A stretch of 64,000 nucleotides of DNA from Callorhinchus milii (taxonomy: Eukaryota): assembly GCF_018977255.1 (NCBI RefSeq), contig NW_024704742.1, positions 19,222,001-19,286,000 of the forward strand, read 5' to 3'. The translations under genes were made by a program, and so were the position numbers. The first letter of the stretch is position 1. Each line of letters begins with the position of its first letter. Below are positions 1 through 64,000 of this stretch, one piece after another. Under the pieces are notes generated by a model. The model was not told the origin of the DNA. It did not search any database and was given only the letters and a program-made list of their open reading frames with translations.

Positions 1-99
1 ACCATTTTTAACTCACCCCTGCATCTCTCAGCTGATCAACATTCAGTATCTGTCAGTGAAAACTTATCCCCCAGGAACCCACTTCAATTTTACTGTAAA

Positions 100-395
100 C
101 TGCAACTCCGAGTTCATCCTTTAAGACCCACAATGATTGGAAATCCTAGCTTCCCCTCAAACTACTCCTGCAGTATTGCCTCGTTCTCAGAATAATGTCA
201 CTTTTCCCAACCACCAGAGACAGATGGTCGCTTTCAACTATGGTGCTCAAAATGGGCAGCCTTCCATCAATGTGCTAGGGGACCAGCAAGCTGCAGGTGG
301 ATTGTGGCAGGCAATAGCAAGGAAGCCATGGAGTATACACTGCCATGCAGCCTTGTTGGCTGAAGCGAGGAAAAAGCAACCTCATGGCCTACAAC
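100..395 (-). pseudogene. Exon-like segment resembling the region after the HERC2 MIB domain
   Basis: ctacag acceptor. AAWQCILHGFLAIACHNPPAACWSPSTLME recalls HERC2 RSWCTLGFVRSIALTPQVCGALSSPQWITLLM. Confidence 0.4.
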
Positions 396-971
396 CTGTA
401 GCTCATGAAGATATATAAACTCTCAATATAAACTCTCATATCCAAGCTTCACTTGGTATGCTTTATAAAGGCAAAGACATGTGAGGGTACAAAGGTTTTA
501 TTGTTGTCATTTACTGTGAGTATATGTACATTTTTAATATCTCTGCAATACATTTCAATTTTCCTGCTCTTCCTCACTGGAAGAGAATTTCATATGTACA
601 TTAAATATATAAATGCAAGCAGTTTTTATCAATCTGTCAATCTCTAATGTTTTTCTTTTCTGTTTTCGATGGTCATTTGTCCCCTTCCCCTCCTCCTTTG
701 CTTGGCATCCAACTCCTTTTCTGTGAAGCTCTCCAAAACATTGTTCTACTAAATGAATGCAAGTTGTTTCAACCAATGGAAATGCCCAGTACATTTTGTA
801 GGAGCTTCCAATTCTCATATGATAGACCTTTTTTAACCCGCATGAAATGATGTGTACTGTTTTTGACATTTTGCCTACCATTCAAGGTGGGACAATTGAC
901 AGGAGTAGGAATTTGGTGATGCAAGATGCAACATAAGGCTTGGGAACGTGAAATCCAAATGGAGCAGTAAG

Positions 972-1133
972 TAATAATAATAATCCTTGCATTTAATATA
1001 GCGTCTTATCACGTCATCAAGACATCTCAAAGCATTTCACATGATATAATGTATAGTAGATTGACTGTATTTTGTGGGCAAAACTCAGCAGCCAGTTTGC
1101 ACACAGCAATGTCCCACAAACAGTTTTGGAGTG
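972..1133 (-). mobile_element. DeuSINE 3' fragment (similar fragments at 1865-1950, 16170-16720, 37320-37440, 47487-47600)
   Basis: (AAT)n-CCTTGCATTT tail and Deu core. Confidence 0.8.
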
Positions 1134-1159
1134 CGCCGTGGAGTGCATGCTCACAACTT

Positions 1160-1351
1160 AATAAAATGCTAGTTCCCAGTTGATCAATCTGTGCTCCAAG
1201 CTTTGGACATTCCTCCAACTTGGTTGCTAGGTGGTAACCGCCTTGTTTGGCTCCATAGCTACCCTGTCAGAGAGCCCTTTTGCTGCCAGTCTTGCTGGAC
1301 AATTCTAGGGTGTGTGCCCTCCTCCCCTGGAAAGTCCCAACACAACTGAAC
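1160..1351 (-). pseudogene. Exon-like segment, C-terminal half of a MIB/HERC2-like domain, frameshifted
   Basis: Strong tttttgtttatcgcag acceptor. GSVVLG / IVQQDWQQKGS / SYGAKQGGYHLA aligns with HERC2 GRVIGE...[23 protein letters not shown]. Confidence 0.45.
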
Positions 1352-1469
1352 CTGCGATAAACAAAAATGTTAAGTGTTATCTTTCAACGTTTGTCTGCCA
1401 TAATTTCAACCTTCCAAAAGTGTAAGGTGGCACAAAACAGCTAAGTAAAATATTTAGAACACTGTGTAC

Positions 1470-1489
1470 ATATATATATATATATATAT
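1470..1489. repeat. (AT)10 microsatellite
   Basis: Direct reading. Confidence 0.9.
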
Positions 1490-2307
1490 GAACACGTTAT
1501 AGAAAAGGTTAGGTCTCTCTTTGCGATTTAAAATCTGAGGGTGACATGTGAGCAACTAGCCAGTTGACTCAAAATCACAACAAATCAGAGCAACTGACTG
1601 CAGAGAATCAACCAAGTTTCTTTTCTTTGATTCCACATGGTCGAGCGGGGGTTACTACTCAATCATGAACCTAAACTAGGCCTATGACTTTCTTGGAGCA
1701 GCAGATGAATAGCATGTCACGTTGCAAAAGAAACAGGAAACGTGCAGCAGGCAGGGAAACAAAAGTGGGTGAGGCCTGCTTCAGGTGCTGAATGCCATTT
1801 TATTTATTTACAACATTTGTTTATTTCGCAATTGTGAATTAAGCGCTCTACAATACTTTTTCAATTCACTGAACAGTATATTCTTGAAGCGTTTTGAGAT
1901 GTCTCGAACACGTGATAAGGCGCTATATCAAATGCAAGGATTATCATTATACACGGGGAATAAACATTGTACTCAATCAATGTTGTCATTGTCACTGTGC
2001 TCAGAAAAGGCCAGCCTGTTTGATTTCTACCACTACCCCCCACCTTCTGTGGGCGAGCTTTCCGCCATTCTGCCGCTGTTATCTGGAATTTAATCCCGGA
2101 GCCCCTCTGACTCATCCCCACCCTTCCTATCATTAAATGCCATTTTAAGACTTACCTCTTCAATCTCACTTTCGGTCACCTTTCCCCTCAATCTCCTTAG
2201 CTCCTCCCTACCTCCTCCCAGCTCAGGCCGACAGACCACTGTGTGGAGCACTTGTGATGTCCTCCCGCTGAATGAATGTATAAATGTTGCTGATGGTGAC
2301 CAGATAC

Positions 2308-2478
2308 CTGTTGTTTGGGTATCTGTGGCTCTTTAATGTTGAAATCCCAGCGTGTAACAGTTATCAGCGATGTCAATTAACAAGGGTTCCCAAGTGTGTT
2401 GAAGGAAAGAAATCTTAAGATTGAATGATTTCTCAACTAAAGTGTTGTGACACCCAGGGGTTCACCTAAGAGGACTTC
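2308..2478 (-). pseudogene. Exon-like segment, 171 nt
   Basis: aatgcag acceptor and CAG|gtatct donor. Phase is compatible with the next segment. Confidence 0.35.
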
Positions 2479-2992
2479 CTGCATTTACACAAGCATTTTA
2501 CAATGAGTAATTGCCTTATTTGCATTAACACACTCAGCTCACACACCAGTGAGACGTGTGGTTTCATCCTAAATATCATTTAGTTTACAGTTTCAAAGAT
2601 TTTGCTTTGTTCTTTTCCCATGAGAATACAGATCTTTTGTTATTGTTGCTAACTGCCACCATATGGCTTTTGAGGGAATTATTTCCCCCCATTACATTAC
2701 GTAGATCTCATAGAATGTTACAGCCCAGAATAAGCCATTCTGCTCAACTGGGAACAGAAACATATAAAAATCGACAGTGCAGAAGGAGGCCATTCGACCC
2801 ACCGAGTCCGCACTGGCTCACCGAGCAAGGAGATCAATTCAGTCCCACCGCCCCTCCTTATCCCCGTACCCCTTCAAGCCCCTTCCCTTTACATTTCTGT
2901 CTTCTTCCCTCTTGAAAGCTACAATAGACACTGTTGCCATTTCGCATACCATCAACTATCTGGGTGGAAACTTCCCCTTAAGGTTTCCTTTT

Positions 2993-3308
2993 GGAGTCCT
3001 GTAGCTCAGTGGTTAGAGCACTCGCTTTGCAAGCGAGAGACCTGAGTTCAATTCCCAGCAGAGGGCGAAACCTTGGGCAAGTTTCCTTACTCCACACAGA
3101 GCCTAATAATAATCCCTCCAAAAAACAATAATAAATTGGTCATTTTCAATCTACAACTGTTTGTGGGACATTGCTGTGCGCAATTGGCTGCCGCGTTCGC
3201 CCACAAATATACAGTCAATTCACTTTACAGTGTGTTCTGTGAAGCGCTTTGGGACGTCCTCCTGACGTGAAAAGCGCTATATCAAATGCAAGGATTATTA
3301 TTATTATT
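2993..3308 (+). mobile_element. Young tRNA-Ala-derived DeuSINE, full length, short form
   Basis: GGAGTCCTGTAGCTCAGTGGTTAGAGCACTCGCTTTGCAAGCGAG head with Pol III A/B boxes, Deu-like core (CTGTTTGTGGGACATTGCTGTGCGCAATTGGCTGCCG), L2-like tail and (TTA)n. Near-identical to about nine other copies in the window. Confidence 0.93.
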
Positions 3309-3419
3309 TTACTATTCCAGTTAGTGTTGATGTTTATACTCCAATAAGCTTCCAACCTTCCCTCGCCCATAATTCTCTGTTCCCTTCTCCCTCATGTATA
3401 CATTAACTTAGAAAAGCAT

Positions 3420-4625
3420 AGAGGCACTGAAGTGATAATGAAGGATCGATCAATCTACTTGATATGGATAAGGTGCCATCTTGTCACCTTTTAAGTGATA
3501 ACAGATATATGAGCTAAAGTTAAGGTGGATGTAATTGGAAGAAATCTCGTAACGTGGATAGAATATTAATTAGGAGACAGGAGGCAAAGAAATGGGATAA
3601 AAGAGAAATTCTTTGATTGAGAAGCAGAGACAATTGATGTCCCTCATGCGTTAGTGCCAGGAGTCTGTTTTTTTACGAGTATATAAATAATTTGGATATA
3701 GGAATAGAGGCAGGTACATCCAAGTTTTCACCTGACGTTAAACTAGAAGATTTTGTAAATTGTGAAGAAGAGGGCAGATAATTATAAAGGGAAATGGTCA
3801 TGTTAAGCAAGTGTGGGTTTATGGCAGACAGAGATCAGATAGAGATCAGCAAAGCAACATTTGAGGTTGATCACATTGGATCCATCATTGCCAGACGGAA
3901 ATACATTCTAAAAGGGGAAAAATAAGGGGATAGATGGACAAATGGATTTAGGCACCCAAGTAAATAAATTATTAAAAGCTAGTAAAAAATGAAATCAAAA
4001 AGATGAATGGATGTTGGGCTTTATGACAAGTAGTCTGAAATATAAGTGTTTTTCCAGTTATATAGGACACTGGTCAGACATCAGTTGGAATATTGTTTTC
4101 AGTTCTGGGCATCCAATCTTAAAAAGGATATACTGTTCTATCATTGAATAATATCTGGGGATGATTCACTAGATTAATCCTAGGAAGGGGCTTAGCTATG
4201 AAAAGGTTGGGTACATTTGGGATATATTCCTTAGAGCTGAGGAAGTTACTGTATGATCTGAGTGTTTAAAGTGATTAAAATAATGAAGGGAACTGACAAG
4301 CTAATTGAGAGATAGCTCTTTATTGTGGCCAAGGGTTGCAACACAAGAGAACAGTGTTAAAATTAAAGCTAAACTGACTAGAAGTGAAATTGAAAACATT
4401 TCTTCACACAAAGCATTGTGAGAATGTAGAATGTATGCTTCAGAAGACCACAGATATAGATTTGATTGGGATATTTAAAAGGGAGATAGACAGATTTGTG
4501 AAACGTAAGGGTATTAAGGGGTATGGAGAATGTGCATGCAAATGGATTAAAAGATCTCCCAGGATCCAATAAACTGGTGAATCAGCTTGAACGGCTGAAA
4601 AAACCTACTGCTGTTCCAATGTTGT
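3420..4625 (+). mobile_element. Old CR1 fragment (others 2750-2990 and 16730-17240 on -; 15960-16170 and 45490-46000 on +)
   Basis: Degenerate RT C-terminus and CR1 3' UTR (IFKREIDRF). Confidence 0.8.
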
Positions 4626-6199
4626 CATGCTAATAATAGCCTCCTAGTTCTTCCATGCATCTTTGGGAATGTAACAGGAATCAAAGGTATCTTATGATAT
4701 TTACGCAAGATCTGTCTTAGTTAAAGAGGAAGCGAGAATGTCTGACTGAATTTCTTAATGTTTTGCACAAGAGCAATACACTTGCATATATGATTGAAAA
4801 ATCATGATTGCTTTTGTACCAGGGTTTTTATTACCTTTGACAGCAAAGAGCATATACATTAAATGCCAATATTAAAAGCGAATGTTTTTTTTAAGGTGTC
4901 CGTATTTCACTGAGGAAACAGTTGGGATTTAATCAGTATCCTCCTCCAGTACTTGCTTGGAGAAATAAATCTTTTCGGATTTTAAGACTTTGTTTCACTC
5001 TTCCTGAAATGATAGGCCTTGGAAATAAACTTTACTAACGATGACAGCAGCACATAACCCCTTTGTCAAACTGTGTGCAGTCCTGGCAACCACTGCATCC
5101 ATGTTATGCTAACCATCAGTCACCAGCTAACAAAGATGCAATCATTGGAAGCAGTGGGACTGGTAGGAGCCTGGTTGAAGGGCTGATATTTAATCACATA
5201 AACACAGTTTGACAAGTAAAAAATGTCAATGCTGAAAATCTGAAACACAGAAAATTCTGGAAGCCCCAGACTGAAATGTCAACCTGTCTTTCTCTTTCAA
5301 ATGCTGATCTATCCAGTACGAATTTCCAGCATTTCTGTTTTTGATACATTGCTGCAGTTGTTGACTCTATTCCTGATCAAGTGTGAATGGGAGTTGCTGG
5401 ACTTGCAGAAGTGAGAAACTAATAATTGATATAATAAGTAATGCATGCATTTTATATAGCACCTATCTATCACACCATGAAGACGTCTCAAAGTACTTCC
5501 AGGGTTACTGTGAAATGTAGTGATTGTGCACTTTACAGGTAAATGCGGCAGCTAATTTGCATACAGCAATGTGCCACCAACAACCACAGAGTGAATGACA
5601 AATTTTATTTGGGGGATTGTTGGCCAGCACACTGAAATAAACACTTCTTTTCAACAACCACCACCAAATTACGTTTGTATACATTAGACTCCTTGACAGC
5701 TGGCTCAGTGCAATATAAATTGAACTGTCATGAATTGAATCTCTGATGGTTAATTGTTATCTAGCCATGAATGGAAAATTTATTTCCAGTCACTCCTGTG
5801 TTTTATAGCCCTTGCCAGACACATTTGATATAATTTTCCTTCCTCTCTCTGAGACAAAATATAACATTTAATTGCGTTTTTCATTACTCATACAACTCTG
5901 ATTACTAAAAAGCCTGACAAATTTGCACCTTACTGTAATGCAAGAGGCCAATAATCATTCTATTATGACACCTGACAGTACTTAGAATAATCCCCTCTCT
6001 CTCCATAGATGCTGCCTGACCTGCTGCGTGTTCCCAGTGACTTCTGTTTTTATTTCAGATTTCTAGGATATGCAGTATTTTGCCTTTTGTTCAGAATAAT
6101 CTCAATATTTTTTTGTCTACTACACCGTTTGGAGATTATTCCAAACATATCACTTTTATAAGATGTTCTTGCATATATCTGTCCTAAATATACTTTTCT

Positions 6200-8050
6200 G
6201 GATCACGATCTGGATCACTCCAGGTGTGACACCTTCCCCCTGACAGAGGCCAAACCACCCGGCTACACCTTCCATTATACACCCATGTGTATAGTCAGTG
6301 TGGCTCTCGTCTCCCGGTCCCCGCTCGGCCTATCCCCTTACTGCTCTGGAACCTTCCCCTTCTTTAAGCACCTTACCCTTCATCACCCCTCCAATATTTC
6401 CTTCAAAATTTTCCTTATTGATCACCACCCCAAGCCCTCCTCCACCTTCATCCTCAACATCTCCACCTTCCTATCCTCCCTCTCCATCTGCTCCAAATGC
6501 CTCCTCATCACTTCACCCCCTTCTGCTCTACCTCTGTTGACTTTTCCTTCCTTATTTCCTCCCTCAACTGCTCGCTCCACATCCACTCCACCACCCAAGT
6601 CTGTGGTCGCCCCCTCAACCTGGTGATCACTTGGGGCCTCACCATCATCGACAAAGCGATCTCAGTCCATCATTTCATCTCCCTTAATTCCTCAATCCCT
6701 CTCCCCACCTCCATCCAACCCACCTCCATCTCCTCCCCGCCTGGAAAAAAATTCCCCCCCCTCCCTCTTGGCTGCCCTGGAGTCATCTGAACTCCTTCCC
6801 CTCTGACAATGACCTATCCTCCTCAGTCACTCTTCTCCACAGCTCCCTCTCCTCCACTCTCGATTCTCTTGCTCTCCCTCTCTTCCTGAATTGTCTCCTA
6901 TTCACATAAGTCACCATGGTACACCAGCCACCTCTGCCCCCTTAAAGCACGGGCATGTGTCACTGAGCGCACCTGGCTTAAATCAAACTTAGCGGCTCAT
7001 CGGCAGATCTGGCTGGATCTTATCAAATAATACCACACTGTCCTCGCCTCCGCTAAATCATCATTCTACTCCAAGACAATCTTGGAGGCTAAGGACAACC
7101 CCAGGCTCCTCTTCTCCATCATGAACCAGCTCCTCCACCCACCCTCTCATGCCTTGCCCATCCTCACCTCAAATGCCAACTGCGAGGGGATGCTGGACAT
7201 CCACAAATCCAAAGTCGAGGGGATCCTCTCAGCTGCCTCTGACATTCCTTCTGCTACCCCCTCCCCATCTCCCACCACGATCCCTACTCATCCCTCCCTC
7301 TAAACCTTCAAACCTGTCTCCCTCTCCTCTCTCATCACCCATATAACCCGCATGAAACCGACCACCTGCTCCCTTGACCCCTTTCCTACCCCTCTCCTTA
7401 CCGCCCAGCTCTATATCCCTGCCCCTCTACTCACTGATATCATAAACATCTCCCTGTCCTCTGGTTCTGTTCCCACCCCATTAAAAAATGCCGTCATCAC
7501 CCCTCGCCTTAAAAAACTCTCCCTGGGCTCAACTCTACTCCCAAACTACCACCCCATCTCCAACCTCCCTTTCTTCTCCAAGCCCCTGGAATGAGTTGTT
7601 GCTTCCCAGCTTCACTCCTTCCTCTCTCGCTACTCCCTTTACGAACCCCTCCAATTGTGTTTCCATGCCGCCCACAGCACAGAAACAGTCCTGGTCTTGC
7701 TTCCCCCCTACCTCTGCAACCTCCTAACCCCCTACTATTCAGCTCACTCCCTCCACTCAGGGGGCTCCAGCCTGCTTCATGTCCCCCCACTATTGGCAGG
7801 CGGACAAGCGGGCCTTCTGCCACTCTGCCCCCACCCTCTGGAACTCAATCCGGCAGTCCCTCCACCTCGCCCCCTCCCTTGCCTCATTCAAAACCCATCT
7901 CAAAACTCTCCTCTTCAACCGTGCTTTCGATCTTGTTGCCCCCCCCCCCCCCGATGCCAACCCCGGCTCAGGTCCGAAACTCTGTCTGTTCAGCACCTTG
8001 GGATGTCCTCCCATCATGAAAGGCGCTATACAAATGTAATTTTGTTGTTG
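6200..8050 (+). mobile_element. L2 LINE, degenerate, internally deleted
   Basis: Endonuclease-to-RT motifs (KPTTCSLDP, NYHPISNLPF, HSTET) jump at ~7700 to the C-terminal region; ends in (TTG)n. Confidence 0.9.
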
Positions 8051-9494
8051 TCATTTTCACAGGTTTGTGTCCTCCGTTCCATCATCGGTTCCTCGTGCCT
8101 TCAGCCATTACACCCCAAAACTCTGGAACTCTCTCTCTCTCAGACCCTCCGTCTTGTTCCATCCCTCCCCACCATCAAATCCTACTTAGAGACCTCCCTT
8201 TTTGATCTTGCTTACAGTCACCTCCCCCTTCCCTCTGGCTCGTTGTGTGAAATGCTCTGGGACGCTACCCCACATGAGGGCCACTATGAAAATGCAATTT
8301 GTTGATTTCCCATATGTCCTCTGCTATCTTGATATTTGAGGTACCAGTCTAGGATGGCACCTCTAAAAGTGCAGCATATCCTAGCACTGCACTAGAAGAT
8401 CATTTTAGACTATATCGGTTCTTGGATCACAATAACAATAACTCCTTGTTCTCATTCTCGCATTTAAATCTTCCATGGTCTCGCCCCACCATGCCTCTGT
8501 ATCTTCCTTTACCCTTAGCCATTCCCTTCAATCGTCCAACATTGGGGAATGCCACATCCCTCACTCCATCCACCCCACTATCGGCAAAGGGGCTTTCAAG
8601 CCATTTGGTAATGGGACGTCCACCCAATGCGAAAAGCATTACGCAAGTGTAAATTATACTGTATTATTGCTAACATAAATTTCATGCGTTGTGATGGGCT
8701 AACTACTTTTTCACCCAACCCAGGGTCCTGAGGAAAATTGATGACATCTTGGTAGTGCAAAGGGCCAGAAGGTTCACCTTTCCCTTTAAGAGAGTTATTT
8801 TCTAACAGTAGATTTATGATGGTTAGAATAAGATTTTCCAGCAAAGATCAATCCCCATAAAGCCTGGGTATTAACCTGGCATGACAACGGGAGTTATAAG
8901 CTTCCCTCTGTAATTGCTGTTAATTGTTATAAATGAATGCACAGATTAAGCAATCGATTTATAGATTAATTTATAGATGCGTGACTTTATTCCAAAATTA
9001 TCTGAATATAATCTCCATATTACAAATACTTCGCACAGATCTATGAAATAAGTTGCATGATTTATCTACAAATAAGGTAAAATGAGGATTTTCCAAGTTA
9101 TTCATGTGCTAAATTAATTTATGATGATTTAAAGCTTAATTTAAAAAGCAGGACTGATCTTGCAAATGTTTTTGCAAAATTACTGTCAGTGATTCTCTAA
9201 TATGTATTGGATTTTCCCTTACAATGTACGTTTTAAAATATTTTTTAAAATAATGCGATAAAACCATTTGCAATAGATTTCCTAAGAGTCAAAAGGCTGA
9301 GCTTACACATTACACCTGCCTTTGTCAATGTCTATTGGCTCCCAATATCTTTCCACTCTTACTTGATCCCCACTCTTTGCATTCCACCGTCAATGACTGA
9401 GACTTCAGCCACAATTCTGGAGTTGGCTCAAACTCTCTTCCACAACTATTTTCCTTTGCCACCCGTAGCAAAGGAAAATAGTTTCTTACAGGTA

Positions 9495-9815
9495 GCAAAG
9501 GAAGCGAGAGGACCCAGGTTCGATTCCTGGGTAGGGCAAAACCTTAGGCAAGTTTCCTTCTGCCACATACTTCTGTTTACCTAGCAGTCAGTAGGAACCC
9601 GGTTGTTAGGCAATTGGAGGATTACTTTCTGGAGCTAAATACACCCTCCAAAAAAATTTGGTCACAATGGCTTGTGGGACACTGCTGTGCGCAATTTGGC
9701 TGCTGAGTTTTGCCACAAAATACACAGTCAATCCACTTTACAATATATTCTGTGATGCACTTTGAGATGTCTCAACTGCATGGTAAGGCGCTTTATCAAA
9801 TCCAAGGATTATTAT
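9495..9815 (+). mobile_element. Older long-form DeuSINE, 5' eroded
   Basis: B-box GGTTCGATTCC, internal segment, core and tail. Confidence 0.85.
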
Positions 9816-10833
9816 TCTCTCCCTGCCTTCAAATTTCAACAAAAACATTTCTCTTCAACATTGCTTTTGGTCAACATCTTTAACTCACCCTTTTGCCTGC
9901 TCAATGCAATATCACTACAATACTACAATATCATTCAAGCACATTTAGACAACAACAACCACCATTTACATTCATATAGCACCTACCACTTTGGGAGATG
10001 TTTTACTGTACATCACACAGCTAACTGAGCACTTGAGCTTACACAAGATGGAGGGACAGGTCCGAAAAGGAACCAGACGTTCAGTCAACAAGATAGGTTT
10101 TAAACAGCCTCAACAATTTGCTGTTATATAGTGCCTTTCACATTGGGCAAGTAGGAAGAGAAGGGATGATGTGTAGGGATTCTATGATGCAGTGTTCAAG
10201 AGAGTGCGAGCAGAATGATTAAAAGCTTACCCACTGATGGTGGGGTGAATCAGGCAGGAAACATGAAGAATACCAAAGTTAACTCATGGAGATTGCGGCT
10301 CCCTATTCCCCAGCGGATCAAATTCAAGATCCTCATCCTAACTTTCAAGTCCCTCCATGGTCTTTCCCCATTCTACATCTGCAACCTCCTTAAACCCTAC
10401 CAACCTGGTTGTTCTTTCCACCCAGTGGGCACTGGTCTGCTTCCCAGCTATGCCTCAGGCTGCCCGCACTGTTCCTTCAGTACCAACAGGACAAAAAAGG
10501 AGTTAAGGCACGATCTCTGGTGACGAGAGGAATGTTAATGAAGAATGGGACTGTATAGACAGATTTCTAATGCGTCAGATAATATATTTTAAATAAAATT
10601 AACAACCCTTTATCTTCTAATAATTTACATTGTTCCTGCTGGTTGAAGTGTGTCTGCTGATCTTCTGGAGCTGCCATCTATTGTTATGTGCTGAAAGGTG
10701 GATTGTCAGTGTTCAGAGTCACCAGTTCTGTCCCCACTTATAAGCTCAGGATTCCAGGATATTGTCAATAGTATGAATCCCCGGTAGCAGTTGAAAAGCA
10801 AGCCAGTCAAACAGATGAAGATGCATCATTTAC

Positions 10834-11779
10834 AGTCCACGGAAAAATACGTTGGGGCATAAACTACACAAGATTTGTTGGGACTTGAATTCAGTCTAGG
10901 CCAATGTTTCAGTGCAGTACTCTGTGAGTGATGCATTATTAGAGTGCTAGTTGAAAAGGTAATGGAATTTCTCTCATTGTCCCTTCTTCTTCTGGATGAA
11001 TCTATCATTCATTTATGATTCTTTGAGAGACTTTGCTGGTACAAATATCTGAATCATTTGCCTACAAAACCAATCGCTGTATTTGACTATAATTCACCTG
11101 TTAGATGTTTTGAGATGTTCCAGTATGATAAAACACTGTAAAAAGGCAGATTCTTAATTCATAGGAATACATACATCTATATAGCATCTTTTGCATCAGG
11201 AAGACACCCTAAAGTGCATGAATGATCATCTTACAGTAAAGTGTAGTGTTTTGGGAACCTTTTCATATTGACTAGCAGGTAATGCTCAGAACTCTTAAGC
11301 TTTTACAAAGTGCTGTCTGATGTAAGAGTGTGCACAATATTAGTCAGAAAACTGATAAATGGTCCTTTTTGCTTTGAGAGGATCACAATTGCTGTTTTCT
11401 ATATCCATTGTGCTCTGGGGTTAATACTGCCCTGTGGTGTATTGGGATGATTTGGGGCTGCAGTCTTGGCTGTCCACATTTGTCATTGATCAATCAGTGA
11501 AAGATAGCATTTGCACTGAGCCCTTTAAATGAAGCTGATAGAATACAGTAACATTTGGATCAAAACTAGTCGGTGGGAAAAATGCCAAGTTCAAACATGA
11601 TCTAAAAGCAGCTGCAACAGTGCCTTAAGAAGCATTTTCTTGTTCAGACAAATATAGCTGATGAGTTGGGTGAATCTTCATAAAAGAACATGGTAAGATT
11701 ACTCCAAGCACAGACCACATGAGTTGACATTCATTGACTCGCAAGGTCATGCTGATTTTGAATGTTAGTTTGCGCAAAT
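10834..11779 (-). pseudogene. Two exon-like segments (~11570-11779 and 10834-11001)
   Basis: ttcttccag acceptor ending at 11780 (LRKLTFKISMTLRVNECQLMWSVLG...). 10834-11001 is a 168-nt open segment bounded by ag and gt. Confidence 0.3.
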
Positions 11780-12629
11780 CTGGAAGAATGCCAAATAAAC
11801 ATGTTTGTGCCTTTAAGGATGAGGGTCACTGTCTATTATGCATTTTGCAAACCTACACTAAGCCTATTTTTTATTCCCCATTGCGCTCCCTTTTATAGTC
11901 TGTCCGTCGACCATGCCTATGGAGGCCTCTCCCTCCCTCCCCAGCCACAATCCTGCTACAGTTCCATGCTCCAAGACACTCCCTTGTGTGGAGGGCACAA
12001 TAGAAACACAAGTTGTTGTTGTTTTTGTTGTCATTGAAGTTTTCAAAGAAAATGTGACAATCATATGTGCCATGGACTCCTGGCAAATTAGTATTCTCAG
12101 TAAAAACTAGAGTTTTTTTTGGTGGATTTATACTGAAAGAGTTAAAGAATAAAAATGTTTATGTGGGAATGTCAACGCTGATCAATTCCACGTGAGTCAA
12201 TAGGCCCTCAAAAGAGCAGCCAATGAGAATGAAGCTCCAGAATTGCTTCACAAGACCACAAGATTGGTTCAGATGTAAAAGGTCCTTAAGCCCATCTGAT
12301 CTCATCTTTCTAAATTACTACCATTATCATCACTTTCCATCACACCAGGCTTTTTTTTTAATTACTCCAGTCTTTTGGGCTTAACCATGCTCCCTGGTAG
12401 CTTGTTCACTTGTTGATTACTCTCTGAGTAAAGAAAAGCTTCTGGCATCCATTCTGAAATTGCCTTTTGTAACTTTAAATCTACATCCTCTCATTCGACT
12501 ACCTTGGTGCATTCCAAAGAGATATCTGGGTTTATGTTTTCTATCTGATTTAATAAACAAGGCCAGTAATGACCCCAGCAAGATATTATTGCCTGCAGGA
12601 TAATTTTACTTTGATTTTGAATGGAAAAT

Positions 12630-12950
12630 ATGGTGAAAAACAGAAAAAAAATGAAGAGAAAGGATATGCTACAGCAACAGAAGAGGGATGGATGACTAAG
12701 AAGAGATGAGGCTACTCCAATTTTACAGGAGAAAACTATTGTGGAGCTTCAGATCCATAGATTCCAGGTGGTTCAGCTAGGCAAGAGGCATGGAAGGAAA
12801 TAACAAGAAAGGTCAATAATAATAATCCTTGCATTTGATATAGCGCTTTTCACGTCGGGAGGACGTCCCAAAGCGCTTGCAGTCAGCCTGACCAAAAGGA
12901 CACAGCTGCACATACATAAAATGTACAACGATTTCAAACACAGTGCAAAG
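12630..12950 (+). mobile_element. Myb/SANT-like remnant of Harbinger/MSANTD type, split by a 65-bp SINE tail (12814-12878)
   Basis: Removing the insert restores ARQEAWKEITRKVN|AVSLTKRTQLHIHKMYNDFKHSAK, the trihelix signature W..I...VNA.....RT......K.NDL. Confidence 0.7.
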
Positions 12951-13632
12951 ATACAGTAGTTATTTTATTACATTAGCTGATGTGCTTTTGTTAACATGGA
13001 AAAAATGGTTCCTTTATTTGAGCAGGCATTCAGCCAAATGATGGAATGAGGATCTTGGCAAGTGCATATTAGGAAAGCACATCAACTTTATTCATTATTT
13101 CAGAGGAAGATAAGTGAAAAGGATAAGTGACTCGGCAGCTCTTGAAGATCAGCCAGGAATCTCAGGGAAAGGAATGATGGCATCTTAGTCTGTTGCAGGT
13201 AACAATCAGTAATTCACCAATGCATACAAACAATGTGCATATGGACTGTGCAGCAAGGCAATATCTTCATCTTTTTAAGTGTGTGCTAAATATATAGAAT
13301 TATGCATGAGCTCTGAAATCCTGCTTACTTCAAGTGACATCAAGGGGTGAACTTTGTTTGTACGCAAATAAACTTTTTTTTTTAAACAAAATAAAAACCT
13401 TCGGATTTGGTATGTGCTTTAATAAACTACACCTTAAAGTTTCTTTTAATTCAATGCTTCTGAATTATTTGTTTTATAGAGAAGCAGCACAAAATTTAGA
13501 CTCTAGTAAAACAGGTAAAACTAGTTGCAGATTTATATAAATTTGCAGTTTCTGCAAGGGAAATTGTCTTATGTTGTCCTCCTTTCCACCCCATTTAGTT
13601 TTGTATCCTTTTCCCATTTTATTTCTCCCAAT

Positions 13633-14060
13633 CGTCATCTCAGCCTGGCTTAATTGGTAGCACTCTCGCTTCTGAGTCAGTTTCAAGCCTCACGTCAGGA
13701 CTTTGAACTCACAGTCTAAGCTGAAACTCGAGTGCAGAGGAGCGTGCTGTATTGTCATAGGTGCTGCCCTTCAAGATAAGATATTTCTCTACCATCAAAC
13801 TCTGTTTATAGTTTGATGTTCTATAATCATGGCACTATTCGAAAAGAGAAGGGAGTTTCTCCTGGTGATCAATCCAATAATCCCCCAGATAAAATTGGTC
13901 ATTTGCTTCATGTCTGTTTGTGACATATTGCTATGTGCAAATTGGCTGCCATATTTGCCTACAAATACACAGACACTACATTTCACAATAAAAATCTTTG
14001 AAGAGCTTTGAGACAGCTCGACAATATAAGTAAGGTCTATATCATATTCAAGGATTATTA
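13633..14060 (+). mobile_element. Old SacSINE1-like DeuSINE (other copies ~20845-21250, 28450-28780, 31725-32140, 34400-34615, 40075-40300, 42215-42490, 58500-58800)
   Basis: Different tRNA-like head (TGGCTTAATTGGTAGCACTCTCGCTTCTGAGTCAG), ATGGCACTATTCGAAAAGA block, Deu core and L2-like tail; heavily diverged. Confidence 0.7.
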
Positions 14061-15029
14061 TCTCAACATACATGAGCATTGCAGGGATCTGCACAAATGA
14101 ACCAGATAGATACGTGATGCTGGTGAACTTGAGTACTTAAAGGGCTGGAATCTTTTAGTTCAGGCAATAATTCTTCTATTCACACTAATTTTATCCTGGA
14201 TTCTGATCCACTGACATTCCACCTGGCTCCCTATCAGTCATCAAGACCTGGATGAGCTTCAATTTCCTGCAGCTTAACATGGACAGGATAAAAGCCACCT
14301 CCTCTGCTCCCCCTAATATCTTCTCTCTTCTGTCTATGACCCTCTCTACCTCCCAAACTCACTGAACCAGCGCGCAACCTTGGCAATCAGCTTGATCCTC
14401 AGCTCTCCTTCTTTCTTTACATTCAGTCCCTGACCAAGACTGTTTTTCTTTCACCTTGTCCACTTTACCACATCTCACACCAAAACATTGTCAAAACCAT
14501 TGTTTCACACTTCCGTTACCTCCCAGCTCAACTTCTTAAATGCACTAAATCACCAGTTCCACCATCCACATCCTCACCCACATTAAACTCCTGTGCGCAT
14601 CACCCCACCCCAGTCTTCACCAAGCTCCCCTGACTCCCTACCTCATAATAGATCATTTTCAATGTTCTCACCTCTAAATCCCTTCACGCACTATCAACTT
14701 TCTACTCATGTGATCTTCTACCTCATTCCTCTGCCTACTCTCTCTGCTCAGCAAACTCAGGCCTACTGAGTTTAACATGCCTTGCAAAGTACATGGAGAA
14801 GTGCTGTGGTAAGAAGCTGAGGGTAATCATATAATCTAGAAGTTTCAAACATTTCTGCATTTAGAGATCGTCATCCCCAAATTACATTAGCTTCCTACCA
14901 AACCATGAATCATTTCTCTCCTGCGTAACATGTTTCAGTAAAAAAAAATCCAAACTATCATTTGTAGATGTTTGTTCACGGAAAGAAAGCAAAGCCACAC
15001 AATAAATGTCTCATAAAGCGTGAAAAGAA

Positions 15030-15370
15030 TCGTCAGAACAAATAAGGGCTATTGTCCTTCTGAAGGAGATATTGAATGACAAAGGTCTCTTGTAACTGTC
15101 AGATTCCAGAGATATTTTTAGCAAGGTTTACCGAGGCTAGGTGTCCAAAGTCAATGTCAAAATGACAAATTGTCACCACTTGACTAAAACACACAAAAGG
15201 AGCAAACATTACTTTGAAGGTTGATGCCTATGTTAATGAAATGCAAATGATATGAAATTCCTGATGGCATCATTTAAAAAACATTTGTGAGGACAAAAGT
15301 AATCCGTCACCCAGGTGTGGTTGACATATGCAGGCCAGGCAAGTAAGAGTACAATCCATTATAAACCCAG
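15030..15370 (-). pseudogene. Exon-like segment(s)
   Basis: CTLTCLACICQPHLGDGLLLSSQMF recalls HERC2 LSMLTLQHGANNLDLLLNSGML. Followed by VTICHFDIDFGHLASV, which echoes FDVDFG at 20.7 kb. Confidence 0.35.
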
Positions 15371-17449
15371 AGGAATACAACAAGACCTAATTAGAACTAG
15401 GAAGGTGACAGTGCTTTTTTCACTGAAAAGTGACAAGCAGATTAAGGACATAGGAATATTTCTATACTTTTTTTAGCATTTTTCAACTCAAATTTTGTGA
15501 AGTCCATGTATGCATGATAAAGAATCAGACCAGGGCAAGCAATGCTGCAGTCAATACCATCAAATGACATGAAGTTTTACCAATGATACCCTGTATAATA
15601 ATGCATGGATAAAGAAGAGGCTATTGGCCTTACCTTGTTCCTTCCATATTCCACATATAATTTACTCTAACATTCACGTTTGCCTGTCTCACTCTGGAGG
15701 TTGTATTCTATACTTTCTGGGTGAGGTACAGAGAGATCAACCTCAATGTGATCCCTGCCTGTCTCTGCCAGACTCTTGATCAATTTAAGTGTCAGCCTGG
15801 CTCTGAGTCTGTGGGTTCTTTGGGACTGTGATCTCACAGTCTAGGATGACTCTCCAATTCAGTGCTGGGATGTGCTGCATTTTCGAAGGGGCTGTCCTTG
15901 AGATGTTAAACAGAAGTCCAGTACATTTAACCACAGTAATTCTTACAGTAAATCCTACATGGCTAAAATCAGGGAATGTTAAGTCAAGGGAAAGTTAGTA
16001 GAATGAATTCAGAAATAGCTTGAAAATAGAAAACAAGAATAAAGAAAGGGCAGCTTCTCAGACTGGCAAGAAGTAGGAATTGGTGTTCCCACAGGGATCT
16101 GTACTAGGATCACTACTGTACATAATGATTTGGATTCAGATGTAGGAGATATGTCGCAGACAACACCAAACACAAAATATACAGTCAATTCACTTTACAG
16201 TACATTCTGTGAAGCACTTTGAGATGTCTGGTAGATGTGATAAGGCAGACACGAAGTAACAAATTCATTATTTTTTTACAACCAGGTTCCTACTTACTGC
16301 TAGGTAAACAGAGGCGTGTGGTTAAAGAAATTTGCCCAACATTTCGCCCTGCTGGGAATCAAACTCAGGTCTCTCATCTGCAAAGTGAGCACTCTAGCAA
16401 CTGAGCTACAGGACTCCACATTCACCATTAAGGAAATATTCAGATTTGTCTTTCTTGGATCCAAAGTGGATGACCTCACACTGAATTCTATATGCCATAG
16501 TTGTGCCAATTTGTTTAATCTAATAATAATATTTGTATTTGATATCACACCTTACGTCTTTGAGATGTCTCAAAGCATTTCACGGAATATCCTGTAAAGT
16601 GAATCTGACCTGCTGACTCCTTACTTCTGACGTGAAAAGCGCTCTATCAATGTAATTTTGTTGTTGTATATTTTGTGGGCGAAATGCGGCAGCCAATTGC
16701 ACTCAGCACTGTCCCACAAACAGTGGATTGAGTTCATGATGGAATTCTGTCTGTATCCCTTTGTAACTTCATGCTTTCATCTATACAAGGCACTATGCCT
16801 CCAAACCTAATGTTATCTGCAAAGTTGGATATACAGTCCTCTTTTCCTTCATCCAAGGCATTAATACACATGGTGAAAAGCTGATGGCTGAATACAAATC
16901 CCTGGCGAACACCACTTTTTACATGCCACCATCACAAAACATTCCCTTTATCCCTACCCTCTGTCTACTACTTCCCAACCAATTACCAACCCAATTACCA
17001 ACCCAACTCTCCAATTTTATGTGCTTTCAATTTCACTGATAATCTCTTGTGCAGAACCTTATTGAATGCCTTCTAAAAGTCTGCACAGACAACTTCCATA
17101 CTAGTGATCTCCTCAAAAAAGAAAACTAGATTAGTCAGACATGACCTGCCCTTCACAAATCCATGCTGATTCTCCCTAATCAGTTCATACTGTACCAAGT
17201 ACTCAGTCACCTGTCCCTGATGATAGATTCCAGTGCTGGAACTCATTGCTGGAGGCTGAAGCAAAAAGAATCAGTGTATTTATGAGAAAATTTGATGCAT
17301 ACATGATGCACATAGGATTGGGGGCTTGTGTGGAACGTACACTTTGGCACAGACTAGTTTAGCTGAATGGCTCGTGTCTTTGCTGTATAATCTGTTTAAT
17401 CTATATCATTCTATGAACAATAAATTATATCAAATACATGGATTATTAT

Positions 17450-17825
17450 TGTAGCATGCCCCCTGTGCCAGGCCAATATAGATGCACAAGAAGATTCTCA
17501 CTACAACTTGGGTTGAATCTCAGGGACAACAGCAACACAATAAACAAGGAGGACCCTGGGCTTGTGGTAGGTACCTGTCACCCCTCTTACAGACTCAAGC
17601 ACTCGCAATCCCCCGACACTTGCCACCAGTCGCCTCAGGCCCGCCTCAGGCCAGCCTCGGCCTAGGGCCAGCCATGTGGCCTCAGCATCCCTGACCCTGG
17701 GCCGGTCAAGGTCTTCCCTCTTCTCAGCCCACCCCAGAAGCAAGACAGAGATGGGGCACCTCTTTAAAAAGGCACAGCCTCCATTCCTGAAGCCTTCCTG
17801 CCCTGCGGTCCTAGTACCCACTACA
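17450..17825. mobile_element. Probable solo LTR (Gypsy-like)
   Basis: 376-bp GC-rich island with TGTAG...CTACA ends and TTAT/TTAC flanks (4-bp TSD, one mismatch). Confidence 0.55.
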
Positions 17826-18136
17826 TTACTATAACTGCATGGAACATTAAACCAAGATCCCATCTCTTAGCTTTCAAAGGTACATTAAACATCTGACATC
17901 TATTTTGGGACTATGCTTGTGCAAAAATATCTGCTGCACTTACCTCCAAAAATCATAAAATGGCAAAGCTCTATAAAACAAAAACTTCTTTCCTTTCTCA
18001 TTCTTTTTCTATTTTTCCTTGCTGCCACATTTCAACTCATTAGATTTCTTGCAATAATTCATGAATCTTCTCAGTAGTCAATGTACATCTCTAGCACTTT
18101 AGGATGAAAAATGCAGCATGCGATGTGACAATTATG

Positions 18137-18512
18137 TGGAGTCCTTTAGTTCAGTGGTTAGAGCAATCGCCTCGCAAGCGACAGAGCTGGGTTCTAATCC
18201 GGGTAGGGAAAAATGTTGGGCAAGTTTCCTTATTCCACATGCCACTGTTTACCCAGCAGTAAGTAGGAATCTGGTTGTTAGTCAATTGGCGGATTGTTTT
18301 TCTGGGGATAATAATCCTTAAATATAATAATAATTTGATCACTCAATCCACAACTGTTTGTGGGACACTGCTGTGTGCAATTAGTTGCCGGGTTTCTCCC
18401 ACAAACATACAGTCAATTCACTTTAAAGTATGATTCTGCCTAATTCTGTGAAGCGCTTTGAGACATCTGGAAGATGTGAAAAACGTTATATCAAATGCAA
18501 GGATTATTATTA
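18137..18512 (+). mobile_element. Older long-form tRNA-Ala DeuSINE
   Basis: Same head, core and tail plus an extra internal segment (CTGTTTACCCAGCAGTAAGTAGGAATCTGGTTGTTAGTCAATTGG); more diverged. Confidence 0.88.
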
Positions 18513-18692
18513 TAATTATCGCCAGTGATAATTATCACAACATGGGGCATTTTGCTCTGGCAAATGTCATTGGTGAACATTATGGAGTCCTGTAGCTCAG
18601 TGGTTAGAGGACTCGCCTTGCAAGTGAGAGATCCGAGTTCAATTCCCGACAGGGCGAAACGTTGGGCAAATTTCCTTACTCTACAGGCATCT

Positions 18693-19009
18693 ATAATAAT
18701 AATAATCCTTGCATTTGATATAGCGCTTTTCACATCGGGAGGACGTCCCAAAGTGCTTCACAGAACACACTGTAAAATGAATTGACTGTATATTTGTGGC
18801 CGAATGCGGCAGCCAATTGCGCACAGCAATGTCCCACAAACAGTCGTAGATTGAAAATGACCAATTTATTATTGTTTTGGGTTTTGGAGGGATTATTATT
18901 AGGCGTGTGGAGTAAGGAAACTTGCCCAAGGTTTCGCCCTCTGCCTGGAATTGAACTCAGGTCTCTCGCTTGCAAAGCGAGTGCTCTAACCACTGAGCTA
19001 CAGGACTCC
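18693..19009 (-). mobile_element. Young tRNA-Ala DeuSINE nested in an older + strand copy (18584-18692 and ~19020-19245)
   Basis: Full reverse-complement copy. The host SINE resumes after it; CATCT is duplicated at the junctions. Confidence 0.93.
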
Positions 19010-19299
19010 ACCAATCCACCATCTGTTGCAGTTAGTGGGAACCCAGTTGTTAGTCAATTGGCAGATCACGTTTCGGGGGTAATAATCCCTTCAAAAAAAG
19101 CAAATGAATAATAGTTTGGTCACTCAATCCACGACTGTTTGTGGGACACTGCTGTACAGCATATTCTATGAAGAATATTTGAGACTTTGAGACATTTCAA
19201 AGATGTGATAAGATGCTATATCAAATACAAAGATTATTATTATTACAATTATCATTGGTGATAATTATATTATTATTAATGTCACAGCCTGTGCATTAC

Positions 19300-19547
19300 A
19301 TTCATGCAGCGCTGCTGACATCACTTCACAAAGGAAGAGATGTCAGTGGCACTTCCTGTGAATGTCCCAACACAGAAAGTAATATCAGCAGAATCGTGAT
19401 GACCCAGAAGTCAAACATTTTTTAGCACTTCACTTTTAACGTGACTTCTGACCATATTCTTTCAAATGGTTCCTCTGCTTTATGACAAAGTCAAGGGGTG
19501 TTCATCTTCACAACAAGTCTTTTGGAATGGATGGAAAAATAGATTCA
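19300..19547 (-). pseudogene. Exon-like segment with several stops
   Basis: tcacag acceptor and gtaatg donor. Reads TPLDFVIKQRNHLKEYGQKSR...FLCWDIHRKCH*HLFLCEVMSAALHE. Confidence 0.4.
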
Positions 19548-20586
19548 CTGTGATAATTAGTTATGAATCATCACAATTACACCTCAGCCTATACTCTCTC
19601 ACCCCCTCTGTCTCCCTAGTTTCCTCCCCCACATACCAACGGGTTGACCATGTCCTGCTGTTCCCCTGCTCCTAGTATCGGCCTGCGTGTTTCGGCTATC
19701 ACTCCTGACCCAACCTCCCCCTCACCCCCAAAATACCTTCGCTTCTGTTCCCCATTCCTCATTACTCCTAATCACTTCTTCTGCTCCTACTCTCTGGAAC
19801 TCCATCTGCAATTCCTCGAACTTCTTCCCTCCCTCATCTCTTGTAAGGTCTGTCTCATGACTTGCCTCTTTGATCTGCTTTCAGTTATATTCACTTTCCC
19901 CCTCCCTTGGCTCCCACACCAACTCAGATTCCAAGTGAGTATTGTTAAGTACCTCGGGATGTCCGCTCACTGTGAAAAATGCTATATAAATGTAATTTGT
20001 GTTGTATTATGTTTTCAAATGAGGAACTCCTTTTATGATGAGTAAAGATTAATATGTTCTATTTTGTTTGTGCTAGTTTTGTTTCAAACTTATAATTGGA
20101 TATCTCTTTACGAGGCCAATTTAATGGTTCATTTGATATTCATCACAAATCTTCTTTTAGCAGCAGACTGAAATCAAATTGTTTGAAGGAGGGAGAAAAA
20201 TTCTAAACAAATTGAAGAAATTTATCTTTAGTGGAAGATAAGTCAGGACATATTGAAAAAAATATTCACACAGACTACACAAGGTCAGAAAGAGCATTGC
20301 AGTTCATCTGGCATGTCATTTGCAAAGTTAAAAAAGAACATTTTTTAAAAAACAAAAAAAGGAAGGTAGGAATAAAACCAGATAATGAGGTAGTGAAGAG
20401 CGGAATGAGAACAGCAGCAAAATAACCAGCAAATTACACAGAGCTAATGCATACACATTGAAGAAAAGCAAGAGAGACAAACTGACAGAACAATTGCAAG
20501 CAACAAAAGTGAGATAGACAGGAAAGCTCTGAGGCAGGCAAAGACAGACTTCAAATAGTCCTAACAGTGCTGCCTGCAAATACTAC

Positions 20587-20827
20587 CTGCACTCTGGTCC
20601 AATCACCAATCCTTCAATCTGTTTCGCTCACAAAAATTGACTCTTTGTCAGCAATTTAATTGTTAGAAATGATAAAGAACTGCCAAAGTCAACATCAAAC
20701 TTGTATTTCACATCACCTCCTCCAAGATAAGCTTTCAAGCTTATGCTTTCTTTAATGCGAAAATGATTTGAGCTAAACAAAGGCAGAGAAGGAGAGTTTA
20801 ATGGTGAATCCATCCAGATTTACCCTC
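20587..20827 (-). pseudogene. Exon-like segment with a stop
   Basis: tttgcag acceptor and CAG|gtagt donor. Reads ISLKAYLGGGDVKYKFDVDFGSSLSFLTIKLLTKSQFL*AKQIEGLVIGPEC, a beta-sandwich-like pattern. Confidence 0.45.
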
Positions 20828-21636
20828 CTGCAAATGTACATAAATAGCTGAACTTGCATTTGATGCAGTGCCATACATCTCAAAGTGTTTCAGACAATTA
20901 ATTGCTTTTTATTTGTAGAATGTAGGCAACGTGACAGCTGATCTGCTGCAGCAAAATGCAGCAATGAGAGGAATAACTAAATTGAATCTGCTTTTGATAA
21001 ATTTGGTTAAGGGAGGCCAGGACACATGGAGCTCTCTGTTACTATTACTGTGCTCTCTGTAATAGTGCCACAGAGTCTTCAGAGTCCACCTGACAGACAG
21101 ATAGAATCTCACAATGTTTTCTTATTCAAACTCCCTGCATTCTGTACTTGAGTGTCAGCCTGGAACACAACATCAAGTCCACGGTGTGGGGGCTCAGACT
21201 GACAACTTTCTGATCCAGAGGTGAGTGTGCTACCAACTGAGCCAAACTGTCACACACATATTACTCTGCCAATCGAGGCTAGGAATACATTTCCTGAATA
21301 TACAATTGAAATCGCATCATATCGCAGAGATGTGAATTCATGCATCACATATCACTTTTTAATCTCCTTAACTAGAACTATTAGAACCATTGAACAGGGC
21401 ACATTCATAACATCCTTTAACAGACAAGATCACAAAGCCCTAATTCCTGTGTTGAGTATTAGACACATTTGTGATATATGACCACCACTACTTGTATATG
21501 CAATGTTAAAGGCAGTCATAGCAATCACAATGTCATGAACATCAAGTCATTTTAAGGTCACTGGTTTCTTTTCCAGGATGTTGAAGTGACGACTTTTGCG
21601 TCTTCGGAAGTCAAAATTTCAGTCAGATTTAAGATT

Positions 21637-21947
21637 ATAATAATAATAATCCTTGCATTTGATATAGCACTTTTCACGTCGGGAGGACGTCCCAAAGCGC
21701 TTCACAGAACACACTGTAAAGTGAATTGACTTTGTGGGCGAACGCGGCAGCCAATTGCGCACAGCAATGTCCCACAAACAGTCGTATATTGAAAATGACC
21801 AATTTTTATTATTGTTTTTGGTTTTGGAGGGATTATTATTAGGCGTGTGGAGTAAGCAAACTTGCCCAGGGGTTCGCCCTGTCTGGAATTGAACTCAGGT
21901 CTCTCGCTTGCAAAGCGAGTGCTCTAACCACTGAGCTACAGGACTCC
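21637..21947 (-). mobile_element. Young tRNA-Ala DeuSINE
   Basis: Full copy; AAGATTA on both flanks (21631-21637, 21951-21957). Confidence 0.93.
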
Positions 21948-22744
21948 ACAAAGATTACGATATAAGTTACATTTATATTGCGTCTTTCATGTCGATGTGA
22001 TGAAATACATTTCTTTAAGGTGATAAGGGTATCACAGTACGAGAGATCCCCAAGCACTGAGCCGCAGAGTGCTGGGGCTTCAGCACAATGGCTACGAGTT
22101 ACAGATCTCAGTTGTGCATTGACCAAAGGCTTGGTTCACCCAAATAATTGCTGCTTTTGCAGACTTTCAGACAGTCGATATCTGTAGAATATTTCACCTA
22201 TCAAGCCTCTCAGCCAGTGTTGGCATATTTGGCAGCGGAAAATGCAAGAAAAAGAAATGCCATCCTATAAAAATACAACTCTTAAGGAGATGCATAAGGT
22301 TCATTTTTCTTTGAGTTTGTACTTACTTGCTTACATTGCAGGAAATCCAACAATATATAAAATATCTAAAGCTCATGAAACAGGTTCTGTTCCAACAAAA
22401 ATGGCTAATTTGAATAAATTTAAAGTTCATTTTGCATCCAGCAGAATCCTATCTAATATATGTAGCAGCTATCCTTTCACCTCTTGTTTTCTGTCTAGCT
22501 TCAATGTACCAACATTTAGCTTTCTCAAAACCAAGATGAAACTGAACAGGAAATAAAACACAGGTCTATCCAGTCAGGATGAAATCAGATATAAAATGCT
22601 GCATTCTGAATAACCTCTGATTGTAAAGACACTCAGCCAGCTGCTGTCTAAGTAGGTCAGATAGCTGCATTGAATAGGATCTATGGGAAATTACTTTCGC
22701 TAAAGGATTGATAAGAAGTGTTAGGAAATTTTTAAAAATCTTAC

Positions 22745-22944
22745 CTTCATCAACCAGTCGTGCTTTGGAGCACAAGAATGCAATCTCTTGGTCTAAACAT
22801 TTAGCTTCTGGATTCTCTTCATCCAAACTGTGTCCATAATTCCTTCACTCTTGAAAATGCCGTTGTTCCGTTTTTTCCTTCCAGCACCGTGTTATGAGAT
22901 AGGGTCTGACAGCTTCATCAAGGCTTAACAGTCAAACTGTATCT
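22745..22944 (-). pseudogene. Exon-like segment, 200 nt, with in-frame stops
   Basis: tcccctcag acceptor and AG|gtaag donor. Reads LLSLDEAVRPYLITRCWKEKTEQRHFQE*RNYGHSLDEENPEAKCLDQEIAFLCSKARLVDE. Confidence 0.55.
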
Positions 22945-25900
22945 CTGAGGGGAGGACGGAAGTTTCATGCATGTGTTAATGAAAATACTCAGCGATGAAT
23001 AGATATGATATTGTCAAACTAATTTATAAATTGAATTTATAAATTGTGTACACACCCAATGTACAGTGTTGCATTGTATCTATATCTTCATATGTGCACA
23101 TCACATGTTATACCATTTAAACCGGGTTCTGTCATAAACAGAGTGATCCCAACCTTGCAATATCAGTATTACAAAGGCCATGTTTAATATTGTACTAACT
23201 TGCAATACAAATGCAATCTGCCCAGAAACCAGTACATAAGTGACATTCATTTGAGTGTCAAGCGCTTGAGTCATCACAGATTCAAACATAGCTCAACATG
23301 AATCATTCACCAACTCCCTAATAATACCCATGGTGGAAACAGCTCAAATCTTATCCTAAATATACCACACACAATCTATCATGTCGATATTAACAGTGAT
23401 CACAACAGAAGAGGTTATGATATACATCTACAAGGAGGCTATAATGTATTGCCTACGTAATGTAGTCACTGAATAGTACAGGAAATCCTGTTAAACACTT
23501 TGACATATTTTGATAATGTGATAAGGCACTAATCAAGTAAAAGGATTATTGTCATGTATGTGACACTCCACTTGACACAGCTTAAGTCCTGAGAATATTT
23601 CTTGGTCAAAAATAATTTTTAATTCATGTAAATTTTCATTATTATATAAAACGCAAGTTTCTTTTAACCCATAAATGTCTCAGAGAAAAGAATGTCCAGA
23701 AACCTGGGCTCACTTTATCTATGAATCTGACAGTTTTAACAATTTGTCACCTCCTTACACATTAATGAAATCTTCCTATAAATATCAGGATCATTTGGTA
23801 GTGGGGCTGTTTAATTGTTTACACAGCGAATTTGTCTGCTGTGATATGGTTGAATAATCTAATCATAGCTATGGAAATATGTCATGTCCTATTAGATATG
23901 CAATGGTTTAGACGCACGCATTGCTCTCGGCAACAGTAACACTGGTTGGAAAGCATTGCTGAGCACTGTGAATCCATGACAATGTCAGTACAGATATTTG
24001 TATAAATCATTAATGTTCTGCTTTGCAGGCTGTCCTTTACAAAATGCTAATTTCCATGCTCTATCAGAACTTTCTGTAGTAATAGCAAAGCAAGTCATTC
24101 AAATGTAAAAATACATGAAATAATCATTTGAAGCAATTTCATCAATGTGATCTGATATGAGGTCATTTGTTTTTGGAACTGGTAATAGACAATTCTAAAC
24201 CTCAAATAGTGATCTTTCTGGTTACTCCAAGTGTGTTATGTTAACTTGCAGTATGTCCTCTCCAACATAATCTCCTTCCAGAGCGCAATGAGTGATTCAG
24301 AGTCCTCCAAGACATTATCCTGCCTGATAGGCTTTATATAAATGCAAGTTGTTGGTGTTGTCCTGCACATCCACTTATCAACAGCAATCACTTTTATCAT
24401 TATTTCTGACTCCAATTACAAATCACATGTTGTACCAACCAACATATTGCCAAAGGTGCCAGCCATTCCTTAAATGGCAATTCTTCAACTTGAACGTGAT
24501 TTGAACGTCAACAAGACCAAGGCGCCCTCGTGAATGGCTCCTATCAATGTCTCCACACCTCAGGCACTGGCAACACCACCATCCATGAATGCCCACTCTA
24601 CCTCACTGAGCCAGTCCGGAAACATGGCATCTTGTTTGACTCTCAACTGTCCTTTCTACCCCACTTCCATGACCCATTCTGATTTCCCCCACTTCCACAA
24701 CATCGCCAAGCTCCACCACTACTTCTCTCCGCAAGCCGCCAAAATCTTCATCCACATATTTGTTACATCTAGGCTTGGCTATGCTTGTTATTCTTCCCAA
24801 ATCTTCCCTCCACAAGCTGTAGTTCATCCAGAACTCTGCAGCTCGTTTTCTCACCTGTACCAGTCTCCATGACCCTATCACCCCAACCCTCACCCAACTC
24901 TACTGGCTCCCCATCCCCCAGAGGATAGTTCAAAATCCTCATCCACGGCCTTGCTCCTTCCTACCTCTGTGACCTGCTAACGCTATATCAACCTGTCCAT
25001 TCTCTCCGCTCAGCGGTTGGGCCTTCAGCCTCTCTGACCCCACCCTTTGGAACTCCATCCCACAGTCCCTTTGCCTTATTCCCTCCTTTGCTTCCATCAA
25101 GGCTCGTCTTAAGACCCTCCTCTTCGATTTTGCCTTCGTACACCCTCCTACCCCTAGTGAGCATTGGCTCACTGTGTGGCATTGAACATGGAGTCTTAAT
25201 AGCCAAGCCAACCCTGTCCTCTTTTGGTGTTCATTCACATAAAGGTGGGTCACTGTATATTGTTCATGAAAAGAACCACAGCTGTTTTTCCCTCCCTATG
25301 CCAGGCAGGAATCCAGGCCAAATAAAACACACATATTGTACTGCTCCCTACCTGAGGTCAGCCAACTAAAAGCCTGTAACAGTTTGGGAGTAACTGGTGC
25401 AATATTAAAACTTAGCAAATACACCATCAGACTTCTTTTAAATTAATTTAACTGTAATCAAGTCCTAGTGTTTTATTAAATTGCATTTATAACAAATTTT
25501 GAAAAGATCAATGACTACATAATGGTTTTAAGCTTTAAAAAGTCAAACAGTGGTTTGGGAATCAAAGTGAGAGTTTGTGGTTTATTGCTCCAGCTAAGAG
25601 TCATCAATTTTTTTAGGCAATGGAGCACAGTTAAAGAAAGAACTTGGACTTCAGAAGTGCTTTATTGCAACAAAACAATCTCAAAGGGCTTCACACAAAA
25701 CCATTGTCCAAAACAACATATATTTTCCCCAGCAAGTCCCAAACTTGACAACTGATCTAGAATTGTGTTGATCAGGACGCTGGGAGAATTACCTTTTTTG
25801 AAACATGTCTCGGCAGATCTTTAATATTCCTCTGAAGATGAGGACAAAGGAGCTCAGTTTTATATTTCACCCAAAGAACTGCACCACTAACAATGTAGCA

Positions 25901-26761
25901 CTGCCATGTTGAGCTAGGATTGTATATCCTTAAGTACCATTAACTTTTTAAAACTGATTTCTTTAAAATATCCAATATTTTGTAATATTTTCAGAACTAT
26001 TTTGGACAAATGGCATTATTCAGAGATTGGGAAGTATGTCTCAACACATTTTTAACAATGTTCTTTAGTTAAGGAATAGAATATGTTTAGGAAGACAACA
26101 CTATTGATCATTATGCGTTATGCATAAATTGCAGGATTTGTCCTCAGAGCAAGTATTAGTGCAGCTTTTGCAAAGATGACAAGGATTCATTTGCAAATTA
26201 AATGCAATGAGGATTTTTTTAAAAAAGAAAGTAGTTACAAATTATACAGTTTTGTCAGCATTTTATACAGCATTATCCGACAGATGCTAATACATGTGCC
26301 CAAATCTAGTCTGCTTTATTTAGAAATGTCCAAAAAGGAAACAAGTTGATGCAGTAGTTATCTAGATCAAGCCTTTAATAGCAGACAGCATAACTCAAGC
26401 ACATTAACTTTAAAAATATTTTTCAAATGCTATTGGGTATTAGTTTTATTAATTGGCCTAGTCAGGGCATGAGTTTCAATCCATCCAAGATTTTTAATAC
26501 AAATGTCTGATGTGTTGGTTAGCTCTTTGGAGCCCAAATGAAAATAAATTTGGCCGATCTCAGCATAGAATTGACATTGAAATCTGGTATAGGAAATGGA
26601 AATGTCAATGGTGCAGAAGAAGTAGATTTCTGAGGTTCAGGTGAGGCATGTGGGGGTAATATTCCATTCAGCATAACATAGCACCTTTAGCAATGCACAA
26701 CTGTAATGGGAAATCCTATTTGTGGCCAACATTGTACTTAACACTGAATGGAATTTTTAAC

Positions 26762-27029
26762 CCTTTTTTTAGCCAGAATAGAGTGGTTTATTTTGCACGT
26801 AAACATGCGCTGACATGGCCTGATCAGGCAGTGGATCATGTTGACACTGGGACAGGACTGAAATGAGAAAATTAGCAGAAGGGGTGAATGAACAGGAATT
26901 GATTTGGGAGAGATTATTCCAGCCTTGGATAGATCACTGATGAAACCACATTCAGAATACTCTGTATTTTGATCATCACTGATCTTCAGAAGTTCATTAA
27001 ACACGTAAAGAGTTCAGAGACAATTTCCC
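26762..27029 (-). pseudogene. Exon-like segment
   Basis: tttatctcag acceptor. GFISDL...PDQAM/RMFTCKINHSIL (frameshift) recalls HECTD4 VDQAVNATFAALVYH and HERC2 VGRLLLCCLLKH. Confidence 0.4.
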
Positions 27030-28104
27030 CTGAGATAAATTACTGAAAATGGAGGTACATAGCCATAATCCCCAGTCTACACCAGTGTTGCATGACACCT
27101 CGCAAGTAAAATAAACAACATTTCCATTCTAACCTTGAAAATTTCACCCTTATTCACCATTCACAGCCTCCTCTTTCATCCTCAATCCACTCTGGGCTTT
27201 GAGACCTTCAAGTGTTTTTCATGTGATCTTCTAGACCACATGATTCATCTCTAACAACAATCACCTGTTTTACATCTGAACTTATACAACATCCAGGAAA
27301 CTAACCTCATGAAGCTGATTTTCTGTTGTGATTTTACCAGCAAGTGGCCAGCCCAATTAGGGGAAACTGGCTGTGGGAAATTCAGAAGTTAGTGAGTAAA
27401 GGTAAGTCTCTAATTAGTAAAGGTAATGCCATTTAGGAACAGAAAGAAATTTGCAAGATTTCTTAAAGTGCTCTTTGTGCTAATTAAAGCCAGGAACCCT
27501 TTGCAGAAACACCTAGTGGAATGCCACATATTTTGTCCTTATGTCACACATTGGTTATGTAATTGGTAGAGGAGGAAGATACATATGCTTTTACACACAT
27601 GGAAGGTCATCAACCTGAAACATTAACTCACTTTCTTCTCTCCATAGATGTTGCCTGACCTGCTGAGTGTTCCCAGCGATCTCTGTTTTTATTTCAGATT
27701 TCCAGCATCTGCAGTATTTTGCCTTATGCTTTTACTTTTAGTCTCCTTCTAACAACAATGTATTGGAGTGTCAACCAAGACCATGATTTCAAACTCCCAA
27801 CGTGGGGTTGGATTCCACAGCCTTCTAACTCAGAGGTGAGAGTGCTACTGACTGTGTGAAGCTCCCAGCTACTGAACCAAGCTGACACATGATCTATAAG
27901 AACAGCAAGAACTTTAATTATTAAGTAAAGTGAACAATACATGGTAAACAATTTGCACTGGGGATATCAGTCTGCAAGCTGCTTCTAACCATAACTCAGT
28001 TGAGGAGCGGAACCAAGTCTATTTTATGAAGTGGCTCCCGGACCAGTTGAACCTTTTTCAAACTGTAGTATCAAATGCAAGAATTATTATTGTTGTAGTG
28101 TCTA

Positions 28105-28316
28105 CAGGTCTATAGCATCACTGTAAGGATGTTTCTCCAAGCCCACTTGCTATGTTTGTAGTTGCTAATCTTTCCACATTCTTGGTGAAGTTCGACTTAT
28201 GCTGCAGCCAGCCCTCAAGGCTCAACAGCCAACTCTCTGGCTGCAACACTAGATCTATCGTTATCCAAAACAGGCAAGTGAAATTCTGTATTATCATTCA
28301 CCTGAAGTTTAATATC
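28105..28316 (-). pseudogene. Exon-like segment
   Basis: ttttgatccag acceptor. Reads CLFWITIDLVLQPESWLLSLEGWLQHKSNFTKNVERLATTNIASGL. Confidence 0.35.
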
Positions 28317-29030
28317 CTGGATCAAAACGCAAGATGTAGCAAGTCCACAGAATCTTATATTTGTACATATAAAAAATCATTCACAAGCAATCATAACAGC
28401 CAGAGTGTGTTTTTTTTATGGAGTAAATCTCGAAGGTTATTTCTATAATAATTATCTTTGCATTTGGTATAGCGCCTTTCGTGTGGGGAGGATGTTGCAA
28501 AATACTTCACGGGATTTACTATGAAGTGGAGGGCTGTGTTTGTAAGTGAGCATAGCAGCTCAGTTGCTCACAGCCAAGCCCCACAAAGTGAATGACCTAT
28601 TTTATTTTGGGATATATTGGTCAGGATACTAGGAGAAACTTCCTTCTCTTTTCAAATAATGCCATGGGATCTTTAACGTCCACCTGAACTTCTAAACGGG
28701 ACCTTAGGTTGATGTGTCAAAAACATAGCATCCAGCAGTGCATTGCAGTGCCAAACTGGACTATATATGAGTTCAAAGTCCCAATATAAAGCAAAAATAG
28801 GTGGTTTCACCCAACCAAGAAATAGCTTAGTGAAGCACAGAAGCAGTCTTCACAAATGCATGCATATGTTATTGTTATGGAGACCCACTATATAACATTG
28901 CAAGAGGGCTTCCTCCCACAGTGACCTAGCCTCCTCGTTCACTCTTCTGCACAGCTTGCTCTCCTCCACTCTCGATACCCTTGCTCCCCTCTCTTCCAGA
29001 ACCGTCTCCTATTCACATAAGTCACCATGG

Positions 29031-29351
29031 TAATAATAATAATAATCCTTGCATTTGATATAGCGCTTTTTCATGTCGGGAGGACGTCCCAAAGCGCTTC
29101 ACAGAACACACTGTAAAGTGAATTGACTGTGTATTTTGTGGGCGAACGCGGCAGCCAATTGCGCACAGCAATATCCCACAAGCAGTCGTAGATTGAAAAT
29201 GACCAATTTATTATTGTTTTTGTTTTTTTGGAGGGATTATTATTAGGCGTGTGGAGTAAGGAAACTTACCCAAGGTTTCGCCCTGCCTGGAATTGATCTC
29301 AGGTCTCTCACTTGCAAAGCGAGTGCTCTAACCACTAAGTTACAGGACTCC
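29031..29351 (-). mobile_element. Young tRNA-Ala DeuSINE inserted in L2
   Basis: Full copy; L2 sequence on both sides. Confidence 0.93.
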
Positions 29352-29807
29352 ACAATCACCTCCATTCCCTTAAAGTACAAGAGCGTGCCACTGAACGCAA
29401 CTGGATTAAATCAACCTTAACGGTCCATCGGCAGACCGAGGCTCTCCTGATTGGCTCCCTTCAGTGCCTCCACACCTCAGGCACTGACAGCATCATGATC
29501 CATGGTTGCACACTCCACCTTACTAAGCCAGTTTGGAACCTTGGCGTCTTGTTTGACCCTCAACTATCCTTTCTACCCCACATCTGTGCCATGACCTGCT
29601 CAGCCTTCCCTCACCTCCACAACATTGCCCGGCTCCGACACTACCTCACACTGCAGGCCGCCGAAACCCTCATACACGCTTTCATTGCATCGAGACTTGA
29701 CTGCAAACTCCTTGCTTGTTGGCCTCCCAACTCCTCCCTCCATAGGCTGTAGATCATCCAGAACTCTGCAGCCCGTGTCCTCTCCCGCACCAGACTCTGT
29801 GACCCTA

Positions 29808-30134
29808 TAATAATAATAATAATAATCCTTGCATTTGATATAGCGCTTTTCACATCGGGAGGACGTCCCAAAGCGCTTCACAGAACCCACTGGAAAGTGA
29901 ATTGACTGTGTATTTTGTGGGCGAACGCGGCAGCCAATTGCGCACAGCAATATCCCACAAACAGTCGTAGATTGAAAATGACCAATTTTTATTATTGTTT
30001 TTGGTTTTGGAGGGATTATTATTAGGCGTGTGGAGTAAGGAAACTTGCCTAAGGTTTCGCCCTGCCTGGAATTGAACTCGGGTCTCTCGCTTGCTTGCAA
30101 AGCGAGTGCTCTAACCACTGAGCTACAGGACTCC
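29808..30134 (-). mobile_element. Young tRNA-Ala DeuSINE inserted in L2
   Basis: Full copy; L2 ORF2 resumes at ~30159. Confidence 0.93.
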
Positions 30135-32254
30135 AACTTGTTTGACCCTCAATCAATTCTATCATCCCCATCCTCGTCCGACTTCACTGGCTTCCCATCA
30201 CACAGAGGATATAGTTCAAGATCCTGGTCCTCACCTTCAAAGCCCTCCATGTCTTGCTCCCCCCCATCTCTGTGATCTCCTAACCCACTACCATCCTGCT
30301 CGCTCCCTCCACTCAGCGGGCTCCAGCCTTCTTCATGTTCCCCGCCTCGCTCAACTCACTATTGGCAGGCAGACTTTCTGTCACCCTCTGGAACTCCATC
30401 CTGCAGTCCCTCCACCTCATCCCCTCCGTTGTCCTTCAAGACCCATCTCAAGACCCTCTTCTTCGACTGTGCATTTGATCACCCTGCTTCTCCCCTGCCC
30501 TCCACCCTCCCCAATCCCAACACCCAGCTCCGGTCTGAAACTCTCTCTGTCCAGAGCCTTGGGGGGGTCTTCCCGAAATGAAAGGCGCTATACAAATGTA
30601 ATTTTGTTGTTGTTGTTGTATGTTGCTTCAATTAATGATGGCCTTTGGAAATTGTAACTCTCTCTCTCGAGCAGTATATTATTCAGGTTTTCCAATAAGC
30701 AACAGAAACATGATATTTAACAGCATGCAAGCCTCACATAATTGTGAGATATTGTTGAGTTTCACTTGTCTTTTATGCTTTGCCTGTGAGACCACATGCT
30801 CTGCCTCTGCTGGGGAATCAATCCCTTGTAACAAAGCCTAAAAAGCATGCAAGGATGCACAAGTGAGAATTAGGTCTGCTGCTGCTGGATAAACTAAATG
30901 GTACACAACCCAAAAAAGGATCAGAGAAGTGTGCATTTTACATACAGTAATGGAATAGATTCAGGAAATGAAGAAAATATTTCAATACTCTTCATATAGG
31001 ATTCCGTTTGTGACCTTCTGAAGCAGAAAGTCACCTTGGGTGACACGATTCAGATACTATATGTTATTTAACAAGTTGATTGGTCCCTGACTGATCCTAT
31101 TTCTGTAGCTATTTTCCTATGAGGAAAACAACTCTAAAGTGAGAGATGTGTCTCATTTCTCTCAAGGCCATCTGTTGCTGCAGCAGGACAAACCTGCACT
31201 TACACTGGTTCTCATTTTAATAGCACCAATAAAACCAGGACAGACTGCACTATAGAGAATTGTACACTATTAGCTCACAAACAATCCTTTCTCTTAAATA
31301 CTCTCATTCAGTGACAATGATCCAGACATTTTAAATGGCTTAATTAACTGTGCCTTTGAATATTGCAGCATTAACACAAAGATCTGTACTTGACCATTAC
31401 TGGCAATTTAACTATCTTAAATAAGAAAAATAAAGCATTAAAACGTAAGGCACAAAAGCAATATTTAAAACTTTCTGGAGAATTGGAAACGAATTGCCAT
31501 CGCCTTGGGAAAAAATACAACTTGTTTACTGGATATTTTTACATTGAATGCTTAGGTACATTCCTGACTTCAGGAGATACCCACTGACTTGTGTTGTTGA
31601 TCTTCTGAAAACACTGAAGCTCAAATTGCATTCAGTGAAGCCATTCATTGAATGAGGGTCTTGATACAAGATACATGTGCAGAGTTGAGACAGAGGTCAG
31701 GTGGACAAATGTAGGTATTATAACAATAGTAATAATAATAATACTTCACAAAGCACTTCACAGGATGTACTGTAAAGTGGATTGACTGTGTATTTTGTGA
31801 GTGAAATGTAGCTGCCAGATGTGTAAAACAACATCCCACAAACAGTGAAGTGAGTGACCAATTTTTATTTTGGGAGAATGTTAGCCAGGACACCAGGAGA
31901 AACTCTTTTCAAATAGTGCCATGGGATCTTTAACATCCACCTGAATAGGCAGACAGACCTTTGGTTTAATGTCTTATCAGAAGGATAGCATCTCTGACAA
32001 TGCAACTCCCCCCACCCACCCCCCCAGCACTGCATTGAGGTGTCAGCTTAGACTATGTGAGTTCCAAGTCCCGAGGTGGGTCTTGAACCCACAACCTTCT
32101 GACTCAGAGATGAGAGTGCAACCACTGAGCCAGTCTGACTCACATAATAATAATCCTTGCATTTGATGTTCACAGCATTCACAGCAGAATATTTCAGAAT
32201 AATTCAGAATAACAGAACACAACAGCCTAAACTGAAGTAGTCTGCAATGTATTA

Positions 32255-32615
32255 AATAATAATAATAATTCTTGCATTTGATGTAGCGCTTTATCATGTT
32301 TTCTAGACGTCTCAAAGCGCTTCACAGAATATACTGTAAAGTGAATTGACTGTATTTTGTGGGAGAAATGCGGCAGCCAATTGCACACATCAGTGTCCCA
32401 CAAACAGTTGTGGATTGAGTGACCAATTTTTTTTAAGGGATTATTACCCCAGAAAAAGTTCACCAGCCATCAACTAACAACCGGATTCCTACTTACTGCT
32501 AGGTAAACAGGCGTGTGGAAGAAGGAAACATGCCCAACAGTTCGACCTGCCCAGGAATTGAACCCAGGGCCTCTCGCTTGTGAGGCGAGTGCTCTAACCA
32601 CTGAGCTACAGAACA
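32255..32615 (-). mobile_element. Older long-form tRNA-Ala DeuSINE
   Basis: As above, reverse complement. Confidence 0.88.
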
Positions 32616-33254
32616 TCACAATGCTTTTTAACTTCAAATTGGAGTCCATATAATTATTTTTAGGTAATTATCGGCAAAGAATATGACAAATTTTGTCTTG
32701 TGAAATTATTATCAATATAACAGAATATAGATTTTCTTCTAATATGTTGTCTTATAACATAGAGGACCCTAATCCTGTTGACTGAAGTCCAGGTTCATGA
32801 ACTCTAACGCATATATCCAGCGCCCAGTATTTACCTTATTTGGTATGCAGTGAAGGTAACTAGCTGCTGGTGAAACTCTGTACTTCCAACTCATGGAACC
32901 ATCACTCAATGGTTACAGATGCGTGTCCGAGCTATGGACAGGAGGATGATGGCAATGCTCTCATGCATTTCACACTGAGTTCTCCATTGCCAGAGAAAGC
33001 TCGCAGGGAGTTCCTATCCACCTAGTGAGGGCTCAAATCTGCATTTGTCAGATTAGTGACAATCCTTCTTGGCAGGAGGTAAGCAGGAAGCCCTTGGGGA
33101 TCTCTGATCCTGTCCTTATCAAATCAAAATTCTACCTAGTCTTCCCCTATAACGCCATTTTATCCCAACATTTTAATATCTAACAGGATTATGGAAATTT
33201 CTTCAATTCAATTTTAATTTAGAAACAAGGACTGGATAATTGGCTTCCAAATTA

Positions 33255-33397
33255 AAACCGAACTTATAACTTGTCCATAATTCTTTGCAATGTTAAGTTT
33301 ACATGAAAATGGCCCCTGGCATTTGCAAACAGCCATTTTCTAGTTGATAGTAATTGAAGGTGAGAAATGTATCTGAAATTTTCTCTCCCTAATCTAA
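33255..33397 (-). pseudogene. Exon-like segment, CUB-like module start of HECTD4/ZZEF1 type, frameshifted
   Basis: cctcag acceptor. Pieces LQMPGAIFM and AKNY/DKL in shifting frames recall HECTD4 VHIPGARCL...YDYDKL. Confidence 0.3.
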
Positions 33398-34764
33398 CTG
33401 AGGCCAGCCAACGCAGTAACAAACAGAGATAATTGCAATTTAGCAATAAGCCTGTTGCTTACACTTTCCCTCTGCTTATTTAGAAATATTCATACTATTC
33501 TAATTGTTATTAAATGGTCAGTCCCAATTGTATTTGCCCAGCAATAAGCCGCTATAGTTAGATCTCCTTCATAACATTAATGTCATGTCAAACTTCCACA
33601 TTGGGAGCAATTGGACACTCTCAATGCATCATATGCCTGACAGACAGTTGCTTTCACATAAGCTGCAGAGTGTTGCTGATGTCCTTCAGTGCCCGGCAAT
33701 TACTCTTCTTTGAAGACTTCTTTATACTCTGAAGCATAATACAGCCAGCAAAATTAATAGTTCTCATTCTCAGTCAATCTTCCTTCTAAATTAAACATTA
33801 CTTGTATTCTTTTTGAAAGTGTTATAAAAGCATCGATCAAGTGTAAGTAAGTTACATATGTTTCAAACCATTAACCCCCTGGCCCCTGCATCCTTGAAAA
33901 TGGTAGTGGAATGAGCCGCACCAGTGCTGAAGGAAAGGTTCACACCTTAATAGGTGAAATTAAAAATGGATTGTAATGTATTTGATGTGACAAATATCAT
34001 ATGCAGTAGTAGATAATAATAAATATATAGTGGTGTTATGAAGCATTACTAATTTCATCTTTGTAATCTCCTGGCATTTTCTGCTGAATGAGTATTTTAA
34101 TCTTTAAAGCATTGTATTTTTCCTCTTTCTTCCGATGTGAAAGAGGTTATATAAATGCAATTTGTTGTTGTTGCGTAGCATATATTTCATTTGAATACAA
34201 TATTCTCCCTATTAGTTCTAAACAAGAAACTTCTATTTTGTTCTGCTCTTCATTCGACCAGGCTCCCAACAGCTCTCCTGTTCTTATGTATTAGATCATT
34301 ATCTGAACATTTAACATCATACGAATATTTGGGAAAGGGTCTTAAATTCAGAATGAATTTGGCCAAAACAACAGCAGAAACCATCTTCACTTTTCAGATA
34401 GTCCTATGAAATCCTTAACAATCACCTGAACAGGTAGAATGGACCTCGGTTTAAATCTGATCCAGGGGATGGCACCTCAGACAATGCGATGGTCCCCCAG
34501 CACTGCATTGGCAGGTCAACCGAGACTATGAGATCCAAGTCCCGATGTGGGTCTTTCACCCACAACCTTCTGACTCAGAGATAATGGTGCTACCCATTGT
34601 GCCAGGCTGACACCTCAAATTCAGCTGATTTAATAGGATGGTTCAAACTGTTTTTCAGCCTTTAGTGAGTCAGGTAAGTATTGTTTCTGATTTAATACTT
34701 ATTTTCTGGGATGAACCTTTTTGTGAGTGGTATCAATCATGCTCAGGATCGTCCAGATTATGTT

Positions 34765-34902
34765 CGTCAGTTCTGATGAAAGGTCATAGATTTGAAAGAT
34801 TAGCTCACTTTCCTCTCTCCATGGATGCTGGCTGACCTATTGGCGTTCCCAATGACATCTGTGTTTATACCAGATTTCCAGCATCTGCAGTGTTTTGCCT
34901 TT
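34765..34902 (+). mobile_element. Penelope-like terminal repeat with degenerate hammerhead motif (other copies 27601-27725, 5995-6088; inverted pair ~5210-5345)
   Basis: CTGATGA-A-AGGTC-ATA-GATTT-GAAA core followed by the repeated TCTCTCCATRGATGCTG.CTGACC...ATTTCCAGCATCTGCAGT block. Confidence 0.55.
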
Positions 34903-35004
34903 CATCCAGATTATGGTATTTTAGAATGGTCATTGGATAACTACAATCTTCTCTTTTTTCACACGTCTAACATCCCATAAACCAGTCCTTGTGTCAGAGT
35001 ACAG

Positions 35005-35960
35005 TCTGGACGAGAGACAACTTTCTTCAGCTCAACGTGCGAAAAACCGAGGTCCTCCTGATTGGCTCACGTCAGCGCCTCCGCACCTCAGGCGCTGACA
35101 CCATCAGCATCCAAGGCTGCACTCTCCACCTCTCAAAGCCAGTCAGGAACCTCGGCGTTTTGTTCGACCCTGAGCTGTCCTTTCTCCCTCACATCCGCAC
35201 TACAACTGGCACCGCCTTCCATCACCTTCGGAACATCGCCAGACTACGGCACTACCTCACCCCTCACGCTGCTGAAACCCTGGTCCACGCCTTTGTCACC
35301 TCAAGGCTGGACTATGGGAACTCTCTCCTCGCCGGCCTTCCCGCCACCTCCCTCCACAAGCTGCAGGTCATTCAGAACTCTGCAGCTCGTGTACTGTCCC
35401 GCACCAGGCTTCGGGACCACATCACTCCCACCCTCGCTCGCCTCCACTGGCTCCCCATCCCCCAGAGGATTGATTTCAAGATCCTCATCCTCACCTACAA
35501 GGCCATTCACGGCCTTGCTCCCTCCTACCTCAACCTACTATCCCCCTACCTACCTGCTCATACCCTCCGTTCCTCCGGCTCCGGTCTGCTCCACGTCCCC
35601 CGCCCCAACCGCCCTACCATCGGTGGTCGGGCCTTCAGCCTCTCAGCCCCCAGGCTCTGGAACTCCATCCCCCAGTGCCTTCGCCTTGCTTCCTCCCTTT
35701 CCTCCTTCAAGGCCGGTCTCAAAACCTTTCTCTTTGACCGTGCCTTCAGCTCCCCTCTCGACTCTCTTCCCCCTCCTCGCTCCCTCCCTTCCCTCCCCTC
35801 ACCCTGACCATTTCCCCCCTCCTTGCTCCCTCCCTTCCCTCACCCTGACCATTTCCCCCCTGCTCGGGTCATGACCCAACTGTGCAGCGCCTTGGGACGT
35901 CCTCCTGACGTGAAAGGCGCTTTATAAATGGAATCTTGTTGTTGTTGTTGTTGTTGTTGT
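35005..35960 (+). mobile_element. Young L2 LINE, 5'-truncated, intact C-terminal ORF2
   Basis: Open frame NFLQLN..KTE..VRNLGVLFD..LVHAFVTSRLDYGNSLL..LHWLP..AFSLSAPRLWNSIP..FKAGLKTFLF, then 3' UTR and (TTG)n tail. Confidence 0.95.
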
Positions 35961-36091
35961 CTTTACATACCAATATGTTAATATTAATAGATGGATGCCC
36001 AAAGAGACAGATTTACATACCTTTCCTTTGTGATTCTTCTGATGCCTAGAAAATATTATTTTAAAATGGAGATCAGAAATTGCAATCTTAC

Positions 36092-36251
36092 CTTTGATTT
36101 CCACGCATCTAACATCTGTTAAACAACAGTATCTCATTTTGTAAGATAATTGATCGATGTCCAAATTTGCAGAATTAAAATACTTTTCATTGTGACTCAT
36201 CCACCACAGTACTAAATGTTCTTTCACAGTCTTTCCAAAGGCACTTTTAGA
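36092..36251 (-). pseudogene. Exon-like segment, 160 nt, open
   Basis: gttgcag acceptor and AG|gtaaga donor. Reads SKSAFGKTVKEHLVLWWMSHNEKYFNSANLDIDQLSYKMRYCCLTDVRCVEIK; the end loosely resembles a DOC/APC10 C-terminal strand. Confidence 0.45.
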
Positions 36252-37497
36252 CTGCAACGATCAGAAATAAATTAACTGTTTTTAGCTTCCATAATCGTCT
36301 ACTGATTACAGCACTGCTTGCTGTAGTACTAAACCATAAGAAAATATCACAGGTTCAGTACCTAGGCCCTTTTTGAAGTAGATCATATCAGACAGTACAG
36401 CAGATACAATTGGCCTTAGCATCCTGGGGAGGTGAACATATCGGCCAATGTTCATTTCTTCTAATTGCTCTACAGTGATCCCGGCTGGAAATGTATGTGA
36501 ATGCATTAGGTGAGCTCAGCTCTGTGCAAATTAGCTGCTGCATTTGCTGACAAAAGAGTCACTACATTTTACAGTAAATGCTGTGAAATACTTTGTGAAA
36601 TCTTCCTGATGTGAAAGGCGCTATATCAAATTGAATGGAATATTGTTTAATACTCCAAAAGAGAAAGGAGTTTCTTCTGGTATCCTGGCCAACAATGTTT
36701 CAGATCAAAATTTGGGAATTCACTTCTTGGCTGTTTGCGTGACACTGCTGAGCACAGATTGCTGCCGCAGTTACCAAGAAATACATCACTACAGTTTACC
36801 CTGTGAAGCACTTTGAGATGTTTCTCATGTTGGGGTAAAGCACAATATCAAATTGCAAACATTTATCTTTTTAAAATAGGAAATAAAATTTGAATCAGCA
36901 AATTGGTGTCAGCTGGCTGAATTTTTTTAATAATTCAGCTTTACAAAAGCTTTGATTATCTTTTCTTTTTACTGCTCTTTATCCCACTGTTTTTTCAGCC
37001 ACAGTTAAAATGTTATGACACTGTGAGAGTCTGGGAAAGAAACATATTGCAATGTTTCTTAACAGAAGCAATGTGTTATCAAATCTGTTATAAGAAACAT
37101 GAATAATTTTCACTACCCTCCCTTTGCCTTTTTAGCAAGAAATGAAGTAAGAATGTTTGAACCTGAAAAGTGATGGAAAAATATTTCAATTATTAACATT
37201 TCTGCAGGAATAAAACTTACTTATTTCAACAAAACTATATCATTCTATTCCCGAATGTGGGTCACTGATGATTTGACTTATGTTCTCTCACAGGTCTAGG
37301 TTTATACATTGTCAGTAATATAATAACAATAATAATAATAATAATCCTTGCATTTGATATAGCATTCAGATCTTCGAGACATCTCAAAGCGCTTCACAAA
37401 ATATACTGGAAAGTGAATTGACTATATTTTGTGGGTGAAATAGAATTGGCATACACAAATCTTAAGTAATTAACAAACAGTAAATCCTCAGCCTACT

Positions 37498-37917
37498 GGG
37501 AATCTGGAATTCGGACCTGGCCCAAAACCGAAAAATTAAATTAACAATTTCCGCAGGCCCAAAATGTTCACGAGTGTATATTCCCACCAGTCCAACTCCC
37601 CGAGCATGTGCCAATGTGTTGATGAGCAGTCCACGTGATGCCCATAGCTTTCATCTCACCATACTTGCTTACCTTCACAGTGGCAGCCTTCACAGTGTCC
37701 ATGTGTCCTGCTTTTTTGTGTTTGTTTTTGTGTTACACTCTAACACTAAGATTCTTTGTTCCGTAAAGCTGGAATCCTCAGAGCAGAAGATAGCTAAGTT
37801 TAACAAACGGTACATTCACACGTTAAAAAAGAACACAGTGCTGAAAACTGCCGGTAAATGCATTTCCAGGAGTAATTACACTTAGCCGGAAATTGCAGCT
37901 TGCTGGACCAGATTCCC
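37498..37917. mobile_element. Probable MITE / non-autonomous DNA transposon
   Basis: Perfect inverted pairs GGGAATCTGG (37498-37507) / CCAGATTCCC (37908-37917) and CAATTTCCG (37545-37553) / CGGAAATTG (37887-37895). Confidence 0.55.
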
Positions 37918-38799
37918 CCCCCCCCCAGAGCTAGCCTGGGCTTTTAGTCAAAGGATAAAGTCTCGAAGTGAAAAAAAAGATGAATTTCCAAATATCATGA
38001 AATTAAGATTTTTTTTAATTACAAGTGAAAGTCTTTTGTATTTAACCAAGAATGAATGTTTTGTTATCACATTATCCAGATTTGTATAATATTAATAGAT
38101 GCCAAGTTTCATCATATTAAAATAATATTATGGACTTAATAATTAAAAGATAAAAAGTTTACTCCAAGACTTGACAATTTCTGCCTCACTTCTAAACCAC
38201 ATTGTTTCACAGCTTAAAAAAAATTGCATCTTTCACTTTACCCATCAATGCAGGAGAGATTCTGAGTGTCAAGTGCTCTGAGAAGCTACTCTACATGAGG
38301 GGTACTGTATAAATCTCAGTTGTTGTTGTTGTCAGCCCAACACACAGGGATTCATAAAATGCAGCTTGTTTGCATTAGCAGAGCAGTGTCAGTGAGATGA
38401 TTGAAAAGGACAGGCTACGTATGTACGTACGCCAAAGGCTGAAGGTTAATAATGTCAGAAGGTGATGGAATGAATCCAGGTTGGGCCGTCCAAAACTGAG
38501 ATGATAGAACTGTGTGCGTCAAAAGCCAATTGGAAGTGTGACAGTGAGAAAAGCTTGTTGAAGAGAGACCACAATGGCAAGATCCTGCTTGGTGATGACT
38601 GACGGCCATCAACACAAACCCTGTGTGGAATAGATCTGGCGAATCTATCCTGATTTGGTGAATATATTGGATGTTACCCAATTTTTCACAGGGATTATTT
38701 ATTTCATAGCCCTGCAGGTCTGCTGCATCTCCATTAATTGAAGGAATAAGAAATTAAAAATATACAGAAGAAGCGTACTTAGTGTAGGCTGTATCGATA

Positions 38800-39160
38800 G
38801 TGAGTTTATCCATTGAGTAATTAAGCTATCCAGACCAGAATGGTTCCCCAGTTCACCGCTGACCTATGTAGAGGTAGATATTTTCAACCAAGCTGACAGA
38901 AGGGGCACTGCAATTGTTTGGGAAGTGAAGAGGGAACCAGCCAGGATTCCCACTCCCTATTGCTATCCAGTGAATCCTTCTGAAGGTTCGCACGTCCTAA
39001 TATTAGATGAGGACAGAATTAGGCTCAATTGTGATGCCCTTCTCATGATCAAATAATCTGTTGAAAATCACTGTGAATGGTCAAACATGAATAATGGCCA
39101 CCTGGGCAAAGTACCACAGGACAATTAACAGCTGTGGAACTGAACCCCATTGGAAGGAAA
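38800..39160 (+). repeat. Unclassified dispersed repeat, SINE-like; related copy ~36330-36515
   Basis: Shared CAATTG...CAGTGA.CC..CTG.A...GTGAG/ATGAG blocks between the two sites. Confidence 0.4.
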
Positions 39161-40499
39161 AAGGAGTAAAACATTTATAGAAGGGGAAGGGAACGGAAAA
39201 ATGTAATGATAACTCTAGCCAGAGCAACTAAAGGAAAGTGGGGCCTTAGAGCATAAACAGTAAAAACATGCAGCACATTCCAGCTTCCGCATACCATGCC
39301 ACACAGTGTTTGGAAGCAGCATCGTATCCAGAATTGATCATACAGCAAGTTGCTTGTCTGTTCATCATTATTAAGAATTACCAAGCAGAAGCGAAAGTGA
39401 AAGGCAATAATAGATTGATGTCTTAAATTCTCATCTCAACATCTGTTACAGTTTCATGGCGAACTCAGACAGTGTGATGAGTTTAATTGACACATCTGCC
39501 ATTTGATTCCCCATAACATATCTCCCCAATTTATTACTTATACTTTCCTGATCTTTCAAGTATATTTCAGATCTTCTTGTGTTGACTACAACCTGACCTT
39601 CTCACCATCTCCTGCTAAAACTAATTTTCTTTTCCTCTTCTGACCTTTGGTACTCATCCCAGCTTTCTTTGCTTTCTGCTTCCTTGTATCTTTCAAAATA
39701 ATTCTGCTTAGCCTGCGGGTTATTTTTGACCTATTTATTCACCCACTGCAGTTTTGGGTTTGCTATTTCCTTCCTTTTCTCACAGTGACACATTTGTTTT
39801 CCACATGCCTTAAAATAGCCTTGGAATAATTATTATTTCCTTCATTTGTTTTACTTTCTTGATCATCCTTAGAGCTATGCTCAGAACTTCAAAATTTGAC
39901 TTATAAAGTCTTCTCTCTATTGCTATGCTATGTTGGTATTAGTCTTCTTTAATATGTTATAAAATGTAGACGTACTGTGCAATCTCGACTGGACCTAATA
40001 CATTCAACGGCAATTAGGTAACTGATCAGCTATGATGGGCTGTTAATACAACAATGTTTCATGGATTCATAGAAATTAAGAAGGGAGTTTTTTCCCAGTG
40101 TCCTGGCCAACAATCCCCCAAATAAAATCAGTCATTCACTCCAGGCTTTGTGTGGGACATCATTGTGTGTAAATTGGCTGTCACATTTGCCTACAAAAGT
40201 AACGGAAAGTCACTCCACCTTACAATGAATCCTATGAAGCATATGGGGACTTATTCCTGAAGTGAAATTAGCTATAACTAATGCAAGATTATTATTATTA
40301 TTAACTTTACAGAGAGAAAGAAAGACATTCAGCCCATCAGAGCAAGGTGTTAATTTAATCCCACTGCCCTGTCTTATCTCCACATCCCATGGAGTCTTTG
40401 GCTCTATGAATCCTCAATTCCACTTTTCGCTAACTGCAGTGAATGTGAAAATTTTCATAAAAGGAGGCATAGCATATCAGGATTTCAGATGAATGAATT

Positions 40500-40820
40500 A
40501 TTTTTTCACGTATAACCCAGCTCCCAAAATATCTCCTCCAGATAAGGATTAAAAAGCATCAGTTGAAAACAATCCAATGAAATGATAATTCCAAGTTTGG
40601 ATATAGCAGCATTGATGAGCAACTGGAACTTGCATTGAACCATTTTCTGTCAATTCTAAAATTAACATGAACATCTCCAACTTGTGAACAGTCATGCCAT
40701 GTAATAAGTGTGTAAAACATGGTGATTTAAGAAGAGATTTCCTGATTGAGGAATGTGAGTTCGGCAACTTTGGTTAACTGGATGTATAGCATGCTCATCA
40801 TAGAGACACGTGGAAACTCT
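40500..40820 (-). pseudogene. Exon-like segment
   Basis: Unique sequence with protein-like stretch KFQLLINAAISKLGIIISLDCFQLMLFNPYLEEIFWELGY. Boundaries unclear. Confidence 0.3.
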
Positions 40821-40880
40821 GCTCTCACAGTATATCACATTGGAAGAAGCTCCCATAAGTACACATGACGTACTTCTGTT

Positions 40881-41238
40881 TAATAACAATAATCCTTGCA
40901 TTTACTATAGCACCTTATCACGTCTTCGAGATATCTCAAAGCGTTTCACAGAACATACTCTAAAATTAATTGACTGTATATTTTGTGGGCAAAACACGAC
41001 AGCCAATTGCGCACAGCAGTGTCCCACAAACAGTTGTGGAGTGAATGACCAAATTATAATTTTTTAAAAGATTATTATCCCCAGAAAAGTGATTAACAAC
41101 CAGGTTCCTACTTACTGTAAGGTAAACAGAGGCGTGTGGAGTAACAAAACTTGCCTAACGTTCCGCCCTGGCCGGGAAATAAACCCAGGTTCTCTCACTT
41201 GCGAGGTGAGTGCTCTAACCCATCCGCCACAGGACTCC
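40881..41238 (-). mobile_element. Older long-form tRNA-Ala DeuSINE
   Basis: As above. Confidence 0.88.
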
Positions 41239-42504
41239 ATCTTGCAGTAAACTTCGCTCTTTGATCTCTATAGCACAAAGGTCACAAAATATTCATTTCA
41301 AACCAGACCTGTGCCCCACATGTAATCGATCACAACAAAATTCGAAGCTGTTTTGAGGGATTTTACCTTGTTGTGAAGGATGAATCGTCAAGGTTAATTA
41401 TCACAATGTGATTTAATTCTTCCTGTGCTTCACTGCTGCCACAAAACAATAAGCAGAGGAGCAGACTTACCTCTTTAACCGTGCTTTCAATTCCTTCCGC
41501 CTAAGGAGCCAAACCAGCTGTGTAAAGTGCTTTGAGACATCCTCTTGATGTGAAAGGCATTGAATAAATGTAAGTTGTATAAATGCACTACCCAAGCCAC
41601 AGGCTAGTTCACTTGTTAAATTATTGGAAACAGTGTTCATCTGCAGTTGAAAGATATGTCCTGTTAATTTTGTGTTATTCTGCTCCCTTTTTAATATACA
41701 AGTCTTTGCAAAATATATTAAACTGGATTGACTTTGTGCTTTAGGCTATAGAGAAAGGTTGCAAACTTGCATCATACTGGAGGCAAATGGTAAATTAATG
41801 TTCCAAAACTGTATTTACAGTCTTCATCTGATTCACATGTGCAACACAACTATAAACTGGTAAATCTAAAGACTTAAGACAAAATATTGTTCTTGGTCTT
41901 ATAACTTAAATTCTGTCGTAGCAGCATGGTGAAATGTTAGTTTTAATTGGACTCTGCTTACAAATGCTGTTTTAAGGTAGGAAATATTTTTCTGGAAAGA
42001 AAGGTTTTAATGAACATGCACAGAAAGAATTTACTTTTAATGGGACAAACCATTTTGAGAACTCACCAGCTGCACTCTGAAAATGATCTGCTCTTATTTT
42101 ATTATTATTATTATTATTTATCTCATACCTGACATGAACAATGACTGTTTTACTGTGAGCTTATTCTGGAAAATATCCTTTTAAGGAAACTGGCTTCAGA
42201 ATGTTACAATGATAAACCTTGCATTTGATCCAGCACTTTATCACTTTGTCAAAATGCTATAAAGGATTTACTGTAAAATGTAAGTGTATGCATTTGTAAT
42301 TAAATGCAGTAGCCAATTTGTGCACAGCAGTGTCTGACAAACTGCCATGAAGTGAATGACCGATATTATCTGGATGATTGTTGGCCAGGACAACACCTCA
42401 AGAATCTCTTTGTTTCGAATAGAGCCTTTGTGATCTTGTTAATTTCACTTGACAGGTAGCCAGCACCTCGGTTTAATGGCTTATCCAATGACTACATTCT
42501 CATT

Positions 42505-43125
42505 AGAACATAAGAGCATAAGAATTAGGAGCAGGAATAGGCCATTCGGCCCCTCGAGCCTGCCCCGCCATTCGATAAGATCATGGCTGATTTTCTGACC
42601 TAACTAATTACCTGCCCTATCCCCATATCCCCTAATCCCTCTATTTTTTAAAAATCTATCAATCTCAGCCTTGAAAATGTTCAAGGACTAAGCATCTCCA
42701 GCCATCTGGGGAAGTGAATTCCATAAATTCACTACTCTCTGAGTGAAGAAATGTTTCCTCAACTCTGTTCTAAAAAGCTGACCCTTAATTTTAAGACTGT
42801 GACCCCTGGTTATAGATTCTCCTACCAGGGGAAACAGTCCCTCAGTGTCTACTTTATCCAGTACTTTAAGAATCGTATATGTTTCAATAAGATCTCCCCT
42901 AATTCTTCTGGACTCTAGAGAATACAGCCCTAGTTTATTCAGCCTATCCTCATAGGTCAGACCCCTCACCCCAGGAACTAACCGAGTGAATCTACTCTGC
43001 ACCCCTCTAGGGCAAGTATGTCCTTTTTTAAATAAGGAGACCAAAACTGCACACAATACTCTAGGTGCGGTTTCACCAAGGCTCTATACAGTTGCAGCAA
43101 GACTTCCCTACTTTTGTACTCTAAA
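42505..43125 (-). mobile_element. CR1 LINE 3' fragment
   Basis: YEDRLNKLGLYSLESRRIRGDLIE...FFTQRVVNLWNSLP; TTCTTATG-type tail. Confidence 0.93.
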
Positions 43126-43639
43126 TCATGATCATTGGAATGTCATCCTGGAGAATGAGCTCCGAAGCGGGGCCTGAACCCACAGTAATAATCCTTGCAT
43201 TTAGTAGAGCACCTCATCGCAACAACCATATGATTCATTGGCAAGATTGCTACTAACTGAGCCAGGGGCTATTAGAATTTCTTAACCTTGGTGTAATTCT
43301 GACAGATGACAAGGTTGCTGTGAACACTGCTATTAAAAGTATATCTCACGGCATGTTCTACATATCTACAACTCCTTGACTCTTCTTAATTTAAACATAT
43401 ACTCCAAGTTTTACCCTCATTATCCAAGTCAAATAGTATGCTTACATCTAATCCTCCATATCATTCATGCAAAGTTGAGGTACAACTGTTGGAACAAAAT
43501 AGAAATAGTTTTACATTAAATCATGATCTAGGATTTGTTCATACTGTAAGTAGGTGCCAGAGTTGGCACATTGCTCAGTACAAATAGTCAATGTCTCTTC
43601 TCACAAAGAAAGGACAAATAAATGCTGCACATTTATCAA

Positions 43640-44550
43640 CAATAACAACAACAAAATTACATTTATAGGGCGCCTTTCCCGTCGGGAGGACATCCCAAAA
43701 CCGCTGAACAGTCAGATGTTGGGGCCCGAGCATGGGGGAGGGCCGAGGTAGGGGTGAGGGAAGGCAGAGAGGTGGGAGGGCGACTGAAGTCAGGATCGAA
43801 GAGAAAGTTCTTGAGACCGGCCTTGAAGGAGGCAAGGGAGGAAGCGAGGAGAAGGGACCATGGGATGGAGTTCCAGAGTGTGGGGGCAGAGAGGGTGAAA
43901 GCCCGGCCACCGATGGTAGGACGAGTCGGGCGGGAGACATGGAGCAGACCAGAGCCCGCTGAACGGAAGGAGTGGGCAGGTTGGTAGGGAGTCAGCAGGT
44001 CAGAGAGGGTATGAGGGGGCAAGGCCATGGATGGCCTTGAAAGTGAGAATGAGGATCATGGAGTCCTGTAGCTCAGTGGTTAGAGCACTCGCTTTGCAAG
44101 TGAGAATCTGAGTTCAATTCCAGGCAGGGCGAAACCTTGGGCAAGTTTCCTTACTCCACATACCTAATAATAATCCCTCCAAAAAAACAAAACAATAATA
44201 AATTAGTCATATTCAATCCATGACTGTTTGTGGGACATTGCTGTGTGCAATTGGCTGCCGTGTTCGCCCACAAATATACAGTCAATTCACTTCACAGTAT
44301 ATTCTGTGAAGCGCTTTGGGACGTCTAGAAATGTGAAAAGCGCTATATCAAATGCAAGGATTATTATTATTATTATTATTAAACTCGATCCTCTGGGGGA
44401 TGGGAAGCCAATGGAGTCGGGCGAGGGTGGGAGTGATGGGGTCACGGAGCCTGGTGCGTGAGAGTACACGAGCTGCAGAGTTTTGGAGATCTGCAGCTTG
44501 TGAAGGGAAGAGTTGGGAAGGCCAATGAGGAGGGAGTTCCCGTTAGTCGA
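43640..44550 (-). mobile_element. L2 LINE 3' fragment
   Basis: GGRAFTLSAPTLWNSIP...FKAGLKNFLF and tail. Confidence 0.9.
44060..44381 (+). mobile_element. tRNA-Ala DeuSINE inserted in a - strand L2
   Basis: Full copy splitting L2 ...GAGGATC / AACTCGATCC... Confidence 0.92.
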
Positions 44551-44939
44551 GCCTTGATGTGACAAATGCAGTTTTAACCCTGAGTATTTGAAGAGCAAAA
44601 TACAGAAAGATTTTTTTGTTGTTGTTTCAGCCACAAGTGACAATGACTCACCCAAGTCCTTTAAATATTAATTCACAGAAACGTCAATCACATCAAGAAG
44701 AAGGAAGTGTGGGTCTGAAATTGTGCCTCCAGATGTTATTTTAATAACAATATCCAAATCCTTCAAAATGGGACTTGTGTTTTTTCAGTTTAGCCCATAC
44801 GATATTTCAACCTCATTGTACTGTATTGTACCTATTTTTTATCTTGTCCAATGAAGGTGCTGGGAACCAAAAAGTATTAGAATGAGGTCGGATGCTGTAT
44901 TGGATGTGAAAATTAATTCTTAATTTTATACTGATTGAC

Positions 44940-45440
44940 CCTTCAGTGATTAGTAACAGAGTGATTGATGAAGCAGATTAATGTCTCTGAACAGAATAAA
45001 TGTGGTTGTCAGCGAGATCGCTTTTACATAAAATCGCTTAACATTTCTCCGTGACACTGTAATATATTCCCTACCATTGATTTTTAACCTACCAAACTGA
45101 TTTAAAATCAGAAAAAAGTGAGTAATCATAATTGGGAATGTTTCAATCTGCAAAGAAACTTATTCAGGGGCCAGGCTTGAAAACCTCAATATTTAAAAAA
45201 AAAATTGAAAAAGGGTAATTTAATGAAAATCTCCAAGTCTCTGGATGATTCCAAAGAAGAGATCATACATTTTAGCGTGGAAGAATTCAATCAGGTTCAG
45301 ATACAGACGTGTTTTGTTTTTTTGGGCAGCTGAACTGATGGGTGCCAAACGTAGATAAATGTTCAATAATTTGTGGCAGGACAATGAACCAAAGTAGGGT
45401 ATGCTTGTTAATTTGGAATAGCCATACATCACTGCTCCGG
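44940..45440 (-). pseudogene. Exon-like segments (~45220-45440 and ~44940-45147)
   Basis: Strong tttctttgcag acceptor ending at 45148. Protein-like open frames (YGYSKLTSIPYFGSLSCHKLLNIYLRL...LYLNLIEFFHAKMYDLFFGIIQRL). Other boundaries uncertain. Confidence 0.3.
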
Positions 45441-46118
45441 AAAGAGATCCAAGATTATTGTGGATAAATCAATACCTATGCAGTGTTTTGTGGTAATAAA
45501 AATAGGCAGCTGAGGTTTTGAGTTGCATTGGCAGAGGAATATAATTAAAGAGGTAATATTGGTGCTGTGGAAGATATTGGACAAACCTCATTTGCAATGT
45601 TGCTTCCAGTTTCGGTCACACAATTTGGGGAAAGGACATTTTTGCCCTTGAGAGGGCAGAGCAAACCAATGAAGATGATTGCCAGTCATTAAAGTCAGTG
45701 TTCTAGAGAAAGGTTAAGGAAGATGGAATTGGGCTTTTGCCTCTGAGATGACCTGATATGGGTTTTCAGTATAATGAAAAGTAGTAACATGGAAGATTCA
45801 GACCAATTGTTGAACATTGTCATAGTTTCCGAAACCATGATGCACATGCTTAAATTTAATGAGGAGTAAGAAGTCAGGCATAATGTTATTACACAGAGAC
45901 TCATGGATTAATTTACCATGAAAGTCATTGAATGAGAGAGTATGAATGGGTCGAGAACCGGATGTGTTCCTGGTTAGAGTAAGAACTGAGGAAATTAGTG
46001 AGAAGGCAGGAAGTTTTGGTGAGATCTTTCTAAAATAAATGGTCTTATTAGGGGGCTTTCTGTTTTTCTGTCTTGTCTTGAGTCTATTGTAGCTTTCAAG
46101 AGGGAAGTAGACAGGAGT

Positions 46119-46446
46119 ATAATAATAATAATAATAATAATCCTTGCATTTGATATAGCGCTTTTCACGTCGGGAGGACGTCCCAAAGCGCTTCACAGAA
46201 CACACTGCAAAGTGAATTGACTGTATATTTGTGGGCGAACGCGGCAGCCAATTGCGCACAGCAATGTCCCACAAACAGTCGTAGATTGAAAATGACCAAT
46301 TTATTATTGTTTTGGGTTTTTGGAGGGATTACTATTAGGCTCTGTGTGGAGTAAGGAAACTTGCCCAAGGTTTCGCCCTGCCTGGAATTGAACTCAGGTC
46401 TCTCGCTTGCAAAGCGAATGCTCTAACCACTGAGCTACAGGACTCC
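46119..46446 (-). mobile_element. Young tRNA-Ala DeuSINE
   Basis: Full copy; flanks AGGAGTAT / AGGACTAT. Confidence 0.93.
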
Positions 46447-46753
46447 AGGACTATGAAAGAGAAGGGCTTAAAGGAGAATGGGGATAAGGTGGGTTGGTGG
46501 GATTCAATTGATTTCTCTGCTATTAGCTAGTGCAGACTCAATGGGCCAAATGGCTTTCTTCGGTGCTGTGCATTTCATGTCAGAAGGATGTCCCAAGGCG
46601 CCACTTCAAGCCCACATCTGGAATTTAAGTCCACAGACTAGACTGGCACACCCGTGCATTACTGTGGGAGCACTGTGTATTGTTGGAGATGTTATGTTTT
46701 GGATGATACTTTAAGCTGAGGTTGCATTTACCTGTTCAGGTGAATATTATTGT

Positions 46754-47078
46754 GGAGTCCTGTAGCTCAGTGGTTAGAGCACTCGCTTTGCAAGCGAGAG
46801 ACCTGAGTTCAATTCCAGGCAGAGGGCGAAACCTTGGGCAAGTTTCCTTACTCCACACAGAGCCTAATAATAATCCCTCCAAAACCAAAACCAATAATAA
46901 AATTGGCATTTTCAATCTACGACTGTTTGTGGGACATTGCTGTGCGCAATTGGCTGCCGCGTTCGCCCACAAATTTACAGTCAATTCACTTTACAGTGTG
47001 TTCTGTGAAGCGCTTTGGGACGTCCTTCCGACGTGAAAAGCGCTATATCAAATGCAAGGATTATTATTATTATTATTA
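46754..47078 (+). mobile_element. Young tRNA-Ala DeuSINE inserted in an old SacSINE1-like element
   Basis: Full copy, inverted relative to 46119-46446. Confidence 0.93.
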
Positions 47079-48880
47079 AAGATCCATGACTACTCAGAAA
47101 GAAAATGAACTTCTTCTTTATTTCCTGGTCAACAAACGTCTACAGAAATGGCTGATTGTGGGACCTTGCTTTTGCCAATGACCGCTGTGTTTGCCTACTA
47201 TTAGAGTTAATCCGCTTTACAGTAACTGATGTCAGTAAGCTAACTTTCAAAAATTAAAAGAAATATTTTTCTGTGGGAAATTTTGGAAAGTGATATTATT
47301 ATGCAAAACCAAAGATTACAATAATTCACAAGAGCAGACATCAATGACTCTAACATTGTATCTTTCACTCTGCAAAGACAGTAAAAAGTGTTTAAGATAT
47401 TTCACCATAACTATTACTTATTATTCATAATTATTAGTAATTATTCTTTCAAGAGCTCTTGTGCTATTATGAAGCCAGGACTGATTGCCCACAAAATATA
47501 CAGTGAATTCACTTTACAATATATTGTATGAAGTATTTTTAGACGTCTCAAAGATATGATAAGACGCTATATCATATGCAAAAATTATTATTATTATTAT
47601 TGCTCGGATGTACCTAAATTATTATTTCTGTTATATCTAAATGCGAAGTTTAGTTTCTGGCTGATCAAGTTTACAAGAGTTAAAGAAGTTCAAACCTTTA
47701 ATGAATTTGATTCATAAATAACTCATCCAAAGAACGTCACACTGATGTGACATTAAGAGGAAATAGCAATGCAACCGTAAATATTCGATCATGCTGTTCT
47801 GAAAGCATTTGTTTCCCAATGTTCCCCGTATGAATCTATGAGAACAAGGAAGTCAGATGAGAACTTAAAATAACGTATTGCTATTTCTGTGATTTTTGTC
47901 ATCTTATGCTGTGCTAAACCTATTATAGCAAGTGTTTCTCCCACGCATTCAGCATCCCACACAGGCTAAATGGCCGTTCTCATTGTGATGAATTCAACAA
48001 ATTTTGTCCAGTTAATTTAGCCAGTGAATTAATCCAGCAATGAACAGATTGTTCTGTAAACAAAACATAGAATTTACAGCTTCAAATTGTCTCAATTTCT
48101 CCATAATTTAGAAAGAGCAAAATTAATAATTAAATCTTGACAAAGATTATCTGTTCCAACATAACATGACTGAATGAATGCTCTTGGGATACTGCAATTC
48201 AATATATTTAAAATTCCTACAAGTAAAGTATTACCTTATATTTCTAACAATACTATTTCTAAATAATCAATGCATCAAGATTCTAAATATCAAATGACCT
48301 AACCAATATATGGGTGTTTTTTTGGGTGTTGGATCTAGTAAATTCCAGCGCATTGGGACGTCCCCCCAATGTGAAAGGCACTCTACAAATGTAATTTTGT
48401 TGTTGTTGTTGTTGTAGTGAGACTGGCGAGGAGTGAGTTAGAAAAGTTAAGTCACTAGGTACCTAATGCATGAATAAGGGTTTTGGCAGCAGTTGGTATG
48501 AGATAGAGGAATAGATGAGCAATAATAACAACATTACATTTGTATAACACCTTTCACATCGGGAGGCGCTATATGTCAATGCAACATATTTGCCATTTAT
48601 TTTTGGCATTGACTTTCATCAAGGGCAGTGCCTGTAGTTAGAAAAGTAGGACAGTACTTGCATGTACTTGTTTATAATATGCCCCAGTGCCAGTAACACT
48701 CCAGGGCACCAAAGTACTTTGAGAACACTCCATTTCGCATCTCAATACTGTATTACTAAAGGTTATTCTAAATTGTTCCCAAAACCTTAAGAAAAAAGAG
48801 AATCTCTAATTCTGTAGCTCTTGCTGCAAGCAAAGTGAATTTTTGCTGGTCCAATAACTGTAATCCACAGAACTACTTAC

Positions 48881-49328
48881 TTGTATGAGGCTATTTCTAA
48901 TGTTAGCAGTGATCATAATACTGATTTTGCCTTCCTCTTCAAATCTCTCAGTACTTTGCCTTATAGAAGCAGCGTGGGATAAATTATACGAGAAAGCATC
49001 ACTGCTTCTGTGTCTCCAAAACACAAACTGATCTTAGAAAAATAACTGCAACTGCATAAGAAGGAATTTATGCAGAGATGAAAAAAAACATATTCATTCA
49101 AACCCAGTTTATTTCACTCTATCACTTTCCCTTTTCATTTTTGGAATGCAATTTCCACTGAATGTAAGCCATGTAGAGACAGCCCTGCAACTTAATGATA
49201 TAATTCTCAGCTGCCTGTGGTGGCAGGTCTGGATCACTGAGAGGAAGAAAATAGACGTGGGCTTTTGGTGATATTTTCACAAAGTGCCAAAGGTCAAAAC
49301 AATGTTTTTTGACAAATGGTGCTATCAT
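48881..49328 (-). pseudogene. Two adjacent exon-like segments (~49118-49328 and 48881-49007)
   Basis: ctctgaag|ATGATAGCACC acceptor with open frame MIAPFVKKHCFDLWHFVKISPKAHVYFLPLSDPDLPPQAAENYIIKL. Second segment is bounded by cacag| and |gtaagt. Confidence 0.4.
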
Positions 49329-49394
49329 CTTCAGAGCAAGTGAGTTGGTAAACGCACCATGAATTTTTGTTATCCTATTCTATCGATCCTCATC

Positions 49395-49940
49395 GGCCTT
49401 CCCAACTCTTCCATACTCTGCAGCTCGTGTACTCTCACGCACCAGGCTCCGTGACCCCATCACTCCCACCCTCGCCTGACTCCACTGGCTTCCCATTCCC
49501 CAGAGGATCGAGTTCAAGATCTTTGTCCTCACCTTTAGGGCCATCCATGGCCTTGCCCCCTCCTACCTCTCTGACCTGCTGACTCCCTACCAACCTGCCC
49601 GCTCCCTCCATTCATCAGGTTCCGGTCTGCTCCATGTCTCTCACCCGACCCGCCCTACCATCAGTGGCCGGGCTTTCAGCCTCTCTGTCTCCACATTCTG
49701 GAACTCCATCCCACGGTCCCTTCGCCTCACTTGCTCCCTTGCCTCCTTCAAGGCTGGTCTCAAGACCCTTTTCTTCGACCGTGCCTTTGGTCTCCCTCCC
49801 ACCTCTCTGCCTTCCCTCACCCCTACACCACCCCTCTTCCCCCATGCTCGGGCCCCGACACCTGACTGCTCAGCACTTTGGGACATCCTCCCAATGTGAA
49901 AGGTGCTCTATGAATGTAATTTTGTTGTTGTTGTTGCTCC
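49395..49940 (+). mobile_element. L2 LINE 3' fragment (others ~2030-2290, 8060-8670, 10295-10450, 14240-14770, 19630-20010, 24470-25170; 50215-50575 on -)
   Basis: Homologous to the 3' part of 35005-35960. Confidence 0.88.
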
Positions 49941-50959
49941 ATTATTAATTTGACACTGGTCTAAAATTGTACAGGGAGAGTGTCATTTAAATCTTAAGTA
50001 ATTGCAGTGTGAGCTATTGAAAAGATTGGTGTATTTGCAGGGCAGACTGTAGAAGGTCATGAGTGACCTGGTAACTTACAAACCTTTTAATTCCTTAACA
50101 CCCATTACAGTATGGCATGTAATGTAATTCCATATATCAATATTTTGGGAACAAGGACTTAATGTTACTGTCCAATATTCTAATGACAGGTCTGATCCAA
50201 TGATTCCTGATGGTACAAACAACAATATGGCAAATTTCATGTAGAAGGACATCTCAAAGCATTTCACAGAGCTGGCTGGGAGGTTGAGCTGGGGGTGGAG
50301 GTGGGGTGGTAGGGGGAAAGACATGGTCAAAAAGATGGACTTTAAAGTTGAGGAGGGAGGTGATGAGGTGGAGGGACTCCAGGATGGAGTTCCAGAGAGC
50401 AGAGGTAGAATGGCTAGAAACTTGCTCCCCAAGGATGAGGCAAGTCAAGAGGGAGGCATGAAGCAAACCATTGTTGATAAGCAGAGGATGCAGCCGTGGT
50501 TACAGGAGATTGCAGAGATATAGAGAGGAAAGGTTTGTACACTAGAACAAGGATATTGAATTTGATCTGCTGGAGAAACAGTATCCCTTTAAGCAGGGAT
50601 ATTTTACAGGCTATAAACTGAAACATATTATGTAACATCAACATAGGACAATATAGCTAGAATTGCATTATAATAGTGCAATCTAAGCAGTCAACAGATC
50701 AATATTAACTCTCAAATGTGTTCCTGTTTATATTGTCTGAAGCCTTTCATTCCAGTTGTTCTGGGTCTCAGATCCACTCAGCCTTTCCTTTCCAAATCTC
50801 AGAACCTAGTATCGGAATATTATTGCGTTAAAGTAAAATGCAGGTTGATCCAAAAATTGCAACTAACGATGCATCCTCACAAAATTAATTCAAAAAGTAT
50901 TCAACATTGAAAACTCCCAAAACGAAAAACATGAGGAGGTTTTCAAAAACAACTGAATA

Positions 50960-51045
50960 TTGATTAAACTCAATTTTAAGGAGTTCATTATCAAGTATAC
51001 ATTGCAATTGAGATTAGTCACAGTGAGATTCCTATAAATAGCTAG
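50960..51045 (+). promoter_or_regulatory. Putative HESX1 core promoter (TATA box plus homeodomain ATTA sites)
   Basis: TATAAATA at 51033-51040, ~95 bp before ATG 51135. Upstream GATTA/CATTA motifs include AGATTA (TAATCT on the - strand, Otx/bicoid-type). Confidence 0.55.
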
Positions 51046-51134
51046 GGCACGACTGAGGGCACTGGAAAATTAAAGCTATTAGAACAGCCAGTCTATGTAT
51101 TATTGTTAAACTGTATTAATGCCCAAAGCTCAAC

Positions 51135-51548
51135 ATGTTCTTCACTTAGCTTCAACGCCTATTGCTTTCATCAACCTGTGACCCTCTACCTGTCCTGAGG
51201 GGTCAGACAGTGTGTGCCAAGCTGTGCCCTGGGGCAGACTGGCTCAGTCACCCACACAACTGTAGCTGGTACCGAGGGCGGAGAGCCAGGACTGTGTTCA
51301 GCAGGAGCCAGATTGAAGTATTGGAGGAAGCATTTCGTCGGAATTGTTACCCAGGGATAGATGCTCGTGAACAACTTGCTCACAAGTTGACTCTTGATGA
51401 AGACAGAATTCAGATCTGGTTCCAGAATCGTCGAGCAAAGCAGAAAAGATCTCACCATGAATCTCAGTTTCTGATTGTGAAAAACGCACTGATGTCCGGT
51501 TCAATTGTACCCAAACAGGAGGAGAAACATGAACATCAAAGCATCTAA
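51135..51548 (+). CDS. HESX1: HESX1/Anf paired-like homeobox coding region; intronless homeodomain; 5' end disrupted or spliced
   Basis: Translation [73 protein letters not shown] matches the diagnostic HESX1/Anf homeodomain and flanks ([26 protein letters not shown], RSHxESQFL). Frame is open from 51150 to TAA at 51546-51548. In-frame ATG at 51135 is followed by TAG at 51147-51149. The ORF-track start at 51162 is a TTG. Family identity is high confidence; functional status is uncertain. Confidence 0.9.
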
Positions 51549-51560
51549 AACTGGATCATG

Positions 51561-51888
51561 GGAGTCCTGTAGCTCAGTGGTTAGAGCACTCGCTTTGCAA
51601 GCGAGAGCCCTGAGTTCAATTCCAGGCAGAGGGCGAAACCTTGGGCAAGTTTCCTTACTCCACACCGAGCCTAATAATAATCCCTCCAAAACCAAAAACA
51701 ATAATAAAAATTGGTCATTTTCAATCTACGACTGTTTGTGGGACATTGCTGTGCGCAATTGGCTGCCGCGTTCGCCCACAAATATACAGTCAATTCACTT
51801 TACAGTGTGTTCTGTGAAGCGCTTTGGGACGTCCTCCCGATGTGAAAAGTGCTATATCAAATGCAAGGATTATTATTATTATTATTAT
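51561..51888 (+). mobile_element. Young tRNA-Ala DeuSINE 12 bp after the HESX1 stop codon
   Basis: Full copy; ATCA on both flanks. Confidence 0.93.
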
Positions 51889-52043
51889 CAAAGCAGCTCT
51901 GGGGAACAGCAGGGGAAGCTCATCTAGGTTGAATGATGATCTCAAGATCTCCACGCCCAATCTCAGTCTAGAGGCAATATGTTATCAGCTGTGGCTTCAT
52001 ATTACAATTAGATATGGGACTTACACAAGTAAAGCAGACTTAC

Positions 52044-52412
52044 TTAAACTCAAGCAAATGATCTTCTTGATCAGTTAAGACTTTGGTTTGAAGAATTGAA
52101 AGGAGTTGAATGGGAAGAATCCCTGCATCCATTGACGAATCTGTCCCTCCACGTTCTGCCAGTCTGGCTAGTTTGTCATCAGCAATGTCCTGGAGTACCA
52201 AACTGATCACTGCCTGAGGAACTAGACTACCAAGACCATCACAGAGAGTTAATTTTTGTGTCTGCCATTCCAATGCCAAACACATTACCTTGGGGCTAGC
52301 AAAAGCTCCAAAGAAACCCGCATTTCTCCACATCTTCCCCCTCGTAGAAGTTAGACTTCCAAAAAGGGCACGAGGCAGTGATTGGAGAAGAAACCTAACT
52401 ATTTTTTCCATC
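52044..52412 (-). pseudogene. Exon-like segment, 369 nt, fully open
   Basis: tctctag acceptor and gtaagt donor. Reads ...DGLGSLVPQAVISLVLQDIADDKLARLAERGGTDSSMDAGILPIQLLSILQTKVLTDQEDHLLEF; helical and reminiscent of HECTD4 LGHLLPVLLTSL. Confidence 0.55.
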
Positions 52413-52629
52413 CTAGAGACCATGTTACAATAAAAACACCCCAATAAGATCAACTAATTGAGCAACCAGGGATCATACATGGAACATTCCCAGTCTGTAT
52501 CATACCAGACAGGATTTCTATCCTTTGAGCTATGAGGATTAATACATCTGTCCACTTGAAAGTTTCAGTCCAGTAGAATGTTTCTGTTCCACACGAGATG
52601 AACTTCCATTCTCTGGGAAGTTGCTAATT

Positions 52630-54575
52630 AAGGGAATGTTAAAGGGATTGGGTGTGTTCATGTCCTTCAATCCAACATATACTGCAAAAAGATTATACGA
52701 AAAAAGGTTAGTGGGTAACATTAAAGGGAATTCTAAAATACTTTACAAACATATCAAGAAAAAAAGATTAGTCAAAGGTAGGATGGGGCCAATTAAGGAC
52801 CAAGGCGGAAATCTTATTGTGGAGGCAGAGGCTTGTGGAGGCTGATCTACTGAATGCGTACTTTGCATCTGTCTTCACAAAAGAAGTGGATGCACCAAAT
52901 GCCGCAGTAAGGGAGGAGAGGGTAGAGGAAATGGATAGGATAAATATAAACAGAGAGGAAGTGCTGAAAAGGTTGACTGGGCTGAAGGTAGATAAGTCAC
53001 CCGGTCCGGACGGGATGCAGCCAAGGGTACTATGGGAGGCAAGGATACAAATAGCGGAGGCTTTGGCTACAATTTTTCAATCTTCGTTGGACACAGGAGT
53101 GGTGTCAGAGGACTGGAGAGTGGCCAATGTGACTCCCCTGTACAAAAAGGGACAGAAGGACAAACCTGGGAACTACAGGCCAGTCAGCCTAACATCACTA
53201 GTGGGGAAACTTCTGGAGACTATAATCCAGGACAGAATAAATCTTCACTTAGAAGAATATGGGTTAATTAGGGACAGCCAACACGGATTTGTTAAAGGCA
53301 AATGTTGTCCAACAAATCTAATAGAATTTTTCGATGTGGTTACGGAGAGGGTGGATAAAGGTTGTAGTTGATGTAGTTTATATGGACTTTCAAAAGGCAT
53401 TTGACAAAGTGCCACATGAAAGACTTGTAAGAAAGATAGAAGCCCATGGTATAAAAGGGACAGTGGCAGCATGGATCCAGGACTGGCTGGGAGACAGAAA
53501 GCAGAGAGTTGTGGTGAACGACTGCTTTTCTGTCTGGAGGGAAGTGTGCAGTGGTGTCCCCCAGGGATCGGTATTAGCACCACTGCTCTTCTTAATATAC
53601 ATAAATGATCTGGACTTGGGTATAGCAAGCACCATTTCCAAGTTTGCGGACGACACAAAGTTAGGTAGGGTGATAAACAGTGAGAAGGATAGCAGCCAAC
53701 TGCAGGAAGACATAGACAGAATGGTAAAATGCGCAGACACGTGGAAGATGAATTTCAATGTGGAGAAATGCGAGGTAATGCATTTTGGTAGAAAGAATGA
53801 GGGGAGGCAATATAGACTAGGTAATACAATCTTAAGGGAGTGAAAGAACAGAGAGACCTGGGGGTTCAGGTAAATGAATCCTTGAAGGTGGCAGGACAGG
53901 TAGATAAAGCTGGAAGAAGGGCATATGGGATACTAGGCTTTATAAATAGGGGCACAGAGTACAAGAGTCAGGAGGTTATGATTAACCTGTATAAAACACT
54001 GGTTAGGCCTCAGTTAGAATATTGTGCACAGTTCTGGGCACCACACTATAGGAAGGATGTTAAGGCATTGGTAAGGGTGCAGAGGAGATTTACAAGAATG
54101 ATACCAGGAATGAGGGACCTTGATTATGAGGAAAGGCTAGAGAGGCTGGGATTATTCTCATTGGAGCAGAGAAGGTTACGAGGAGACCTAATAGAGATCT
54201 TCAAAATCATGAGGGGATTTGATAGGTTAGAAAGGGAAAAACTGTTTCCACTGGTGGGTGTGTCGGTGACTCAAGGTCACAGATTTAAAATAGTCTCTAA
54301 AAGAAGCAGAGGGGGGGGTGAGAAGAAATTTCTTCATGCAGCGAGTTGTTCGAATCTGGAATGCATTGCCTGAAAGGCTGGTGGATGCCGTTTCGATAAC
54401 TACTTTAAAAACGCGGTGGATGGGTATTTGAGGAGGATGGGTTTGCAGGGTTATGGGGAAAGGGCTGCAGAGTGGGATTGATGTCACATTGCTCTTTTCA
54501 AAGAGCCGGCACAGACTCGATGGGCCGAATAACCTCTTTTTGTGCTGTACGATTCTATGGTTCTATAATTCTATG
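52630..54575 (+). mobile_element. CR1 LINE, 5'-truncated, near-intact RT with a few frameshifts
   Basis: KSPGPDG, NYRPVSLTS, QHGF, YMDFQKAFDKVPH, SGVPQGSVL, KFADD, RDLGV, LEQRRLRGDLI; TTCTATG-repeat tail. Confidence 0.96.
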
Positions 54576-56489
54576 ATACTGCTGACCATGATTTTTCAAA
54601 GAACTTACATTGCTTTGTCTTAGATGAAAAGGTACTTTTGATTTCTCCCCAATGTGTTCAAACCATATGTTTCTCAGCTTAATGGTCCTTTGTGCCAAAC
54701 GTTATACCACAGAAAAACTGTTATTTAAAATTGGAATTTGCTTCTTGCTTTGCAATAGTATTATCCCAAAGCACAACACTTAACTGAAGCTTTAATTAAA
54801 GGTTATTCCTCTCAGTAACTAAGTGTGACTGTGTGCAGATGGGACGATGGATAAGAAACAATAGACAGGTTCATATGGCTAATTGGAAGTCACTGAGTAG
54901 CTGTTTCCCAGTCACTCTAGTCTAAGTGTTCAAAAGCCACTCAACAGGCAATTTATAGTGTGAAATTTCTATTTCTGAGGAAGCAAAGTTCCTAAAGATA
55001 TCCCGAGGGAGGTTACTATTTCTAAAATGCCGCACTGAAACTAAAACAAACACAAGGCACCGCAAAATGAAAAAGTGCTAATATAGTAAAAGGGGGAAGA
55101 AATTTATATTTCATACCTTTCCTTGACAAGATAGGAAGGCTGCTGCCTCTCACAAATGTGTGCATATTTAATAATGTGTAAACTTTCCTGAGGCTCTGTG
55201 TGCTTCAGCAAGTTTTATCATTGCATTGTTTGGTACAATTTGTGTTCTTGCCGCCACTGGCACTGTGCCAGGTGCTCTCTGATATGACCTACTGCAACAC
55301 CATCTAAATCTGCTTCTATTCTTACAATGCTATTCTTAAAGCAAATACTAAGCCACTTTTTTAAAGGAGATGTGAATGCAGTGATGGGAGGAACATAGGG
55401 TGTATATTCTGGGAGGGATTCTCTCAATGACATTGGTTTTATCATTGCCCCATCCCACATTCCCTTTCCACTGCCAGCTTGTGTGCCCAGCTAGAAGTGT
55501 TAAATGGATTGAAATGAACTTCTGATGTGAAAGGCATTGATAAATGCAAATTATATTGCATCATATAATCACACATTATATCATAAACAGTGTGATTGAA
55601 AAGTGGTGAAACACCAAAGTCATGATGTTACTAACACTTCGCCGCAGAGAAAGCACCCTGTGCCACAAACGCATGGGAGCCTCCTGAACATCATACTGGC
55701 TAGCGATACCTTAGTACGTTGAGATTTCAGGTTGAAGCCTCTGTTTCTACTGTATGTTCAATGGCAAATTGTTGCAGAAATACAGCAGCTTTCCCACCAA
55801 ACTTGCAATGCAAATACAACATTGTAAACCGATCACATTTCCCTAAGAACCGTTTAAGCCCTAAGAACGCATCAACTCAGATTTCACCCTTGTAACTCAC
55901 TCAGTATTCATAGGCAATTTTATCATTGAAACTCCTCATGTGTGAAGAGATTTGAACTAAGAGTTGGAACCAGGAACCTGCAGTTTCCACCCAGCACTTT
56001 TCATGTTATGGTTCAGTTTCCAAGCAACACAAATGTCAAGAATACTGAAATCACACTACTGCACTGGCACCTTGTGTTATAATCGGGATTCTCAGAACTT
56101 GTTCACATGCTGTAGTACAGTAGGAGGAAAAATACAGATCAAATCAAATTAATTAGAGTATATCCCCTGCCAGTTAATGAAGTCTTTGCATAGGGTCTGC
56201 TGCAAACGTATTTAGCCATATTTGATTCGGGACTGTCAGCTAAACTATTTGGTTAGTAAGGGTGAAAATGGTAGATTAAATTTACCTATTTGATATTTAT
56301 TGCTATTCCCTTAATAGTAACATTTGTTTATAAGGAAAATATATCAGAGGGAGACATTTATCATAAGCTTAGACATTACAAGCAACAGCAATTGAACTAA
56401 TGATATATCTGATTGCATGAGTCCACCAGTTATCCAGTATTTCATTATGCACTAACAGTGCACTGTATATGAACAATAACTACAGCATC

Positions 56490-58005
56490 ATGCAATTATA
56501 TAGCCCCCTCCCGCCACCCCCCACCACCCCCCTGCAGGGTAGAATCTCAGAGCGCTTAACAGTGCCGGAGCCTGACTTCGAGCTGGGGCATTGGGGAGTG
56601 AGGAGGTCGAAGAGGTAGGAAGATGCCAGGGAGTGAATGGATTTGAACATGAGTTTAAAGATCTTGAAGTTGATCCGTTTGGTGATGGGGAGCCAGTGGA
56701 GCCTGGCCAGAACAGGTGAGATGTGGGTATGGAGTTTGGTCCAGGTCAGTATGCGGGCGGCAGAGTTCTGATTGAGCTGGATCTTTTGAATGGTGGAGCT
56801 GGGGAGACCGGCGAGGAGTACATTGGAGCAATCCAAGTGGGATGTGACAAACTGATGCATGAGGGTTGCGGCTGCGTTTGGGGTAAGGTACGGTCGGAGG
56901 CAGGCAATGTGGCGGAGATGGAAGAAGGCAGGAATGTGGGGGAGAAAGGACAACTGGGAGTCAAACCGGATGCCTAGGTTGCGCATTGGTTTGGTGAGTC
57001 TGAGGGAGAGTCCAGGGAGGTTGAGGAGTTTAGTTCCGTAGGAGTGAAGACGTTGATGGGAGCCAAGAAGTATGGTTTCTGTCTTGTCCATATTTAGCTG
57101 CAGTACGTTTACACTCATCCAGGTCTTGATGTCTGCCAGACAAGCTGATAGAACATCGGTGGACCTGGAGTTGGTACTGGAGGAGGCAAAGTAGATTTGT
57201 GTGTCATCTGCATACATGTGGAAGTTTGTTCCCTGTCTGTGGATGGCATTGCCCAGAGGGAGCATATAGCTAAGAAAAAGAAGAGGCCAAGGATGGAGCC
57301 CCGCGGTGACCGGGTGGGGGCGGGAGGAGAAATGATTCGCTGAGAAGAAATGGAGGCGATTGGTTACGTAGGACTCGAACCATGTGAGTGCAGTCCCAAT
57401 GAGGTAGATGAGGAAGGTGAGCCGATGGAGGAGGATGGCGTGGTTGACTGTATCAAACGCGGCAGAGAGATCCAGAAAACGAGCAGGCAGAGGGAGCCCT
57501 GGTCACAGATAGAGAGGATGTTGTTTGTGACTTTGACAAGTGCTGTTTCTGTGCTGTGGCCAGGGCAAAAACCATACTGCAGGGGCTCGAGGAGAGGAGA
57601 GATGTAACCGAAGTTGACCTGCAACAATGCGTTCCAGGACTTTGGCAAGGAAGCGTAGGTTGGAGATGGGTCGGTAGTATGTGAGATTAGAGGGATCGAG
57701 GGTGGGTTTTTTGAGGAAGGGTGTGGTGACAGCGTTTTTAGGTGGAGTGGAACAGAGCCTGAGGAGAGAGACTGGTTGACCATGTCGGCCAGCAAGAAGG
57801 AGAGGGGGGGGAGTTGAGTGACCAGCAACTGGGTGGGGAGTGGGTCGAGGGAGCAGGTGGTGAACTTCATCCGGGTGATTGTGGTTGAGTGGGAGGGAGA
57901 AATGGGGGCAAAGGAGTGTAAGGAGGGGGGAATGGCAGGAGCCGTGGTGGAGGGAGATGGCGGTGTGGATGGTCTGGGTGGGGTGGAAGGGGACATGGGG
58001 AGGTG
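56490..58005 (-). mobile_element. L2 LINE RT region
   Basis: TTCSLDP, QYGFCPGHSTETALVKVTN, FHMYADDTQIY, LHWLP. Confidence 0.92.
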
Positions 58006-59715
58006 AAGTCTATATTTGACTGTCCAAAATCATTTGCTAATGAAATGCCACTTTAATATTGAATGCTGATGGATTGTCTCTTGAAGTTGCGAAAGTATTG
58101 CCAAGAAACTCCAATTACTTGGCTGAATGCTGGGCAAGTGAGTTTTTGAAGCTTTGCCAAAGCTAGGTAAGCACAGCAGAACTGGTTCTGTGGTTCAGAG
58201 ATAAAATGGCTCGTGCTGACAGAAGCAAAAATATTGACAACAAATCAATGAACTTTGGATTCAGGACTGACAATATTCTGAGGAAGACATTATGTGCACT
58301 TTAACATTAGTTTGCATAAATTCTTCTATCAAGTATTTGTTTTATTGATCTTTTATAAATCTCCACATCAATGCAAACTAACTGCTATCATGAATGCTAA
58401 GTGAACTTTTCATTCCAAGCTTATAGATGGTATATCCCACAGCAAGGTGATTGTTAGTAAACAGCAGAAGTTAAATTTATAGTTGAAAGAGGATAATAAT
58501 CTGTCCTTCGGATGAGATGTTAAATTGAGGCCTAGACGGCCTGTCCAAATGGGCATTAAAGATCCCATGACACTATTCAAAAACAGAGAAAAGTTTGACC
58601 CGATGTCCTAGCAATGAATTCTCCCAAATAAAATTTGTCATTTATTTCAAGGCAATTTGTGGGACATTGTTTGGTGCAAATTGGCTGGAGCATTTGCCCA
58701 TAAAAGCATAATAATTCCACTTTACAGTATTTCCTGTGGGGTGCTTTGAGGTGTCCACCGGAAATGAAAGACAGTATATCAAATGTAGAATTTATTGTTT
58801 TGTGAATTTTAAAGTATACAGTAACCGTGGGTTTGAAACAAATGAAAGATTATGACAATTAGTAAATTTATACATCTGAATCTTTTTGTTACAAAAACAG
58901 CCATTTTATCACCACTTTTAAAGTACTAGTAAATTATAGGTTTAGACCTCACACATATATCTCAATGGTATTTGATTGTATTAATTTCAGAAAGTAAACA
59001 GTGATTAGTATGGGGATTAATTCAGGCCATAATCAGGGTTTAAAATTTAGATTCATAGAACAAGAATTTAAATCTTTATTTGATGGTATTTGCACATGAA
59101 TGGGGAACAATCCAGGGAGGCTGATAGTTACCCAGTATCAAACTGCAGGGAATTGGACAGATAGTCATTGTCAAAGTATCAATCTGTCAATAACCACCCC
59201 AATGACCACAGGAATTCAAGAGAAAAATGATCATTATAATAGCAGGGAGTCACATTCATACCCAGCACTCAGCCAGTAAGGAGATTCATTGCATATTGAT
59301 GCAAAGCCATTATCGACAAACCTAATTAAGTACTGGATGTGTGTTGAAGACATTTGATTCTAAATCAAAATAAGTTATTGTAATTCTGCATAACTCATTA
59401 ATAAGGTCACATTTAGAATAGGCAGGATGTATTACCAGTCAAAGGAGTCCGCACAACATCAAATAGCTCCTTTAAAAAGAGCCGAGTAAGCCTATTTTTG
59501 GTCAGCTGTGTGGAAACGTGTGGAAACCCACCACCATGCTCGAATTTCTCTGTGTCTCTGTGTCTGGAACAGAATACGTACCCTCTTCCTGGAGAAGCAC
59601 CTTGCTTAACATCTGGAGAGTATTAAGTACAGAGAGATAAAGTTGAGCTGGCTCTAAGGTGCCATGCTGGGCAGTGGAATGTTCAAATCAAATCAATCCT
59701 TGGTAGCGGTCTCAG

Positions 59716-60043
59716 TAATAATAATAATAATAATAATAATCCTTGCATTTGATATAGCGCTTTTCACGTCGGGAGGACGTCCCAAAGCGCTTCACAGAAC
59801 ACACTGTAAAGTGAATTGACTGTATATTTGTGGGCGAACGCGGCAGCCAATTGCGCACAGCAATGTCCCACAAACAGTCGTGGATTGAAAATGACCAATT
59901 TATTATTGTTTTTGGTTTTGGAGGGATTATTATTAGGCTCTGTGTGGAGTAAGGAAACTTGCCCAAGGTTTCGCCCTGCCTGGAATTGAACTCAGGTCTC
60001 TAGCTTGCAAAGCGAGTGCTCAACCACTGAGCTACAGGACTCC
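59716..60043 (-). mobile_element. Young tRNA-Ala DeuSINE
   Basis: Full reverse-complement copy. Confidence 0.93.
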
Positions 60044-60426
60044 ACGAGTCCGGTTCCTGAGGCAGGCAAGTCCACAGCACTCCAGCTAACTTAGCTCAAC
60101 GGTTGGATTTGGCAGGGTAAAACACTAGGGTCGGGGATTCCCACTCCGCTCCTGTTAATCCTACAAGCTAAAGCCTTAAATGGGTAGCGTGTGCTAACAA
60201 GATAAGCAATGGGAAGCTTACGAGGCTTTGCTTTCAATGGCAAGCAATGCATTTTTGCAGTTTGCAGCAGTACCCCCATTGTACCCATTTTGGGGTCCCC
60301 AACCCTTGGCCCTGGCCAACCTGCACCTCATACACTTCGAATTTAGTTAAGCAAAGGCATCCCTTCAAGAAGAGAGTATGGATTGCATTCCAGACAAAAG
60401 GTTTTTCATTATCTAGGTGGCATACA

Positions 60427-60690
60427 TAATAATAATAATCCTTGCATTTGATATAGCGCGTTATCATGTCTTTGAGACATTTCAAAATGTTTCAAAGAAT
60501 ATACTGTAAAGTGAATTGACAGTATATTTTGTGGGTGAAACGCGGCAACCGGTTGTGCACAGTAGTGTACCACAAACAGCCGCGGATTGAGTGACCAATT
60601 TATTATTATTTTTTTGGAAGGAATTATTAATACCAGAAAAGCAATCCGCCAATTGACTAACAACTGGGCTCCTGCTTACTGCTAGGTAAG
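60427..60690 (-). mobile_element. Older long-form DeuSINE, 3' part, abutting a CR1
   Basis: Tail, core and internal segment. A short head fragment appears at ~63403-63440 on the far side of the CR1, consistent with the CR1 having inserted into this SINE. Confidence 0.8.
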
Positions 60691-63395
60691 AGTGTCTGAG
60701 CTGGAATCCGTGGTGCAGACATTGCGCAGCATCAGGACAGTGAGTGCTTCCTGATAGTTTCATCCTGGAGCCAGTCACTCCCCTGAGGCTCAGGGAATGT
60801 ATAGATAATAGTATCAGTCAAGGACAGGATAGGGTGTCTGACAGGCAGGAGGTTAAGGGAACATCAGAGAGAGTGGTAGTGAAGCCTCAGGCTTTAACCT
60901 TGGCCAACAGGTACGAGATCCTTGCAACCTGTGTGGACAAGGAAGCTTGTGAAGAGGAAGGAAAATGTGATTCCAATATTAGGGGAAACAAACAGAAAGT
61001 TGTAGTGATTGGGGACGAGACTATCAGGCGGACAGATACACTTATCTGAGGCCACAACCTGGAGACCCGAAGGCTCTGTTGCCTTCCTGGGGCCGGGGTG
61101 AAGGACGTCTGGGCGGGGCTGGAGGAAAATCTGAAACATGAGGGCAAGGATCCATTGGTGGTGCTTCACATAGATACCAATGACATAGGTAGGGTTAGTT
61201 GTGATGATTTGAGGAGGGAGTTCAAGGAGCTGGGAACTAAATTAAAACAAAGAACATCAAAGGTAGTGATATCAGGATTGCTGCCTTTGACATGTGCAAA
61301 TTGGTACAGGAATAAGCAAATTTGAGAGTTGAATGCATGGCTGAAGGAGTGGTGCGGAACGCAGGGGTTTCATTTTATGGGCCATTGGCACCAGTATTGG
61401 GGGTCTATTTCAAAAAGATGGGCTCCACTTAAAGCAGGCTGGGACAAATGTCCTAGCAAACCGAATACATAGGGAGGTAAATAAAGCTTTAAACTGGTAA
61501 AGGCGAGGGGGGATACAATTAGAAATAATCGCAAGCCAGCAGTTTTGAGAAAACTAAAGGTAGCAGAACAGAATAGCGAGAGAGGTAAGAAGCTCAGTAA
61601 AGAAGATAGGGCATCAGAGAGTAGGAAATGGTAAGGAATTAAAATCGCTATATCTGAATGCACGAAGCATTCGGAATAAGATAGATGAATTAAAGGCACA
61701 GATAGATACAAATAGGTATGATCTAGTAGCCATTACTGAGACATGGTTACAGGGAGATCTAGGGTGGGAGTTAAATATTCCGGGGTTTTCAGTTTATAGG
61801 AAGGATAGACAATGTGGAAAACGAGGTGGGGGGGTGGTAGCCTTGTTAATAAAGGATAGAATAAAAACAGTAGAGAGGAAAGATTTCAAATCAGATAACC
61901 AGGATGTAGAGACGGTATGGGTAGAATTACAAAATACAAGGGGCAGAAAACATTAGTGGGAGCAGTTTATAGACCCCCAAAAGTGAGCAGTATGCTGAGG
62001 AACCAACTAGGAGACAGGCCATCCTAGACTTTGTTTTGTGTAACGATATTAAGGCTACTCTAGGGCAGTGTGATCATAACACAATAGAGTTTAGTACTAA
62101 GTTAGAGAGCGATGTAATCAAATCCGAAGCAAGGGTCTTAAATTTAAATAAAGCTAACTTTGCAGGTATGAAGGAGGAATTAGCTAAAATAGACTGGGAA
62201 ATTAGATTAATGGATATGACAATAGACCAACAGTGGCAAACGTTTAAAGATGTAGTGCAAAATTCTCAGCGGTCACATATTCCCTTGAGGAATAAGAGTA
62301 CCACAGGGAAAGCAGTTCATCCGTGGCTAACTAGAGCAGTTAGAGAAAGTATAAAACTAAAAGAAATGGCCTATAAAACTGCCAAAAAGAGTAGCAAATC
62401 TGAGGACTGGGAGTGTTTTAGGGATCAACAAAGGAAAACCAAAAAGCTCATGAAGAGTGACAAAATGGATTATGAGGGCAAGCTAGCTAGGAACATTAAG
62501 ACAAATTGTAAGATTTTTTATAAATACATTGAAAGGAATAGGCTAGCAAAAGTAAATGTGGGTCCATTACAGACAGAGACAGGAGAAATTATAATGGGGG
62601 ATAAGGATTTGGCAGAGTCCCTAAATAAATACTTTGCTTTTGTCTTCACGTTAGAAGACACAAGAAGTTTACCAGAAATAGAGATGCACCAAGGGGCTAA
62701 TGATAGGGAGCAACTTAGGGAAATTTACATTAACAAAGAATTGGTGCTAGGGAAATTGTTGGCATTAAAAAGTGACAAGTCCCCTGGACCTGATGGTCTG
62801 CATCCTAGGGTTTTAAAAGAGGTAGCTCATGAGATAATGGAGGCCTTGTGACTGATCTTCCAAAATTCTTTGGATTCTGGAACAGTTCCCATTGATTGGA
62901 AGATTGCAATCGTAGATTCATTAGGTTTGTACCAGGGATGAGGGGATGAGTTATGAGGATAGGTTGAGCAATTTAGGCCTATATTCTCTAGAATATAGAA
63001 GAATGAGAGGTGATCTTATAGAAACCTATAAGATTATAAAGGGGCACGACAGAACAGACAATGGGAGACTTTTTTCCCCTGTTTGGAGAAACTATAACCA
63101 GGGGTCACAATCTTAAAATTAGGGGTAAGCCCTTTCGTATTGAGTTGAGGAAAAACTTCTTCACTCAGAGGGTAGTGAATTTATGGAATTCTCTACCCCA
63201 AAGGGCTGTAGATGCTCAGTCCTTGAACATATTCAAGACTGAGATTGATAGATTTCTTGTGGATAAGGGATTCAGGGATATGGGGATAAGGCAGGTAAGT
63301 GGAGTTAGAATAGATCAGCCACGATCTTATTGAATGGCGGGGCAGGCTAGAGGGGCCGAATGGCCTACTCCTGCACTTATTTCTTATGTTCTTAT
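60690..63395 (+). mobile_element. CR1 LINE with ORF1 (SGNH esterase-like) and endonuclease; RT core deleted
   Basis: LANRYEIL, VVVIGDE, CLPGA, VVLHIDTND (ORF1); YLNARSIRNK, AITETWL (APE); KSPGPDG, then a jump at ~62910 to the C-terminus; TTCTTATG tail. Confidence 0.92.
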
Positions 63396-64000
63396 GTTAT
63401 GTTCTCTCGCTTGCGAGGCCAGTACTCTAACCACTGACCTGCACCTATTTTGCAGGCAAAAAGTGCATCTTTGCAACAATAGTTTAACGATTTCTAAGCT
63501 GACTCAACTGCCATAAAAAATCCATTAAGTTTTTGGTCATATAAGTGTCCAATGTAATTTTTGCTTTTCTACAGTCTGTTTGACATGATTAAAGAAACAG
63601 CACATTAACACAAAGCTGCTATATAAGAAAAAAACATATCTACGTAAGGAAATATATTCAGATCCAGTATATTTACTTTCGTCAGGCAAAGGGGGAAATT
63701 TTCTGTGTTGCAGAAGATCTGTGGATCAGTGACAGCATGATTTCATGATTCAGAGATGATTTACACTGGGTATTATATTTTGACCACTTATCTTGTTCCT
63801 TGCAATGAAAAATTGTTAGGGGATTTAAAATGACATATTTTCCACTAATGCCCTACTGACTATTTGTGCGCTTCTGCTGTACTACATCCATTGTATATTC
63901 CAGCAGAAAGTCAACTTCACATCTGAAAGATTGTTTAAGTGGTCAAGGGTTTCTAGCAAGAAAACAGTTCTGATAAGCTTTAATAGATTCCAATCCCCAT

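Follow-up and report, generated by a model that had tools for sequence, protein, structure and literature searches.

Introduction

Anf genes known to date carry three introns, two of which lie in the homeobox, with the last at or after homeodomain position 46/47 (Bayramov et al., 2016, PMC5180219). Canonical Anf/HESX1 genes encode a homeodomain near the C-terminus, WYRGRR and ESQFL motifs, and an engrailed-type (eh1/EnR) repressor motif in exon 1, and they keep conserved neighbours. Processed pseudogenes, as outlined in PMC5470649, have lost their introns exactly and have an intron-bearing parent at another place; they show absence of the parental promoter, 5′ truncation, insertion at unrelated sites, and a poly(A) tail; tailless retropseudogenes are nevertheless on record in therians (PMC5322556).

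The LINEs called "stringent", eel UnaL2 and CR1 among them, depend on recognition of a particular 3′ tail, which limits the cellular RNAs that they copy (PMC3747384, PMC5470649), and stringent systems are thought to make few processed gene copies (PMC5470649, PMC3747384). In the stringent LINE/SINE pairs described from eel (UnaL2/UnaSINE1, PMC3747384) and from Callorhinchus milii (CmiSINEs/L2-2_CM, PMC5499810), the template is a free Pol III transcript. The CmiSINEs have an Ala-tRNA head and a CORE body, and their 3′ end, which is common to SacSINE1-CM, is 78.6% similar to the tail of the LINE L2-2_CM (Luchetti et al., 2017, PMC5499810). For the L1 system, a statistical link has been published between a SINE in the 3′UTR (Alu or B1) and the formation of processed copies, especially from lowly expressed genes (Farre et al., 2016, PMC5199112).

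Here we describe a HESX1-like homeobox in a 64,000-nt stretch of the C. milii genome, hereafter the window, which a first-pass annotation made from the letters alone had read as an intron-less HESX1/Anf gene. Only in its 3′ end does the window copy depart from a processed pseudogene.

An Anf-type homeobox frame without introns

An open frame at window positions 51150–51548 (+), 132 codons from stop to stop, holds a full homeodomain, with a Pfam PF00046 match (E = 1.6e-23) that covers profile positions 1–57 of 57 at ORF residues 44–100. Taking W48 as the anchor, the 60 residues of the Anf/HESX1 homeodomain run uninterrupted at 51276–51455 (+). The first-pass annotation had proposed a homeobox lacking both conserved homeobox introns, and the frame, the Pfam match and the two strings that it quoted bear this out. 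AGC CAG/ATT GAA (the slash marks an exon junction of the parent, described below) is contiguous at 51306–51317, across the exon 2/3 junction between 51311 and 51312, which corresponds to homeodomain 12/13. AGA ATT CAG/ATC TGG is contiguous at 51405–51419, across the exon 3/4 junction between 51413 and 51414, which corresponds to homeodomain 46/47. The key residues W48, F49, Q50, N51 and R53, which had been listed as intact, are all kept in the window frame.

The top protein match of the frame is "homeobox expressed in ES cells 1 [Callorhinchus milii]" (P0002, 185 aa), with 99% identity over 93% of the query, and the next are HESX1/ANF proteins of sharks, rays, amphibians, reptiles and birds. 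Among the best 120 of 328 matches (E ≤ 1e-5), those with a descriptive name are almost all HESX1/ANF. The frame keeps an Anf-type homeodomain near its C-terminus together with the flanking WYRGRR and ESQFL motifs, as canonical Anf/HESX1 genes do, but unlike the genes described in PMC5180219 it is without the three introns, the exon 1 repressor motif and the conserved neighbours. There is no in-frame ATG 5′ of the homeodomain in the window frame; the first methionine comes after it, in NALMSGS. The start of the frame (51150–51174, +), which follows a stop TAG at 51147–51149, is derived from the flank.

The native HESX1 gene lies on another contig

We searched the genome (991.5 Mb, 1762 contigs) with the 93 C-terminal residues. 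Five HESX1-like places were found: the window, a contiguous copy at C1:37.76M, a C-terminal fragment on contig C5, and two pieces on contig C12 that lie ~120 bp apart. Using tblastn of P0002, we located four HESX1 exons on C12 (~C12:20,009,7xx–20,011,5xx, minus strand). All three introns have GT-AG ends, the junctions include ...SRSQ/IEV... and ...DRIQ/IWFQ..., and the joined exons translate to P0002 exactly. The homeobox introns sit at homeodomain 12/13 and 46/47. The first-pass annotation had placed the introns of mammalian HESX1 at Q/IEV and RIQ/IWFQ, where they are indeed seen in the C12 gene, and the second, intron-bearing HESX1 for which it had advised a search is this gene, with introns exactly at both homeobox positions named. 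DNA of exon 1, which bears the start codon and an FTIDSLLG repressor-type motif, is found on C12 only (one match in the genome). The C12 HESX1 of C. milii is an entirely canonical four-exon gene. A UniProt model of C. milii HESX1 (P0003, 125 aa) has a different N- and C-terminus and the parental V at homeodomain position 30; it probably represents the C12 gene in an alternative or erroneous version.

The neighbours IL17RD and APPL1 had been suggested as a synteny check on the window as the native locus. A Pfam SEFIR search of the genome returned five matches, two of them adjacent at C12:19,980,798–19,981,579, ~28 kb from HESX1; the ORF there (321 aa) is 100% identical to C. milii interleukin-17 receptor D, which is encoded on that contig, and is the last exon of IL17RD. 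On the other side of HESX1, at a distance of ~9 kb, lies one of the 21 genome matches to BAR_3 (C12:20,020,775–20,020,933). The best matches of this exon of 53 residues, at 94–98% identity, are all APPL1 (DCC-interacting protein 13-alpha), and the third listed (94%) carries the species name C. milii. The same SEFIR search gave no match anywhere on contig C1, which bears the window, and the closest BAR_3 match on C1 is ~3.4 Mb off. In human 3p14, the order is IL17RD-HESX1-APPL1. Because IL17RD and APPL1 flank the C12 gene and are absent at the window, C12 is the native HESX1 locus, and the synteny check speaks against the window.

Structure of the window copy

Window positions 51175–51886 align with positions 238–946 of the spliced C12 mRNA in one block of 98.0% identity (712 columns, 11 mismatches, two gap openings). 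This single alignment shows the exact loss of introns relative to an intron-bearing parent elsewhere, and it confirms the cDNA-mediated event that had been suspected from the letters. All parts of the copy are on the plus strand. The last 137 nt of the 161-nt exon 2 come first (51175–51311; 100% identity over 137 nt to C12 exon 2), followed by exon 3 (51312–51413), which is joined to exons 2 and 4 without an intron and has two differences from the parent, and by the coding part of exon 4 (51414–51548, stop TAA at 51546–51548), which has none. The exon junctions are crossed without a base lost. A 3′UTR spacer of 12 nt separates the stop from a SINE, as in the parent (51549–51560; one difference, at 51552). 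The tRNA-Ala-headed SINE, recognised by ARAGORN and by homology to the parent, was copied in sense as HESX1 3′UTR (51561–51886, 326 nt), and its (ATT)6 tail (51869–51886), within which homology to the parent stops, is the end of the retrocopy.

At the 5′ side, the truncation point lies 24 nt inside exon 2 (mRNA position 238). The copy is without exon 1 and without the first 24 nt of exon 2, and it matches P0002 only from residue 63. The 525-bp upstream flank is single-copy in the genome and unlike the parent's upstream region. At the 3′ side, the parent sequence beyond the SINE is absent. No poly(A) follows the window copy; (ATT)6 is followed by ATCAAAGC. A candidate 5-bp target-site duplication, ATCAA, abuts the 5′ end of the copy (51170–51174, +) and the tail (51887–51891, +). 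It is the longest word common to both flanks; it is short, and the parent too has ATC after its SINE tail.

In its exact intron removal, its intron-bearing parent elsewhere, its lack of the parental promoter, its 5′ truncation and its unrelated site, the window copy is like the processed pseudogenes of PMC5470649. Unlike them, it has no poly(A) and ends in the microsatellite tail of a SINE, with the real mRNA end of the parent uncopied. Window 51175–51886(9) is a 5′-truncated, promoter-less processed copy of HESX1 and not a case of intron loss in place.

The first-pass annotation had favoured the opposite reading, in which both homeobox introns were lost in situ at a native, promoter-bearing HESX1 locus, over a bare retrocopy, citing an upstream TATA motif. 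The motif itself is real (TATAAA at 51033–51038, ~140 nt upstream), but it carries no promoter weight: with 84 occurrences of TATAAA on the two strands of the 64-kb window, one near the copy is uninformative. Against this reading stand the intron-bearing C12 gene with its IL17RD/APPL1 synteny, the absence of exon 1 and of those neighbours from the window, and the single-copy flank, and we regard in situ loss as refuted, with next to no probability left to it. The 84 TATAAA compare with 49 expected from shuffles, and none of 100 shuffles reaches 84; the excess is probably a property of AT-rich repeats.

The SINE embedded in the HESX1 3′UTR

ARAGORN places a tRNA-Ala (tgc) at 51564–51634, which is the head of the SINE. 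The same SINE is present in sense in the C12 parent, 12 nt after the stop codon, with four (ATT) units at its tail vs. six in the window copy. More than ten other copies in the window have the common GGAGTCC head and the end GCTATATCAAATGCAAGG(ATT)n, and they are 90.7–96.9% identical to the HESX1-embedded one. Near-full-length copies, of which there are at least nine further in the 64 kb, lie at 2993–3307, 18693–19009, 21634–21947, 29033–29351, 29809–30134, 44053–44377, 46124–46446, 46754–47077 and 59723–60055. Many older tail fragments are also present. The tRNA-Ala SINE of the window is a young, very dense family. The HESX1-embedded element fits the description given for CmiSINEs in PMC5499810. 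A hairpin is predicted at 51818–51853, before the (ATT)n repeat (z = −1.44; 18 of 200 shuffles fold as well). The HESX1 SINE also contains AATAAA, and many HESX1 transcripts may therefore end inside it.

The window has 29 ORFs of at least 130 aa, and we scanned 22 of these with Pfam, the seven left out being the HESX1 frame and six that overlap it, each other or SINE copies. Four of the 22 matched, all to LINE domains (RVT_1 in three ORFs, Exo_endo_phos in one), and none of the 22 gave a host exon. These LINE fragments lie at 52772–54370 (+), 56483–57502 (−) and 61564–61953 (+). Since none of them ends in an (ATT)n tail, they are probably not the SINE's partner.

We also considered the idea that free SINEs derive from the HESX1-embedded copy as a master and are tagged with 8–12 nt of HESX1 3′UTR. 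It was prompted by two window copies (44053–44377 and 60055–59723) whose heads are preceded by GGATCAT-like letters. Pattern searches for such tags, allowing up to two mismatches, gave 7 and 212 matches. Upon inspection of 37 SINE-head upstream flanks, likeness beyond (G)ATCATG was found only in the parent and the four HESX1 copies described in the next section. The other matches owe their likeness to the search pattern itself, and chance would give roughly as many among tens of thousands of SINE heads, so we rejected the idea. Genome-wide, 212 SINE heads are preceded by a sequence with at most two mismatches from CGGATCATG, with CGCATCATG and CAGATCGTG as recurring forms; they may be coincidental, given how numerous the copies are, or may mark a subfamily whose 5′ end is longer.

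Sibling copies of the same mRNA

We searched at the DNA level with exon 4 minus its SINE and found five places: the parent, the window and three others. The three siblings match the spliced mRNA at positions 280–946 (C1:37.76M, 97.9% identity), 464–945 (C5:4.69M, 97.3%) and 547–946 (C1:135.71M, 96.3%). The C5:4.69M copy starts 13 nt 5′ of the exon 3/4 junction, which it crosses without an intron. The 5′ ends of the four copies thus fall at mRNA 238, 280, 464 and 547, and their flanks are unrelated on both sides. All four end in the (ATT)n tail of the SINE, with n from 5 to at least 9 vs. four in the parent, and none of the four is followed by poly(A). The target-site duplications of the other three copies are 4 bp or nothing clear. 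ATC follows the (ATT)n run in three of the four copies and in the parent; this may reflect a target preference, or priming a few bases downstream.

We read the four copies as separate retroposition events from one mRNA species, each apparently begun at the tail of the embedded SINE. One retroposition, with the four copies then arising by duplication at the DNA level, would account for the 5–7 differences from the parent's SINE that the copies have in common, but these are explained equally well by a later change at the parent or by a different parental allele. The 5′ ends, the flanks on both sides and the tail lengths all differ among the copies, and we consider duplication very unlikely.

The parent's SINE differs at 5–7 places where the retrocopies agree, including two indels and CpG transitions; all three other copies agree at ~4 of these places and two of the three at the rest. 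In the parent's coding sequence there is no position where the retrocopies agree against it. Parent-side differences of this kind are as expected if the 3′UTR SINE drifts while the CDS is constrained. Seven of the window's 11 SINE differences are common to the C1:37.76M and C5 copies, and being common to all three copies they lie with the parent, as changes or as another allele; ~7 differences in the 712 columns are the window's own. The C5:4.69M and C1:135.71M copies have in common the loss of one base at the head of the SINE and a C>A substitution, both absent from the parent and the other two copies, which suggests a common template that differed from the reference parental allele.

The HESX1 copies are like the products of stringent LINE/SINE pairs (UnaL2/UnaSINE1, PMC3747384; CmiSINEs/L2-2_CM, PMC5499810) in that they end in a common tail with a variable simple repeat, and also in their variable 5′ ends and their lack of an A-tail; target duplications are short or absent in those pairs, and short or unclear in the HESX1 copies. 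Unlike in those pairs, a spliced Pol II mRNA that carried a SINE served as template, and not a free Pol III transcript, and for this reason coding exons were carried along upstream of the SINE head.

A proposed route through the SINE tail

The window copy is probably a young dead processed pseudogene of HESX1, made by an L2-type LINE that primed on the embedded SINE tail. A stringent LINE could copy HESX1 mRNA because the SINE in the 3′UTR supplies the tail that such an enzyme requires. In the proposed sequence of events, a tail-recognising reverse transcriptase would bind the SINE tail inside a read-through HESX1 mRNA, presumably in the germline or the early embryo; the gene takes its name from expression in ES cells. 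Target-primed reverse transcription would start at the (AUU)n repeat on a nicked target, and the enzyme would continue beyond the SINE head, copy into the spliced coding exons and detach at variable points. The frame in the window would still be open only because the copy is young. The partner LINE would be L2-2_CM, an assignment taken from PMC5499810 only.

A Pol III transcript of the SINE cannot explain the copies, because they include spliced exons from 1.1–1.6 kb farther upstream in the gene. A switch of template to a free SINE RNA is improbable, since the order of stop, spacer and SINE is the parent's own genomic arrangement. The spliced, 5′-truncated and promoter-less form of the copies is also typical of L1-type retroposition, and an ordinary poly(A)-dependent (L1-like) processed pseudogene could have lost its A-tail, or have been made from an mRNA ending at the SINE; three A's do stand after ATC in the window copy. 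However, the same (ATT)n tail is the end point of all four independent copies, its number of repeats varies and no A-run follows, and at 96–98% identity they are young enough that a tail should still show. (ATT)n is, moreover, the normal end of more than ten free SINE copies in the window. We therefore consider L1-like retroposition unlikely and prefer priming on the SINE tail. That a single gene has given rise to four copies would follow from the position of this tail in the HESX1 3′UTR.

Sequence change and transcription

Over 123 codons, the window copy and the parent have two differences, one non-synonymous and one synonymous. At 51364, C vs. the parent's T gives V125A at homeodomain position 30, where each of the 10 HESX1 proteins displayed has V or I; at 51395, T vs. 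the parent's C is silent. A third difference (51552, T vs. the parent's C) falls at a CpG in the 12-nt spacer. Summed over the four copies, there are six non-synonymous changes and one synonymous change over ~714 N and ~186 S sites, which is what neutrality predicts, at low power. For the neutrality check advised in the first-pass annotation, one N and one S change in 123 codons are compatible with neutral evolution, and are too few for a verdict on the window copy alone.

We aligned contigs from four public runs to the window. X5, X7 and X10 are RNA by guess, and X1 is DNA-like. A contig of X1 bridges the 5′ junction (50400–51246) without differences, so the insertion is real DNA. Contigs of X7 and X10 are spliced and agree with the parent at 51364 and 51395; upstream, they continue for 264 and 205 letters, respectively, that are unlike the window, and the one of X7 extends beyond the coding part into the head of the SINE, as far as 51601. 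These contigs fit spliced parental mRNA containing the SINE. A contig of X5 (51194–51561, depth 4.8) has the window's letters at 51364 and 51395 and the parent's at 51552; it may be a transcript of the window copy or an allele of the parent, the library type being a guess. X1 shows parental letters only at 51364, 51395 and 51552, and these letters may therefore be polymorphic, perhaps private to the assembled individual. None of X5, X7 and X10 has a contig over the 5′ flank next to the junction. Depth is 0 in all bins of 50400–51155 for X5 and X10, and for X7 in all but one (11.1 at 50832–50885).

Without a start codon, the N-terminal repressor exon and the parental promoter, the window copy most likely makes no HESX1 protein. 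It could still be a functional, or at least expressed, retrogene, transcribed from a local or host promoter and giving a homeodomain-only protein without the N-terminal repressor motif; splicing into the AG at 51148–51149, or initiation at a codon other than ATG, would be examples of how. The frame of 132 codons is open with all key homeodomain residues intact, a possible acceptor (cacttag/CTT) stands at the frame start, and at 51364 and 51395 the X5 contig agrees with the window. Yet that contig has the parent's letter at 51552, no contig of the three RNA-like runs covers the 5′ flank at the junction, no in-frame ATG precedes the homeodomain, exon 1 is absent, and V125A alters a conserved position. 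The siblings point the same way: the C1:37.76M copy has three replacements and no silent change, and the progressively shorter C5 and C1:135.71M copies cannot encode a homeodomain protein. We judge a retrogene to be quite improbable, and that the window copy is dead is far more likely than that it is alive.

Discussion

In the literature, mostly that outside subscription journals, we found no description of spliced-mRNA copies that end at an embedded SINE tail in an L2 system, and no HESX1 copies described for cartilaginous fish. A related precedent is the association reported by Farre et al. (2016, PMC5199112). Unlike in that association, the HESX1 copies physically end at the tail of the embedded SINE, the system is a tail-specific L2 one, and there are four staggered events.

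A broader reading can be put forward tentatively, as a possibility that we hold to be less likely than its opposite: 3′UTR SINE tails may be a regular route to spliced-mRNA copies in an L2-dominated genome, with HESX1 as a serial example and the window copy possibly transcribed. A stringent LINE that is expected to ignore ordinary mRNAs may then be recruited by an embedded tail, and the coding exons would be a "5′ transduction".

For the evolution of HESX1/Anf, a false lead is removed: in chimaeras the ancestral gene of four exons persists, with its two homeobox introns and in the order IL17RD-HESX1-APPL1. At 98% identity to the real gene, the window copy can mislead HESX1 gene counts, primer design and read mapping in C. 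milii. The copies would represent a clean natural case of a stringent LINE system yielding processed gene copies. If the route is general, it would explain a source of retrocopies in L1-poor vertebrate genomes, and annotators should call retrocopies without demanding poly(A) tails. The result is modest for HESX1, where the original finding is explained away, and of some interest for the biology of retrocopies.
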